Source: Nitrospirota bacterium (GTDB lineage: Bacteria; Nitrospirota; Thermodesulfovibrionia; Thermodesulfovibrionales; UBA9159). From it: 64,000 bases of DNA. Shown here piece by piece: positions 1-64,000 of the stretch. The position numbers and the translations under genes were made by a program. Positions within the stretch are counted from its first letter, which is position 1. Each line of letters opens with the position of its first letter. A model generated the notes under the pieces. That model saw only the letters and a list, made by a program, of their open reading frames with translations. It made no database searches and was not told the DNA's origin. Location: contig CAVOUE010000005.1 in assembly GCA_963699545.1 (NCBI GenBank), positions 256,001 to 320,000 of the forward strand. The letters are read 5' to 3'.

Positions 1-581
1 TCATCGTATGCCTTCATTGCCTCGACCGTCGAACCCATGCAGAGTATCAGGGCGTGGGGCATGGTGCCCATCGGATCTTCCCCGATGATTTCGCCCGATT
101 TCACCACCGAAACGCCGTCACAGCCGCCGATATAGGCATTCCGCTCGATCATTGGCGCGAGGATGGGATGCATTCTACGGGCGCCGAAGCTGATGACCGG
201 TCTTCCCCCCGCCCGTTTCTTAAAGCGCGCTGCTTTCGTCGCAACACCTGAAGCCTGACAGATCAGACCAAGGATCGCTGTCTCATAGACACAGAAGTCC
301 TGATATCTCCCCTCGATCTCCATCACCGGTTCAAAGGGAGAGAAGAGAGTGCCTTCCCGCATCGCCCTTACCCTAACCGGGAGGTTTTTCATGAGGTACA
401 CGGCCTCTTCAAGTCCCGCAAAGACAGCCCACGACCAATCGTCAGGAAGATTCTTCGCGATGAATTCAGCCTTCACAACGGGGTTGATCCCCTTCGCCTT
501 CAGGATCTTAAGGGTCCGATCGAAATAGACGTCGGTGATCCTGCCGTCAAGGATATCCTGCGGATCTGCGGTATGGAACAT
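1..581 (-). CDS. pncB: Nicotinate phosphoribosyltransferase (archaeal-like type), 3' end outside window
   Basis: Manual minus-strand translation from ATG at 581 (GGAGG RBS): MFHTADPQDILDGRITDVYFDRT...SFGARRMHP...GTMPHAL, with NAPRTase motifs TDVYF, FGARR and GTMPH. Not in the ORF track because it runs off the window. Confidence 0.88.
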   Translation of the reverse strand, partial: MFHTADPQDILDGRITDVYFDRTLKILKAKGINPVVKAEFIAKNLPDDWSWAVFAGLEEAVYLMKNLPVRVRAMREGTLFSPFEPVMEIEGRYQDFCVYETAILGLICQASGVATKAARFKKRAGGRPVISFGARRMHPILAPMIERNAYIGGCDGVSVVKSGEIIGEDPMGTMPHALILCMGSTVEAMKAYD

Positions 582-657
582 CTTTCCTCCCTCCTCCCGG
601 TCCTTCCGGATCACTGCTCAGAGGCCGACTTATCCCCATTATAGCAGAGTTGCCGGG

Positions 658-1689
658 TCAATTCTCCCGCTCAAATCCGCTCAACCTCACCCCCACAAGT
701 CTGACCTTCTTCCTGATCTCGAACCGGCCGAGACAATCAAATGCCGCCCTCCGTATCTCTTCCAGGGAATCGCTGTAGCCAGGAAGGGTCTTTGCCCTGG
801 TCAGCGTCTTGAAATCGCTGAACCTCATCTTCACGGTCACTGTCCTGCAGCGGCACTTCCTGCTCCGTATATCTTCGACCACTTCCCTGGTGAGCTCCGC
901 AACGTTCCTCGCAAGTTCCTGCCAGTTGTTGATGTCGGACTGGAAGGTCGTCTCCCGGCTCGTGGATTTCGGCTCCCAATGGGTGACAAGCGGGCTCTCA
1001 TCAATGCCCCGGGAGGCATCATAAAGGTACCGGCCGTATGATGTTCCGAAATACCTGAACAACTCCTCCGCGGGAATGGCAGCGAGTTCCCCGATGGTCG
1101 CTATCCCGATGCCTTTCAGATAGGCCTCTGTCTTCGGGCCTACTCCCCAGAGCTTCCTCACCGGCAAGGGCCATATGCGGGATTCAATATCAGCTTCGGT
1201 GACAATGGTGAGACCGTCCGGTTTTTGCATGTCTGATGCTATCTTTGCGAGAAGCTTGTTCGGCGCGATGCCGATGGAGCACGTGAGGCCTGTTTCTTCC
1301 CAGATCCTTTTCTTTATCTCCCGTGAGATCTCGCCGGGGGTTTTATCGGTCTCCGTCATGTCCAGAAACGCCTCATCAATTCCAACGTCTTCCATGACAG
1401 GAGAGAATTCACTGAGAATGGCCTTGATCTTTTCAGAAACCCTCGAATACTCCCTGAAATCCACAGGAAGGAAGATCGCTGAAGGACAGAGTTTGTACGC
1501 GGTTCTCAGAGGCATGGCAGAATGTATCCCGAACTTCCGCGCCTCATAGGATGCGGTGGAGACGACCCCCCTCTGTGCCGGGTCACCGCTGCCGCCGATG
1601 ACCACCGGCCTGCCGACGAGTTCCGGTCGTCTCTGCTGCTCCACGGCGGCGAAGAACGCGTCCATGTCCATATGAAGGATCCTTCTCAT
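658..1689 (-). CDS. dinB: DNA polymerase IV (Y family)
   Basis: ILHMDMDAFFAAVE, STASYEARKFGIHSAMP, IDEAFLD and NKLLAKIASD motifs. Confidence 0.95.
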   Translation of the reverse strand: MRRILHMDMDAFFAAVEQQRRPELVGRPVVIGGSGDPAQRGVVSTASYEARKFGIHSAMPLRTAYKLCPSAIFLPVDFREYSRVSEKIKAILSEFSPVMEDVGIDEAFLDMTETDKTPGEISREIKKRIWEETGLTCSIGIAPNKLLAKIASDMQKPDGLTIVTEADIESRIWPLPVRKLWGVGPKTEAYLKGIGIATIGELAAIPAEELFRYFGTSYGRYLYDASRGIDESPLVTHWEPKSTSRETTFQSDINNWQELARNVAELTREVVEDIRSRKCRCRTVTVKMRFSDFKTLTRAKTLPGYSDSLEEIRRAAFDCLGRFEIRKKVRLVGVRLSGFEREN

Positions 1690-1766
1690 CGGAGTAATTT
1701 TAGCATACAGTATCGCTGGTGCTCCCTCCTCTGGACATATCCCTCACAAAAGGGTTACATTTCAAT

Positions 1767-2999
1767 ATGGATTTATTCAAAGAAGAGATGCTGAGGGAAC
1801 CGCTCGCCTACCGCATGTGTCCCAGGACCCTGGATGAATATGTCGGGCAGGAACACATCCTTGGTGAGGGCAAGCTCCTCAGACGGGCTATCGAGGCAGA
1901 CAGGATCACCTCTATCATCCTCTACGGCCCGCCCGGCACAGGAAAGACCGCGATGGCGAGGGTGATCGCAGCGAAAACAAAGGCACACTTCGAGTGGCTC
2001 AACGCTGCCACCGCAGGCCTTGATGACCTCAGAAAGGTGATACAGTCTGCGCGAACAAGAAGATCGCGGGGCATCCCGACGATCCTGTTCCTGGACGAGA
2101 TACACCGGTTCAACAAGCTCCAGCAGGACGCGCTCCTGCCTGACGTAGAAGAAGGAAATGTCATCCTTATCGCGGCGACGGTCGAAAACCCATTCTTTTA
2201 TGTTAACAGTGCGCTCCTTTCGAGGAGCCAGGTATTCGAATTGAAGCCGCTGACAGAAGACGGTATCCTTATGATCCTCCATAATGCCGTGCAGGACAAA
2301 GAGCGGGGCCTGGGAACCATGAAGATGGTCGCTGAAGAAGATGCGCTCAGGCATATCGCAAGGATGTCTGACGGAGACGGCAGAAAGGCGCTCTCGGCCC
2401 TGGAAATTGCGGCACTCACCACACCTCCTGACGAAACCGGCACCGTAACCATTACCGTTCCCGTTGCGGAAGAGTCGATACAGAAGAAAGCCGTTGTCTA
2501 CGACAAAAAAGGCGACCAGCATTACGACACCATCTCAGCCTTTATAAAAAGCATGAGGGGCTCAGACCCCGATGCGGCAGTCTACTACCTCGCTAAGATG
2601 CTCTATGCCGGAGAAGACCCTCGGTTCATTGCACGGCGCATTGTGATCTGCGCGTCCGAGGATGTGGGAGAGGCCGACCCCATGGCACTGGTCCTTGCCA
2701 CATCAGCATTGAGGGCTGTGGAGTTCATCGGCATGCCCGAGGCAAGGATACCTCTTGCACAGGTGACCATCTATATCGCCACCGCGCCGAAGAGCAATGC
2801 CTGCTACAGGGCCATCGAGGCCGCCATGGAAGACATCGGGAAGGAGCAGACCCTGGAGGTACCGGATCACTTGAAGGATGCACATTACCCGGGAGCGAAG
2901 AAACTCGGCCACGGGAAGGGGTATAAATATCCCCATGACTACGGCGGGAAGGTGGAGCAGGAATATCTTCCCAGGAAGAAGAAATACTACAACCCCTGA
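1767..2999 (+). CDS. rarA: Replication-associated recombination protein A (MgsA/RarA AAA+ ATPase)
   Basis: PLAYRMCP, Walker A GPPGTGKT, LDEIHRFNK, HYDTISAFIKSMRGSDPDAA; start placed at ATG 1767. Confidence 0.95.
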   Translation: MDLFKEEMLREPLAYRMCPRTLDEYVGQEHILGEGKLLRRAIEADRITSIILYGPPGTGKTAMARVIAAKTKAHFEWLNAATAGLDDLRKVIQSARTRRSRGIPTILFLDEIHRFNKLQQDALLPDVEEGNVILIAATVENPFFYVNSALLSRSQVFELKPLTEDGILMILHNAVQDKERGLGTMKMVAEEDALRHIARMSDGDGRKALSALEIAALTTPPDETGTVTITVPVAEESIQKKAVVYDKKGDQHYDTISAFIKSMRGSDPDAAVYYLAKMLYAGEDPRFIARRIVICASEDVGEADPMALVLATSALRAVEFIGMPEARIPLAQVTIYIATAPKSNACYRAIEAAMEDIGKEQTLEVPDHLKDAHYPGAKKLGHGKGYKYPHDYGGKVEQEYLPRKKKYYNP

Positions 3000-3146
3000 A
3001 TGACGCATAGAGTTCATGCGCACGTAAGCAGGGGGCAGGTCCCTTGGCTCGCTTCGCCTCTGCAGATATAGTTAGTTTATTCACCTGCACTTCAAATATC
3101 AGATTGACAAACAGGTCTTTCCCTGATACTTTCTAACTAAAGAGAT

Positions 3147-3215
3147 GCTCACGATAAAGCCTCCGTGAGGAGGGGACGGAAAGCGGGTCTTAGCGAAGAT
3201 GGCCGAGCTGCCTAA
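3147..3215 (+). ncRNA. Candidate GEMM / c-di-GMP-I class riboswitch (cyclic dinucleotide), possibly degenerate
   Basis: TAAA-GCCTCC-GTGA-GGAGG-GGACGGAAAGC...GGGTCTT-AGCG-AAGATGGCCGAGCTGCC resembles the GEMM layout (GNRA-capped P2, GACGxAAAGC junction, GCTGCC 3' end). Preceded by TTGACA at 3104 and followed by a T-tract at 3241 before the RBS. Confidence 0.65.
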
Positions 3216-3273
3216 GAACAGACATTCGGTAAGTTTGCCCTTTTTTGTTTGAGGAGAGAAAGGAGGTCGCCCT

Positions 3274-3582
3274 ATGAACGCAAAAGTCGTACATTTCCAG
3301 ATTAAACCGGGGAAGCAGGATGAAGTTGTCCGTTTATTCCAGGAGTTCGTTATTCCCGGCGCAGAGAAGCAAGAAGGATTCAAGGGAGGACTCTTGTTAA
3401 CAGATCCCAATACAGGCAAGGCCGCTTCGATCGCCCTATGGGAAACAGAGGCGGACATAAAAGCGAGCGAAGCCAGCGGCTATTATAAAGAATGGGTAGC
3501 CAAACTGAGTGATGCCCTTGCCATGCCACCGGTCAGGGAACTATATCAGGTGAGTAACCTTGTGAATCTCTCAGTTAAGTGA
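3274..3582 (+). CDS. Antibiotic biosynthesis monooxygenase (ABM)-like dimeric alpha/beta barrel protein
   Basis: 102 aa; IKPGKQDEVV...QEGFKGGLLL...SIALWETEAD pattern; AGGAGG RBS. Confidence 0.75.
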   Translation: MNAKVVHFQIKPGKQDEVVRLFQEFVIPGAEKQEGFKGGLLLTDPNTGKAASIALWETEADIKASEASGYYKEWVAKLSDALAMPPVRELYQVSNLVNLSVK

Positions 3583-3608
3583 ATCGAAAACAGCTCGGAA
3601 AGGAGATG

Positions 3609-3782
3609 ATGACCATGAAAAAAAGCGCGCTTAAGGAAGTTGAATGCGACCCAAAGTGTGGCTTCCTTATACGGAGCCATGACGAAAAAGAAGTTGTTGA
3701 GATCGCTATGCGGCATGCGAAAAAATATCACGACATGACAATCACAGAAAAGGATGTAAAAGATATGATGAAGGATGCATAG
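3609..3782 (+). CDS. Small metal-binding protein, DUF1059-like
   Basis: ECDPKCGFLIRSHDEKEVVEIAMRHAKKYH with C..C..H..H pattern; AGGAG RBS; start could be 3606, 3609 or 3615. Confidence 0.7.
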   Translation: MTMKKSALKEVECDPKCGFLIRSHDEKEVVEIAMRHAKKYHDMTITEKDVKDMMKDA

Positions 3783-3810
3783 CTCTGACAGAAGCACAGG
3801 ATGATGTCTC

Positions 3811-3840
3811 AAAGGGCCTGGAACACGAGGCCTTTTTTTT
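3811..3840 (+). terminator. Rho-independent terminator
   Basis: AAAGGGCCT-GGAACACG-AGGCCTTTTTTTT hairpin plus T tract between convergent genes. Confidence 0.7.
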
Positions 3841-3842
3841 CA

Positions 3843-5078
3843 CTATATAGTTCTGCCCTGTTGCTTTACCCCCCTGAAATTCTTGTCCCTTCGTATAAGA
3901 TCATTCGGTCTGACCCCTTCAGGCACTTCAATGAAGACCGTGTCTTCGTTCCGTGCCGATAGGATATCGTTCCCGTCAGCGTCTTTCATTGCCCCGATCT
4001 CAAAGAGTCGCTCCTCAAGCCCGGGAGTGAGGTATTCCACGGAGTCTCCCGCGTCAAGCAGGTTCCTCAGCCCCACCTTTGCGATCGTGCCGTTCACCTC
4101 AAGGACCACCCCGACGAGTTCATGAGTCATGCGGTAACTCTCCCCGTCGAAATTGTAATCAACGTCCGCCTGCTTTCCAAAGAACATGCCGGTGGTATAT
4201 CCCCTGCTGCTGAACATTGCGAGCTCCCTGAGCCATCGGGGGTTCACCGTATATTCGCCGCTGAGGGAATCCAGGGCCTCACGATAGGTCTTGATCACAC
4301 CTGCCACATAGTTTATCCCCTTCATCCTCCCTTCGATCTTGAAACTGTCGACCCCAGCTTCCGAAAGGAGGTGCAGGTGCCCGATCATGCAGAGGTCTTT
4401 GGAGCTCATCACATAGGTCCCCCTCCGGTCCTGGAACACGGGGAAATGCTCCCCCGGTCTCTTCTCTTCCATCAGGGTGTAATTCCATCTGCACGAGTTG
4501 GTGCACTCCCCTTCATTGGCGCTCCTTGAAGCCAGGAAACTGCTGATGTAACACCTTCCCGAATAGGAGATACAGAGGGAACCGTGCACGAAAACCTCCA
4601 GCTCGGCCGCCGTCCCTTTCCTGATCTCACGTATCTCATCAAGCGCCAGCTCCCGCGAAAGCACAAGGCGTTTTGCCCCCATAGTTTCCCAGAAGACCGC
4701 GGATTCCCCATTGGTGATATTTGCCTGGGTGCTTATATGGATGTCGATCTCCGGCGCCTTCTTCCTCATCATCATGAAGACTCCGGGATCGGAAAGCACC
4801 ACCGCATCGGGCCTCACCGTTTTTAGAACATCAATGTGTTCCTCTATTTCGGACAGGTCCCTGTTGTGAGGAAAGATGTTCACCGTCACATACGCCCTCA
4901 CCCCGCGATCGCGGGCATATCGCACAGCCCTTCCCAGTTCCTCAGACCCGAAGTTCCCAGCCCTGTTCCTGAGGCTGAAACGCGAGTCCCCGAAATAGAC
5001 CGCGTCAGCGCCGTAATGGACCGCTGTCCTCAGTTTCTCGAAATCCCCTGCCGGGGCGAGAAGTTCAGGCCTCTTCAT
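3843..5078 (-). CDS. U32 family protein (TrhP/YegQ-like tRNA hydroxylation)
   Basis: [49 protein letters not shown]. Confidence 0.9.
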
Positions 5079-5538
5079 CCTTCATCCCTTTTTTGCATTT
5101 TTTTATCCCTTCCCTGGCAAGACGGTCGCACCGTTCGTTCTCGGCATGTCCATCGTGCCCCTTTATCCATGCCCATTCGACCTCATGGGGTTCAGAGGCC
5201 TTGAGAAGTCTCTCCCATAGATCCCTGTTGAGCACTTCTTTTTTCTGGGAGGTCTTCCAGTTCTTTCTCCTCCATGCGCTGATCCACTCGTTCATCCCCT
5301 TCACCACATAGGTGGAATCCGTGATGATCCTCACCCTGCATGGCTTCTTCAGCGCTTCAAGGGCCGATATCACCCCAAGCAATTCCATACGGTTGTTCGT
5401 TGTCATCTCCTCGCAGCCGGAAAGCACCTTCTCCCTCTCCCCGGACCGCAAAATAGCCCCATACCCGCCCACTCCGGGATTCCCGCTGCAGGCGCCGTCC
5501 GCATAGATCTCAACGAATGGTTTCTCCCTTTTTCCCAT
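5065..5538 (-). CDS. rnhA: Ribonuclease HI
   Basis: [43 protein letters not shown]. Confidence 0.96.
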
Positions 5539-5693
5539 AGTGTTTTATATTACCTTTTTTGGATCATCAATTCCAAACCGTTCAGATCGTCTCACCGATC
5601 CCTTCATCTCCCATGACTTTGTGATAGAATATCGGCAGCGTAGCAGCTGCTCTTTTGCGAATTATCCTCACCGCCTCTTAAGAAAGGATTTTT

Positions 5694-7490
5694 ATGAAAC
5701 ATACCACATGGAATCTCACCCCTCTCTTTGCGGGTGACAGCGACCCGCGGATAGAGAAAGAACTGAGAATTGTTGAACAGAAGAGTTACGACTTCATCAG
5801 GAAATGGAAGCAGAGGAAAGACTATCTCAGAGACCCCTTCGTCATGAAGCAGGCGCTTGATGAGTACGAATCATGGTCGCGCCATTACGGAACTGACGGG
5901 AGCGCCGGCTATTACTTCCTGCTCCGGACCCAGCAGGACAAGAATGACCCCGGGCTGAAGGCGAAATTCAACAAGATGGAGGAGTTCGGCAGAAAGATCC
6001 AGAACGACATCCAGTTCTTTCATCTCAGGATCGGCAAGATCCCCCAAAAGGTTCAAAGGGAGTTCCTGGAATATCCTCCGCTGAAAGAGTATGCGCATTT
6101 CCTCGGCAGGATATTCGCAGAGTCGCGGTTCCTCCTCCGCGAACACGAGGAGAAGATACTGAACCTCAAGGCATCCACATCGTATTCCAACTGGGTGAAG
6201 ATGACCTCGGGCTTCCTCGCGGAAGAAGAAGGCGACGTCATACAGGAAGACGGCTCACGAGGAAAGAAGACGTTTTCGGAGATCCTGAGTCTCATGAACA
6301 GCAAGAACAGGGAGACACGGGATTCTGCGGCAAAGGCGTTCAACGGTATACTAGAAAAACATGTGAACGTCGCGGAGGCTGAGATGAATTCCATCCTGGC
6401 CAACAAGAAAGTAGATGATGAGCTCCGGGGGATACCGAGACCTGACTTCGCCCGGCATATAAGCGACGACATAGACAGCGACATTGTGGATGCCCTGATA
6501 AAGGCCGTGACCGATCGCTTCTCCATCCCCTCGCGGTTCTACCGGCTCAAGGCCCGGCTCATGGGGGTGAAGAGACTGAAATACCATGAGAGAAATGTTG
6601 AATATGGGAACGTCGGTAGGGAATATCCCTATAAGGAGGCGCTCACCCTTGTTCTTAAGGTTTTCAGGAACCTTGATGCGACGTTTGCGAAGATCCTGGA
6701 CGGATATATCCGGAACGGCCAGATGGACGTCTACCCGAAAAAGGGGAAGTCCGGCGGCGCCTTTTGCACGCACCACCTCATCACGCATCCGACGTACATC
6801 CTCCTCAACCATACCGGCAAGCTCTACGACGTCCTGACCCTTGCCCACGAGCTGGGCCATGGGATCAACAATGAACTGGTCAGGGAGAAACAGAATGCCC
6901 TGAGTTTCGGCGCTCCTCTTTCCACAGCAGAAGTGGCCAGTACCTTTATGGAGGACTTCGTGCTCCAGGAGATACTCAAGAGGGCCGATGACGAGCTGCG
7001 GCTTTCGATCATGATGATGAAGCTCCATGACGACATGTCGACCATCTTCAGGCAGGTGGCATGCTACCGCTTCGAGCAGGAGCTCCACAGCGAATTCAGG
7101 CGGACGGGATATCTCTCAAAGGAAGAGATAGGGAGGCTGTTCCGGAAGCACATGGCCGCTTATATGGGAGATGCGGTGGAACAGTCCAGGGGCTCCGAGA
7201 ACTGGTGGGTCTATTGGAGCCACATCCGCAGCTTTTTCTATGTCTATTCCTACGCCAGCGGCCTCCTGATCTCCAAGTCGCTGCAGCACTCTGTGAAAGA
7301 GGACCCTGCCTTTATCCGGAATGTCAAAAGGTTCCTGTCCGCAGGACTTTCGGATTCTCCGAAGAATATCTTCGGGAAGCTGGGGATCGATATCGCTGAC
7401 AAAGAGTTCTGGGAAAGGGGACTGGACGAGGTGGAGAGGCTCTTGCAGGAGACGGAAAGACTGGCGAGGAAATTAGGAAAGATTAAATGA
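5694..7490 (+). CDS. pepF: Oligoendopeptidase F (peptidase M3B)
   Basis: WNLTPLF start, GKSGGAFC, TLAHELGHG zinc motif, AEVASTFME, FYVYSYASG. Confidence 0.9.
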   Translation: MKHTTWNLTPLFAGDSDPRIEKELRIVEQKSYDFIRKWKQRKDYLRDPFVMKQALDEYESWSRHYGTDGSAGYYFLLRTQQDKNDPGLKAKFNKMEEFGRKIQNDIQFFHLRIGKIPQKVQREFLEYPPLKEYAHFLGRIFAESRFLLREHEEKILNLKASTSYSNWVKMTSGFLAEEEGDVIQEDGSRGKKTFSEILSLMNSKNRETRDSAAKAFNGILEKHVNVAEAEMNSILANKKVDDELRGIPRPDFARHISDDIDSDIVDALIKAVTDRFSIPSRFYRLKARLMGVKRLKYHERNVEYGNVGREYPYKEALTLVLKVFRNLDATFAKILDGYIRNGQMDVYPKKGKSGGAFCTHHLITHPTYILLNHTGKLYDVLTLAHELGHGINNELVREKQNALSFGAPLSTAEVASTFMEDFVLQEILKRADDELRLSIMMMKLHDDMSTIFRQVACYRFEQELHSEFRRTGYLSKEEIGRLFRKHMAAYMGDAVEQSRGSENWWVYWSHIRSFFYVYSYASGLLISKSLQHSVKEDPAFIRNVKRFLSAGLSDSPKNIFGKLGIDIADKEFWERGLDEVERLLQETERLARKLGKIK

Positions 7491-7538
7491 GCACGGTGAG
7501 GCAGGGGGCGTTTCCTGCCGATTCGGTGTATTCAGTTG

Positions 7539-7760
7539 TTACGCTGTTACTGATTCTAGTTTTTCTTTTGTAATATTAGGCAGGCGCACTGGAGCAAAGA
7601 ATGTCTCGGGATACAAATAATCTTCGCCTGTCTCATCAATAACTCTTATCTGGTGATGTTTTTCTGCCGCCCTGTCAGTCAAAACTTCATACAGTTTTCT
7701 TATCTCCAGTGAAGATTTATAACCGTGGTTATCTACGCATATCATAAAATGTTTTCTCAT
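7539..7760 (-). CDS. Small conserved hypothetical protein (second gene of a putative toxin-antitoxin-like pair)
   Basis: 73 aa with RVIDETGEDYLYP motif; AGGAG RBS; AT-richer than flanks; stop overlaps an attC R''-like GCGTAAC. Confidence 0.7.
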   Translation of the reverse strand: MRKHFMICVDNHGYKSSLEIRKLYEVLTDRAAEKHHQIRVIDETGEDYLYPETFFAPVRLPNITKEKLESVTA

Positions 7761-7772
7761 CGCTGTTCTCCT

Positions 7773-8003
7773 TCATAAATAGTTCTTGATTTTTATTTCT
7801 CTTTTCCCGATGCCATGTCCCTCATACCAATGGACTTCAGCCTCAAGCACAGCACCGTCTTCCAGTTCCACGCGGCAAATGCCTTTCATTTTTCTCCAGT
7901 TTGCTTTTCCGTATATCTTGTTCAACCTGTTTAAATTATTTATCCCATGCCCTGTAGCAATAGTTTCAATATCCCGAATTGCCCCCCTGATCTTAAAGTA
8001 CAT
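7773..8003 (-). CDS. Small basic hypothetical protein (first gene of the pair)
   Basis: 76 aa, WRKMKG...AEVHWYEGHGIGKRE; 12 bp from the partner gene. Confidence 0.7.
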   Translation of the reverse strand: MYFKIRGAIRDIETIATGHGINNLNRLNKIYGKANWRKMKGICRVELEDGAVLEAEVHWYEGHGIGKREIKIKNYL

Positions 8004-8039
8004 ACTAAATTCTAACCGTTCTTATTGTCTTTTTCATAG

Positions 8040-8108
8040 GCATAACGACAACCTTAACCAGCGCGGGCAACCAGCCTATGCAGAAAACCACAGAGGCTAT
8101 TCCCTGTC
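8040..8108 (-). repeat. Truncated attC-like integron recombination site
   Basis: GTTATGC core (minus 8046-8040) and arm 8052-8075, which is 23/24 identical to the arm of the complete attC at 45003-45026; the opposite arm is cut off. Confidence 0.6.
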
Positions 8109-8223
8109 GCGAACCTCCTGTTTGCTGTCCCTATGGACTAAATATAGCATAGCTGGAAAAATTCTTAACGTGCAATACGAAAGGCGAGGAGCACACGAAG
8201 AAAGTGCGTTCTGGTGCCTTATC

Positions 8224-9264
8224 TCACAATCTTATCCCCGGCCAGGTTTCGATGGGGCTGGTAGAACGGACCACATTCATACCGGCGTCAGAGAATCTCA
8301 TGAACGCGGCGTCGGCCAGGTCGGTATAGTCCATGACGCCGGGGACGACTACGGATGAGGTGCAGTCTTCGAGGAGATAGACCTTTTCCACAAGGCGTCT
8401 GTCCCTGGCAAGAATATCATCGAGAAGATCGTCGATCGTCCATGCCACACAGTGGCTCTTGGCCTGTCCGGCAATGACCACGGCATCAAACTGGAGAAGC
8501 TTATTGAAGAACTTATCGCTCTTCTGTCCGATTGATTCCCCTCCGGGTCCCTCCAGAACTTCCGGCCCGAGGACGGAATAATGCTCGGTAAAGGGCCTGT
8601 CCCCCTTCACATGGAAATCAGTCTGGCTGTACCGCGCCACGCAGTGGAAGAATACGGCTTCCTCCACCGACGCCACAAGGGCATGGCCGATGCCCCCGAG
8701 CATCCCGTGAAAGGGCCATATGGTGAGGTCGTATTTCCCCCCTTCTTTCAGTTTCCCCGCGTAATAGAGAAGGTGCCTCTGCCCATACTCTTCATCGATC
8801 TGAAAACTGTGGCAGAGGGCCGGGTTGAACCTCCATTTCCCTGTCCGGATGTCATCCGCGGAGATGAGCGTGAACGGCGCAGGATGCTCCCCTTTATCGT
8901 TCACAAGGTAAAGGGCGTGGAATATCTGCATGGCCTGATGGGTGTCCATGGTCGGACATATCTGGGTGATCGCATCAAGGTTCCGGTAGATGAATTCAGA
9001 AAGCCTCCGGTTGTCATCAACGGCTCCTCTCCCTGAACGGCCGCCCACGTAGAGTTCAAACCCGGGAATGCAGAAGGTGTTCTGCACATCAACTGCCACC
9101 AGACAGATCTTGAATGTGTCAGCGGAAGCAGGCGGGATGTCATGCTGCCGCGCCCACTTCCTCGCATCTTCAACGCGCTGCTGATAGGGGACCTTCCAGA
9201 CCTCGCCGGTTTTCCCGGGATCGAAGTGAGGCGGAAAAGGGAGTTCCATCCGAGGCATGATCAC
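8224..9264 (-). CDS. Isochorismatase/nicotinamidase-like cysteine hydrolase (long form)
   Basis: VDVQNTFC, TMDTH, IWPFHGMLG, AGQAKSHCV catalytic motifs. Confidence 0.8.
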   Translation of the reverse strand: MIMPRMELPFPPHFDPGKTGEVWKVPYQQRVEDARKWARQHDIPPASADTFKICLVAVDVQNTFCIPGFELYVGGRSGRGAVDDNRRLSEFIYRNLDAITQICPTMDTHQAMQIFHALYLVNDKGEHPAPFTLISADDIRTGKWRFNPALCHSFQIDEEYGQRHLLYYAGKLKEGGKYDLTIWPFHGMLGGIGHALVASVEEAVFFHCVARYSQTDFHVKGDRPFTEHYSVLGPEVLEGPGGESIGQKSDKFFNKLLQFDAVVIAGQAKSHCVAWTIDDLLDDILARDRRLVEKVYLLEDCTSSVVVPGVMDYTDLADAAFMRFSDAGMNVVRSTSPIETWPGIRL

Positions 9265-9270
9265 CCCTTC

Positions 9271-9768
9271 TTATTCCGCTATGTCCGGAATCACTTTGAA
9301 CTTCTCGCCCAGCGCCTTGAGCACCACATCAGGGACAAGGCCTTTCATCGAACCCCCAAAGGAGGCAGCCTCCTTGACGATAGTGGAAGTGAGAAAGGAG
9401 TATTCCTCGGACGGCATCATGAAGACCGTTTCCACGGTCATGTCCAGCCTCCGGTTCATGAGGGCCATCTGCAATTCATATTCAAAATCAGAGACCGCAC
9501 GCAATCCCCTTACGATGGCAACCCCGCCCCGGGACTTGGCATATGCCACCAGGAGCCCGTTGAAGGCCTCTACTCTGACGTTACCGTATACCTTCACCGA
9601 TTCCCGTATCAGCCTGAGCCTTTCCTCAAGGGTAAAGAGGGGCTGCTTCTTCGGACTGGGGGCTACGGCGATGACTATCTCGTCAAAGATCCTCAAGCCC
9701 CTCTGGACCAGGTCCAGGTGACCGTTGGTGATGGGATCAAAGGTGCCGGGATAGATGCCTGTCTTCAT
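9271..9768 (-). CDS. coaD: Phosphopantetheine adenylyltransferase
   Basis: YPGTFDPITNGHLD, RGLRAVSDFEYE. Confidence 0.97.
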   Translation of the reverse strand: MKTGIYPGTFDPITNGHLDLVQRGLRIFDEIVIAVAPSPKKQPLFTLEERLRLIRESVKVYGNVRVEAFNGLLVAYAKSRGGVAIVRGLRAVSDFEYELQMALMNRRLDMTVETVFMMPSEEYSFLTSTIVKEAASFGGSMKGLVPDVVLKALGEKFKVIPDIAE

Positions 9769-9778
9769 TGAATCCTCC

Positions 9779-10360
9779 CTAAAGGTCGTAATGCGCCCTG
9801 TACAACGTCAGAACGGTATCACCATATTTATAAGCCTTCACAAATGCAAGCCTCCCCGCTGATTCGGGAAGCTTCGTCCTCGAAAAATGCTCAGCGATCA
9901 CGAGACCCCCTTCCCGTATCACCTTTCCCTCCCCGATGAGGGGAAGGATCTTTGTGAGCTCTCCGGAACCATAGGGCGGATCAAGAAATATGATGTCATA
10001 GCGCTGTCCCTTCCTTCCTTCCCTCTCCAGGAAATCGTATGCCCTGAGATGTATCACCTTCGCCCTGCCGGAAAAATCAAATTCGGACACAAGATGCTCG
10101 ATCATCCGGACCCTCATCGTATTCGTCTCGACCATGACCGCCTTCGCCGCCCCCCGGCTCAACGCCTCTATCCCCATTCCCCCTGTTCCCGCATACAGGT
10201 CGAGGAAAACCGCTCCGGGGAGTTCCTTTCTTATGATATCAAAGAGCGCTTCCCTGACCTTGGCTGAGGTCGGTCTCAGCCCGTCACCATCATTCTTCTT
10301 CAGGAACGCCTTCCTGAAACCGATCTTCCTGCCCTTGGCGCTCCCGCCGGAAATTCTCAC
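9779..10360 (-). CDS. rsmD: 16S rRNA m2G966 methyltransferase
   Basis: RISGGSAKGR, LRPTSAKVREALF, DLYAGTG, FLDPPY; adjacent to coaD. Confidence 0.93.
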   Translation of the reverse strand: MRISGGSAKGRKIGFRKAFLKKNDGDGLRPTSAKVREALFDIIRKELPGAVFLDLYAGTGGMGIEALSRGAAKAVMVETNTMRVRMIEHLVSEFDFSGRAKVIHLRAYDFLEREGRKGQRYDIIFLDPPYGSGELTKILPLIGEGKVIREGGLVIAEHFSRTKLPESAGRLAFVKAYKYGDTVLTLYRAHYDL

Positions 10361-10415
10361 TCATCCCCTCCGAACCCACGAAAGCCCCGGGTTCACCACA
10401 AACGCATCATCAAGT

Positions 10416-11030
10416 TCATACCCCGATATCTTCACCACCCTCCCCTCGACGCCGAGTCTCCCCTTCGGAGAAAAGCCGTATGGCCTCCGGGAATATCCTG
10501 TGCTCCAGCTTCAGTATCCTTTCGGAAAGGCTCTCTTCGGTATCGTTCGGGGAGACCGGCACTGCCGCCTGGATGATCACCGGCCCGGTATCCATCCCTT
10601 CATCGACAAAATGCACGGTGCATCCGCTGATCCTTACCCCGTAATCCACTGCCTGTTTCTGGCCGTGAAGACCCGGGAAGGCCGGCAGAAGCGCGGGATG
10701 TATATTCATGATGCGGTTGGGAAAAGCATCGATGAGGGGCTTTCTCACAACACGCATAAATCCCGCCAGAACCACCAGTCCCACGCTGCGCGCTTTGAGT
10801 TCCTCCGTGATCCTGCGAAAAAAATCATCCTTCGTGGTGAAATCCCCGGGATCGAGGCAGAGGTGCTCGATGGAATGTTTTCTTGCCCGCTCCACGGCAA
10901 AGGCCCCTGCATTGTCCACCACCAGAAGTTTCACGACAGCGTTAAGCCTTCCCGCTTCTATTGAGTCGATGATCGCCTGGAAATTCGAACCTCGGCCGGA
11001 AGCAAGAACGCCAAGGGGCAGTCTCTCCAT
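10416..11030 (-). CDS. purN: Phosphoribosylglycinamide formyltransferase (C-terminus probably altered by a 1-nt homopolymer indel near 10460)
   Basis: GVLASGRGSNFQAI, LAGFMR, NIHPALLPAFPG, GCTVHFVDEGMDTGP. Confidence 0.95.
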   Translation of the reverse strand: MERLPLGVLASGRGSNFQAIIDSIEAGRLNAVVKLLVVDNAGAFAVERARKHSIEHLCLDPGDFTTKDDFFRRITEELKARSVGLVVLAGFMRVVRKPLIDAFPNRIMNIHPALLPAFPGLHGQKQAVDYGVRISGCTVHFVDEGMDTGPVIIQAAVPVSPNDTEESLSERILKLEHRIFPEAIRLFSEGETRRRGEGGEDIGV

Positions 11031-11031
11031 T

Positions 11032-12033
11032 TCACAGCCTCACTTCCACAAAGGCCCGTTCCCTGAGACCCCTGAGCCAGCTCCTGTACTCTTCATTGAA
11101 TTTCTTTTCGAACAGCTTCTTCCTCACGCTCTCCCTGAACTCATCCGCTTTCCCGGCGTCCACCTTTTCTTCGAGCCTTATGATATGGAGTCCCCTTGCC
11201 GTCCAGAAAGGTCTGCTCATGTCACCCACAGACATCGGCGAAAGCACATCGAGGAACTCTTTGCCAAGAAGCTCCTTCTTGATGAACCCGAGGTCGCCGC
11301 CTGCTTTTCCCGTGGGGTCTTCAGAATATTTGAAAGCCGCTGCAGCGAAGTCCTCCCCGCCCTTCACCTTCTGGAACACCTCTTCCGCACGGGCCTCCAC
11401 TGCGCTCCTGTCGGCATCCTTTTCAGGGGCTTTGAAAAGGATCTGCCTTACCCTGTACTCGGTGTCCGCATTCGTTGCCATGTATTGCTTCACTTCTTCA
11501 TCCGTCACCACGACTCTGTTCCTCACCTGCTGACTCACGACCTTGCTCAGAATGATATGCTCCGCGAGGCGCTTCTTGTATTCATCAAAGGTGAACCCTT
11601 CCTTCTTCAGGGATTCCTCAAATTCTTTTTCACCCATAGAGTATTTCTTCTTGATCCCCTCGATGGCGTCGGCGATCTCCTCCTTGCTTGCACCGATGTC
11701 CAGTCTCTTTGCTGCCTGCAACTGCAGTTTCTTGTCGATCATACCTTCGAGGAATGTTGCTTCGCTCTCTTTGAACAGCCTTTTCTTGTCGGCATCGTTC
11801 ATAGACCTCATCTCTCCGCTCACCACCTCGAACTCCATAGCCCTGTAGAGTTCGCTCCACGTGATTACCTCCTTGTTCACCACCGCAACAACCTTGTCAA
11901 GGAGAGGTGAGGCGTATATGCTTCCTGTAAAAAGGACACACACAATAAGGACAGCCGCGAAAATATGAGAGAACCTCCGGACACCACAACCGCTACTTCC
12001 AGACACCATTCGCAACCTCCTGTCAGCGATCAC
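11032..12033 (-). CDS. surA: SurA/PrsA-type peptidyl-prolyl isomerase chaperone
   Basis: Signal peptide, LDKVVAVVNKEVIT SurA N-domain, parvulin YSEDPTGKAGGDLGF; exact start uncertain. Confidence 0.82.
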   Translation of the reverse strand: MIADRRLRMVSGSSGCGVRRFSHIFAAVLIVCVLFTGSIYASPLLDKVVAVVNKEVITWSELYRAMEFEVVSGEMRSMNDADKKRLFKESEATFLEGMIDKKLQLQAAKRLDIGASKEEIADAIEGIKKKYSMGEKEFEESLKKEGFTFDEYKKRLAEHIILSKVVSQQVRNRVVVTDEEVKQYMATNADTEYRVRQILFKAPEKDADRSAVEARAEEVFQKVKGGEDFAAAAFKYSEDPTGKAGGDLGFIKKELLGKEFLDVLSPMSVGDMSRPFWTARGLHIIRLEEKVDAGKADEFRESVRKKLFEKKFNEEYRSWLRGLRERAFVEVRL

Positions 12034-12153
12034 CTGATCAATATAGCAGCTTTAAACCTATATCAAGTAAGAACAAAATTTCAATAGCAATCTCGACGGC
12101 TGACATTTCGCGGTCATCTTGCCTTTTCCCGGCATGCCGCTTAAACTATCTCC

Positions 12154-12408
12154 GTGAAACTGATCCCTGCAGTGATATGCATCGTCATCGTCTTTCTGTC
12201 CGGATTGCTCTTTCTCAAGGGAAGAAGCGCTTCCGGAAAGACAGGTTTTCCCGGCGCACCGCCAGGACAGATGAGAAAGACAGCGCTCTTCATAGCCGCC
12301 ACAGCGCTGCTGGCGCTCTTCGGCGTTCTTTTCATGTTCCTCGGAAAGATCGCTCTTCTCATCGCTTTGCTCGTCCTCGGCTTTTTTTTCCTCTCCCGCA
12401 AGAAATAA
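12154..12408 (+). CDS. Small membrane protein, hypothetical
   Basis: 84 aa with about three hydrophobic segments and a basic C-terminus; fills the gap between surA and hypE. Confidence 0.55.
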   Translation: MKLIPAVICIVIVFLSGLLFLKGRSASGKTGFPGAPPGQMRKTALFIAATALLALFGVLFMFLGKIALLIALLVLGFFFLSRKK

Positions 12409-12422
12409 CGTGGACTCCCCAA

Positions 12423-13493
12423 TCAGCATATTCTCGGCAACTGCTCTCCCTGGAGCATATCTACAATGCGGGTACCCCCGATCGATGTTTCGAGAAGCAC
12501 CATGCCTTCGGGGGACTCCAGCACCTCGCCGATGATCCCCGCCTTGACCCCTGCCGGGTGTTCCTTCATCACCCCCAGGAGATCATCAGCAGCACGGGGA
12601 GCCACGATCGCAAGAAGCGCTCCCTCATTGGCCACATAGAGCGGATCAAGACCGAGAAGATCGCATGCCCCCCTCACCTGCGGCGCAACGGGAATAGCGT
12701 CCTCCCTGATCCTCATACACTTTCCTGACTCCACGGCGGCTTCCTTGAGCGTCGTCGCAAGCCCTCCCCTTGTGGGGTCCCTCATGAAATGAATATCCCT
12801 CGTGACGCCAAGCATCGCCCTGACAAGACCGTTCAGCGGCGAGGTATCGCTGACGATCGGCGGATCAAAGGTTATCCCGTTCCTTTCGGACATCACGGCC
12901 ATCCCGTGACTTCCCATCTCGCCGCTGATGAGCACTTTGTCGCCTTTCTTGATTTTTGCGGCCGCTATTTCCACCCCTTCAAAGAGGATGCCGATCCCCG
13001 AGGTGTTGATGAATATCCCGTCACCCTTCCCCTTGTTTACCACCTTGGTGTCACCGGCAACGATCTTCACCCCCGCAACCTCAGCCGCCCTGGACATCGA
13101 TGACACGATAGTCCTGAGATCCTCAAAGAGAAAACCCTCCTCGATAATGAACCCCGCAGTAAGGAAAAGAGGAACAGCGCCGGACACCGCAAGGTCGTTC
13201 ACGGTTCCGTAGACTGCCAGATCTCCTATGTTGCCGCCCGGGAAAAACAGGGGAGACACCACATAGGAATCGGTCGTGAACGCCAGCCTGAAAAGTTCCG
13301 GGCTCAGAGTGCGGAGTTCTGAGACCGTATGAAGTTCACGGTTGAGCTCAAGACCCCGGACCAATAACTCTGAACTGTTGATAATGGCAGAGTCCCCGAA
13401 TCCCTCCATCTTAAAGGCAGGCCCGAAATGCTCTGAGATGAGCTCATGCATCAACCTGCCGCCGCTGCCATGCCCGAGGAGTATCCTATCCAC
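12423..13493 (-). CDS. hypE: Hydrogenase maturation protein HypE
   Basis: LGHGSGGRLM, FTTDSYVVSPLFFPGGNIG, RDPTRGGL, C-terminal PRIC. Confidence 0.97.
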   Translation of the reverse strand: MDRILLGHGSGGRLMHELISEHFGPAFKMEGFGDSAIINSSELLVRGLELNRELHTVSELRTLSPELFRLAFTTDSYVVSPLFFPGGNIGDLAVYGTVNDLAVSGAVPLFLTAGFIIEEGFLFEDLRTIVSSMSRAAEVAGVKIVAGDTKVVNKGKGDGIFINTSGIGILFEGVEIAAAKIKKGDKVLISGEMGSHGMAVMSERNGITFDPPIVSDTSPLNGLVRAMLGVTRDIHFMRDPTRGGLATTLKEAAVESGKCMRIREDAIPVAPQVRGACDLLGLDPLYVANEGALLAIVAPRAADDLLGVMKEHPAGVKAGIIGEVLESPEGMVLLETSIGGTRIVDMLQGEQLPRIC

Positions 13494-14550
13494 GGTATGC
13501 TCCGTACCGGTAATACGCTGCGCAGCTTCCCTCGGCGCTCACCATGCACGCGCCCACAGGGCTCTCCGGAGTGCACCCTGTGCCGAACATCGGGCACTCC
13601 GGCGGGATCTTCACTCCCCTCAGGACATCGCCGCAGGAGCACTCCGCAGGCTCAGGATAATCGGGTACGTCCGGAGCGAACTTCTTCAGGGCATCGAACC
13701 TGCTGAATCTCTCTCTGAGCCTGAGGCCGCTTCCGGGGATCGTCCCTATCCCACGCCAGTACGCATCGGCGGGTTCAAAGACCTCTTCAATGAAGGAGAC
13801 GGCCCTCGTGTTGCCTTCTTCGCGCACCACCTTTGTATATTGAATCTCGATGGCTGCTCTCTTCTGGGCGATCTGCATGAGTATCATAAGGATGCCCTCG
13901 ATGATATCCCCTGCGTCAAAACCGGTGATCACCCCGGGTTTTCCGTATTCCGATGCCATGAACTCATACGGCCTCATGCCGATGATGGTGCTCACGTGCC
14001 CCGGGAGTATGAATCCGTCCACCTGGACATCAGGGGAACCGAGCAGCGCCTTGAGCGCCGGCGGCACCAGCTTGTGCACGGTATAGATAGAAAAATTTCG
14101 CACGCCTCTTTTTTCCGCCTCCGCAACCGTGGCCGCGATGAGGGGAGATGTGGTCTCAAAGCCCGTAGCGAAGAAGACCACTTCCCTTTCCGGAGCCTCC
14201 ACCGCAAGCTTCACGGAATCCATGGGGGAATAGAAGATCCTGACATCGGCGCCCTGGGACCGTGCATCATTAAGAGACCCTTTCCCCCCGGGGACCCTCA
14301 TCATGTCCCCGAAGGTTGCGAGCGTGACACGGGGAATCCTGGATATGGCGATGGCGGAGTCAACATCCTTAACGGAGGTGACACAGACGGGACATCCCGG
14401 TCCGCTGATGAGACTGATGTTTGCAGGGATCACATCCCTGATGCCGTGTCTGAAGATGGCAACGGTATGTGTGCCGCAGACCTCCATAAGCTTCAGCGGC
14501 CTTCCCACTCTCTTTGTCAGCTTCCCTAATTCCTCAAGCATCTCTTTCAT
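13486..14550 (-). CDS. hypD: Hydrogenase maturation protein HypD
   Basis: MEVCGTHT, GPGCPVC, GFETT, PGHVS, C-terminal Fe-S cysteines. Confidence 0.97.
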   Translation of the reverse strand: MKEMLEELGKLTKRVGRPLKLMEVCGTHTVAIFRHGIRDVIPANISLISGPGCPVCVTSVKDVDSAIAISRIPRVTLATFGDMMRVPGGKGSLNDARSQGADVRIFYSPMDSVKLAVEAPEREVVFFATGFETTSPLIAATVAEAEKRGVRNFSIYTVHKLVPPALKALLGSPDVQVDGFILPGHVSTIIGMRPYEFMASEYGKPGVITGFDAGDIIEGILMILMQIAQKRAAIEIQYTKVVREEGNTRAVSFIEEVFEPADAYWRGIGTIPGSGLRLRERFSRFDALKKFAPDVPDYPEPAECSCGDVLRGVKIPPECPMFGTGCTPESPVGACMVSAEGSCAAYYRYGAYRG

Positions 14551-14553
14551 TCC

Positions 14554-17037
14554 CTACCCCTTATGAGAAGATTCTTTTTTTGCTGTCCTCAGTCTCTCCC
14601 GGCACAGGTACGCCTGCCCCAGAGATATGCCTGCATCATTGCACGGCACTTTCTCGTTCACGTATACATGCAACCCTTCCAGCGTCAGCAACCGCACCGC
14701 CCTTTCAAGGAGATAGAGGTTCTGGAATGTGCCACCGCTCAAGGCAACGTTATCCATCCCATAGGTCTCTGCAATTGCCGTTGCCGTCCGGACGATCACA
14801 CTGGACAGCGTATTATGGAACTTGGTCGCAACTATGCGTCTATCCATGCCCCGAAGGAAATCCTCCGCCATGCCCGTGATGCAATAGGAAAAGTCAACAA
14901 GCATCCCCCTCTTCTCCGCAATGTCCAGTTTTATGTCAACGGGATACTCCTCCTCCATGCCTTCGGTGACGAGGGACTCCAGGGCTATGGCAGCCTCACC
15001 CTCAAAGGTATTCCTGTCACACAGACCGAGGAGGGCAGAGACCGCATCGAAAAGCCTCCCCGCACCAGATGAGAGGGGAGAGAACTCCCTCACAGGAATG
15101 AGTTTCATTATTTTCTCTATCAGGTCCATGCCGTACCTCCCGACAAAGCCGAGGGCCTTCATTGTGTCCAGTGCCCTTTCTCCTTCAGCGTCAGCCATAT
15201 AACTCACTGCGGTCCTCCAGGGCTCCCGTATCGCAGCCTCCCCGCCGGGGAGAGGAATGTATTTGAAGTGCCCCGCCCTTTCAAATCCATAGATGTCCGC
15301 GACCAAGAACTCACCGCCCCAAAGATTTCCGTCCGGGCCGTATCCTGTTCCGTCAAAGGCAACGCCTATCACTTTTCCTGACAGTCCATGCTCCGCCATG
15401 ACAGAACCGATATGGGCATAATGGTGCTGGATGCCGAAGGTCTTTATCTTCCCCTCGCCCTTCGCTCCCTGTTCCAGTGCCCACCGGGTCGAGAGATAGC
15501 CGGGATGGAGGTCATGGGCTATGGCAACGGGCTCCGCCCTGTATACTTTCTTTATGTTTTTCAGGCTCTCCTCGAAGAACGTAAGGGTCTCGTAATTCTC
15601 CATATCCCCGATATGCTGGCTTGGGATCGCAAAGTTCCCCCTTGTGACCGTAAAGGTATTCTTGAGGTCTGCACCGCATCCCATCACATCGGGCCCGTCA
15701 TCGTGCAGCGCGACCGGCTCGGGGGCATACCCCCGTGAACGGCGAATAAAGGAGATTGACGGATCGAGGGAACGGAAATAGGGGGACGCCGAGACAGCAG
15801 ACTTCACCGTGCCTTGAAGTCTTCGCGTCATCGCATTCACCCGCACAACAGAATCATCCACCCTCATAAAGATGTCCCTGTCGTGGAGGAGGACCGCGTC
15901 AACGATACCCTCAAGTTTTTCAACCGCCTCATCATTATCTCTGACTATGGGCTCTTCCGAGAGATTTCCGCTGGTCATCACAAGGGCGTCAAAGTGCGTG
16001 CCCCCTTCTTCACCCTCCTCTGGCAAACGGGGGACTGCGGAGGGTCTATCCGGACCGGGATAGGAGAACAGGAGGTAATGCAGCGGTGTATAGGGGAGCA
16101 TGAAACCGAGATACCGGTTATGGGGAGCCACCGTCTCAGGGAGGGGCGTTTTCAGATCACCCTTTCTCCTGAGTAGAACGATGGGCCGCCTGTTCGACAG
16201 CAAAAGCTGCCGCTCTTCCACCGAAACCTCGCAGTACCTTTCTATCGCCCCGAGGTCAGGGGCCATAAGCCCGAAAGGCTTGTTGCTCTTTCTCTTCCGC
16301 TCCCTTAACCTTCTCACCGCCTCGCTGTCGGACGCGTCACAGGCGATGTGGAAACCGCCGATGCCTTTGACCGCGATGATAGCCCCTTCCTTCAAAAGTC
16401 TTATGGTCGCCGCCACAGGATCCTCTTTTTCAGAAACCCAGAACTTTGAACTTTGTCCGCTGAGGCGGATCAACTGCACGCGGGGGCCGCATTTCGGACA
16501 CGCATCGGGTTGCGCGTGGAACCTCCGGCTTTTCGGGTCATGGTATTCTTCAGTACACTCAGGACACATCGCGAAAGCGGACATGGTGGTGTTCGGCCTG
16601 TCATAGGGCACTGACCTTGTGATGGAGAACCTGGGGCCGCAATGCGTGCAGTTGATAAAGGGGTACAGGTATCTTCTGTCGTCACGGTCAAAGAGTTCCT
16701 TCAGACAGTCATCGCAGACCGATACATCCGGGGAGATGAGCGTAAACGTGCCCTCATCGGTGCTCTCGACGATCCGGAAATCCGCATATCCGCACGCAGG
16801 CAGGGGGGATACGGCAACTTCGTATATCCGCGAAAGGTCCGGCGCCTCGACAGGAAGCCTTGCGATGAAGTCAGAGAGGTTTTCTCCCTCCACATCGATG
16901 CTCACGCCGTCAGAGGTATTGGTCACATATCCCCTCAGGTTCAGGGAATCAGCAAGGGTGTAGACATAAGGCCTGAACCCCACACCCTGGACGATCCCCT
17001 TTACTGTGATCTTTGCCCTTTCAGCCATCCGGTCCAT
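14554..17037 (-). CDS. hypF: Carbamoyltransferase HypF
   Basis: Acylphosphatase GIVQGVGFRP, two zinc fingers, KGIGGFH, HDLHP, QHHYAH, NDAGISLGQ. Confidence 0.97.
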   Translation of the reverse strand: MDRMAERAKITVKGIVQGVGFRPYVYTLADSLNLRGYVTNTSDGVSIDVEGENLSDFIARLPVEAPDLSRIYEVAVSPLPACGYADFRIVESTDEGTFTLISPDVSVCDDCLKELFDRDDRRYLYPFINCTHCGPRFSITRSVPYDRPNTTMSAFAMCPECTEEYHDPKSRRFHAQPDACPKCGPRVQLIRLSGQSSKFWVSEKEDPVAATIRLLKEGAIIAVKGIGGFHIACDASDSEAVRRLRERKRKSNKPFGLMAPDLGAIERYCEVSVEERQLLLSNRRPIVLLRRKGDLKTPLPETVAPHNRYLGFMLPYTPLHYLLFSYPGPDRPSAVPRLPEEGEEGGTHFDALVMTSGNLSEEPIVRDNDEAVEKLEGIVDAVLLHDRDIFMRVDDSVVRVNAMTRRLQGTVKSAVSASPYFRSLDPSISFIRRSRGYAPEPVALHDDGPDVMGCGADLKNTFTVTRGNFAIPSQHIGDMENYETLTFFEESLKNIKKVYRAEPVAIAHDLHPGYLSTRWALEQGAKGEGKIKTFGIQHHYAHIGSVMAEHGLSGKVIGVAFDGTGYGPDGNLWGGEFLVADIYGFERAGHFKYIPLPGGEAAIREPWRTAVSYMADAEGERALDTMKALGFVGRYGMDLIEKIMKLIPVREFSPLSSGAGRLFDAVSALLGLCDRNTFEGEAAIALESLVTEGMEEEYPVDIKLDIAEKRGMLVDFSYCITGMAEDFLRGMDRRIVATKFHNTLSSVIVRTATAIAETYGMDNVALSGGTFQNLYLLERAVRLLTLEGLHVYVNEKVPCNDAGISLGQAYLCRERLRTAKKESSHKG

Positions 17038-17651
17038 CGGTCGATCCCCTCCCCGGTCTTTCCGGATACCTCGAATATCTTCATGGACGGATTCAGGGAG
17101 AGAGCGTCCCGCTTTATTTTCGCGACATCCACATCAAGGTGCCCGAGCAGATCGATCTTGTTCAGGATCATCACGGATGACTCCTTGAACATCAGAGGGT
17201 ATTTCAGGGGCTTGTCATGACCTTCTGTAACGCTCAGGAGCATGACCTTCACGTCCTCGCCTACTCTGAACTCCGCCGGACAGACAAGGTTCCCCACATT
17301 CTCTATGACAAGGATATCCAGTTCGCTGAGCGGTACATCGGTGAGGACCTCGCTGATCATATTGGCATCGAGATGGCAGGCACCGCCCGTGTTGATCTGC
17401 ACCACCGGAACTCCGGTCCTGTTTATGCGTTCAGCGTCATCCGTGCCGGCGATATCCCCTTCAATGACGCCGATCCTCAATGAGTCCTTCAACCCCAGAA
17501 TGGTCCTTTCAAGGAGCGTCGTCTTGCCCGCTCCCGGCGCCCCCATAAGGTTCACCACATACACGCCCGCCTCCCTGAATTTCCGCGTATTCTCTTCTGC
17601 TATCCTGTCATTCGCCTCCAGTATCCTCGTCACGACCTTGACCTTCATCAA
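17001..17651 (-). CDS. hypB: Hydrogenase nickel incorporation GTPase HypB
   Basis: GAPGAGKT, INTGGACHLDA, ENVGNLVCPAEF, DKPLKYP. Confidence 0.97.
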   Translation of the reverse strand: MMKVKVVTRILEANDRIAEENTRKFREAGVYVVNLMGAPGAGKTTLLERTILGLKDSLRIGVIEGDIAGTDDAERINRTGVPVVQINTGGACHLDANMISEVLTDVPLSELDILVIENVGNLVCPAEFRVGEDVKVMLLSVTEGHDKPLKYPLMFKESSVMILNKIDLLGHLDVDVAKIKRDALSLNPSMKIFEVSGKTGEGIDRWTGWLKGQRSQ

Positions 17652-17992
17652 TTGACCTCCATTTCAACAATGTCCAGCTCATACCCTTTCCGTATCTTGA
17701 ATGAATGTGAGCCGCAAAGGGGGCAGTTCAACACATACGCTTCGTTCACATCGAAATCATTCCTGCAATCGCTGCAGGACCCGCCCACGGGAACCGTCTC
17801 AATGAAGAGCTCGGCCTCCCGGGCGATGGTATCCTGCTTTGCCGCTTCAAATGCAAAAACAATGGCCTCCGGCATTATGCCCGAGGCCATTCCTATCTTT
17901 ATTCTGACCGATTCGATGGAGTTGTAGCCTTCCTCCTTGCAGCGGCTCGTCAATGTGTCAAGGAGGCTGAGAACAATGGACGCCTCATGCAT
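17648..17992 (-). CDS. hypA: Hydrogenase nickel metallochaperone HypA
   Basis: MHE N-terminus, CSDC and CPLC zinc motifs. Confidence 0.95.
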   Translation of the reverse strand: MHEASIVLSLLDTLTSRCKEEGYNSIESVRIKIGMASGIMPEAIVFAFEAAKQDTIAREAELFIETVPVGGSCSDCRNDFDVNEAYVLNCPLCGSHSFKIRKGYELDIVEMEVN

Positions 17993-18312
17993 TACTGCTC
18001 TTTTGCCAGCCTTTCCTTCTCTTTTTCGTAAGCCTCCTTACCGGCGTCCACTGCGGAAGCGATAATGGATTTCTGGTCCTGCACAAAGCCCTTCCCCTTC
18101 TCCACGGCAGCGTTCACCTGTCCCCTGGCCTGTTCGGCATAGTCCTCTGCCTTCGCTTTCACGTCGTCGGCGAGGTCCTTTATCCGTTGCCTGGTCTCCC
18201 TCCCGGATTTCGGGGCCAGCAATAATGCTACGCCCGCTCCCATCAATCCCCCAAGAAGAAATGAAAGGAACACGGAACTCCCGCCGCAACAGCATTCTTC
18301 ATCATGTCTCAT
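17992..18312 (-). CDS. YtxH domain protein
   Basis: FLLGGLMGAGVALLLAPKSGRETR signature. Confidence 0.88.
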   Translation of the reverse strand: MRHDEECCCGGSSVFLSFLLGGLMGAGVALLLAPKSGRETRQRIKDLADDVKAKAEDYAEQARGQVNAAVEKGKGFVQDQKSIIASAVDAGKEAYEKEKERLAKEQ

Positions 18313-18406
18313 TGTCTGCCTCCCTTCTTGCCTGACGGCAAAAAATACCCTATAGAATGATTACCCGAAAGAGCCGGAATCCAGCAGTTCCCGTCTCCGG
18401 CTATAC

Positions 18407-18793
18407 TTACCTGCTCCTGCTGAAGAGATTCTTTAGAAGTACCTCAAGGGCTGCATTAACGCCCGCCCTCACACCAGAGGCCTTGATCAGGGTAGATGAG
18501 GTCACTCCCCCCACGAGGTCACTCACATGCTTCACGTTCTCACCCACATCCCTTACTGAACCCGAAAGCACCCTGATATCCTCTGTTACCCCGGTAACAT
18601 TGTCCGTTACGCTCCTTAAGCTCTTCAGGGTCAGCTGCAGTTCTTCAAGGGTCGGCTGCAGTGAACACTCCGTGGTTTTCAATAGTTCCCTCATAGATCT
18701 CAGTGCGGCCCGCAGTTCCATCAGGACATAGATCAATACAATGACCGCCGCAACAACGGAAACAGTGATCAGGCCCCAGAATAGACTATTCAT
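18407..18793 (-). CDS. DUF948/YoxC-like membrane-anchored protein
   Basis: N-terminal TM helix plus coiled coil; usual neighbour of YtxH. Confidence 0.75.
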   Translation of the reverse strand: MNSLFWGLITVSVVAAVIVLIYVLMELRAALRSMRELLKTTECSLQPTLEELQLTLKSLRSVTDNVTGVTEDIRVLSGSVRDVGENVKHVSDLVGGVTSSTLIKASGVRAGVNAALEVLLKNLFSRSR

Positions 18794-18906
18794 CTCTCCT
18801 CCTCATAAAAAGTATACCATACCCAGGGAGAACATCGTGCATCCGCATCTATGATGTATTGTATTAGGATTTTTTTGTTATGTAAAGGATTTTTATGGTA
18901 TTTTAG

Positions 18907-20004
18907 ATGACCATGGACGACACGTTCCTGATGAACAGAGCCGTTTCCCTTGCCGCAAGAGCGAGGGGTATGACAAGCCCAAATCCAATGGTGGGTGCGG
19001 TGCTGGTGAAGAACGGAAGGACCATAGCAGAAGATTTTCACAGAAGGCCCGGGACCCCCCATGCAGAGGCGCTTGTTATGCAGAAGGCAGGGGCCAGGGC
19101 AAGGGGAGCAACTCTTTACGTAAGTCTTGAGCCGTGCTGCCATATCGACAAGAGGACCCCACCCTGCACGAAAGCGATCGTGCACGCCGGCATAAAAAAG
19201 GTTGTGATCGCCATGAAAGACCCGAATCCGAAGGTCTCCGGCAAAGGAATAAGAGAACTTCAGGAGGCCGGGATGAAAGTGATTTCCGGGATCCTGGAGG
19301 AAAAGGCCCGAAAACTGAACGAAGCATATATAAAATACATAACGACAAAGAGACCTTTCGTCATGCTGAAAGGCGCTATGACCCTTGACGGAAAGATCGC
19401 CACACCGGAAGGTCAATCAAAGTGGATAACAGGGGAAAAGGCGCGCAAGATGGTCCACAGATTGAGGAGCGGTGTTGACGCTGTCATGACCGCCATCGGT
19501 ACCGTGAAGGCGGATGACCCTGAGCTGACCGCAAGGATCAGGGGCGGGAGGGATCCAAGAAGGATCATTATTGATCCGGAGCTTGAAATACCTCTGAACT
19601 CAAAGGTACTTCGGGTTCCGCCCGACACAATAATAGTGACGAATGAAGAAAATGAAACGGGTGACGTGCCAAGGAAGAGTAAGATTACTAATCTTGTTAA
19701 TTCAGGATGTTACATGTTGTTCTTTAAAGAACAACTTGACCTTTGCTGGCTGATGGAGAGACTGGGGGAAATGGGGATAGCGTCTGTAATGATTGAGGGC
19801 GGCTCCTCATTGAATGCCCATGCACTTGAGGACGGGATCGTGGATAAGGTGATGTTCTTTATCGCTCCAAAGATCATCGGCGGAAGGGAATCATACCCCG
19901 TGGTGGGAGGCCGCACATCCAGGAGACTGGAAGAGGCATACCAGCTCCGGAATGTCACCATGAAACGACTCGGTGAGGATCTTCTGGTGGAAGGATACTT
20001 GTAG
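18907..20004 (+). CDS. ribD: Bifunctional riboflavin biosynthesis deaminase/reductase
   Basis: SPNPMVGAV, HAE, LEPCCH..TPPC, TLDGKIA, IEGG. Confidence 0.96.
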   Translation: MTMDDTFLMNRAVSLAARARGMTSPNPMVGAVLVKNGRTIAEDFHRRPGTPHAEALVMQKAGARARGATLYVSLEPCCHIDKRTPPCTKAIVHAGIKKVVIAMKDPNPKVSGKGIRELQEAGMKVISGILEEKARKLNEAYIKYITTKRPFVMLKGAMTLDGKIATPEGQSKWITGEKARKMVHRLRSGVDAVMTAIGTVKADDPELTARIRGGRDPRRIIIDPELEIPLNSKVLRVPPDTIIVTNEENETGDVPRKSKITNLVNSGCYMLFFKEQLDLCWLMERLGEMGIASVMIEGGSSLNAHALEDGIVDKVMFFIAPKIIGGRESYPVVGGRTSRRLEEAYQLRNVTMKRLGEDLLVEGYL

Positions 20005-20043
20005 TTCCCCTTGAATTACGGACTGCAACAGCAAAGAGACATA

Positions 20044-20508
20044 TCAGGAAATTGAACGATCTTCCTGCCGCCATCGAAGAAGTTCGCCAAGATACGGATG
20101 GCTCACAATTATCCACATGAGAAACGGCAACAGCCATTTGACGCAGAGATACATCTCATAGGCGGGTGAGTCCTCATTTGACTGTGGTTGTCCTGCCGGA
20201 TAAATCACATACTGGATAAACAGCCAGTCGGTGAGAAAGAACGCCATAAGGCCTATACCAATAACAGCTGTCTTTTTCCTGCCGGAGATCCCTGGTGTCG
20301 CAAGCATAAGGGCAATGAATGCGGTTATCGTCATCGAGGAGCCGTAGAGAAAATATTCTATACCGGGTGGAACGTGATACTTTGAGTTCAGCAGGTCCAT
20401 CCCCTGCCCAAGTAACGCTGCATACCCGTGCAGCAGTTGATGCCCGAAAACAAACAGGATGAGGGAATATCCCAGGAATTTAAGAAGGAAGAGATATCCT
20501 GGTTTCAC
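20044..20508 (-). CDS. Exosortase-associated membrane protein
   Basis: 154 aa, about four TM segments; overlaps the exosortase gene. Confidence 0.6.
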   Translation of the reverse strand: MKPGYLFLLKFLGYSLILFVFGHQLLHGYAALLGQGMDLLNSKYHVPPGIEYFLYGSSMTITAFIALMLATPGISGRKKTAVIGIGLMAFFLTDWLFIQYVIYPAGQPQSNEDSPAYEMYLCVKWLLPFLMWIIVSHPYLGELLRWRQEDRSIS

Positions 20509-21034
20509 GGTTCACCACCTTGTCGATCCATATCAGCCACATGAAAACAACCATCACGATGAAGACCACTTGCCAGACGTACTGGTGAAAATATTCGGTG
20601 TACTGAGGCCTGAATTTATCTATCCACGCCATCATAAAAAGCCTCGTCATATTGGCCCCGAAGATGAAGGGTATTCCTGTGACAAGTGCGAGGCCCTTTG
20701 CCTTAAAGGAAGAGGGGTAGACCAGGACAAAAGAAGTGAAGATGAGCATGATGAATATTGCAGTGCATTCGGTTGTGACTAACCATGTGCTGTTGGTGAG
20801 GTATATTGTATTGCTGTCCACAGTTGCCTGAAGACCTGAAAGGTGTATCAGCCCTGTGATCACATAAGAAGTGAATATATCAAGAAAGGCCAGATATTCT
20901 TTCCTGCCGAGATACCAGACTATGAGGTCAAGAAGTACCACTGCAGAACAAAACAGGAGGGCGGTCTTCAGGAATTGTGTATTGCCGGAGACCGCCCCTT
21001 TCTGTTTATTGTCTGAATCCCCTATCTTCGACAT
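20480..21034 (-). CDS. Exosortase/archaeosortase family transpeptidase (XrtH-like short form)
   Basis: Multi-TM protein with catalytic C (TTECTAI), R (GANMTRL) and H (YFHQYVWQ). Confidence 0.8.
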   Translation of the reverse strand: MSKIGDSDNKQKGAVSGNTQFLKTALLFCSAVVLLDLIVWYLGRKEYLAFLDIFTSYVITGLIHLSGLQATVDSNTIYLTNSTWLVTTECTAIFIMLIFTSFVLVYPSSFKAKGLALVTGIPFIFGANMTRLFMMAWIDKFRPQYTEYFHQYVWQVVFIVMVVFMWLIWIDKVVNRETRISLPS

Positions 21035-21051
21035 TCTTGATTCAGGCTTCT

Positions 21052-21654
21052 TTATACTACTCTTTTTTTCCTTGAATAAATAATGACCCCAAGCCCTGCC
21101 AGTCCTATAACTATCAGCCCTATTGTCCCTGTTGCCGGCACTGGTACATATCTTGCCCCGGGACGCACGGCCCAGGCGTAGGCGGGATTAACCTTACCGG
21201 TGTAGCTCTGGATGCCATCGCTGAAGGCGGAAATCCACGCGTATGCCGTATCTGGCGCATACTCCGTACCTGACCAGTAGAAGTAGGTCTGCACATTCGT
21301 AAATGGCCCCGAGTTGGTCAAAGGGCCTCCTGCCACATTGCCCAACTCGGTGTAGTACAGATGCCCCATTTCACTATTGATGCAATTATAAGAGAGACCA
21401 CAAACAGGATCGGCATTGGGAAGCCGCCAGCCGGTGAGACCGGCAAAACCCCCAGCATTGTTCAGACTTGCAGCCCAGGCAACAGCTGAACTCCAAGTCA
21501 TCGCCCCTGCCGTATTGGCATTCTTCAGCCAACTGAGCTGCGTGTCCGTATCATGGATCGTCCCGTCGCCCATGTCCACAAGCGCCCCATGGGCTGAGAC
21601 AGCCAGCCCAAACACCATCACCAAAACGCTTAATAAGAAACATACCCTTTTCAT
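21052..21654 (-). CDS. Secreted DUF1566 (Lcl C-terminal-like) protein with C-terminal sorting signal
   Basis: Signal peptide; DGTIHDTDTQLSWLK, GWRLP, YWSGT, AWAVR; tail VPVPATGTIG + TM + SRKKR. Confidence 0.8.
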   Translation of the reverse strand: MKRVCFLLSVLVMVFGLAVSAHGALVDMGDGTIHDTDTQLSWLKNANTAGAMTWSSAVAWAASLNNAGGFAGLTGWRLPNADPVCGLSYNCINSEMGHLYYTELGNVAGGPLTNSGPFTNVQTYFYWSGTEYAPDTAYAWISAFSDGIQSYTGKVNPAYAWAVRPGARYVPVPATGTIGLIVIGLAGLGVIIYSRKKRVV

Positions 21655-21968
21655 TGTTATTACCTCCCCCTTAACCGAGATGTAAGATGTGGATAATTAC
21701 CTGATCTTATGCAATTTTTATACCTTTCCCTAAATTTCCTTATGATTATCAAAACAATGTATATCTAAATAGCGCACCTAAAGGATCTCAGGGTAGAGGA
21801 AAGGGATAGCATAAAATCGTAATTATGATGTAGCCTTTCTCAATTTGAGATTACCGGGTGGTTAAATCACCTAAATCAATGATAATTTCACCATTTACCG
21901 GGAATGACTTGGCACAGGTCTGTATAGCCTGAAGTAAGACACATTCAATCAATACCATTTCAAAAATA

Positions 21969-21997
21969 AGAACCCCGCCCAAGACGGGCGGGGTTCT
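21969..21997 (-). terminator. Rho-independent terminator of the selenocytochrome gene
   Basis: Perfect 12-bp stem AGAACCCCGCCC/GGGCGGGGTTCT followed on the minus strand by TATTTTT. Confidence 0.8.
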
Positions 21998-22020
21998 ATC
22001 GAAAGCAAGTCAGCCCTATC

Positions 22021-23223
22021 TTATTTGTCGAGAGATACCTTCTTTGTCACCGAGTGGATCGGATACTTGTTGTCAGGGTTGACGTCCTCGTAGACAAGGT
22101 CCACCGTAACGTCAGCTGCTCTCACCCCTGCAGGGAGATCGAACTCGATCGTCTCTGCCTTTGTCTTATTGGGCTGGAGGCTCGTATCGCGCAGATTTGC
22201 CACTTTCCATTGTGCCCCGTACTTCATCTTTGTGTCGCGGCAGTTTGTGGCTTGAGGGTGATAATGCTTCTCCACTTTCCCGATCTCTTTGCCGTCTGCT
22301 GCCTTTGCGGTCACTACCATGACCACTCTGTTATGGGAGGGTCAGCCATCCGGGATTCTGTGTCCTGCAGCAGTGGTGATTTTCGTTTCTACCACGATCT
22401 TCGGAACATACGTGGCAGCCTTTCTTAGCCACTCATAACCGATGGCCTGAACATCGAGATTAATTGCCTTGGCAAGAAGTTCGGAAGTCCCCTTGTCGTC
22501 ATTGAAGTTGGGCGCGATGAGGTGATCTCCGTTTTTCATGTGGCATTCCTGGCAGGTGTGTGTCCCCCCCGAGGATACGTAGTTATGCAGATAGCTCCCA
22601 TAGAGGTTAGCACACTGGAATGCCTGATCAAACTCAAGGTTTGGACCAAGTCCGTGGCACTGTCCGCAAAAGACCGAATCCTGAATGATAGCGCTCTTCT
22701 TCACCTTCGTGAAAGTCTTATCAGCATGAGAAGCCACGTCTTTCGTGCCGTAAAGAACGCCCATCTCCGGCTCGCCCAATTCTCTCTTGTGGATGATCGC
22801 CTTGGTGTTATGACAGACGATGCAGGTGATCTGCAGCTTGGCGACTTTGGCCGAATCTTTCGCGAGAAGCGCCTCTGCCAATTCAACTGCTACTGAATCC
22901 TCAGCAGAGGTAACAGCCTGCGGGAGGTGGCACTTAAAACATGGGAAATTCTTTAATGTGGCCTTCTTGGGCTCATCCGGAGAAAAAGCGGTTGCACCCT
23001 TTGTCGCGAGCGGCGTCAGCATTAAGCCGCCCTTGACGCCCATCAAAGGTCTTGCATGGTGGGATTTTTCCCACGCTGCATAGATTTCCGCATGACAGGA
23101 TTTACAGCCTGACGAGTCATACATCTTTGCCAGTTCATCGATGGTCTTCGCCTTTTGTGCTGATGCTGTAAACGGCAACGCGATCAGCAGCAGCAAGACC
23201 AGCATAATCTTAAGACCCTTCAT
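22021..23223 (-). CDS. extKL: Pentaheme c-type cytochrome selenoprotein (ExtKL/MHSEP type), UGA at 22344-22342 read as Sec
   Basis: Signal peptide; five CxxCH (CKSCH, CFKCH, CIVCH, CGQCH, CQECH); GHRIPDG-TGA-PSHNRVV continues in frame into ORF 22021-22326; SECIS-like hairpin downstream; 400 aa in total. Confidence 0.88.
22307..22326 (-). promoter_or_regulatory. Bacterial SECIS-like hairpin
   Basis: GTGGTCAT-GGTA-GTGACCGC, an 8-bp stem with a G-led 4-nt loop starting 23 nt after the UGA. Confidence 0.7.
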
Positions 23224-23316
23224 AACCCCTCCTTTTTCATTCGTGCGCCTCCTCCTCCCCCTCAGGACCAGACTCCATATCACCCCCTTTCTTCTTGCTT
23301 TTAAATTCCTATAAAA

Positions 23317-23345
23317 AGTGTACGTCCGATACCGGCCATTGTCAA
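23317..23345 (-). promoter_or_regulatory. Sigma70-type promoter for the selenocytochrome gene
   Basis: TTGACA-N17-TACACT on the minus strand; TTATG-N10-CATAA inverted repeat just upstream (23371-23390). Confidence 0.6.
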
Positions 23346-23534
23346 CAGAGTATCAGCATGATGCCTTTCATTATGCACACAAATTCATAAGTGAATTTTA
23401 CCGGCGTCATCTTCTCCTTCCTGCTGTCTTTCGCATAGCAATGCGCAGTCTTTCAGGAACAGAATGATGAGCAGAATGACGTTATCTGCAGGCTTCAGAG
23501 AGAGCAAGGCGGGGGACAGTCCGGCGTTGCGGCA

Positions 23535-24236
23535 CTATCCGGATAAACGAGAGGCATATACTTCCTCGATACCACCGTTATGCATTTTCATATGCCTCCT
23601 GGTCTGTTTTGCCAGTTCCTTGTTGTGGGTCACCATAAGGAACGTTATCAGTTTTGTTTGATTCATTGTCATGAACAAGTTCATCACCGCTGCCTCGGTT
23701 TCCTCATCAAGATCTCCGGTCGGTTCATCGGCAAGGATCATCTCAGGCTCGTTCATGAAAGCACGCGCAATGGCGATACGCCTTTGCTGGCCGCCGGATA
23801 TCTGAGCAGGGTACGCATCAGCCTTGTCACTCAGTCCGACCAATCTCAATAGTTCCAGGGCCCTCTCTTCCGCCTTACCCGCAGGAAGTTTGCCGGCATG
23901 AAACCCCACAGGGAGAAGGAGGTTCTCCTTTGCGGTCAGCATCGGAAGCAGGCTCGCGAACTGGAATACGAATCCGATCTTCTCGCACCGGTACTCAGAG
24001 AGCCTGTCGGTGTCGAAGGTGTAAATGTCACTGCCGTTAAAGAGAACCCTCCCTGCCGAAGGTTTCGCGATGCCCCCAAGGATCGAAAGAAGGGTCGTTT
24101 TGCCCGAACCGGAATGACCGATGATCGAAACGAACTCTCCGCGATCGATCGCAAATGACGCGTTGTTCACCGCATGAAGCACCGTTTCACCTACGGCGAA
24201 GCTCTTTGTCACCTCTTCAACGACCAGTTGCGGCAA
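23535..24236 (-). CDS. ABC transporter ATP-binding protein (LolD/MacB-like)
   Basis: [33 protein letters not shown] start after GGGGG RBS. Confidence 0.9.
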
Positions 24237-24238
24237 AC

Positions 24239-25435
24239 CTATTCCCCCTTTAATACAATGAGCGGCTCTATCTTCTTTATCCTCTGAATGGGCGAAAGCG
24301 CGCCAACGACACAGATCCCGGTGCCGATCACGAGCCCCGACACGGCAATACACAGACGTTCCACCACGCTCAGGTCCGTTGATATGTTCTTCAAAATGGC
24401 AAACCCTTTGGCGAGCACCAGGGAAAGGACGGTCCCCGAAACAATGCCGATGAGGCTGCCGATACCGCCGATGACCGCCACCTCAAGAAGGAAGAGTCTC
24501 ATCACATGGGACTCTTTTGCCCCGATGGCCCTCATGATCCCCACTTCCTTGGCCCTCTCATTGGCAATGCCGGAAAAAACAGCCCAGGCAAGAAATGCCG
24601 CGAGGAACGACGCAAGGATGATCGTCATGAGGAATATCCGGTTGATGTCCCTCAGTGCATTGAGAACATTCTTGCCGATATCCTTTCTCGCAACGGTATC
24701 GGTTTCGATTATGGAGTCTTCAAGATCTGCTGCAACACGAATAGGATCGTACCCCTTTTTAACCCTGGCAAAGATGACCGATATCTGCCCCGGTTTTATA
24801 TTGGCCTTGCCCTTTTTTAGAATATCATCGATATTGTTCTCATCGATGAATATCGCCGTATCGAGCCCCGTCCCTGTTTTATCAAGCACCCCGACCATCT
24901 TAAAGACGTTCCCAAAAAGGACGCTGTCCACTTCGGTAAGGCCCAAACGGATATTGAACGCTGATTCGCTGCCGACAATAGCCTCCCCTCTTTCGAGCTT
25001 CCTTCCGAGCTTCTTGTTCAGCCAGGGTCTAATGACAAAATCAGTATCCTGGTTGAACGCCACTACAATGGACTCGGGTACATCGCAACACGCGCCTGTT
25101 ATGGTGGCAAGATACGTCTGGTGCGTCAGCGCACCGATCCCATTGATCTTCCTCACCCTCTCCAATATCCCTTTGTCCATATAGAACGTCTTGACCTTAT
25201 TTTCGAGAAGCACGTCCTCTGCAGCGCCTCTTGACCCCGCAGGCACGATCAGCAGGTCTGCGCCAAGTCTTTCGGAAGTGATCCTGATGCTCGAATCGAC
25301 CCGACGCACAAATGACAGGGCAAAGACAAGAACGGATACCAGAAGACCGATCGCTACTATCAGTATCCCCGTTCTGAGCGGTTTTCTTTTCAGGTTCTTT
25401 ATCGCAAGCGAAGAAAGAGTGAATTCGTTTGTCAT
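24239..25435 (-). CDS. ABC transporter permease (MacB/FtsX family)
   Basis: KNLKRKPLRT, RLGADLLIVP, ERAKEVGIMRAIGA; periplasmic ACCD motif. Confidence 0.88.
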   Translation of the reverse strand: MTNEFTLSSLAIKNLKRKPLRTGILIVAIGLLVSVLVFALSFVRRVDSSIRITSERLGADLLIVPAGSRGAAEDVLLENKVKTFYMDKGILERVRKINGIGALTHQTYLATITGACCDVPESIVVAFNQDTDFVIRPWLNKKLGRKLERGEAIVGSESAFNIRLGLTEVDSVLFGNVFKMVGVLDKTGTGLDTAIFIDENNIDDILKKGKANIKPGQISVIFARVKKGYDPIRVAADLEDSIIETDTVARKDIGKNVLNALRDINRIFLMTIILASFLAAFLAWAVFSGIANERAKEVGIMRAIGAKESHVMRLFLLEVAVIGGIGSLIGIVSGTVLSLVLAKGFAILKNISTDLSVVERLCIAVSGLVIGTGICVVGALSPIQRIKKIEPLIVLKGE

Positions 25436-25516
25436 TAGATCGTTATTATAGCGGAATGAGAGACATTCTTTCTATGCGGCCATATGGCCGCATAGAAAGA
25501 ATTCAAAGATGGGATG

Positions 25517-26662
25517 TTATTTCTTGTAGTTTGTGTCCAGGCCGCAGAGGATGGCGTTCTTGTCGCCTTTCCCCATGGTCTTGTGACATCCGAAACAGAC
25601 CGAAGCAGTCTTGCCCACAAGCTTCTTGGCATCAGCGTCATACAGCAGCAATACGCCATCCGTGATCTTCTTGCCAGGCGTCGGTTTGCCCTCGGGGTCG
25701 CATCCCTCGGTCTCCGCGGTTCTCAGTGTCAGAAGGGCATATTTGCCGTCAGGCGTCGGCTGTACATCATGGTTCTCGCCAAAATCGGGTTTCGTCATCT
25801 TCTCATCCAGGAGCTTCAGGCTTGCGGCATCGATCACCCACATCCTGTCAGCAGCCGACTGGTAGATGACCTTATCATCAGCGCTGAAATACATTCTGAA
25901 GGTAATGGTCTTCCCGGCCTCGCCCGTAAAGGTGGCTCTCTTAAGCTCTTTCATCTTGCCTTTTTCCAAAGAGGGGAGATCCACAAGGATCATATCCTGC
26001 TTGCCGTTCATTTTTCCGTCCTCGCCTTTCTGGCTGAGCACGATGACAAATTTCTTCATGTCATGAGAATTGATCCCGTGCACGAACTGATAGGTGCCGG
26101 GCTTGTACCCGAGGTCGCTTACGAACACCCTGTGTTTATGGTCCATGGTCTTCTTATCGAATACATCAACATAGCCTTCGCTGCCCATGAACACCGGCAT
26201 GTAGTATGCCTTGCTCTGGCCTGAAGCGCAGTAGACCGGTCCCGTTTTCGCAGGGGACCTCGGATCCGGAGTCATTGCAACATCCTTGATCACCTTGCCT
26301 GTCTTCAGATCGGATTTGCCCACGTGCATCTTCCCGTCCTTGTCCAGCCCGTACGTCGACCAGAACAGCGTGTTCCCATCCACCGCATCAATTCTTGAAT
26401 CATGAGTTTTATAGCCGTCCGGTGAACCGATGCTCACCATATCGAGACTGTTCACCTTAACAGGATCAGCAGCATTATTCGGATCGATGGTCACATCTGC
26501 CTTGGCAAAGTGTCCGCCATGCCCTGCTACGTAAACCGTGGTCGAATATATCTTCTTTGCTGCCGTCGCAATGGAAGTCTTCGAATCAGCAGCGGTGAAC
26601 ACAAGATACGCGCAAAATACAACCGCTACCAACGTCGCAAAAACAACTACTTTCTTCTTCAT
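25517..26662 (-). CDS. Secreted beta-propeller-like protein with one C-terminal CxxCH motif
   Basis: N-terminal signal/anchor; repeated beta-strand blades (HDSRID, HGINSHD, HDVQPTPDGKY); CFGCH near the C-terminus. Confidence 0.65.
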   Translation of the reverse strand: MKKKVVVFATLVAVVFCAYLVFTAADSKTSIATAAKKIYSTTVYVAGHGGHFAKADVTIDPNNAADPVKVNSLDMVSIGSPDGYKTHDSRIDAVDGNTLFWSTYGLDKDGKMHVGKSDLKTGKVIKDVAMTPDPRSPAKTGPVYCASGQSKAYYMPVFMGSEGYVDVFDKKTMDHKHRVFVSDLGYKPGTYQFVHGINSHDMKKFVIVLSQKGEDGKMNGKQDMILVDLPSLEKGKMKELKRATFTGEAGKTITFRMYFSADDKVIYQSAADRMWVIDAASLKLLDEKMTKPDFGENHDVQPTPDGKYALLTLRTAETEGCDPEGKPTPGKKITDGVLLLYDADAKKLVGKTASVCFGCHKTMGKGDKNAILCGLDTNYKK

Positions 26663-26929
26663 TTACATCCTCCCCTTATCGTGTTTGTTTAGTCGACCTA
26701 CTTCACGCTGGTCGGATCTGCGTTTCCGCCGCCACCTCCTTTCATCACGTCCAACCAGTATTGTGCAGTGAAACCTCATGATGGGAAAATCTTACTCTGT
26801 GCCCTGCGACGCTCAAAAGCATTTTTTATAGTAGTATATAACCACGACTCAGAGCAAGTTATAGACAAATAAAATCTTCTTATAGGCATATTTGCGCTCC
26901 TAGAATGCGAGAAAGTTTCGAACCCCTCT

Positions 26930-27382
26930 TCACCTGTTAATGCTTACGGACAGGAGTTTTTCCCCTGACCGTTCGAAGACCAGGCCGAGTCTGAACTCGT
27001 ACCCTACGCGCGCATCCTCCGGCAGCTTGAATACCATAATATGCAGACCTCCGGGTCTTAATTCTACCGTGCTCTTTGCCGGAATGGGTATCTCCTCCCT
27101 CTTTGTCATCTTCCCGTCTTTGACATCGTGAATTTCGGTGATCGTTCCAGGGATATCCGCTCTTGCGCTGACCAATTTGTCATCCCCATTCCCTGAGTTC
27201 TCGATCCGCAGGAAGATAGAGCAGACCCTCAGAAGCGCAGGAGACAGTCGCGCCTCCTGTTTTTCAATCTCTATGTGGGGAACCCTGGAACATGCTGCGA
27301 TACCGGCTGCCATGAGAGATGAAGCAACTAAGAAGAACAAGATGCTGAACGCACCCTTTAACTCCAGGGTCTTTTTCCCCAC
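26930..27382 (-). CDS. Copper chaperone PCu(A)C family lipoprotein
   Basis: Lipobox IAAC; EIHDVKDGKM...VELRPGGLHIM (H-M-H-M ligands); GTG start after GGGAGG. Confidence 0.82.
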   Translation of the reverse strand: MGKKTLELKGAFSILFFLVASSLMAAGIAACSRVPHIEIEKQEARLSPALLRVCSIFLRIENSGNGDDKLVSARADIPGTITEIHDVKDGKMTKREEIPIPAKSTVELRPGGLHIMVFKLPEDARVGYEFRLGLVFERSGEKLLSVSINR

Positions 27383-27558
27383 GATCCCTCCCGGATTCTG
27401 GTCATAGATATCACAACCGGTCACCTCTATGATTTTTTTAGAGACCCTGGTCCGTTCCGTCTCTCCGCTTTTCCTGTCGGGACCACCATAAAGGGCTGTC
27501 ATCGGTCTGGAACACCCTCTGACAGCCCCCTCCAGTCAACCGACCGACGTTCTTGCGG

Positions 27559-27828
27559 TTAATAGGGAATGATCACATCATAACCGGCCAGGGCCTTGGC
27601 GATCTGCTCTGTGGTCATCTGCTCAAATTTATTTTCAGGATTGTTCGAAAAAATCTTTGCGTCCATATCGCCAAGGGTCTCGACATTAAGGTCGGTATTC
27701 TCGTCGGATTCAAGCTTTTTGTCCATAACGAATACATTCACCTCATCGTCAGCAAGGGTGAGCCCCACCGCCATCCTTAATGCCTCTGCCTGCCTGTCCC
27801 TTATAAGCACAGCGATTTTCTTTGCCAT
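27559..27828 (-). CDS. DsrF-like small protein (YTD-cluster conserved hypothetical)
   Basis: KKIAVLIRDRQAEALRMAVGLTL...LAGYDVIIPY, a DsrE/F-fold pattern. Confidence 0.7.
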   Translation of the reverse strand: MAKKIAVLIRDRQAEALRMAVGLTLADDEVNVFVMDKKLESDENTDLNVETLGDMDAKIFSNNPENKFEQMTTEQIAKALAGYDVIIPY

Positions 27829-27946
27829 ATCTTTCTCCCTCCAAAGAATCGTATGGGTCTATTTTTATCACAGAGAATAACGGTTCGTCAAGGGAATAAT
27901 AGAGCCATATGGAATATAAATCCCTGTTTGTTTCATAATAGAAATC

Positions 27947-28933
27947 ATGGAGCAGTTCATCTCTGTCATCATTCCCAACTACAATGGGAGCGCGACCATA
28001 GAAAAGTGCCTCGGTGCGGTCTATTCCTCGGACTGTGCCCGCTTTGAAGTGATCGTCGTGGACGACTGCTCCACAGACCGTTCAACCGAGATCATAGGGA
28101 AATTTCCCTGCATTCTGGTGGAGCTGGATAAGCACTCGGGGGCGGCGGGAGCACGGAATATGGGGGCGCTCCGGAGCAGCGGCGAGATCCTTTTTTTCAC
28201 TGACGCGGACTGCGTTCTCGCCACGGACACACTTTCACGTGCAGTCCGGTCCATTAAGGGACGAGAAGACTCGGTCATTGGCGGGACCTACGCGGCTATC
28301 CCCTATGATGAGACGTTTTTCAGCACATTCCAGTCCATATTTGTTCATTACTCGGAAACGAGAAGAACCGTTCCCGATTATATCGCAACCCATGCCATGG
28401 TGATCACCCGTGACCTTTTCAGAAAATCAGGAGGATTCTCTGAAGATTTCCTCCCGATCCTTGAGGACGTGGAATTCAGTCACCGGCTCCGCAGATCAGG
28501 TTCCGGCCTCATTATGGACCCTCTCATTCTCGTCCGCCACATATTCAACTTCACACTGATAAAATCCCTCGGGAATGCCTTCAGGAAGTCCATGTTCTGG
28601 ATCGGATATTCCCTCAAAAACAAGGATGTATTGGCTGATTCAGGCACTGCATCCAGGGAACTCAAGCTGAATGTTGTCTCGTTCTTCCTCTCTGCTCTTC
28701 TTCTGCTTCACGCGTATGGTTCGGGAAAGGTACTGTTGCTGTCCTTGCTTCCCTTCATCGCTGCCTTGAATCTTTTCTCAAGCAGGGGACTGATCAGGGC
28801 ATTTCATCAGACGAAAGGGTTTCACTTTGCTGTAGCCGCGACGATGTATTACTCGCTGCTTTATCCCGTGGCCGTAGGGGCTGGGGCTATGGCAGGTGCG
28901 TTGAGATTCTTCCGTTCCGGTGACGGACGATGA
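27947..28933 (+). CDS. Glycosyltransferase family 2 with C-terminal TM helices
   Basis: SVIIPNYN, VVDDCSTD, ARNMG, FTDAD, EDVEF. Confidence 0.9.
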   Translation: MEQFISVIIPNYNGSATIEKCLGAVYSSDCARFEVIVVDDCSTDRSTEIIGKFPCILVELDKHSGAAGARNMGALRSSGEILFFTDADCVLATDTLSRAVRSIKGREDSVIGGTYAAIPYDETFFSTFQSIFVHYSETRRTVPDYIATHAMVITRDLFRKSGGFSEDFLPILEDVEFSHRLRRSGSGLIMDPLILVRHIFNFTLIKSLGNAFRKSMFWIGYSLKNKDVLADSGTASRELKLNVVSFFLSALLLLHAYGSGKVLLLSLLPFIAALNLFSSRGLIRAFHQTKGFHFAVAATMYYSLLYPVAVGAGAMAGALRFFRSGDGR

Positions 28934-30009
28934 TGCATTCTCCCTTCCGGCATGCCGGTTCCCTTCTCCGGAAGAACAGGATGATCCATCTCACCTTTTT
29001 TGTGACCGGGCGGTGTAATCTCAGGTGCCCCTTCTGTTTCTCCCTCAGCGGACACGGGAAACCTGCGGCTGAGAATGAACTGACACTCGCCGAAATAGAG
29101 AGGATATCCGGCTCCATGGGCGATCTGCTCTGGCTCGCCTTCTCGGGCGGCGAGGTCTTTCTCAGAGAAGACATCGTCCAGATCAGCAGTATCTTCTACA
29201 AAAACAACAGACCTGCCATTATGCTTTTTCCGACAAACGGGATGCTTCCCGAACTGATCCGTGACAGGATGGAGGAGATCCTTCGCTGCTGCAACAAGAG
29301 CGTCATAGCGGTGAAGCTTTCCATGGAGGGTCTCCACGAGGCCCACGACAGACTTCGCGGCAAAGAGGGCAGCTTTGAGAAGACCATGGCCACCTATCAC
29401 CTCCTCGGAGACCTCGTTTCGAGATATCCGCACTTCGAGCTGGGGGTCAATACGGTCTTCTATTCTGAAAATCAGGACATGATGCATGAGATCATCGATT
29501 TTGTGAAGGGAATGGAAAATGTGACGACTCACACGATATCCATGGTTCGCGGAGATAGGGTGGAGGAACGTTTTAAGAAAGTCGATTATCAGAAATACCT
29601 TGCCGCCATAGAAAGACTCGAGGAGGGTCTGAAGGACCGGACTTCGCGCACCTACCGTTTCAGGGGAGCGCGTATCAAGGCTGCGCAGGACATACTGCAG
29701 CGCCGGCTTATACACCGTACTACCGTGGAGAAAAAACGCCTCATCCCCTGCTATGCGGGAAGGCTGAACCTGGTGCTGACGGAGACCGGCAATGTGTATC
29801 CGTGCGAGATCCTGACAGAAGCATTCGGCAACATAAGGGACTATGATTGCGACCTGGGGAAGCTCATCCGGTCGGAAAAGGCCAGGGAAGTCATTCGGTC
29901 CATTGTGGAGGACAGATGTTATTGCACTCATGAATGCTATTTCATGACGAACATCCTTTTTAATCCAAGGCTCTATCCTCTCCTTGCAAAAGAATACGTG
30001 CAACTTTGA
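28930..30009 (+). CDS. Radical SAM / SPASM-type protein
   Basis: CNLRCPFC motif; C-terminal CYAG...GNVYPCE...CYCTHEC. Confidence 0.9.
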   Translation: MMHSPFRHAGSLLRKNRMIHLTFFVTGRCNLRCPFCFSLSGHGKPAAENELTLAEIERISGSMGDLLWLAFSGGEVFLREDIVQISSIFYKNNRPAIMLFPTNGMLPELIRDRMEEILRCCNKSVIAVKLSMEGLHEAHDRLRGKEGSFEKTMATYHLLGDLVSRYPHFELGVNTVFYSENQDMMHEIIDFVKGMENVTTHTISMVRGDRVEERFKKVDYQKYLAAIERLEEGLKDRTSRTYRFRGARIKAAQDILQRRLIHRTTVEKKRLIPCYAGRLNLVLTETGNVYPCEILTEAFGNIRDYDCDLGKLIRSEKAREVIRSIVEDRCYCTHECYFMTNILFNPRLYPLLAKEYVQL

Positions 30010-30077
30010 GCGGCTTCGGTCAATGGGCGGTCGTCTCGACTTTCCGGAAGGCGATCCGCTTGAAATAAATTAGGGAT

Positions 30078-30680
30078 TCAAAATCTGTACCCGAGGACTC
30101 CCGCAACTATGAAGCCGTTCAGATTCGTCTTCGCGTCGAAAAGGTTTGCCTTCGTGGTGACGATATACTTGCCTTCGGCTCCGATAAACACGCTTTGTGA
30201 AATATCCACGGAAAGGCCGACCAGGACATGGCCTCCCAAGACCGCGCCGCTGTCCTCCGTCGTTGCGTTCAGTGACGGACCGCTCACTTTCGTTTCCATT
30301 GTTGCGAAATAAACCCCCGCGCCTCCTCCCACAGTGACTTCGCCCCCCTTGAAAGGAAGCACCCCTTTGACGCTTGCCGTGACAGGGACGACCCAAATGT
30401 GGCTATCCGCACTCGAAGCGGTACCACTCGTCGATGCACTGCTCCTGAAGTACCCGACCCCGCCTTCAACAGCCAGGTTTGGATTAAGGTATCTGCCGAC
30501 CGCCATTTCTCCGTTGAAGGCCGTGCCGAACCCTCTGTCATTGAGGTCCCCACCAGGGAAATATGCACCCGGCTTCACCAAGAAATACGATCCCTTCCAC
30601 TCCGCGGCAAAGCCGGGAAGAGGCGCCATTACCATAACGACAAGAACCAAACATGCGGCTGCGATGACTGAACACTTCAT
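30078..30680 (-). CDS. Outer membrane beta-barrel protein (OmpW/OmpA-like)
   Basis: Signal peptide, alternating beta strands, terminal GYRF. Confidence 0.85.
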   Translation of the reverse strand: MKCSVIAAACLVLVVMVMAPLPGFAAEWKGSYFLVKPGAYFPGGDLNDRGFGTAFNGEMAVGRYLNPNLAVEGGVGYFRSSASTSGTASSADSHIWVVPVTASVKGVLPFKGGEVTVGGGAGVYFATMETKVSGPSLNATTEDSGAVLGGHVLVGLSVDISQSVFIGAEGKYIVTTKANLFDAKTNLNGFIVAGVLGYRF

Positions 30681-30991
30681 GTTCTTCCTCCTTTTGTCTG
30701 TTTAATCACAGCGTCACTGTGCGCCGTGAGTGTCAGAAGGGTTATGACAAAGACCGCGCGTTTCATGAACTCATTCCTGTTCTTCCATAGAAACGGCCGT
30801 ACCCAAGAATATCCTGCGACCCGCAGCATATTCTTGGGTTTCTCTATTGCGTGCTGGATTATAGCTTCCCGATATGCGTATGTCAATGTCATATCAGCTG
30901 AGGAGATATCTGCTGCTGAAAGCCGCCGCCGCGTGTTATGAGCGGGGGCTTTCCTGCAGCGCTTCACACCACGTTCTCCGTGTGATATCCT

Positions 30992-31540
30992 ATGAGCATG
31001 AGCAGACGTAGATGGTCGCAAAGCTGCATGTTCGTCGCGGTACTGTTCCTCTCCCTGGCCGTCATTTCCTGTGCCCCGGCTCCCTTGTTAAAGACCTCTT
31101 TGGTGCAGCCGGGGGAGATAACCGGGACGTATACCCTTATTCTCTATGGAGCGAGATACAGCGGCGATATAGAGAACGTTGCCATACTCGCAAAAGAGGG
31201 GACGGGGTACACCTTCGATGTCTATGCTCCTGCATTCGACTACAAAGTGAAGAAAGCTCTCCCTGCGGATGAGGCCCTTGAAACGGCTCAACGCTTTGTC
31301 GGTTTTCATTATGCGTTCAGGCGCTCGCAACTGAGCGGGATCATGGACGATAGAGGAGTGGTTATCGGGTATGAAGTGCGGCCTCTCTATTCCCCGCTGG
31401 ACTTCGGTTATTCCGATGTCCTCGATATCACCTACCTCCGTCAGGACAGCAAGGTGGTAGTAAGGATCCGGCTCATACCGGAGCTGGACAGACCACCCTT
31501 CAGGGAGAATAACCCTTTCCTCTTCAGATTTATAAGATAG
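30992..31540 (+). CDS. Hypothetical lipoprotein
   Basis: Hydrophobic signal with VISC lipobox; 182-aa ORF. Confidence 0.7.
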   Translation: MSMSRRRWSQSCMFVAVLFLSLAVISCAPAPLLKTSLVQPGEITGTYTLILYGARYSGDIENVAILAKEGTGYTFDVYAPAFDYKVKKALPADEALETAQRFVGFHYAFRRSQLSGIMDDRGVVIGYEVRPLYSPLDFGYSDVLDITYLRQDSKVVVRIRLIPELDRPPFRENNPFLFRFIR

Positions 31541-31605
31541 AGAAGGAGCAAGCGCTCCGTTCCTCTCCCTCTCAAAGACAAACCGTTTCCTGTTACAATA
31601 GTGTC

Positions 31606-32238
31606 ATGCCGCTGAGGATCGATCTGCACGTGCATTCAAAATACAGCGGAGATAATGTCTCCGAGCCCGAGGAGACGGTCCTTAAGGCCATCGAGCTGAA
31701 CCTGGACGGCATCGCCTTTACGGAGCACTACTCATACGAAGCTTCAGAGCCTGTCGAGAGGCTGAAGGAAAAATATCGGGACGCGATCAGGATATTCAGA
31801 GGAGTCGAATTCTCCTCTGCAGAGGGGCACTGTCTCATCTTCGGCGTAAACACCGACCTCCTGCGCATCAAATACGCGCCTGTGGAAGAAGTGGTGCGGA
31901 TCGTCAACGATGCAGGCGGGGTACTCATCCCTTCACATCCGTACAGGATAGGGAACAGCCTCGGAGATATCGTGCGGCGGGTTAAGGGAATATGCGCACT
32001 GGAAGGATATAACGGCTGCAACATGCATGCATACAATGAAAAGGCCGTCGAAGCGGCACTATCGTTACGCCTTCCCTATACCGGCGGGTCCGATGCACAT
32101 GCCCCCGAAGAGGTGGGCATGTGCTACACCGAGTTTGACGGCGGCATCGCAGACGATGATCTCGTCGTCTTGCTCAAGAAAGGACGTTACCGGGGCGTTG
32201 ATGCACGGTCCCGGTTCAGGCGCTTTTCGCCTTATTGA
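31606..32238 (+). CDS. PHP domain metal-dependent phosphoesterase
   Basis: DLHVHS, FTEH, GVEFS..GH, SHPY, GGSDAH. Confidence 0.9.
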   Translation: MPLRIDLHVHSKYSGDNVSEPEETVLKAIELNLDGIAFTEHYSYEASEPVERLKEKYRDAIRIFRGVEFSSAEGHCLIFGVNTDLLRIKYAPVEEVVRIVNDAGGVLIPSHPYRIGNSLGDIVRRVKGICALEGYNGCNMHAYNEKAVEAALSLRLPYTGGSDAHAPEEVGMCYTEFDGGIADDDLVVLLKKGRYRGVDARSRFRRFSPY

Positions 32239-33661
32239 AGATGCCCCGCCTGGCCCAGAGCCAGAAGAGACTCCTGATGCTTTTGAAAGCGACCCCGAGG
32301 TCATGGAGGCTCCTCAGTTCCAGGATCCTCCTGAAGATAAAGGAAGGCCTTGAATAGAATCTCCTGAAAGCCGTCTGCCGAAGTTTCAGTATCTCTTCCC
32401 TTGTCATTGTGCGGGGTATGAACGCTGCGCCCTGATAGGTAAAGTCCGTAAGCTCCTGTGACATGGTGCCGTACTTTTCGAGGTTGTCATACAGATAGGT
32501 ACCGGGGAAGGGCGTGATGGCGTGAAAATTTGCGATGTCAGGGTTGAGGTCGATCGAGAACTGAATGGTCTGGAGGCCTTCCTCGAACGTCTCCCCAGGG
32601 ATACCAAAGATGAACGGCGTGCTGACCCTCAGGCCGACCTCCTTCGCCGCTTTCACCGCCTTCCGTATCTGCGGAAGGGTTGTGCCCTTCCGTATGGTGT
32701 TGAGGTTCTTCTGGACGCCGCTCTCCGCACCGAAGAGAATTGCCCAGCAACCCGCCTCCTTAAATGCCTTGAGCAGCGGTTTGTCCACCTGGTTCACACA
32801 TGCGGAAGCAAACCATGTGAAATCAAGACGCCTCGCCTTTATCTCCCGAGCAAGGTTCATCGCGCGGTCATAATCTGCGGCCAGGGTATCATCGATGAAC
32901 TTGATCTCCCGGTATCCCTCTTTCAGGCAGTGCTCTATCTCTTTCAGGACATTCTCGACACTGCGGTAACGGATCCCGCTCTTCCTCTCTCTGTCCATCT
33001 GGAAACAGTATATGCATCTCCTGTTGCAGCCCCTCGAGGTCATGAGGACGGCTACAGGCTTCCTCCGGTACGTGGCAGGGGGAGGGATATAGCGGTTTGA
33101 ATCCCCCAAAAGTTCCCTGGCAGGAAAGGGGAGGGAATCAAGGTCAGTGATCAACGGCCTGGGAGGGTTCTTCCTGATGTTCTTTCCCTCGCGGTAAACA
33201 ACACCCATGACCCCCTCGAGACCTTTTCCAGACCGGAGCCTGTCGACCATCTCAGGGACCGTAAATTCTCCCTCACCGGTGACCACGGCATCAAGAGATT
33301 CTCCTGCATCCTCAAGACATCGTTCCTGTAGGGCAATGGGATAGGGACCTCCCGCACAGATGAAGGTCTGCCCGCACAGGCTGCTCCTGAAATCGCGGGC
33401 TGCCTGTTTCGCCTTTTCCCAGCCGAAGGTTGTGGAATATATGCCTATGAACTCCGGCTCAAACTCCCTCACACTTCTTAGGATCTCTTCCTTGGTCATG
33501 AATGCGCCGTTCAGGAACCTCACTTCATGACCTGCCTTCCGGAGCATCGCAGCAACATAAAGGGTCCCCAGGGGCTGCCAGTAGTTTATCTGCGAACCTG
33601 CGGTCTTCGAGGCGAATATCTCTTCCGGGACCCATGAAGGTATGACCAGTGCGCATCTCAT
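32216..33661 (-). CDS. B12-binding radical SAM protein
   Basis: QPLGTLYVAA cobalamin-binding domain, GGPYP, GEGE, SRGCNRRCIYC, GAESG. Confidence 0.92.
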   Translation of the reverse strand: MRCALVIPSWVPEEIFASKTAGSQINYWQPLGTLYVAAMLRKAGHEVRFLNGAFMTKEEILRSVREFEPEFIGIYSTTFGWEKAKQAARDFRSSLCGQTFICAGGPYPIALQERCLEDAGESLDAVVTGEGEFTVPEMVDRLRSGKGLEGVMGVVYREGKNIRKNPPRPLITDLDSLPFPARELLGDSNRYIPPPATYRRKPVAVLMTSRGCNRRCIYCFQMDRERKSGIRYRSVENVLKEIEHCLKEGYREIKFIDDTLAADYDRAMNLAREIKARRLDFTWFASACVNQVDKPLLKAFKEAGCWAILFGAESGVQKNLNTIRKGTTLPQIRKAVKAAKEVGLRVSTPFIFGIPGETFEEGLQTIQFSIDLNPDIANFHAITPFPGTYLYDNLEKYGTMSQELTDFTYQGAAFIPRTMTREEILKLRQTAFRRFYSRPSFIFRRILELRSLHDLGVAFKSIRSLFWLWARRGIFNKAKSA

Positions 33662-33683
33662 AAGGGAATGCCTTCCCGTCTTG

Positions 33684-35168
33684 TCACTGCGTTGCCGCAT
33701 CGGCGGAAACAACCTCGTCTTTGCATACCGCTCCATATTTTTCCGGGATTACCTCATCGGTCGCAACCACCTCACCGCAATGACGCTTCCCTTCCCCACT
33801 TGTGTCTGTCTCCCCTATGATGGTCCCTGCCGTGCGTATTCCGGATTCAATGGCATGGTCCATGTTGTAGTATCTGAACATCCCTCCCCTCCCCGCGATA
33901 TGGAGGTTCCTGAACCGTCCCAGATATTCATACAGCTCATCACACGGTCCACTGTATCCCACTTCGAAGAGGGGGTAGGCCTCAGGTACCCTCACCACCA
34001 TGCTGTCCGTGACCTCGTGCCTCTTCATGAACCCGAGCGCCTCGAGGTTCTCAACCGCGATATCGGCCAGCCGTTCATCTCTCTCTCTCCATAAGGTGTC
34101 ACCTTTATAGCTGAAGAATTCAGTAACGAGAACTGTCTCGCCCTCCGGGGCCATCTTTTCGCTCCAGTTCGTCGGCTCATGAATTCTTCCAAAAGGTATC
34201 CTCTTCTCGGGGATGTAGATCCATGTCTGGTCGGTAACTCTCTTCCGCTTCACCATGACCGCAACGACCACCAGGTCTCTGAACCTGAGCTTTGAAGCAG
34301 CGGCCAGGACCCTTTCCGGCGGAGCGGGATCGAGTTTCTGCACGAGCTTTGTCAAAGGCATGCTTGAGATGAATTCCTCTCCGGACACCGTGGTCGCGGT
34401 ACCCCGGCTGTTCACCACGAGACCGTCTATCCTGAAGCCCGTGTGCATAATGCGCTCCACACATGCCCCCGTGACAACATCGCCGCACTTCTCTATCTCC
34501 TCCCTGAGCCTGTCGGAAATCCGCCCGATGCCCAGTGCCGGGTACAAGAACTCATCTGCAAGGGTCGGAAGATCCTTTCCGTTCAATCTGAAGAAGGCAT
34601 TCTTAACGGCTTTACCCAGAGAAAGTCCCTTGATACGCTGAGATACCCATTCCGCGCTTATCCTGCCACAATCGATCCCCCAGACCTTTTCGCTGTATTC
34701 CTTGAAATAGATATCGAACATCTTCCGGCCGAAATTGCTCACTACCCAGTCTTCAAGGGACAGGATGTCGGTCTTCTTCACCATCCTCCTGAGTCTTTCA
34801 GCGGCATAGTCGCTCATTATCCTGACTGTCGTGGGTATGCCCAGACCGAAAACCGCATTGAAAGGTTTCAGGGGATAATCGAAATATTTGCCGCGGAGGA
34901 AGATCTTGCTTTTGCGGGGGACGGAAACCAGCTCATCCTTCATCAGATCCATCACAAACCGGTCCACTGCCGGGTCCTTTGTGAAGAACCGGTGACCACC
35001 AAGATCAAAGCGGAAACCGTTCCGGACAATGGTCTTTGAGAGACCCCCCACAACGCTATCCCGCTCGAAGAGCCTCACCTTGAATCCGGCCCTGGTCAAG
35101 ACATACCCGGCGGAGAGACCGGTGAGCCCTCCCCCTACTATCAGTATCTCTTTTTTTTGATTGGCCAA
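33684..35168 (-). CDS. FAD-dependent oxidoreductase (UDP-galactopyranose mutase/PPO-like)
   Basis: GGGLTGL Rossmann motif, FDLGGHRFFTK, AYP, GRGGMFRYYNMDHAI. Confidence 0.85.
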   Translation of the reverse strand: MANQKKEILIVGGGLTGLSAGYVLTRAGFKVRLFERDSVVGGLSKTIVRNGFRFDLGGHRFFTKDPAVDRFVMDLMKDELVSVPRKSKIFLRGKYFDYPLKPFNAVFGLGIPTTVRIMSDYAAERLRRMVKKTDILSLEDWVVSNFGRKMFDIYFKEYSEKVWGIDCGRISAEWVSQRIKGLSLGKAVKNAFFRLNGKDLPTLADEFLYPALGIGRISDRLREEIEKCGDVVTGACVERIMHTGFRIDGLVVNSRGTATTVSGEEFISSMPLTKLVQKLDPAPPERVLAAASKLRFRDLVVVAVMVKRKRVTDQTWIYIPEKRIPFGRIHEPTNWSEKMAPEGETVLVTEFFSYKGDTLWRERDERLADIAVENLEALGFMKRHEVTDSMVVRVPEAYPLFEVGYSGPCDELYEYLGRFRNLHIAGRGGMFRYYNMDHAIESGIRTAGTIIGETDTSGEGKRHCGEVVATDEVIPEKYGAVCKDEVVSADAATQ

Positions 35169-35309
35169 ACGGTCCCCTGCTCCTGACTAAAGGGTAAATT
35201 TTATTATAGTAGTATTATAAGGTATTTGGGGGTTCGAATGCCCGGGGATTAGCTGATACGCATCTTAAGAATGGAGCATGTCCAAACACTTCGCTTCTTC
35301 ACCACAATG

Positions 35310-35342
35310 AAAAAGCCCTGCGTAAAGGCCGCAGGGCTTTTT
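35310..35342 (-). terminator. Rho-independent terminator (A/T tracts on both sides)
   Basis: AAAAAGCCCTGCG-TAAAGGC-CGCAGGGCTTTTT. Confidence 0.8.
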
Positions 35343-35363
35343 CATAATCATCAAACGATATCT

Positions 35364-35846
35364 TCACTCTACCTTTGCACCGCTTGGTACAAGCAAAACG
35401 GGTATTTCTGAGCTATTTGCCACTTCCCTGCTGACGCTTCCCATGAACAAGTGCGTCGTCCTTCTGCCCCTCGAACCGATAACGATCATATCAGCTCCCT
35501 CTTCCCTGGCGGTTGCGAGTATCTCTTCAGCGGGATGGCCTTTTCTCAATACGGTTCTAACGCCTGTTACGCCCCTCTCCTCCAATGCCTTCTTGTAATA
35601 ATTCAGGATCGTCTGCGCCTTTTTGTCCAACGCCTCCTGGTATTCCGTTCCCTCTAACACTTCCTTCAGGGTCTTCATTTCCGAAACGCTCAGCAGTTGA
35701 TCGTCCATTAAGGATCTGCCTTCAAGTTTCTCCACATAGACCAGAAGAACCGCCTCCGGACGTATGCAGGAACATACATGAGTGCACATTTCAAAGGCAT
35801 TCTTGGTGCCTTTTGTATCGTCTACTGCAATCAGTATTTTTTTCAT
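35364..35846 (-). CDS. Universal stress protein
   Basis: MKKILIAVD, GHPAEEIL, IVIGSRG, MGSVSREV, PVLLV; true start at ATG 35846. Confidence 0.9.
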   Translation of the reverse strand: MKKILIAVDDTKGTKNAFEMCTHVCSCIRPEAVLLVYVEKLEGRSLMDDQLLSVSEMKTLKEVLEGTEYQEALDKKAQTILNYYKKALEERGVTGVRTVLRKGHPAEEILATAREEGADMIVIGSRGRRTTHLFMGSVSREVANSSEIPVLLVPSGAKVE

Positions 35847-35881
35847 TTTTTCCCCTGCCCTGTTGGTTAGTATGCGCCGGC

Positions 35882-36183
35882 CTACTTGCCCGTAGCCGCC
35901 CGCCGCCGGCTTGGACGGTGCTCCATATCCGCCTGCTGCAGAAGGCTGCCCCGTATCCGCCCGCTTTCGGAGCGGCTCCATACCCACCCGCTGCCGGCGC
36001 CGAGCCGTACCCGCCGGCCGCCGGCGCAGATCCGTAGCCTCCCCCCGCCGGAGCAGACCCATAACCGCCTGCCGCCTGTCCCTGACTGGCCTGTGCAGTC
36101 ACGTCATGCTGCTGGCTGTAAACCAGCAGAAACCCCAGCATTCCCGCAACGATCAATATCAAAACCACCAAAGGTGCTTTCAT
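35882..36183 (-). CDS. Membrane-anchored GGYG-repeat protein (two apparent 1-nt indels)
   Basis: GGAGG RBS, N-terminal TM helix, then seven GGYG units (AAGGYGSAP-like) split over two frames; removing one G gives the ending GGYGK-stop. Confidence 0.7.
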
Positions 36184-36229
36184 CGTACCCTCCTCGTTGT
36201 TTCATAGAGAGGCAACATTATTATCTCTC

Positions 36230-36481
36230 TTATCCCTTTTTGATCTTCAGATATATTTTGCCGCCTTCTGTCCTCTTATCCACTACCTCATGACCTACCT
36301 GATCACACATCTGGACTATTGTTTCAACAGACGAAGGATTATCAAGGACCACCTCAAGAACGTCACCCTCGGCCATTTTCTCGAGGGATTTTTTGCAGTA
36401 GATCTGGGGATGCGGACAGACATATCCGCAGACATCAAGCATATATGCTCCCTCACCTGTCTTTTCAAATTTCATAGCCAT
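36230..36481 (-). CDS. tusA: TusA/SirA family sulfurtransferase
   Basis: LDVCGYVCPHP (CPxP) motif, GDVLEVVLDNPSS. Confidence 0.88.
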   Translation of the reverse strand: MAMKFEKTGEGAYMLDVCGYVCPHPQIYCKKSLEKMAEGDVLEVVLDNPSSVETIVQMCDQVGHEVVDKRTEGGKIYLKIKKG

Positions 36482-36517
36482 GACAAACTTCCTCCTTTAA
36501 TTTGTTTTTTTGTTATA

Positions 36518-37951
36518 TCAAAACTCGTCCATCTCCTTTGCCATCTTTCTCTCCGACCACCAGTTGAAGAACTTGACCCCGAAAAAAGCTCCGACTACCA
36601 TGCCTCCGCCGTACAACCATCCGCTCGGATCACCTCCGGCCACCCTGATAAAGAAGGCGCCGATATTGCAGCCGAGGGCAGGTCTTGAACCAACTCCCAT
36701 CAATACGCCGCCGATAAGACCCCAGGCAATAAGTTCGCCTTTCGGCAGCTTGAACTTGAATTCATTGTTCATCCGGGCCATGACCATGGCGCCGAAAATA
36801 ATGCCGAACGACATCCAGAGTGCCGGATTACGCCATGGCTCAGGAAGTCCGTTATTGATTCCGAAGAATATGTTGTTGTGCATATTCCAGCCGAATTTCT
36901 CCAGTATCCACGCCCCGAACTGCCCTTCCTGACTGGTGATATACCAGTACCCGGGGTCAAAGACAGTGCCCTTGATCGAGACATCTGCTTTATGACCCAT
37001 CCTTACGAGAAGCTCTCCGAAGTTCGTGACACCGAACTTGATCTGCATTCCCTTCATCACAAAGATATGGAGTCCGGCAACAATACCGATCAGCACACCC
37101 ATCAGAGTGGTCCTCTTGGACGCCGTTATCATATTCCATAAACCGGCAAGTTCGTCGCCGAACCCCATCGTTGCCCCACCCTTCGCCTTCGCCCTCTTCT
37201 TCATAAAACCTTTTCTTATGTAAAAGACATAGATAACAGTAAGGAGTATCGCCGCCGGTATAAGGGCATTCAGCAGCGAGTCAGCAACAAAATACTTTGC
37301 CGCGCCCGGCAGCGCATCAGAAACAGCCTTTGTATGAGACAATTGCAGTGTCGGCTGATCCCATATATAGCCGGCCAGATAGGTGTCAAAGGATGAGGTC
37401 ATTTTATCGGCAGGAAGTCCTTTAGCCAGCGCTGAATCTACCCATTTCTGGGGGATCAGGAAGTTAAACCATTTGACATTAACAAACACCGCCTGTCCGA
37501 TACAGAGTCCAAAAAACGCGGCTAAGAAAGATGTCCCGTTACCCTCACCTATTTTGTAGAGAGAGCCCGATGCGCAACCACCGGCAAGGACCATCCCGAC
37601 GCCGAAGATCATTCCTGCTATCAAGGTATGTATGCCGAACGGAGCAGGATGGAAAGTGCTCATATTGGTTGAAGCAAGGGTTGCCTGAATAGTACTGAAA
37701 AATATAAGCGCCACCAGAATGCCGACCGCCATTCTCGGGACACCGGCAGCAAAAAGGTCTCTCGAAGCCGAGGCAAAACAGAACCTCCCGTATTGAAGCA
37801 TCATTCCGTAGGCAAATCCGAACCAGATGTACGCCACGAGGTACATGTAATACACGTTTGTCTTATAGTACATCACGCTGATAAGGATAAGGATGCCCGT
37901 GATCAAGAAAGCCCAGATTTGTCCTTTTTTGTTATTGTCTTGATCCGCCAC
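36518..37951 (-). CDS. YeeE/YedE family sulfur compound transporter
   Basis: Multi-TM; GRFCFASA, GMVLAGGCASG and LGCNIG conserved Cys motifs; directly upstream of tusA. Confidence 0.9.
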   Translation of the reverse strand: MADQDNNKKGQIWAFLITGILILISVMYYKTNVYYMYLVAYIWFGFAYGMMLQYGRFCFASASRDLFAAGVPRMAVGILVALIFFSTIQATLASTNMSTFHPAPFGIHTLIAGMIFGVGMVLAGGCASGSLYKIGEGNGTSFLAAFFGLCIGQAVFVNVKWFNFLIPQKWVDSALAKGLPADKMTSSFDTYLAGYIWDQPTLQLSHTKAVSDALPGAAKYFVADSLLNALIPAAILLTVIYVFYIRKGFMKKRAKAKGGATMGFGDELAGLWNMITASKRTTLMGVLIGIVAGLHIFVMKGMQIKFGVTNFGELLVRMGHKADVSIKGTVFDPGYWYITSQEGQFGAWILEKFGWNMHNNIFFGINNGLPEPWRNPALWMSFGIIFGAMVMARMNNEFKFKLPKGELIAWGLIGGVLMGVGSRPALGCNIGAFFIRVAGGDPSGWLYGGGMVVGAFFGVKFFNWWSERKMAKEMDEF

Positions 37952-38128
37952 CTTTAAACCCTCCTCTTGAATAGTGAATGGGATACTTGACCCCGTATTT
38001 CCCTGTATATTTCGACCCCGCTCCCCCTGTTATGTGTAGTGCCTATTGTTATAAAAGGGTCCGGCAAAAGTCAATAAATAGGCCCATAAAAAACTAAAAT
38101 ATATTAACATTTGAAACCTTATACCTCT

Positions 38129-39844
38129 TCACCTCGCCCCGCTTTGGGACGGCGTGGGAGAGTGTGCCATATACAAGGCAACCACGGTCCTGAAACTGAA
38201 TACCCCTTCATAGGTATCCAATTCGCGGAGCAATCGGTATCCCTTCAGTCTGTCCCGCACGTTCCCCGGGAGGGTTTCCACCGGTCCTGCTGAAAGCACT
38301 ACCACAGGGATGTTCCCCTCGGAGCATCCATCGCAGTCACGGTAGTACCGGGGGTTTGCGTATTCCCACGTGAACCGGAGCGGTGAACTCGCAGCCTCTT
38401 CCCCGCGAGGGAAAAGCCCTGGATCATAATCGTAGATGATCCTCTTCCTGGTAAACAGATCAAGGAGAGGTACAGCGACCGCCGGGTTCAATGCGGCGTC
38501 CTGCTGCGGCAGCGTATAGACCCGCGCTGTTCGCCCCTCAAGACCGTCCAGCAATTCACCGGCCTTCGCCAGGTTCACCGTGCTGATCTTGCCCAGAAAA
38601 GGACGGTACGCCATGAGCGAAACGGTAAGAGATGAAATGAGGGCACACACCACGATAAACCGCCGCAGATCACTGTCCCGGATCTGTTGCAGCCCATAGG
38701 AAGCCATTAACGCGACCATCGGGAATATGGGGAGTGTGTAGCGTATGCGTCTCACCTGAAAAACGACCAGGAGGATGACCAGACAGCTTATGATCGTATA
38801 CCTGATGTCCCTTTTCCTGAAGGCCACATAAAGGGAAGAGAGGCTTGCGGCAGCAATAAAAGGATGCATCTGGAACAGGAACGTCGAGATAAAGCTCTCT
38901 CCCCATTTCGCAAGGCCGGGTCTTTGAAAGGTCGTGAGCAGTCTGAGTTGCTTCAAGAAAACTTCATGCTTCAGCAGAACCAGCGATCCTGCCATAAGCA
39001 GACCCACCCCCATGATGAGCACCGACCTCAGAAAATATTTCTTTCTTTCCTGCGAAGGGGCCTGAATCAGATACACCACCCCAATGACCGGAAGCACAGA
39101 GAGCATCGGCCATGCGGAATACTTGGAAAAGATGACGAGGAAAAGAGAAGCGGAGGCAAGTGCCATCATCCACCCTCCCTGTTCAAGGGCTCTCAGGAAG
39201 GTAAAGATCGTCAGTGTCAGGAAGAACATTGTCGGAACGTCCACCAGCATAAGGGGCACCTGGGAGAAGAGGTACGGCATACCCAAAAGAAGTGCTCCAC
39301 CCATCAGCCCGGTTTCCTTGTCCCACAGACATTTTCCGATGAGGTACGTGAGGACAACGGTCATCGAGAAGAGAATGGCTGTAAAGACCTGCGCATACAA
39401 CCTCACCTCACCAAAGATACGGAAGACCATTCCGTAGAGGAAAGGCATAAGGGGCAGGTCCGTCCAGCACTGAATCGCATTCCCCCATTCCCTGAAGAAA
39501 TACCCGACCCCGTACAGCTCCAGATGTTTTGCCTGGGTGAAATACCGGGACGCGTCAACGATGACCTCAGGCGCCTTCCACCAGGACGCAGCGACGATAA
39601 AGGAGGTGAAGAAAAGAACAAGGGACGGAAAGCGGGGGGAATAAGAGACCTTCAGGAAAAAAAGGGCAAGGCCGATGCTGGCAGAAAGAACGGCAAATAC
39701 GATTGCGGGGCTGATTCCGTTGAAGACCCACTGCCAGCTGGTGAGCCTGTTGTCATCCGCAGAGCGTAGTGCAAAAAGGAATATGAAGATCAGGAGGCTC
39801 AGGAGGGAAACAACAAGGAATGGCAGGCGGATAGTGCGGTTCAC
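38129..39844 (-). CDS. GT-C fold glycosyltransferase (ArnT/PMT, family 39/83-like)
   Basis: Many TM helices; DASRY, DLPLMP, LVDVP, SKYS motifs; C-terminal soluble domain. Confidence 0.78.
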   Translation of the reverse strand: MNRTIRLPFLVVSLLSLLIFIFLFALRSADDNRLTSWQWVFNGISPAIVFAVLSASIGLALFFLKVSYSPRFPSLVLFFTSFIVAASWWKAPEVIVDASRYFTQAKHLELYGVGYFFREWGNAIQCWTDLPLMPFLYGMVFRIFGEVRLYAQVFTAILFSMTVVLTYLIGKCLWDKETGLMGGALLLGMPYLFSQVPLMLVDVPTMFFLTLTIFTFLRALEQGGWMMALASASLFLVIFSKYSAWPMLSVLPVIGVVYLIQAPSQERKKYFLRSVLIMGVGLLMAGSLVLLKHEVFLKQLRLLTTFQRPGLAKWGESFISTFLFQMHPFIAAASLSSLYVAFRKRDIRYTIISCLVILLVVFQVRRIRYTLPIFPMVALMASYGLQQIRDSDLRRFIVVCALISSLTVSLMAYRPFLGKISTVNLAKAGELLDGLEGRTARVYTLPQQDAALNPAVAVPLLDLFTRKRIIYDYDPGLFPRGEEAASSPLRFTWEYANPRYYRDCDGCSEGNIPVVVLSAGPVETLPGNVRDRLKGYRLLRELDTYEGVFSFRTVVALYMAHSPTPSQSGAR

Positions 39845-39974
39845 AAAGATTAGATTATATGAAACCCCGCCCTCTTTTCAACATCCTGCCGATATTCGCA
39901 CGTTCACCTCTCTTTGGAAGGATTCCCGTGAATTCCAGGAGGCACCGCGTGATGCCTCCTGGAAAGGAAGACAG

Positions 39975-40472
39975 TTATTTTTCCACCGGGAAGTTCTTTG
40001 TGCCTGCGTTCTGTATCGCCTGCTGCATTATGTTGGCGCCAAGGTAGCCTTTGATCCATGCCGAATGACCAAACTGCATGGTGCGCGCATCATATCCGAG
40101 CACTCTCAAGGCAACAATAGGGAGGTTCTGGGTCTGGCCGGTGACGCACACGAGGATGATCTTCTTGTCCTTCGGAAGCTTCTTGAGGTTTTCGGCCTTC
40201 AGAAGTTCACTGTAGGGGATATAGACCGCGCCCGGCATCTTGCCGCCCTGCTGTCCAGGGGGGGTCGGTCTCACATCCACGATAAGGAAATCCGTCTTCT
40301 TCGCCTTGATCCAGGCATCCACATCATCAGGCTTGACCTGCCAGTGTCCCTCCGCAGGCCCCTTCATCAGGACATCATTGAATTTTTTCACCCACTCGTC
40401 CGCTGCGTAGGCAGGCGCGACCAGCGACAACGCCAGGAACAGACCCATGACAGCAATAAAACCTTTTTTCAT
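39975..40472 (-). CDS. Periplasmic rhodanese-domain sulfurtransferase
   Basis: Signal peptide AYA; IVDVR, MPGAVYIP, active loop CVTGQT, GHSAW. Confidence 0.88.
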   Translation of the reverse strand: MKKGFIAVMGLFLALSLVAPAYAADEWVKKFNDVLMKGPAEGHWQVKPDDVDAWIKAKKTDFLIVDVRPTPPGQQGGKMPGAVYIPYSELLKAENLKKLPKDKKIILVCVTGQTQNLPIVALRVLGYDARTMQFGHSAWIKGYLGANIMQQAIQNAGTKNFPVEK

Positions 40473-40543
40473 CTCTTGCCCCTCCTCATATCAGATTCGA
40501 GATTAACCCTTCTATAAAGGGATGGAACCGGTTGCGCTCAGCG

Positions 40544-40714
40544 TTACCAGGAAATGACCCTGTCGCTGGAGAATATCTCGTCGATGATCGCCTCATATGA
40601 CATCTCTTTCCTGGACAGGTCTACCACCTTCACGTCGTTCTCCTTGGACTGTACTGCTGTGATCTTTGTGGATAATTCTGTCGGGCCGTCATTCAGTATA
40701 TGAAGAATCTTCAT
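40544..40714 (-). CDS. Small DsrH-like conserved hypothetical protein (56 aa)
   Basis: Manual translation MKILHILNDGPTELS...YEAIIDEIFSSDRVISW; AGGAGG RBS; below the ORF-track length cutoff. Confidence 0.75.
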   Translation of the reverse strand: MKILHILNDGPTELSTKITAVQSKENDVKVVDLSRKEMSYEAIIDEIFSSDRVISW

Positions 40715-40729
40715 TTCGTTCCTCCTTTC

Positions 40730-41032
40730 TTACAGGACGATCACCCTGTCGGCGTCGTGCATCATTACGGCGTTGTTATACTGGCTGCCGCAGACGACCT
40801 CCTGGGGAAGACCCTCGGTGGCAACACCCATATGTTTGGCGCTGTGGTCACAGAAACTCGTGCTCACGCCCTGCATCCCGCAGAGCATCCCGAACTCCGG
40901 GGTGCCGAGAAGCTTTGTGCCGTCATCCATATTGAACAGGACCACCTCGTGCCCCTTTGCAACGGCCGCTTTGACAAGGCCCACCACATCGGCGAGATGC
41001 CTGTTGGTATTCACAAAAATGCCGAGCTTCAT
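40730..41032 (-). CDS. DsrE family sulfur relay protein
   Basis: AVAKGHEVVLFNMDDGT, SFCDHSA conserved Cys, GSQY, ADRVIVL. Confidence 0.85.
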   Translation of the reverse strand: MKLGIFVNTNRHLADVVGLVKAAVAKGHEVVLFNMDDGTKLLGTPEFGMLCGMQGVSTSFCDHSAKHMGVATEGLPQEVVCGSQYNNAVMMHDADRVIVL

Positions 41033-41223
41033 AGAATTACCTCCTTTTTCGATCCTTTATGCAATAGCAGAGATTCACGACAGGAACCATTTCCGTGATA
41101 TATACCATACCCTGTCTGCCAAAGTAAAGCGGGAACCGGTCATAGCGGATAAGAAAATCTTATACACTCTTAAGCAGACAATACCGCCGGATGAACAGCC
41201 GTGCTGAGGGTGCAACAAGAGAA

Positions 41224-41679
41224 TTATTTCTGCTGTTTCTTTACCGTATCAAGGTATTTGATGAACACGTCCGGCTCCACGTTGTCAACAAAGCAGAGCC
41301 TCTTGCCGGAAGGGTCCTTGATGATGGTGCCGCCGGGTCCAAGAAAGAGAAGGAGGCAATCATTCTTGTAGTCGTACTGGTTGCCCAGTTTCTCCTCTTC
41401 AGCAGTGAGTTTCTTTGTGAGATCCACCCGGATAGGGATAAAATCGTCCATGATCTTCTTTGCTATGGCGGGATTTTTATACACTCCCTCCTCGAGCTTT
41501 TCACATCGAGGGCATCCCTTTCCAAAAAAGAAATCTACGATCATAGGCTTCTTTTCGGTCTTTGCCTTTTCCATCCCTTCCTGGAGGGAGAGCCATTTTA
41601 CCCCCGCCGCCCCGAAGGTCTGGGAAGATATGACCAGCACAGCAATGACCGCCAAAAAGACATATATTCTTTTGTTCAT
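41224..41679 (-). CDS. Periplasmic thioredoxin-fold protein
   Basis: Signal peptide; KKPMIVDFF..CPRC; FIPIRVD. Confidence 0.8.
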   Translation of the reverse strand: MNKRIYVFLAVIAVLVISSQTFGAAGVKWLSLQEGMEKAKTEKKPMIVDFFFGKGCPRCEKLEEGVYKNPAIAKKIMDDFIPIRVDLTKKLTAEEEKLGNQYDYKNDCLLLFLGPGGTIIKDPSGKRLCFVDNVEPDVFIKYLDTVKKQQK

Positions 41680-42692
41680 CGTTCTTTCCTCCTGAGAAAA
41701 TCACTGATGACCCCAGCGACCTCTTCTACTGTTATCATATCCATGCAGAGGGGACTTTTGCAAGACCTCTTATAGCAGGGAGAGCATGCCATTTCCTTCC
41801 GGATCACCGTATGCCCTCTTCCGTAAGGCCCTGTCCTTGCCGGGTTGGCAGGTCCGAACAGGGCAAAGACGGGAACATCGAGAGCAGCGGCAATATGCAT
41901 GGGACCGGTATCGTTGCTCACCATGAATCGGGCGTCCTTTATGACCGACGCCAACCCCTTCAGGTCCGTCCTGCCTGCCAGGGACAATGCCTTCCCCTTT
42001 GACACTCTGACCACCGCCTCCGCAAGGAGCCTGTCGCCCCTGCTGCCGACAACAACAGTTCTCAGGGGCAGCCGTGCAGCCAGTTCACCGAACCTCTCTG
42101 CCGACCAGCGGTTCACCGGCTTTCTCGCGCCCGGAGCCATCACCGCATACTCCCCGGGGACGAACAATCCTTCCTTCACCCCGTCGGCGAGCTGGGGAAG
42201 AGGGAACCGGACCCCGGATACATCGCATCCGAGATACGCCGCGATCTTCAGGTACCGGTCCACAGCGTGAACATCCTTGCCCCCGGCGACCCGGTGAGTG
42301 TAAAAAAGACTGCTGCCCTCTCTCGCCTCCTCAAAGCCTATGCGCATGGGCGCTCCGGTGGCCTTTGCGATAAGGCCGCTCCTGAAAAGCCCCTGGAGGT
42401 CAATGACGCAGTCAAAGCGCGCGGCCCTGAGACCCCTGAAAAGTGTGCGTAACTCTGCAACGGTGGAATAAACCCTTGTTATCTTCTTCCACTCATCCTT
42501 GCGAATGACCCATACTTTCTTGAGCATGGGGTGGCCGTCAAGGATCCCTTCCAGTCCTTTTGCAACGAGCCAGTGGATCTCCGAACCGGAGAAACACCGG
42601 TGGAGAGCATCAAGGACCGCAAGGCTGTGAACGATATCACCAAGGGAGCTTGGTTTTATGATGAGGATCTTTTTAGGAGCGAGCTTCGACAT
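41676..42692 (-). CDS. LPS heptosyltransferase (GT9, WaaC-like)
   Basis: IIKPSSLGDIVHS, IDLQGLFRS, SNDTGPMHIAAA. Confidence 0.88.
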   Translation of the reverse strand: MSKLAPKKILIIKPSSLGDIVHSLAVLDALHRCFSGSEIHWLVAKGLEGILDGHPMLKKVWVIRKDEWKKITRVYSTVAELRTLFRGLRAARFDCVIDLQGLFRSGLIAKATGAPMRIGFEEAREGSSLFYTHRVAGGKDVHAVDRYLKIAAYLGCDVSGVRFPLPQLADGVKEGLFVPGEYAVMAPGARKPVNRWSAERFGELAARLPLRTVVVGSRGDRLLAEAVVRVSKGKALSLAGRTDLKGLASVIKDARFMVSNDTGPMHIAAALDVPVFALFGPANPARTGPYGRGHTVIRKEMACSPCYKRSCKSPLCMDMITVEEVAGVISDFLRRKER

Positions 42693-44241
42693 CTCCGGTC
42701 CTTACAGCGTTCATTATGAGATCCACCGCCTCTTTCAATCCTTCCACCACATGATCCGCGTGGGCTGAATCCCTCTGCTGGCCTGTCTTCACAAACAGCG
42801 CCTTTGCCCCCACCGCCTTCGCCAGCATCATATCGGCGTCCTTGTCCCCTACGACATACGATCTCTTGAGGTCGATACCATGTTTATTGCGTGCGTCATG
42901 CAGCATCCCCGGCTCCGGTTTCCTGCAGGAGCAGTTATCCTCCGGAAGATGGGGGCAGTAAAAGAAATCATCGAACCCGTATCGTTCCACAAAGACATTG
43001 TTTATCTCCCGTGCAAACCCTTCCTCCACCAGCCCTCTCGCTATTCCTGACTGGTTTGTGACGCCGACGAGCCTGAACCCAAGGTCCTTCAGCGCAGCCA
43101 GGTCATCAATGCCGGGGAGAAGCCTGAAATCATCTCGTCTGCTGAGGTAATGCACATCCTCACAAAGGGTTCCGTCCCTGTCAAAAAAGACTGCAGGCAT
43201 GCCGGGCAAGAGTTGCTTTACCGCCAGATACACGTCGTCCGACAGAATATCATGCATGCACTGTATATAATCGTTCGTACAGCTGCGTTCAAAACACGGG
43301 CTGCAGGGGAGTTTCGGATGTATCACCCTATTGCCCTCTCCCACCGGACCGGTGAGGTCGGGAGAAGTGGAACCGAAGAGCGCCACCAGCGGCGTTCCCG
43401 CTGCGTATGCGATATGCATGGGTCCGGAATCATTCGAGAGAAAGACATCGCACTCCGAGATGAAGCCTATAAGCTCCCTCAGAGAGGTGGCGCCCGCCAG
43501 GTTCAGCAGCGTCCCCTCAGATCCATGAAAGCGCCCTTCAGAACGACGCTGCTCAATCGTGATCAGCCGTTCGATCTCCTGCGCGATAGCGCCCTCATTC
43601 GGTCCGCCGAACATCACCACGCTCCCTTTTGTATCTCGCATGAACCAGCACGCAACTTCTGCGAACCGCGCAGGAAGCCATCTCTTCGCAGAACCGTAGG
43701 CAGCGCCGGGGTTCATCCCGAGGACCGGCCTCCTTAACCCCTTTAAGCTGTCCCGTGCGGCAAGGCGTTCTTCGAGGGAGAGAAATATCCAGGGTTTCGA
43801 AAAGGCTGCAGATATCCCTGCTGCCTTCAGGAGGTTAAGGTAGTAATCGATGTGGTGGGCCTTCCTGTCGTTATTGTCATACGGGATCCGTTTCGTGAGA
43901 AATCTCCCCCTGCCGTCCCTGTCATACCCCACCCTTTCGGGGATACCCGAAAGATAGGAAATCAGCGCTGCGTCAAAGGCGTTTTGAAAGAGAAAAGCCG
44001 TGGAGAACCCCGCCTTCCTCAATCTGCCCGCAAGTTTCAGTTTCCCGGTGATCCCTTTTTCTTCATAGAGAATGACCTCGTCAACAAACGGGTTCTTATC
44101 GAAGATAGCTGCGACAGAAGGCCTGACGAGCAGGCTCAGGTGTGAGTCCGGATACGCCTTCTTCAGCGCCCTCAGCGCAGGCAGGGTCATCACGGCATCC
44201 CCGATCCAGTTCACGCCCCTCACGAGAATGTTTTCGTTCAT
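42673..44241 (-). CDS. waaF: LPS heptosyltransferase II fused to a GmhB-like HAD phosphatase
   Basis: NWIGDAVM, PGAAYGSAKRW, NDSGPMH; then FFDRDGT, TNQSG, CPH..CSCRKP, GDKDAD. Confidence 0.88.
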   Translation of the reverse strand: MNENILVRGVNWIGDAVMTLPALRALKKAYPDSHLSLLVRPSVAAIFDKNPFVDEVILYEEKGITGKLKLAGRLRKAGFSTAFLFQNAFDAALISYLSGIPERVGYDRDGRGRFLTKRIPYDNNDRKAHHIDYYLNLLKAAGISAAFSKPWIFLSLEERLAARDSLKGLRRPVLGMNPGAAYGSAKRWLPARFAEVACWFMRDTKGSVVMFGGPNEGAIAQEIERLITIEQRRSEGRFHGSEGTLLNLAGATSLRELIGFISECDVFLSNDSGPMHIAYAAGTPLVALFGSTSPDLTGPVGEGNRVIHPKLPCSPCFERSCTNDYIQCMHDILSDDVYLAVKQLLPGMPAVFFDRDGTLCEDVHYLSRRDDFRLLPGIDDLAALKDLGFRLVGVTNQSGIARGLVEEGFAREINNVFVERYGFDDFFYCPHLPEDNCSCRKPEPGMLHDARNKHGIDLKRSYVVGDKDADMMLAKAVGAKALFVKTGQQRDSAHADHVVEGLKEAVDLIMNAVRTGDVEARS

Positions 44242-44327
44242 CGTTTAATTTACCATAAAGAGAAAGCCAGATGGTTTAATCGTTCGTGATCGGGCAGCCG
44301 GTCCGGCAGAAGAGTGACGAGGGCGTA

Positions 44328-44609
44328 TTATCGGTAGCTGTCCTTACGGGAATCGACAGCCAGCATATATACAATGCGCTCTCTTTCGTCGATTTCATAA
44401 AAGAACCGATACCTGTCGATTCTGTATCGCCACGTGTCAGGCTCGTAGTGCTTCAGTTTCTTAATGTTTTTCCCAAAGAAAGGGTTCATCCTGAGTTGAG
44501 GATAGACATATTCTGAAAGTTTCTTCCTGATCCGTACCCCTCGCCCCTCGAAATCCCTGGTCAGGTCTTCAATGAACTGCTCGGTCTCAAAGATCCTGAA
44601 TTTAACCAA
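44328..44609 (-). CDS. RelE/ParE family toxin
   Basis: NIKKLKHYEPDTWRYRIDRYRFFYEID...VDSRKDSY. Confidence 0.85.
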   Translation of the reverse strand: MVKFRIFETEQFIEDLTRDFEGRGVRIRKKLSEYVYPQLRMNPFFGKNIKKLKHYEPDTWRYRIDRYRFFYEIDERERIVYMLAVDSRKDSYR

Positions 44610-44850
44610 CCATCCGTCCCTTCTTCAATGTGGCGTGACTATGGCCCCGTTCGAGTTTCTTGAGCAACCGGGTATTCGAAAATATTTCCTCCATTTCAAA
44701 ATCACCGGCCAGCGTTTCTTCATCGAGCTTCTTCAAGGCAAGCGTTTCTATCAGGTTCGCGACGCTCCGGTTGTCTTCAGCCGCCGCTTGATTGAGTTTC
44801 TCATACGTCCTGTCACTCAGCCGCAATGTTATGGTTTTTGGCATTTGCAT
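44602..44850 (-). CDS. Ribbon-helix-helix (CopG-like) antitoxin
   Basis: KTITLRLSDRTYEKL..AAEDNRSVANLIE; overlaps the toxin start. Confidence 0.82.
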   Translation of the reverse strand: MQMPKTITLRLSDRTYEKLNQAAAEDNRSVANLIETLALKKLDEETLAGDFEMEEIFSNTRLLKKLERGHSHATLKKGRMVG

Positions 44851-44990
44851 TCACCTTCTTTCTTTTTACTTCAGTGTTATTCTAATTCATTCCATCCGGA
44901 TTTTCAAGTCATTATAGGTCTTTTGACAGGTTTCACCGACATGACAGGTATGGCGAAATGAAACAAATGCGGGTTTCCGAAAAAAGTCTG

Positions 44991-45081
44991 GCTTAACGCT
45001 TGCCTTAACCAGCGCGGGCGACCAGCAAAAATGAAAAAAGGAGCAGGCTTATTCCGCGTCTGGTTGAAGGCGTTGTTCGAC
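44991..45081 (-). repeat. Complete attC integron recombination site (91 bp)
   Basis: R'' GTCGAAC immediately after the stop codon and R' GTTAAGC; arms CCTTAACCAGCGCGG / CCGCG-T-CTGGTT-G-AAGG with extrahelical T and G on the bottom strand. Confidence 0.82.
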
Positions 45082-46205
45082 TCAGTTTTTATTGAATTCC
45101 TTTAATTGCCTGTATTGTTCGTGCGTTAAATTTCTGTATGGCGATCTTTCTTTGGAGAAATTACCAAATCCATCCAGTCCTTGTATAGCGTCAATGGTGA
45201 TAGGTTTTTTCATAATCACCATTGTGTCAGGCGCAAAGTAATTACTCCAAGGATAATTAGGCTCTTCATTAGTTCGTTCGACTCTCTCAATTTCAACTTC
45301 AATAGTAATCGCCTTTAGGTTCTTGTCATACAATAATAATTTTCTGCCAGTTCCATCGAGGTTTTTATATTCGCGCGGTGTATTCCACCGTGTCCATAAT
45401 CCTCTCCTCATCTCATCAATGTATTTGTCATGGTATACCTCTGATTTGTTGCCGAAAGCGACTTTTGAGATAATTCCAACGATATCCTGTTCAAAAATTG
45501 AGTCTCTAATGAGGTCTAAATATTGCTCAATAATTGATTTAAAAACTCCATGTTTGTCGCTAATGTACTGTCTCAAATAATCATAAACCTTCTTCCATTC
45601 CAAGTGGCGTATAATTTTGCCATTAATCTGCAAAAACTTATGGATATAACTGCTATTTGAATCATCCGGCGTCAACAAGACCAGCACCTGCTGTTTATGA
45701 GCATCGTCAGCAAATACTTCCAAATGTTTATTGATTTGATCATCCCTCAATGTAGCTGAAACAATTTTTGTCTCAAATTGAATGGATGACAACTTTCCAA
45801 TAAGTTTTGCATCAGCCGTACTCTTGGTTTCATATCCCTCTAATACTTGAAAGTATTCATAATCATCAGGCGTATCTAACCCAAGCAAGCGATTCAAGAA
45901 ATGATTCACGAAATTAGCGTCATGAATATTGCCGAGGCTTAGAATTGAAATTAGGCCATTTGTAAAATGGTTTTCTTTTTGGCTATAGCTACTAAAAATA
46001 TTCACCGTTTTATTTGTCTTTATCATTTTTGCCTTATTTTATTTATGGCTGTCGAACCAGTTATTAGATAGTTTCTCGATAACTCCGGAATTTTCCAGTC
46101 TCCGCAATCTGCCACAGACATCACTCCCGGAATAACTGATTGTTTTATTGTGTCATTGTGATTGGCTAATATTACTTTTGTGATGTTATCGAGTTTTCTG
46201 TCTAA
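44997..46205 (-). mobile_element. Solitary integron gene cassette
   Basis: Begins G|TTAGAC (46206-46200), which is complementary at 6/7 positions to its R'' GTCGAAC; AT-rich gene; ends in attC; no intI in the window. Confidence 0.72.
45082..46026 (-). CDS. Putative PD-(D/E)XK nuclease-domain protein (cassette cargo)
   Basis: ENHFT...ADAKL...QFETK...DDQINKHL pattern; markedly AT-rich. Confidence 0.6.
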   Translation of the reverse strand: MIKTNKTVNIFSSYSQKENHFTNGLISILSLGNIHDANFVNHFLNRLLGLDTPDDYEYFQVLEGYETKSTADAKLIGKLSSIQFETKIVSATLRDDQINKHLEVFADDAHKQQVLVLLTPDDSNSSYIHKFLQINGKIIRHLEWKKVYDYLRQYISDKHGVFKSIIEQYLDLIRDSIFEQDIVGIISKVAFGNKSEVYHDKYIDEMRRGLWTRWNTPREYKNLDGTGRKLLLYDKNLKAITIEVEIERVERTNEEPNYPWSNYFAPDTMVIMKKPITIDAIQGLDGFGNFSKERSPYRNLTHEQYRQLKEFNKN

Positions 46206-46401
46206 CACGCAACCCCCCGGTGGCAAGTTTGTTATACCCCACCAGAAGTGTCCGAGTCAAGAGCGGAGAGCCCGTTGATTTCCAGTCGTAAGCCATGGCA
46301 AATGACAAGCTGCAGGAAAGCAAGATTCCAGGAAGCACATCGCCCTGCATGTTTTGAGGTGAAGCCGGTTCTTTCCCTGGCACGGTGCACTCCGTCATAT
46401 C

Positions 46402-47076
46402 TTACGCCCTTTCATCATAATGCACGATCCACGGACTGTATCCCTCTTCGGCCATCGCCTTCGCGCGGACAAAGGCCTCCTCCTTGCCCTGGAATTTCCC
46501 TATCCTGACCCGATAGTAAACGGTACTGTTCACGGATGCTTCGACGATATACACATCTCTGTGTTTCAGATCCAGTCCTGACTTCAGACGGAGGGCATTC
46601 TCCCTCTCCCGGAAAGCGCCCACTTGAATGGTATAGGGACCGCCCGATGCCGAATACTTCACTTCCTTTCTATATCCCGAATCGCGGCCGACATAAGAGA
46701 TCCTGACGGCAGCGGTGCCCGGACCGATAAGGCCGATCTCCCTCGCAGCAGCATACGACAGGTCGATATCCCTCCCGGAAACAAGGGGACCCCTGTCGTT
46801 CACTACGCACCGCACTGTCTTTCCATTGGAGGTATTCGTCACCTGGAGCAGCGTGCCGAAGGGAAGCTCTCTGTGGGCGCAGGTGAGACCGTACATGTCG
46901 AATTTTTCTCCCGATGCCGTCGGTCTTCCGTGAAATTCGGCGCCGTACCACGAGGCGACAGCAGTGCGAGGGTCATCATAGGTTTCGAAGCGGGAAGACG
47001 CACAGGATACCAAAGAGATAACAGTGACAAGCAACAAGCAACGAGTAACAAGTGATAGTGGATAGAGCCTGTCCAT
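46402..47076 (-). CDS. rlpA: Septal ring lytic transglycosylase RlpA with SPOR domain
   Basis: Lipobox LVSC; ASWYG..FHGRPTASGE, NDRGP, IDLSYAAA; IQVGAF SPOR domain. Confidence 0.92.
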   Translation of the reverse strand: MDRLYPLSLVTRCLLLVTVISLVSCASSRFETYDDPRTAVASWYGAEFHGRPTASGEKFDMYGLTCAHRELPFGTLLQVTNTSNGKTVRCVVNDRGPLVSGRDIDLSYAAAREIGLIGPGTAAVRISYVGRDSGYRKEVKYSASGGPYTIQVGAFRERENALRLKSGLDLKHRDVYIVEASVNSTVYYRVRIGKFQGKEEAFVRAKAMAEEGYSPWIVHYDERA

Positions 47077-47147
47077 AAAATCGTTATAGTCAGGCAAGAT
47101 GCCCGGCTTACAAATTACCACTAAATGCAATCGATACTATTTACTAC

Positions 47148-48482
47148 TTACAGGATATATCTGCTGAGGTCTTCGTCTTTCACGATTTCCGAGAGCTGCG
47201 CACGGACATACTGTCTGTCGATGACCAGTTCACCGTCTTTCCTCTCCGGGGCCTCAAAGGACACATCCTCAAGGAGCTTCTCGAGCACCGTATGGAGCCT
47301 CCGCGCTCCGATGTTCTCGGTCTTCTCATTGACCAGCGCCGCGATATCCGCTATCTCATCAATGGCATCGTCGGTGAACTCAATCTTCATATCCTCGGTT
47401 GCCAGCAACGCGATATACTGCTTTGTGAGGGCATTGTTCGGTTCCTTAAGGATGCGTATGAACTCATCCTTGCCCAGATGCTCCAGTTCCACTCGTATGG
47501 GAAATCTTCCCTGCAGCTCCGGAATGAGGTCCGAAGGCTTTGTCATATGAAACGCGCCCGCCGCAATAAAAAGGATGTGGTCGGTGTGGACAGGGCCGTG
47601 CTTCGTCGTCACGGTGGAGCCTTCCACTATGGGCAGGAGGTCCCTCTGCACCCCTTCCCGCGATACGTCAGGACCGTAGCTTGACCCCTTGCTGGCGATC
47701 TTGTCGATCTCATCAAGAAAGACGATCCCTGCCTGTTCCACTCTCCCGATCGCTTCCCTGGTCACCCTGTCCATGTCGATAAGTTTGCCCGCCTCCTCCT
47801 GGACAAGCATGACCAACGCCTCCGGCACCCTGACCTTCTTCCTCTTCTGTTTCTCGGGAAGAAAGTTGCCGAGCATCTCTTTCAGATTGATCTCCAGGTC
47901 TTCAAGCCCGACATTGGACACGACGCCGAAGGGCATCGCCCTTTCCTTCACCTCGATGTCAACGTACCGGGAATCGAGCTTGCCCTCGCGGAGTTGCTGC
48001 CTCAGCCGTTCTCTCGTCTGGCGGTGTTTCTCCTTCTCCTCTTCAATATCGACCCCCCTAGCAGACCGGGGGGGAAGAAGGTAATCGAGCAGCCTTTCTT
48101 CGGCCAGGGCCCTTGCCCTTTCCTGGACCTTTTCCATATGCTCGGTCTTGACCATGTTCAGCGACAGTTCCGTGAGGTCCCTGATCATGGACTCAACGTC
48201 ACGGCCCACATATCCCACTTCGGTGAACTTTGACGCCTCGATCTTCAGGAAAGGCGCATTGGCAAGCCGTGCAAGTCTCCTGGCGATCTCGGTCTTACCG
48301 ACACCGGTGGGTCCTATCATGATGATATTTTTTGGAAGCACTTCATCCCTGATGTCGGCGGAGAGCCGCTGCCTCCTCCACCGGTTCCGTAACGCGACGG
48401 CGACCGCCTTCTTGGCCTTATGCTGGCCTATGATATAACGGTCCAGCTCTTCCACTATCCTCTTCGGTGTAAGATTATCCAT
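47148..48482 (-). CDS. hslU: ATP-dependent protease ATPase subunit HslU
   Basis: [36 protein letters not shown]. Confidence 0.98.
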
Positions 48483-49008
48483 GCAACTCCTCTACCGTGA
48501 TCACGCTGTTGGTATAGATGCAAATGGATGCAGCGATCTGCATCGCCCTGTCAACGATCTCCTTCGCCGACAGGGGGGTGTTCTCATACAACGCTGTCGC
48601 GGCTGCCTGCGCAAAAGGTCCTCCTGAACCGATCGCCGCAACGCCGCTTTCCGGCTCTATTACATCCCCGTTGCCGGAGATGATGAACGTATGTTCCGTA
48701 TCGGCGATGATCAGGAGCGCCTCGAGCCTGCGGAGCACCTTGTCCGTCCTCCAGTCCTTTGCAAGCTCCACCGCCGCCCTCGTAATATTGCCCCTGTACG
48801 ATTCGATCTTCGCCTCGAATTTCTCAAAAAGGGTAAAGGCGTCCGCAGTCGCGCCGGAGAATCCTGCGACGATCTTGTCGTTATACATCCTCCGGATCTT
48901 CTTCGCATTGTGCTTCAGCACGGTAGTGCCGAACGTGACCTGACCGTCTCCGCCTATCGCTACCTTCCCGTCCCTTCTGACACAGAGTATCGTCGTCCCT
49001 TTAAACAT
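48475..49008 (-). CDS. hslV: ATP-dependent protease peptidase subunit HslV
   Basis: [27 protein letters not shown]. Confidence 0.97.
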
Positions 49009-49080
49009 CTCCGGGCATCCTCCTTCTTCCACTCCGGATTAATGAGGTCGGCCACGTATCCCGTCTCACCTCGCTCCCTG

Positions 49081-49973
49081 TCATTCTTCTCCCTCTTTCG
49101 ACAGGGGGTGCGCCTTATCATACACATCCATCAGATGAGTGATATCAAGATGGGTGTATCTCTGGGTTGTTGAAAGGGATGAATGACCAAGCAGTTCCTG
49201 GATCACCCTCAGGTCCGCGCCGCCCTGGAGCAGGTGGGTCGCAAAGGTATGCCTGAGGGTATGGGGCCCTATCCTGCTGTCAAGCAAAACCGCCCTCGCA
49301 TACTTTACTACTATACGTCTTACCCCCCTGTCTGTCAACCGTGTTCCGCTCCGGTTCAGGAAAAGGGCCCGGTCCTTTTTCTTCAGAAGAACTCTCTCGA
49401 TCGTATAGGTCTTCAGGGCCTCCACCGCTTTTTTTCCCATGGGAACGATCCGTCTCCTTCTTTCCCTTTCCCCCTCACCTTCACAAAACCCTCCCTTACA
49501 TTCAGGTCATCGCTGTTCAGACCCGCCAGTTCGCTCACCCTGAGACCGCTGGAATAGAGCAGTTCAAGGATCGCCCTGTCCCTTGCAGGGGAAAACCCTA
49601 TCCCTTCGGGCTTCTCGATAAGTGAGAAGACGTCATCAACGGTGAGGAATTTCGGGAGGAGCTTCGGCAGTTTCGGCGTATTCACCAGCTTTGCGGGATT
49701 CGATTTGATATAGCCTTCCCTCACGAGGAACCTGAAGAAGGACCTGATGCTCGCCAGTCTCCTGCCCGCCGTGCTCTTCTTCAGTCCGTCATTTATCTGC
49801 CCGGCAACGAACCCTCTCACGTCCAGCATCTCGATGTCCTCCGGGCGGGACTTTGTGTATGCAAAGAAGGCGTCTATGTCTTTCCCGTATGACCTGATCG
49901 TATGCTCCGACGCACCACGCTCTGTGGAAAGATATCTCAGGAACTCGTCCCTGTAAGCCGTATAGTCCTTCAC
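49081..49973 (-). CDS. xerC: Tyrosine recombinase XerC (frameshift near 49460, likely an assembly error)
   Basis: [16 protein letters not shown] in one frame; [27 protein letters not shown] in another; trmFO-xerC-hslVU synteny. Confidence 0.88.
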
Positions 49974-51292
49974 AGCCGGATCCTTTCGAGATACTCTTCC
50001 CAGTCCTTTGCCGCCCTCTCCACGAGCATTTTTTTCCTCAGCTCCTTCTTCCTGCCGGAATTCACCGGAGGGAAAAGGCCGAAGTTTATATTGCTCGGCT
50101 GGAAATTTCGGGCCGGTGTGGTGATATGCCGGATGAGAGCGCCGTGGGCAGTGGTGTCGGGTACTGAAACGGCTTCCCTCCGGAGAATGCCCCTTGCGGC
50201 ATTTATCCCGGCCGCAAGTCCCATCGCGGTTGACTCTATATACCCTTCAACACCGGTTATCTGCCCGGCGAGGTATACGCCCTCTTTGGCTTTAAAGGTC
50301 AGGTCCGCGTTTAACATGAGCGGTGCATTGATGAAGGTATTCCGGTGCAGACTGCCGAACCTGAGGAATTCAGCCTTCCCGAGCCCGGGTATCATCCTGA
50401 AGACCCGCTGCTGCTCCGGCCATTTCAACCGCGTCTGAAATCCGACCATATTATATGCCGAACCGTCCCTGTTCTCGGGCCGCAGCTGGACAACAGCATG
50501 GGGTTCCCTCCCTGTCTTCGGGTCACGGAGCCCGACGGGCTTCATGGGACCGAACCGTAATGTATCCCTTCCCCTGGAGGCCATAACTTCCACAGGCATG
50601 CACCCTTCAAAGACCTTTTGGCTTTCAAAGTCCCTGACGTTCACCCGGTCGGATTCGATCAGGGCATCGAAGAATTTCCCGTATTCCTCCGGTGTCATGG
50701 GGCAATTGATATAATCATCGCCGCCTTTGCCGTATCTCGAAGCAAAATAGACCTTGTCGAGCTCGATGCTCGCGGCGTCGATGATGGGAGAAATGGCGTC
50801 ATAAAAATAGAGGTGTTCATTCCCCGTGATCCCGCCCAGGGCGTCTGCCATTCGGGCCGACGTCAGGGGACCGGTGGCGATGATGCACGGGGCACGAGGT
50901 ATCTCCCTCACCTCTTCCCTCACCACTTCTATGTTCGGGTTGCCGGAAACAGTGTCGGTCAGAAACCCGGAAAAGAGCGCCCTGTCCACCGCAACGGCGC
51001 TCCCTGCGGGAACCCTTGCCGCCTCTGCCGCCTGCATTATCAGGGAACCGGCCGCTTCCAGTTCCTTCTTCAGCAGACCCGGTGCGCTCATGACATCACC
51101 GGAACGCAGGGAATTTGAGCAGACCAGTTCTCCCAGAAACCCGGTCTTATGGGCCTCGGTGAGTTTGAGCGGCCTCATCTCAAAGAGCGTCACCTTTATG
51201 CCCCGAATAGCGGCCTGCCACGCGGCCTCGCTCCCTGCGAGGCCTCCCCCGACGATGATCAATTCGTTCATTGAACTATTCTCGATTTCCAT
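49970..51292 (-). CDS. trmFO: Folate/FAD-dependent tRNA m5U54 methyltransferase
   Basis: GGGLAGSEAA, ELVCSNS, FEGCMP, FGPMKPVG, AGQITGVEGY. Confidence 0.97.
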   Translation of the reverse strand: MEIENSSMNELIIVGGGLAGSEAAWQAAIRGIKVTLFEMRPLKLTEAHKTGFLGELVCSNSLRSGDVMSAPGLLKKELEAAGSLIMQAAEAARVPAGSAVAVDRALFSGFLTDTVSGNPNIEVVREEVREIPRAPCIIATGPLTSARMADALGGITGNEHLYFYDAISPIIDAASIELDKVYFASRYGKGGDDYINCPMTPEEYGKFFDALIESDRVNVRDFESQKVFEGCMPVEVMASRGRDTLRFGPMKPVGLRDPKTGREPHAVVQLRPENRDGSAYNMVGFQTRLKWPEQQRVFRMIPGLGKAEFLRFGSLHRNTFINAPLMLNADLTFKAKEGVYLAGQITGVEGYIESTAMGLAAGINAARGILRREAVSVPDTTAHGALIRHITTPARNFQPSNINFGLFPPVNSGRKKELRKKMLVERAAKDWEEYLERIRL

Positions 51293-51371
51293 GCGGGTTC
51301 TATCAAGGGAATATGATGCAACGTTTCATCCACTTCATTGTGAGAGGCAAGCAACAACGAGCCTTGATCGC

Positions 51372-51974
51372 TCACCTGATAAACTTTTTTTTCCAGTAGA
51401 TATAGACCGCCACGATGATCGCCGATCCTATGAGAAGCCCGATGGTGATCTGGGTGAGATATCTCTTGATCAGCTCTTCCTCTTGTCCGATGAGATAGCC
51501 GAGTCCGAGGAGAACGGTCACCCAGAAACCGGCGCCAAGCGCAGTATAGGACGTAAATTTCAGATGGTTCATCCTCCCGAGACCGGCGGGAAATGATATA
51601 AGGTGCCGCACAACAGGGATAAGCCTCCCTATGAACGTGGTGATCTCACCATGGTTATGGAAATACTCGTCGACCTTCAGGAACTTCTCCTTTGACACCC
51701 CGGCATATTTGCCGTATCTGAGGATGAATGGTCTCCCGAGCCAGAGGGCGATGAAATAGTTGAAATAGGCCCCGGCGACACTGCCCGTCACGCCGCATAA
51801 AAGACTGAGAGGAAAATTCATCCTGCCCTGCTGCACAAGATATCCGGCAGGGATCATCACCGCCTCGCTGGGTATCGGCACAAAGGTGCTCTCCAGGGCC
51901 ATCATGATGAAGATCCCGGGATAGCCGAGGTCGCCCACTGTCTGAACAAGCCATCTCAGAGCCTCTTGAATCAT
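51372..51974 (-). CDS. DedA family membrane protein
   Basis: ALESTFVPIPSEAVMIPAG, FIGRLIPVVRHLISFPAG. Confidence 0.92.
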   Translation of the reverse strand: MIQEALRWLVQTVGDLGYPGIFIMMALESTFVPIPSEAVMIPAGYLVQQGRMNFPLSLLCGVTGSVAGAYFNYFIALWLGRPFILRYGKYAGVSKEKFLKVDEYFHNHGEITTFIGRLIPVVRHLISFPAGLGRMNHLKFTSYTALGAGFWVTVLLGLGYLIGQEEELIKRYLTQITIGLLIGSAIIVAVYIYWKKKFIR

Positions 51975-52320
51975 CGCATCTTAATAATAGCATTAGGCTC
52001 AGGAATGTTTCAAAACTTTTGGAATGAGCACGATTGCTGAAGTGGATGTTTAGTTATCGAGAATGGATGAGTCCTCACAGGAATCTTCAGTGTAGAGCAT
52101 CTTGATTATTGTGAGGGGTACGAGGGAACTCATTACATATGTAACCTTAAAATCATAGATCCCCATCGCTTGTCCCGCGCCTTGCGGGGAGTGCGAGCTT
52201 CAGCAACGCTGAAAATGGGACCTGTTGTTTTTCTTTTTCTCGCAGACTCTCAACATTACTATCGGAAATAGAAACACTTCGGCAAATAGCTGACGTGCGT
52301 GTTTTCAGGTGCACACCGCT

Positions 52321-52665
52321 CTAATCTGCTCTACCCACTAATCGTGTTATCCCGACGAAGATGACAAACCACCCAATCAGCAGAACCAGTATATTTACTG
52401 CCAACCACAAAACAGCGGACCAGCTCGACGAAAACTGACGTTGCACACCTCGCTCAAAAAAGAACATATCCAAAAAATTGGCAGCTGGCCGCGAGCAGAT
52501 GTACAGACCGAGCATCACGCCGATGATACCATCCACCTTATCCGTACCGGTTAGCGTACGCAGGTAATAGAGCAAACCGCTATAGACAATACCGAGCGCT
52601 GATGCGCACAGAGTCTCGATATTACGTCTGCTCAGATGCTGATCCATAAGGCTTCTTGGTGGCAT
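52321..52665 (-). CDS. Hypothetical membrane protein
   Basis: 114 aa with about three TM segments; GLYICSRPAAN motif. Confidence 0.6.
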   Translation of the reverse strand: MPPRSLMDQHLSRRNIETLCASALGIVYSGLLYYLRTLTGTDKVDGIIGVMLGLYICSRPAANFLDMFFFERGVQRQFSSSWSAVLWLAVNILVLLIGWFVIFVGITRLVGRAD

Positions 52666-52793
52666 AATTCGTAGGGGGATAGCCTTTTAGCCTCCACGTC
52701 ATCCTCCAGGGAACAACACCCTGCTCCAGAAGCTGAATTATCTGATTTGTTATCTGATCGAACAGGGGGCGCGGAGGTTATCCCTTTTGAATC

Positions 52794-52829
52794 TCTGATG
52801 CAGGGCGCAGAGGATCACCCTGCATCAGA
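52794..52829. terminator. Strong hairpin downstream of the YSC84-like gene
   Basis: TCTGATGCAGGG...CCCTGCATCAGA 12-bp perfect inverted repeat; no clear T tract. Confidence 0.5.
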
Positions 52830-52836
52830 TCGGGAA

Positions 52837-53400
52837 TTAATCAGGATGTATCTTGGTGAATTTCGCACCCTTAATAGACACTCCGCCCATCAAGCCCTTC
52901 TGACTGAAAATGAAACCGGCAATCGGGTGCTGGCTCCGCAGTGTCTCAACAGAGACTTCTGCGCCTGTGGTAATAAGGGTGATCTCCGCGTCGACGCCTG
53001 CCACCCAGTTCTCACTGCTGCGGAACTTCCTGAGTACCTCATCGGTCATAAACAGGATGACCATATCGTATTTCTCGGCACCGATCTGCCATCCCACCGA
53101 ACCCTCCGCAAGGCTGTAATAGCCCACAGTCTTGCCGCCGACCAGCAGCGCGCCCTGACCGTACTTCCCTCCGACCACGAACCCGGCCTTGGTTATGCCT
53201 GGCATGACGAGCACTCCCTTGGCGCCCTTGAGATATTCGGTGCCTCCCTTGATTTTCTGCTTAAAGCGGCTCATCCCTGCCTTGACGCTAGCGTTGATCT
53301 CTCCTTTCGTCTTCGCATACGACACGGCTGCAAGCAGAGATAACGCAAACGTAAAACCTAAAACCAGTGCAAGCACTCTGCAATAATCACGCATCTTCAT
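52837..53400 (-). CDS. YSC84/SYLF lipid-binding domain protein
   Basis: Signal peptide; AKGVLVMP..KAGFVVGG..GQG, GWQIGA, KGLMGGVSIKG. Confidence 0.85.
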   Translation of the reverse strand: MKMRDYCRVLALVLGFTFALSLLAAVSYAKTKGEINASVKAGMSRFKQKIKGGTEYLKGAKGVLVMPGITKAGFVVGGKYGQGALLVGGKTVGYYSLAEGSVGWQIGAEKYDMVILFMTDEVLRKFRSSENWVAGVDAEITLITTGAEVSVETLRSQHPIAGFIFSQKGLMGGVSIKGAKFTKIHPD

Positions 53401-53770
53401 CGTCGCTCCTCCTTCCTGCTTGTTTTCCGACCTGCGTCCTCTGTTAACCCATTATAATAAAGTATATCAATTCCTTAGCGTGCTTGCACGTCAGCTTGGC
53501 GTTATCGATTTCCAATAATAATCCGAAGTAAGCGACTACAGTCAACTGTTGCGGTTTTCAGGAAGGACATCAGCCTTCTGCGGATAACAACTCATACTCC
53601 GCACTTTTGTTCAGTATACCACTGGTGCGGACCACAGGAAGGATTTGAGACTTGTTACCAGTTAAACTAAGCAATCGAAATCTTGTTCTTCACAAACTCC
53701 TGATACTCGGTTGAAGAAAAATCGATCCCTACGCCAACAGTTTGGACACAGTTAACAAAGCACCTTGGTC

Positions 53771-53881
53771 TCACTTCTTTGGTCCGTCCTTTTTGCTGTT
53801 GCGAACCATTTGCAACACCGCAAAGATCCCCATTGCAATAACGGCAATACAGAAAACCAGTATGACAATGTTCAGGAACAT
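53771..53881 (-). CDS. Small single-TM protein (36 aa)
   Basis: MFLNIVILVFCIAVIAMGIFAVLQMVRNSKKDGPKK after an AAAGGAGG RBS. Confidence 0.5.
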   Translation of the reverse strand: MFLNIVILVFCIAVIAMGIFAVLQMVRNSKKDGPKK

Positions 53882-54074
53882 CCTCTTTTTCCTCCTTTCA
53901 AGGTATTTGGGAGCACCATACAAAATAACCATACCTTCTATTGTTGGCTTTGTCAAATTCACAAACGCATCGTTGCCGTACGCTTTGAAAATACTGGGGA
54001 CAACACATCCCAATTTCTTAATACCTTCCCCACGATCAGCCTGACGTCCAACGGGGTTATTCACGCCCGTGCTC

Positions 54075-55058
54075 CTATGGCACCTTATTCCGCACCTCAA
54101 ACAGCATCGCGTCCGGGCTTCCTCCCCTCTGGTACGTGAGCGCCAGTTTACCGAGCAGAAAGCCGAATTTCTTTATTGCGCCCAGCTGGTTAAAAAAGCG
54201 GCCCTCCAGCACCATGGTCTGCTCGCTGCATGCCATTCGCGTCGAGCCGATCTGACCAACCGAGATATCGCCCGCCATGTCACTATCGCTCGCGCTGGCA
54301 AAGTAGCGGTTACACCCCCCGCTGCCGGTGAACTGCCCGTTCAGGTAACGGAGGGTAATGAGCGGCTCGGCCGGCGCCGGCTCGTTCCCACCCCATTGCC
54401 TGAGCACCCACTCTGTTGCCGCAATGCTCTGGAGTGAGAGCCTGCCCGGCTTGTCCTCGGTGACAACCGGATCCAGCACTCCTCCCGGCTCAAGCACCCA
54501 GCCGACGGTCGCAACCTCGCCCGGGCAGCAGGCAAAGTCTGAGGGACCGCCTCTTACCACTTCGAGAATAATAGACCGTCCCTTGATCCTTCCACCGCGA
54601 ACCTGCACACGGTCACCGATAAACTTTGTGGCGATGTTTTGCGGCTCACCACCACGCCGACTGACGACCGCAACATAGAGGAATTGACCGGTGCCGCCAG
54701 TGCCGAGCTTGAGCAGAGTGACCGCTTCATCGAAGCCGTCACCATCGAGGTCCCCGGTGACAATAAAATCTGAGAGGAGACTGAGTATCGGTCTTACCGC
54801 ACCGCCCTCGCTGTAGGCGGGACCTTCCCACCTGCCGCCAATGAGGCGCACGGAGCCTTTGATCCCTTCACAACCGTCAAATCCAGTATAGACGGCGTTC
54901 TCCAGCTCTGCACGGGTGGGAGCCGTGGATACGCTCACCGCTCCTCCGGCCGTCTCGCTCCCGGCGGCAAAGGATTCAACGTAACTGCCGAAGGCAAGAA
55001 AGACAAGAAGGGACAGCAGAACACAGGGCCCTATCCGATACCGACCGGCACATTCCAT
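54075..55058 (-). CDS. META (HslJ-like) domain secreted protein
   Basis: GDLDGDG EF-like loop, ACCP, C-terminal GSGGCNRY...STRMAC. Confidence 0.82.
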   Translation of the reverse strand: MECAGRYRIGPCVLLSLLVFLAFGSYVESFAAGSETAGGAVSVSTAPTRAELENAVYTGFDGCEGIKGSVRLIGGRWEGPAYSEGGAVRPILSLLSDFIVTGDLDGDGFDEAVTLLKLGTGGTGQFLYVAVVSRRGGEPQNIATKFIGDRVQVRGGRIKGRSIILEVVRGGPSDFACCPGEVATVGWVLEPGGVLDPVVTEDKPGRLSLQSIAATEWVLRQWGGNEPAPAEPLITLRYLNGQFTGSGGCNRYFASASDSDMAGDISVGQIGSTRMACSEQTMVLEGRFFNQLGAIKKFGFLLGKLALTYQRGGSPDAMLFEVRNKVP

Positions 55059-55164
55059 CTTCCGTCAACCTCCTCCCACGGTCTGTTGATCACATGCAGA
55101 CTAAAATAAAGGCACGGCCTGAACGCCTACCCCACTTCACTGCGGGTTCCCTCTCAGCCGATCA

Positions 55165-55740
55165 CTACCTTCGGATACTCTTCCCGATAGAGAAAGCCTC
55201 TCCGAGATAGTCGCCGACTTTATGATAGTGACGTACGTCCGGGCTAAAGATGATAGGTCTCACTTTTTCGATGTCAGGAACTCCTTTTTCGCTGAGCACG
55301 GATTCATCTGCCTTGACATCAAAGATCTCTCCGATAAATTGGGTGTGAAGTCCAATTTCTATGACATGAATGACTTTACACTCCAGGACCAAGGGAAATT
55401 CTTTCAAATAAGGGGCATCGACCAGCTCACTTTTTACAGGGGTAAATCCGGTGGCGGCAAACTTGTCCTCATTCCTGCCCGAAACCGATCCAAAATAATC
55501 GGCTTCCCTGGCATACACTTCAGACGGAATGTTCAGAGTAAATGCCTTTCGTTCCACAATGTTGCCGTAACTATATGTCGCTTTCCTGAGAGAAATCGCC
55601 ACACAGGGAGGCTGAGAACAGCAAATCCCTCCCCATGCAATAGTCATAACGTTCGGTTTCCCTTCCTTATCGTATGTTCCGACAACCCATACCGGTGTCG
55701 GGTACACTAGTGTTTTCGCACCCAATGACTTCTTTATCAT
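55165..55740 (-). CDS. Flavin reductase-like (flavoredoxin) protein
   Basis: [38 protein letters not shown]. Confidence 0.9.
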
Positions 55741-55928
55741 AGTATCCTCCCAGGCCGTGTTGAGAATTGTCGCATTTCTCCCGCCATTCTTCCCATTTTA
55801 GCAGATAGAATGAATGAATGTTGGAGCAGGAGGGCGTGGCTGTTGCGGCATTATGAAATTTGACTATGCCGCTCAGCGGTGCTAAAGTGTTCCTGGATAT
55901 AAGAAAAACAAGAACAGGGAGTGATCGT

Positions 55929-56536
55929 GTGAAAAAGTGTGCGTTTCTCATTGTACCTGTGATGATCACGTTTGCAATGCTTGCGGGGTCCTGTGAGGGC
56001 GGTGATTCTGCCATTAAGGTCGGGCTGATAGTAGAATTGACCGGCGATATCCCGGCTGTCGGCGCATCCTGCAAGGATTCAGCCGAAATGGCCGTCAGGG
56101 AAATAAACGAAGCAGGCCCATCGTCCTGAGATCAAGGCCCCGTTCCTCGGCAGCGATTCATGGGGCAGCCACGACCTCGTCAAACTCTGTGGCGGAGATT
56201 GCGGGGGGGTACTATTTCAGCACCCACTATTCCGCCGGGTCTCCGGCCCCTGCGGCGAGAAAATTCGTCCGGGCGTATACTACGGCATACGGAAAGACCC
56301 CTGATGACGTGGCCGCGCTGACCTACGACTCCTTCGGACTGCTGGGGCAGGCCTTCATGAGAGCAGAAAGGCTCGACCGGCAAGCAGTGCGGGATGCGCT
56401 GGCAAGGATACGGGGATATGAAGGAGTAACGGGCAGAATGCAGTTTCGCGACGACTCCGGGGATCCGATCAAAAGCGCCGTTATCCTCCAGATAAAGGAT
56501 GGGCAGTTCATCTGGTTTGCTGACGCCCAGCCCTGA
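55929..56536 (+). pseudogene. Branched-chain amino acid ABC substrate-binding protein (LivK-like) with a large internal deletion
   Basis: IKVGLIVELTG...MAVREINEAG joins directly, out of frame, to C-terminal FLGSDSW...YFSTHYS...YDSF...GVTG. Confidence 0.75.
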
Positions 56537-56644
56537 GCCCGCAGAGAATAAGCGGGCCGCGCGTAGCGCGATTGAAGACTGTTGGAAGGTTGACGGGGCC
56601 GCTACGCTTCGCTATCATATGATCAAGAGGAGACCCTGAGGGAA

Positions 56645-57547
56645 ATGTCAATGCGATCTTTCAAGGAAATCAAGCACGATTACCGCTTTGCCGAGGACGA
56701 CGAAAAACGACTCGCGGCGCTCCAACCCCTCATGGAAGAGCACGCTGATGAGATCATGAGCACGCTCAACCTCTGGTTCATCGGAACCAAGGGCGCCTCC
56801 ACGTTTTTTACGGCCGAGACGCTGAAGACCCACGTCTTTAATACGCAGAGGATGTGGTTTGCGAAGCTCTTTTCCGGAACCTATGATAACCGGTTTTATG
56901 AGCAACTGATCAAGATAGGCTCCGCGCATGTGCGCCGCAATGTCGATGTCCACTATCTGCAGCGTGCAGCAAATATCATCAAGAACTCCTGCACCGGGAT
57001 CCTCTCGAAGGTGGAAGTGCCGGTGGCGGAGATCACCAGCAACATCATCAGTGTCGGGAAGATCATCGAAATCAGCATGAGCGTGATCGTGAGCGCTTAC
57101 ATCGAGGAAGAGATGCGCCTCTACTCTCCTGTCTACAAAGTGAAGAGCGTCCTCATCAGCTTTTCGGAGCGGTTCTCCCAGGCCACCAATTTCATGCTGG
57201 TGTTTGCGCTCATCGGTCTGACGATTGGCGTTGTCTGGCTCTTCCTCCGGGATGTGGTCCATATCTTCTCGGGGGATATCGAGAAGGGCGTTATCTCTGC
57301 CCTCGGGTCGATGCTTCTCCTCTGGCTCATGATAGAACTTATGAACACGGAGATCTCTCACCTCAAAGGAGGCAAATTTCATGTAAGCATATTCGTAGGC
57401 GTTGCACTGGTGACGATGATCCGGGAGACGATGATCGCAACTCTCCGCCATGAACAACCGGAGTTCATTTACTACCTTATTGCCGGGATACTCGTCATAG
57501 GCTTCGTATACTGGATCGTCACGAAGACCGAAGACCGGCAGAAATAA
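56645..57547 (+). CDS. Protoglobin (globin sensor) domain fused to a PsiE-like membrane domain
   Basis: Globin WFAKLFSG.YD...IGSAHVR (proximal His); four C-terminal TM helices with IELMNT and VALVTMIRE. Confidence 0.8.
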   Translation: MSMRSFKEIKHDYRFAEDDEKRLAALQPLMEEHADEIMSTLNLWFIGTKGASTFFTAETLKTHVFNTQRMWFAKLFSGTYDNRFYEQLIKIGSAHVRRNVDVHYLQRAANIIKNSCTGILSKVEVPVAEITSNIISVGKIIEISMSVIVSAYIEEEMRLYSPVYKVKSVLISFSERFSQATNFMLVFALIGLTIGVVWLFLRDVVHIFSGDIEKGVISALGSMLLLWLMIELMNTEISHLKGGKFHVSIFVGVALVTMIRETMIATLRHEQPEFIYYLIAGILVIGFVYWIVTKTEDRQK

Positions 57548-57807
57548 AATAATGGTAAAATAATGGGGACACATCCCCTTTCCAGATGAGATGGTAACGT
57601 ACAAAAAATTAAGCGTGAAAAGTAACGGCAACATGGCCTCATCTCCACGACACTCAACCGTTCCTATTTTCCCCGGTATCCATTAAGAATTTCAATGCAT
57701 TCTGCGTGTGAAGTTTCAGCTGTTCTTTGCTGGAGGCAGCTTTAAATAGAAGTTGCCGCAAAGAAACACTTTAGAAATATGATTTTTGGATAGCGTAAAC
57801 TAAAAGG

Positions 57808-58485
57808 ATGAACGATCTCAACATTCGAGCACTCCGCTCAACTCTCTTTGGCACTATCGTCATGGCGGCACTTCTCTTTATTCCCGCGGGGACGCTCGAC
57901 TACTGGCAGGGATGGGCCTTTATGGCCGTCTTTGTGGGAGCGTCTGCCGCTATCACGGTGTTTCTCGCGATAAAGGATCCGAAGCTCCTCGAGCGGCGCA
58001 TGAGGGCGGGACCAACGGCGGAAAAAGAACCGACGCAAAAAATCATAATGTTTTTTGCGATGGCAGGATTTATCGCCTTGATCGTTTTTCCCCCACTTGA
58101 TCATCGCTTTGGATGGTCTCCTGTGCCGTCGTATATATCCTTTGCGGGAGACGCACTCATCGCGCTCGGATTTCTTCTCATCTTCTTTGTGGTCCGGGTA
58201 AATACCTACGGCGCTTCCACGATTCAGATAGCCGAGGGCCAGAAGGTCATCTCTACGGGCCCGTACGCCCTCGTGCGGCATCCTATGTATGCCGGAGCGC
58301 TTCCTTTACTTGCAGGAGTGCCGCTTGCTCTTGGTTCCTGGTGGGGATTGTCCGGGCTTGTCCTGTTCCTGCCTGCGCTCGTATGGCGGCTTCTTGATGA
58401 AGAGAAGTTCTTGAAGAAGAATCTGCCCGGATATGCGGAATATTGTGAGAAAGTACGTTACAGGCTCATTCCTTTTGTTTGGTAA
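57808..58485 (+). CDS. Isoprenylcysteine carboxylmethyltransferase (ICMT/PEMT) family protein
   Basis: STGPYALVRHPMYAG, EEKFL..LPGY..Y...RLIPFVW. Confidence 0.9.
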   Translation: MNDLNIRALRSTLFGTIVMAALLFIPAGTLDYWQGWAFMAVFVGASAAITVFLAIKDPKLLERRMRAGPTAEKEPTQKIIMFFAMAGFIALIVFPPLDHRFGWSPVPSYISFAGDALIALGFLLIFFVVRVNTYGASTIQIAEGQKVISTGPYALVRHPMYAGALPLLAGVPLALGSWWGLSGLVLFLPALVWRLLDEEKFLKKNLPGYAEYCEKVRYRLIPFVW

Positions 58486-58499
58486 AGAATTCAAAGTGG

Positions 58500-58740
58500 A
58501 AAATACCGGGGAACATCCTTTTTCTCAATCGCCTTCCCCGACGTCAAACGGGGTTATTCGCGCCCGCGCTCCCAGGGCAACTTATTTCGCACCTCAAACA
58601 GCATCACGTCCTGACTTCCTCCCCTCTGGTACGTAAACGCCAGGTTACCGAGCAGAAAGCCGAATTTCTTTATTGCGCCCAGTTGGTAACCTCCTCCCAC
58701 GGTCTTCGGATTTTTCGGACCCAATGACTTCTTCATCATA
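58500..58740 (-). repeat. Collapsed degenerate duplicate of the flavin reductase-META segment
   Basis: 58540-58687 resembles 54043-54190; 58688-58705 is identical to 55067-55084; 58712-58740 resembles 55713-55741. Confidence 0.8.
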
Positions 58741-59842
58741 TCACCGCGCCTGACCGGTAATATCCGTGATCACTTCAGGTGTTCCGAACATCGGGATTCG
58801 CTTCACCACGGTCCCCGAAAAATCGAGCGCATTCAGATCGATCTTCCGGAGATTCTGGTTCTCGTATGTTTTAAAGTAGAAAATACGATGAGTAATATCC
58901 CGGAAAGAGGCCCACTGGGTCGATTCTTTAAGAACGGTTTTCTTGTCCGCCGAAGTATCGGTCACCATGCCGATAGGGATATCGAACGTGTTCATGATAT
59001 GCAGGGCAAGATTCAGATTTCCCGCCGCATCAGGAGCTTTATCGGATAACAGGGTCAGAACGGCAAGCCGCACGAACCTGCTCGGCGGGGTGAGGTCTCC
59101 CCGGGAGGCCGAACATTCCGGACCCATGGCCCGTTGGCAGAAGGGTGCGCCCGAATATACGATACGGTTCGGGACTCTCGGTCTTTATGTCGAGATACTG
59201 CCGCAGGTTCGTCAGGTGCCAGGGGAATGACGGGGCATTCGTCATGATCCCGAGGGGATTGTCGTAGATGTTACACGTGCCGTTTTCATATTCAATAACG
59301 ATACAACCGCCGCTTGCATCATACACGATGAAATGCACGGGCGACGATATTTTCGTCACGGGGTCCGTATACTTGAAGACCTTCAGTTTCCTGATCTCAC
59401 GCCTCACCTCTTCCACACTTGCGAAGTTGCCGAGTATCCAATCTCCGACCATGCCCTGCGCGAGAGAGCGGCTCATCTCGCCCGGGGCAACATCTTGCCA
59501 TATCGTGTCTATCTCGAACCACAGCATACCGATGGCAAGCCCTTTCTCGTTCATACCGTCTGATACGCCGTAGTCCATTCCGAAGGCTGCTACGCCGACG
59601 TACCCATAGCGCGTGTTCCAGATCACTCCTTCTTTCCCATCAGGGGAAGGACTTGCATAGGCCTTGTTCCGGGGAACTACAATAGCATCGTATTTCATAT
59701 CCACCCCAAACTCCAATGAACGTCCTATGATCATCGATCCGTCGCCTGCTTTCAGCCGAAACACGGTGCAAGAGTCCGCAGGCAGAGGGGACAATCCCAA
59801 TAAGAACAAACCACCTATAAGCATCACCATTATTCTTTGCAT
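58741..59842 (-). CDS. Secreted linear amide C-N hydrolase (choloylglycine hydrolase/penicillin V acylase family), frameshift near 59100
   Basis: Signal peptide then catalytic CT; GRSLEF, DGMNEKGL, TNAP; GLPG/GDLTPPSRFVR split over two frames. Confidence 0.85.
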
Positions 59843-60231
59843 GGCACGCTCCTTTTGCATACTATTTCCTGATGCTCCCGGCGGGCGACCTCCCCTTTCC
59901 TGCCAGACTATAGCACAGGGGGACAGGCTTCGCAAGAATTTGTTCCTGCCTTGAAGGTTTGGCTCGTGAGTCCAAAGAAAAAGGTATAATAGTTCATGGA
60001 AACCTGTCCTGTTTGCGAGCAACCTGTCGCTGCATGCATCTGCTGTCCCGAATGAGGGCATGTCTGCCTCCTGGATCTTGGAGAGCCCTACTGCCCGGTC
60101 TGTAAACCCGCGCCTGCATCGAACGACGATACAACCACCGGCACGCGGGAGCGGGAAGCCGGGCCATAAGCCTTGCGCAGGGAAGCCCTTCCAAGCTGAA
60201 TAAGAGGAGAACTTTTGTGGTATAATCTTTT

Positions 60232-61543
60232 ATGCATAGCAGGCGCATCTTACCCTTACTGCTTGTTACCTTTCTTCTCTCAATTGTCCCCCCTCTTTCT
60301 TCAAATGAAACTCCACGGGAGGTGATGGTCATCACCGTGGACGGCGTCATCAACCCTGTCTCATCGGAATATATCGGAAAAAGCATCAGGAAGGCAGTCA
60401 GCAAAGGGATGGAAGCGCTGGTGATAGAACTGGATACCCCGGGAGGTCTGGACACGTCGATGAGGAGGATTGTGAAAGACATTGTGAGCAGTGAAGTGCC
60501 GGTGGCGGTGTACGTTGCACCCAGCGGCGCACGGGCGGCATCTGCAGGGCGTATTCTTGACGCTTGCGGCCCATGTGGCCGCCATGGCCCCGGGGACCAA
60601 TATCGGCGCCGCACACCCCGTAGGCCTTGGTGAGAAAATGGACAAGACCATCGCCGAGAAGGCCACCAATGACGCGGCCGCGTATATCAAATCCCTGGCA
60701 GAAAGCAGGGGAAGGAACGCGCAGTGGGCCGAGAAGGCGGTACGGGAGAGCATATCCGCTACAGAAGGCGAGGCGTTGAAGGAACATGTGATCGACCTGG
60801 TGGAGAAGGATATCGCTTCTCTCCTTTCGGATATTGATGGCAGGAAGGTCAGGACCCCCTTTGGAGAGCGGACCCTCAGGACAAAGGACGCGAAGGTGGT
60901 CAGGGAAGAGATAAGCCTGAGACTGAGGATACTGAATTTCATCAGCGACCCCAATGTTGCCTATATCCTCATGCTCCTGGGGTTCTACGGTCTTTTCTTT
61001 GAGCTCACCAGCCCGGGCGCCATTTTCCCCGGCAGTGATGCAGGGGGCATATGCCTCATTCTCGCCTTTTACGCATTCCAGACATTGCCGGTCAATTACG
61101 CAGGTCTCCTCCTCATCATCCTGGCGGTCGTGCTCTTCATACTGGAGATGAAGATCGTCTCCCACGGGGTTCTGACCATCGGCGGGATCATTGCCATGAC
61201 CATCGGCTCCCTTATGCTCTTTGAATCTCCCGGACCCTTTGTGCGGCTCTCCCTTTATCTGGTCCTGCCCGCCGTCTTTATTACCGCCCTTTTCTTTTCG
61301 CCTCACCATCAGCCTTGCACTGAAGGCCCACAGGAGAAGACCTGTCACGGGAAAAGAAGAGCTCACCGGCATGGAAGGGGTCGCAAGAACGGACATCACC
61401 AGGGAGGGAGGCACGGTATCCCTTCACGGAGAGCTCTGGTCCGCCTTTTCAGATGATGCCATCGCAAGAAATGCAATAAGATAGTGGTCGAAGAAGTGAG
61501 GGATCTAAAATTGAAGGTACGCAAACAAAGGAGGGTAGTATGA
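60232..61543 (+). CDS. nfeD: NfeD-like membrane-bound serine protease (several frameshifts)
   Basis: LDTPGGL, GARAASAG, MAPGTNIGAAHPV, TM region, C-terminal GELWSA OB domain across different frames; upstream of the SPFH gene. Confidence 0.85.
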
Positions 61544-61580
61544 TGCCTTGTTAGACCACCATTTCTCATGACGGTGCTTT

Positions 61581-62318
61581 TTGCATTTTTCTTTGCCGCC
61601 TATATTCCTGTCGAGCGCGATCAAGATCCTCAAGGAATACGAGCGGGGGGTCGTCTTCAGGCTGGGCAGGATCATCCCTATCAAAGGACCGGGTCTTGTG
61701 ATCATCTGGCCCATCATCGACAAGCTCGTGAGGGTCAGTCTCAGAACAGTGACCTTCGACGTCCCGGCACAGGACATCATCACGAAAGACAATATCACGG
61801 TGAAGGTCAATGCGGTTGTCTACTTCAGGGTCATCGATCCTATAAAGGCGATCACTGCTGTCGAGGATTTTTTCTACGCAACGTCTCAGATTGCACAGAC
61901 CACTCTTCGCTCCATCCTGGGACAGAGCCAGCTTGACGACCTCCTCACCAAGAGGGACGAACTCAATTCAGAGCTCCAGAAGGTCATCGATTTCCAGACA
62001 GAGCCCTGGGGGATAAAGGTGTCTACCGTTGAGGTGAAGAACGTTGACCTTCCTGTTGAGATGCAGCGGGCCATCGCAAAACAGGCAGAGGCTGAGAGGG
62101 AAAGAAGGGCAAAGGTCATCCATGCAGACGGCGAATATCAGGCATCACAGAAGCTTGCAGATGCAGCACAGATAATGGCAACACAGCCGATGGCGATGCA
62201 GTTGAGGTACCTTGGGACCCTGACTGAAATTGCGAGTGAAAAGAATTCAACGATAATATTCCCTTTGCCCATCGACCTGATTAAACCATTGTTCGACAGG
62301 CTGGAGAAGAAGGACTGA
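61581..62318 (+). CDS. SPFH/stomatin-like (slipin) protein; true start probably near 61540 with a 5' frameshift
   Basis: [41 protein letters not shown]. Confidence 0.92.
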
Positions 62319-62505
62319 ACGCGGAAGAGAAGGCATAGTCATTGACCACCCGGACGAGGATGAAAAACCATTAACAAGCGCGAGAAGCTAAAGCTCAGAT
62401 TGGAGCTCAGGCTCCTGATCTTCTGTTTCTCCTCATGGGCAGGGTTTACCTGGGACTCGTGTATGAGCTCGGGCATGATCCAAATTCTTTCTCGACAAGA
62501 AAAGA

Positions 62506-63126
62506 ATGGTTGCGTTCCTGGACTCCCTGGGCCCTCTTTCCTTTATAGCATTCATCCTCCTCCAGGTGATACAGGTGGTTGCCGCTCCCATACCCGGTGA
62601 GGTCACCGGACTTCTGGGGGGCTTTCTCTACGGACCGGTGCTCGGAGTGGCCCTTTCCACCGTAGGCCTGACCATCGGTTCCTATGCCGCCTTTGCTCTC
62701 GCAAGGTCCTTCGGAAGACCCTTCGTGGAATGGTTTGTGGATAAAAGGGTCATGAAGAGATTCGACTATCTTCTCCATCACAAAGGGGCGTTCCTGGTCT
62801 TCCTGCTCTTTCTTATCCCGGGGTTTCCGAAGGACTATCTCTGTTATATCCTCGGCCTCGGACATCTCTCCACCGCCGAATTCCTCGTCATAGGCGGTGC
62901 CGGCAGGCTCTTCGGCACCATATTGCTGACCCTGGGAGGCAGCTACATACGCCATCATCAGTACCTGCGGTTCTTCGTTCTCGCAGGCGTCGCAATTATC
63001 GTTGTGTTCATTGCCATGGCTTACCGTGACAAGATAGAGAGGCTCCTCAGGAAATGGCACATCATGAAATACAGACAGCATAAAGCAAGAAAGTCAGCGC
63101 AGAAGAACGTTTTGCCGGGAGGATGA
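62506..63126 (+). CDS. TVP38/TMEM64 (SNARE-associated) family membrane protein; 5' end probably frameshifted from ~62360
   Basis: QVVAAPIPGE, GGFLYG, LIPGFPKDYLCYILGL. Confidence 0.85.
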   Translation: MVAFLDSLGPLSFIAFILLQVIQVVAAPIPGEVTGLLGGFLYGPVLGVALSTVGLTIGSYAAFALARSFGRPFVEWFVDKRVMKRFDYLLHHKGAFLVFLLFLIPGFPKDYLCYILGLGHLSTAEFLVIGGAGRLFGTILLTLGGSYIRHHQYLRFFVLAGVAIIVVFIAMAYRDKIERLLRKWHIMKYRQHKARKSAQKNVLPGG

Positions 63127-64000
63127 GTATGCTCAAGGACCTCAGTCCAAAGAAGACATTTGGTCTGATGCTCATTGCCGTGTATATCGTATCTCTCCCC
63201 ATCCTATCCTCCCTCACCTACGTTATCCTGAAGAACCAGGCTGTCAGAACCGCCTATAATGTGGGAAGAGTGCGACTCGTTAGCATGGAAGCGGTGAAGA
63301 CGTTTGTCGACGAGGAACTGAGGCCCATATTGTATCGCGAGTTGCCGGGAAGGTTCATTGTGGAGGGGATGTCCCGTTCCTATGTGGCGGGAGCTATCGC
63401 CCGCAGGGTTCAGAAGGAATATCCGGGGTATGTATACAAAAATGCATCCACTGCTCCCAAGAACATCGGTAATTCAGCCGACGACTTCGAGGCAAAGATC
63501 ATAAGCAGCTTTATAAAAGACCGCACGGTGAAGGAATGGAGCGGATTCAGAACAAGGTCTGATGGGGAGTATTACGTTATTGCAAAGGCGGGCGAAGCGT
63601 TCACTGAGCGTTGTCTCCCTCTGTCACGGTAATCCTGCCGGGGCACCCGTCGAGCTCCTGGAAAAGTACGGCGACCGTGCGGGGTTTCATATGACCATCG
63701 GTCAGCTCGTAGATGCAAAATTCGTTTATATCCCCATTGGTGTCCCCCTTGCAGAAGCGAGGAGGATCGTGGCGATCTTCATAGGAATGTACACCGTGTT
63801 CTTCGGTGCCGTTCTCGTCATCATCAACGTGGATTTTACCCGCCTTTATGATCAGACCGCATCTGACAAAAGGAGGATCGAAGAGATCAACCTCGAACTC
63901 ATGAACCTGAACCACGACATGGAATCCATCATCTCCGAGAGGACGATGAACCTGATCGCCCTGAGCGTTGCGGACCGTGTCAGGAACCCGGCGGCGGCCA
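63123..64000 (+). CDS. DUF3365 (Tll0287-like) heme-c sensor with a HisKA-like dimerisation segment; frameshift near 63620, truncated by the window
   Basis: TM, YKNAS.APKN..NSADDFE; removing one base restores CLPCHGNP, then YGDRAGF, a second TM, coiled coil and ADRVRNP. Confidence 0.72.

What the first reader, a model, noticed from the sequence alone, without database searches (positions are those of the whole stretch)
22021..23223. Hidden selenoprotein: pentaheme cytochrome read through UGA
Two track ORFs (22342-23283 and 22021-22326) are in the same frame and joined by GAT GGC TGA CCC TCC (IPDG-U-PS). An 8-bp hairpin with a GGUA loop lies 23 nt downstream, within the usual bacterial SECIS spacing. 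One promoter and one terminator bracket the fused 400-aa gene. It matches the ExtKL/multiheme selenoprotein motif IPDG(U/C)P and implies the genome has selABCD.
Basis: partly seen in the sequence, partly recalled or inferred. Interest (0 to 1): 0.75.

Follow-up and report, generated by a model that had tools for sequence, protein, structure and literature searches.

The report
Known selenium-containing polysulfide reductase gene
The apparent stop codon in this gene almost certainly codes for selenocysteine, so the two apparent genes are one five-heme enzyme of an already described sulfur-respiration family, with one unexplained change near its active site.

Summary
Reading TGA 22344-22342 as Sec gives a 400-aa pentaheme cytochrome that passes NCBIfam NF040886 ExtKL (456.5 bits, cut-off 250). 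It aligns with Geobacter MccSep (PDB 9WT8), the polysulfide reductase described in Sci Adv 2026: U294=U325, C204=C239, H99=H122, K340=K372.

All 79 of 80 related loci that cover the site have TGA. The downstream hairpin fits the bacterial SECIS model and shows compensatory changes.

selA and tRNA-Sec are present. selB has a one-base frameshift and selD was not found; both look like assembly faults. 26 of 131 orthologues are also frameshifted, and selD's neighbours in congeners, including essential metG, are missing too.

Two small twists: (1) this clade lacks MccSep's substrate-binding Arg83 (0 of 38 rows) and carries His three residues after Sec (37 of 38); (2) the genome also holds a Cys paralogue that keeps the Arg. 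Polysulfide reduction is inferred, not shown. This scan reported the same family before on other DNA (e1-4384136).

The parts
22021..23223 (-). mccSep/extKL gene, 400 aa when TGA is read as Sec
23158..23223 (-). Probable Sec-pathway signal peptide, residues 1-22 (judged by eye; no predictor run)
   Evidence: sequence
22540..23106 (-). Five CxxCH heme motifs (C40-H44, C95-H99, C134-H138, C186-H190, C224-H228)
   Evidence: invariant in 68 of 68 rows of A2
22612..22614 (-). C204, equivalent of the heme-2 distal ligand C239 of MccSep
22342..22344 (-). In-frame TGA = Sec294, equivalent of U325
   Evidence: TGA in 79 of 79 covering loci
22333..22335 (-). H297 (Sec+3): clade-specific basic residue; MccSep has Pro here
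22307..22326 (-). bSECIS hairpin, 8 bp, GGUA loop 23 nt after UGA
22204..22206 (-). K340, equivalent of catalytic K372
23026..23034 (-). K64-G65-G66: the stretch where MccSep has R83; no Arg here
23229..23234 (-). Shine-Dalgarno-like AGGAGG before ATG 23223
23317..23345 (-). Sigma70-like promoter match (10 of 12)
   Evidence: consensus match only
21969..21997 (-). Intrinsic terminator-like hairpin (13 bp plus T tail)

Best explanation
One gene encodes a periplasmic pentaheme c-type selenocytochrome of the MccSep/ExtKL family in a sulfate-reducing-type Nitrospirota bacterium. SHOWN HERE: in-frame TGA, conserved covarying SECIS, five heme motifs, C204/U294/K340, selA and tRNA-Sec. INFERRED from established bacterial Sec biology: SelB binds the hairpin and delivers Sec-tRNA to the UGA, giving one chain that is exported, heme-loaded and folded into a heme cap plus an Ig-like stem. 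[quoted passage not shown] Most likely role: polysulfide/S0 reduction, with selenite as a side substrate. INFERRED, weakest step: the positive charge that R83 supplies in Geobacter comes here from H297 in the Sec loop and/or K64.
For: NF040886 456.5 bits vs cut-off 250. 9WT8/9WT9 at E 6e-72 with U, C239, H122 and K372 aligned; profile E 1e-108. TGA in 79 of 79 covering loci among 80; K340 in 79 of 79, C204 in 77 of 77 covered. Stem: 89.9% of cells paired, 3 pairs with two-sided changes, 0 of 500 shuffles reach the covariation score, best slid control 0.056 vs 0.161. First loop G in 79 of 79. All four bSECIS criteria of PMC13188914 are met. Both sides of the TGA are under purifying selection vs L088: 92 synonymous / 26 non-synonymous codons upstream, 37 / 7 downstream. 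In the model (pLDDT 81.7) the TGA lies inside one beta-sandwich, with strands before and after it. The genome keeps TGA at the Sec site of a formate dehydrogenase alpha subunit, two more FDH-like motifs and a DsbC-like protein. It has dsrAB, dsrC, dsrMKOP and aprA.
Against: selD not found and selB frameshifted in this assembly. R83, whose Ala mutant loses activity and fails to fully complement in Geobacter, has no Arg counterpart. The Geobacter ext neighbourhood is not evident, and no flanking gene of the window recurs widely: the linked ABC permease in 8 and the beta-propeller in 6 of 80 loci. No electron donor identified. No expression or protein evidence. The 80 loci are the best 80 of 163 and are related, so 79 of 79 is not 79 independent events. 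The shuffle control ignores relatedness.
Confidence: 0.8

Rival explanations
1. It is a true selenoprotein of this family, but the remodelled channel (R83 lost, His at Sec+3, other clade-specific His residues) gives a different preferred substrate or direction, for example selenite or another chalcogen/metalloid species, or a step in sulfur disproportionation.
For: 0 of 38 rows of the window's clade and 0 of 25 of the sister clade have Arg at the R83 column, vs 15 of 17 other rows. H55, H297, H320 and H322 are clade-typical. 10 of 80 loci, all among the Desulfobacterota-type rows, lie near an ACR3 arsenite exporter.
Against: Sec, C204, K340 and all five hemes are kept. A basic residue at Sec+3 in 62 of those 63 rows may simply replace R83. 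The window's own locus has no ACR3 gene among the ORFs examined. Geobacter MccSep was inactive on arsenite and oxyanions other than selenite.
Confidence: 0.15
2. This strain has lost Sec insertion (selB broken, selD deleted), so the gene now ends at TGA and the Cys paralogue on contig C7 does the job.
For: selB is split while 18 of 20 relatives have a one-frame selB. selD was not found here, vs 38 of 40 relatives. A Cys paralogue exists and was not found in the two congeners searched.
Against: The selB break is one extra G in a G run, the only gap in the coding region vs two congeners. One contig in each of 4 unrelated runs also lacks that base (relatives, not this strain). 26 of 131 orthologues show such shifts, about 0.26 per kb, so roughly a 4-in-10 chance for a 1.9-kb gene (my arithmetic). 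corA, ricT and essential metG, next to selD in congeners, have no orthologue in the assembly, and holB hits only 35-37% paralogues. selA, tRNA-Sec and other Sec-type TGA genes remain.
Confidence: 0.04
3. The TGA is a sequencing error, a real stop between two genes, or a Trp/Cys recoding.
For: The assembly is error-prone, and a GTG/ATG lies just downstream of the TGA.
Against: TGA in 79 of 79 relatives. Cys, never Trp, at this site in the 4 stop-free homologues inspected. No Shine-Dalgarno-like motif before GTG 22326. A stop would cut the Ig domain in two. Sec at the equivalent site was shown by MS in Geobacter.
Confidence: 0.01

Closest known systems
MccSep (= ExtKL, GSU2937-2936) of Geobacter sulfurreducens PCA; PDB 9WT8-9WTC; Mihara et al., Sci Adv 2026, PMC13510729; bioRxiv 10.1101/2025.11.18.688581
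   Same: Five CxxCH motifs, Sec in IPDG-U-P, SECIS after the UGA, H122/C239/U325/K372 equivalents, helical heme domain plus Ig-like C-terminal domain. The paper lists Nitrospirota (Thermodesulfovibrionia) as a main host group.
   Different: No Arg at the R83 position. His instead of Pro at Sec+3. Shorter (400 vs a 450-residue PDB chain). Different gene neighbourhood. Host carries dsr and apr genes. A Cys paralogue is in the same genome.
NCBIfam NF040886 multiheme c-type cytochrome (seleno)protein ExtKL
   Same: Passes the equivalog cut-off over profile positions 27-422 of 423; listed as a known selenoprotein family in PMC13188914.
   Different: Nothing at the level of the family model.
Pentaheme cytochrome c552 of Thermochromatium tepidum (PDB 5ZE8)
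   Same: Top structural match of the model: Foldseek TM 0.55; VIA Z 18.1, rmsd 4.1, 303 aligned.
   Different: About 20% identity; a fold relative only. MccSep chains did not appear in either fold search, so no structural comparison with MccSep was obtained.

Membership tests
MccSep/ExtKL | NF040886 score above cut-off | tested here: met
   456.5 vs 250
MccSep/ExtKL | Five CxxCH heme motifs | tested here: met
MccSep/ExtKL | Sec/Cys at the U325 position | tested here: met
   TGA294 aligns with residue 325; TGA in 79 of 79 covering loci
MccSep/ExtKL | Heme-2 ligands H122 and C239, which the paper calls strictly conserved | tested here: met
   H99 and C204 by alignment
MccSep/ExtKL | Catalytic K372 | tested here: met
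   K340
Geobacter-type MccSep active site (not a stated family criterion in the passages read) | Anion-binding R83 | tested here: not met
   Gap or Gly beside K64; 0 of 38 clade rows have Arg, with L014 as proxy for MccSep
MccSep/ExtKL | Periplasmic signal peptide | tested here: inconclusive
   Signal-like N-terminus by eye; no predictor available
MccSep/ExtKL | Heme cap plus Ig-like stem fold | tested here: inconclusive
   Model has a helical N-part and beta-sandwich C-part; MccSep chains were not listed in the fold searches
MccSep/ExtKL | Polysulfide reductase activity; homotetramer | not testable with these tools
   Needs purified enzyme
Bacterial selenoprotein gene | bSECIS: loop 3-9 nt, stem 4-16 bp, G in first two loop positions, 16-37 nt spacing, MFE <= -7.5 | tested here: met
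   Loop 4, stem 8, GG, 23 nt, -12.1
Bacterial selenoprotein gene | selA and selC in genome | tested here: met
Bacterial selenoprotein gene | Intact selB and selD in genome | tested here: inconclusive
   selB +1 frameshift, selD not found; both attributable to the assembly
Bacterial selenoprotein gene | Sec detected in the protein | not testable with these tools
   Needs MS or 75Se

The most novel reading that the evidence does not exclude
The window's gene represents a large, uncharacterised MccSep subfamily (63 of the 84 rows in my tree) in which the anion-binding Arg83 of the heme domain was lost and a His or Lys appeared three residues after Sec. This is either a relocated active-site charge or a change of substrate. 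This genome also pairs that Sec enzyme with an Arg-retaining Cys paralogue (1 of 24 family-positive genomes), which could be a selenium-independent or substrate-distinct partner. The swap happened once or twice on the tree, so it is a hypothesis, not a statistical result.
Probability: 0.3. Interest if true: 0.45.

Novelty: new member of a known kind. Interest (0 to 1): 0.22.

Why it matters
It repairs a split annotation and predicts that this sulfate-reducing-type Nitrospirota lineage has a selenium-dependent route to reduce polysulfide or elemental sulfur. The family paper already makes that general point. The new, testable detail is that this clade lacks a residue found important in the only characterised enzyme. 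That allows a direct test of how general the published mechanism is, and of how natural Cys forms work when the U325C mutant is nearly inactive.

Tried and rejected
1. My scripts labelled window R58 as MccSep R83. Counting the alignment shows R58 = R76, so the 'R58' tallies there say nothing about R83 (corrected).
2. Search for sequencing runs of the selB region: no run held half of the words (best 0.12) and no RNA holder was listed. The strain's own reads could not be checked, neither for selB nor for the window's TGA.
3. Fold searches did not list MccSep chains. No model coordinates were available to me, so the positions of H297 and K64 relative to Sec were not measured.
4. Loose genome-wide SECIS and motif scans were mostly noise; I kept only the FDH-like and DsbC-like sites.
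5. No conserved operon around the gene. YeeE/TusA-like genes lie 13 kb upstream, beyond the 6-kb flanks for most loci.
6. The tree is the quick IQ-TREE version because the careful search did not finish. It has 84 rows; loci with incomplete matches were left out (69 of 80 passed, 67 went into A2).
7. The 71-aa ORF after dsrB had no NCBIfam hit at 1e-25, so DsrD was not confirmed.
8. Recent duplication as origin of the Cys paralogue rejected: 45% identity, and it groups with other Cys forms. Contamination is unlikely: its flanks match congeners at 79-88%.

Full report
OBSERVATION. On the minus strand, ORFs 23283-22342 and 22326-22021 lie in one frame, separated by a single TGA at 22344-22342. 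From ATG 23223, preceded by AGGAGG, reading TGA as Sec gives 400 aa with U294 in IPDG-U-PS and five CxxCH motifs. An 8-bp hairpin starts 15 nt after the codon and its GGUA loop 23 nt after it. Alone it folds at -12.1 kcal/mol (z -4.0); 33 of 2000 synonymous recodings do as well. A 50-nt fragment starting at the UGA prefers another fold. A loose hairpin follows 254 of 6271 in-frame TGAs in this genome, so conservation had to decide. A promoter-like site (23345-23317) and a terminator-like site (21997-21969) flank the gene; they are consensus matches only.

READ-THROUGH IS CONSERVED. A scan of genome contigs kept the best 80 of 163 related stretches. 79 cover the site and all 79 have TGA. Among 41 genomes of the same order, own genome included, 24 pass the family cut-off: 25 of the 31 passing matches contain a TGA and 6 are stop-free. 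The four stop-free ones I inspected have Cys. These two sets overlap in part and consist of relatives, so they are not independent counts. In 37 distinct sequences the stem is 89.9% paired with two-sided changes at three pairs; 0 of 500 shuffles reach the covariation score, and slid controls are far lower (the shuffle control ignores relatedness). Third codon positions in the stem and first loop base are 94-100% conserved, against 30-75% at most flanking codons. The three Cys-type genes folded have no such hairpin at this position. The element meets the four bSECIS criteria in PMC13188914 (passages only). Both halves are under purifying selection, and the predicted model puts the TGA inside one beta-sandwich.

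IDENTITY. The protein passes NCBIfam NF040886 ExtKL and matches Geobacter MccSep, PDB 9WT8/9WT9. I read parts 1-3 of 6 of the bioRxiv text. Of the Sci Adv version, PMC13510729, I read the abstract, Discussion and passages. They show a periplasmic homotetramer with Sec confirmed by MS, a His/Cys-ligated heme 2, polysulfide and weaker selenite reduction, and a requirement for S0 respiration. They name Thermodesulfovibrionia as a main host group. Counting the alignment gives H99=H122, C204=C239, U294=U325, K340=K372. The closest named homologues (88-91%) are Nitrospirota/Thermodesulfovibrionales bins. An earlier AI note of this scan reached the same family on another genome; I had that reading already and do not count it as support.

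SEC MACHINERY. selA and tRNA-Sec with a UCA anticodon are intact. selB is split by one extra G in a G run, the only gap in its coding region against two congeners. selD was not found, although 38 of 40 relatives have it. Both look like assembly faults. The genome is 86.9% complete, and 26 of 131 orthologues of congener proteins (187 queries, 56 without a qualifying orthologue) are frameshifted. selD's neighbours corA, ricT and metG have no orthologue in the assembly either. The genome keeps TGA at the Sec position of a formate dehydrogenase, two further FDH-like motifs and a DsbC-like protein. The strain's own reads were not available; relatives' contigs in 4 of 4 runs lack the extra base.

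HOW IT WORKS. Sec insertion at the UGA is inferred from established bacterial Sec biology. The chemistry is inferred from MccSep: electrons flow through five hemes to the Cys-ligated heme, the selenolate attacks polysulfide, and the intermediate is reduced to sulfide. The host has dsrAB, dsrC, dsrMKOP and aprA and a PsrA/PhsA-like molybdoenzyme below the cut-off, so S0/polysulfide use would be an extra respiratory option. The electron donor is unknown and the neighbourhood is not conserved. I put read-through at about 0.96 and polysulfide reduction as main activity at about 0.8.

DIFFERENCES FROM THE KNOWN ENZYME. MccSep's R83 binds sulfate or selenite beside Sec, and R83A loses activity. The window protein has a gap or Gly there, next to K64. 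With L014 as proxy for MccSep, Arg occurs in 0 of 38 rows of the window's clade, 0 of 25 of its sister clade and 15 of 17 others. At Sec+3 those clades have His (37 of 38) or Lys (25 of 25), while 12 of 15 Arg-bearing rows have Pro, as MccSep does. The two clades form one 63-row branch (support 92, quick tree), so this is one or two events, and spatial compensation was not measured. Second, contig C7 carries a Cys paralogue (TGT, 45% identical, Arg kept). G000 is the only one of the 24 family-positive genomes with both a TGA and a stop-free copy. The word 'paralog' does not occur in the Sci Adv main text, and the R83 passages shown (12 of 16 places) do not discuss its conservation. Only the spreadsheet supplement was searchable; the supplementary PDF figures, which I could not see, may already show this. 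Three library searches listed no other paper on this subfamily.

VERDICT. A real selenoprotein gene and a new member of a known, recently characterised family. Interest 0.22.

Noticed in passing
G000:C7:17065-18228 (L021, L052): Cys-type ExtKL/MccSep paralogue (TGT, no SECIS, Arg83 equivalent kept), 75% DNA identity to a gene in G031 and not found in congeners G001 and G002.
   Followed up: partly
G000:C3:318143-319991 (L010): selB split by one extra base; about one in five orthologues in this assembly is frameshifted, so broken genes here should not be read as pseudogenes.
   Followed up: yes
G000:C4:38439-40554 (L174): A second, divergent dsrAB pair standing apart from the main dsr cluster (dsrA 316.7 bits, below cut-off; dsrB above), near an IS-like ORF pair.
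   Followed up: partly
G000:C9:40908, C3:433793, C3:235015-235935, C3:569360: Further in-frame TGAs at Sec-type sites: three formate dehydrogenase-like genes and a DsbC-like protein with UxxC.
   Followed up: partly
L031-L034, L036, L037: A divergent TGA-containing ExtKL clade with IPDG/VPDG-U-LW and Gln in place of K372 in the pairwise alignments; possibly another functional subtype.
   Followed up: no
L121, L123, L137, L142, L143, L145, L148, L151, L156, L158; L109, L111, L114-L116: Desulfobacterota homologues lie beside an ACR3 arsenite exporter (10 of 80 loci) or SO_0444 and DmeF metal exporters (5 of 80), hinting at a detoxification context in those clades.
   Followed up: partly
window 25517-26662, 24239-25435, 23535-24353 (-): 381-aa secreted protein with one C-terminal CxxCH and no Pfam or NCBIfam hit, followed by an FtsX/MacB-type ABC transporter; found beside the cytochrome in 6 of 80 loci.
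   Followed up: partly
window 36230-37873 and 27559-27828 (-): YeeE/YedE-like transporter and TusA/YedF-like protein, plus an 89-aa DsrE-like ORF (label by recall, no family hit), upstream on the same strand.
   Followed up: partly
window 20044-21654 (-): Exosortase-like gene, membrane protein and Lcl-domain protein lie between the cytochrome gene and ribD; none of the three was found in the 80 related loci, suggesting an insertion.
   Followed up: partly
G007:C152:17615-20780 (L080): Two TGA-containing ExtKL genes of different clades in tandem.
   Followed up: no
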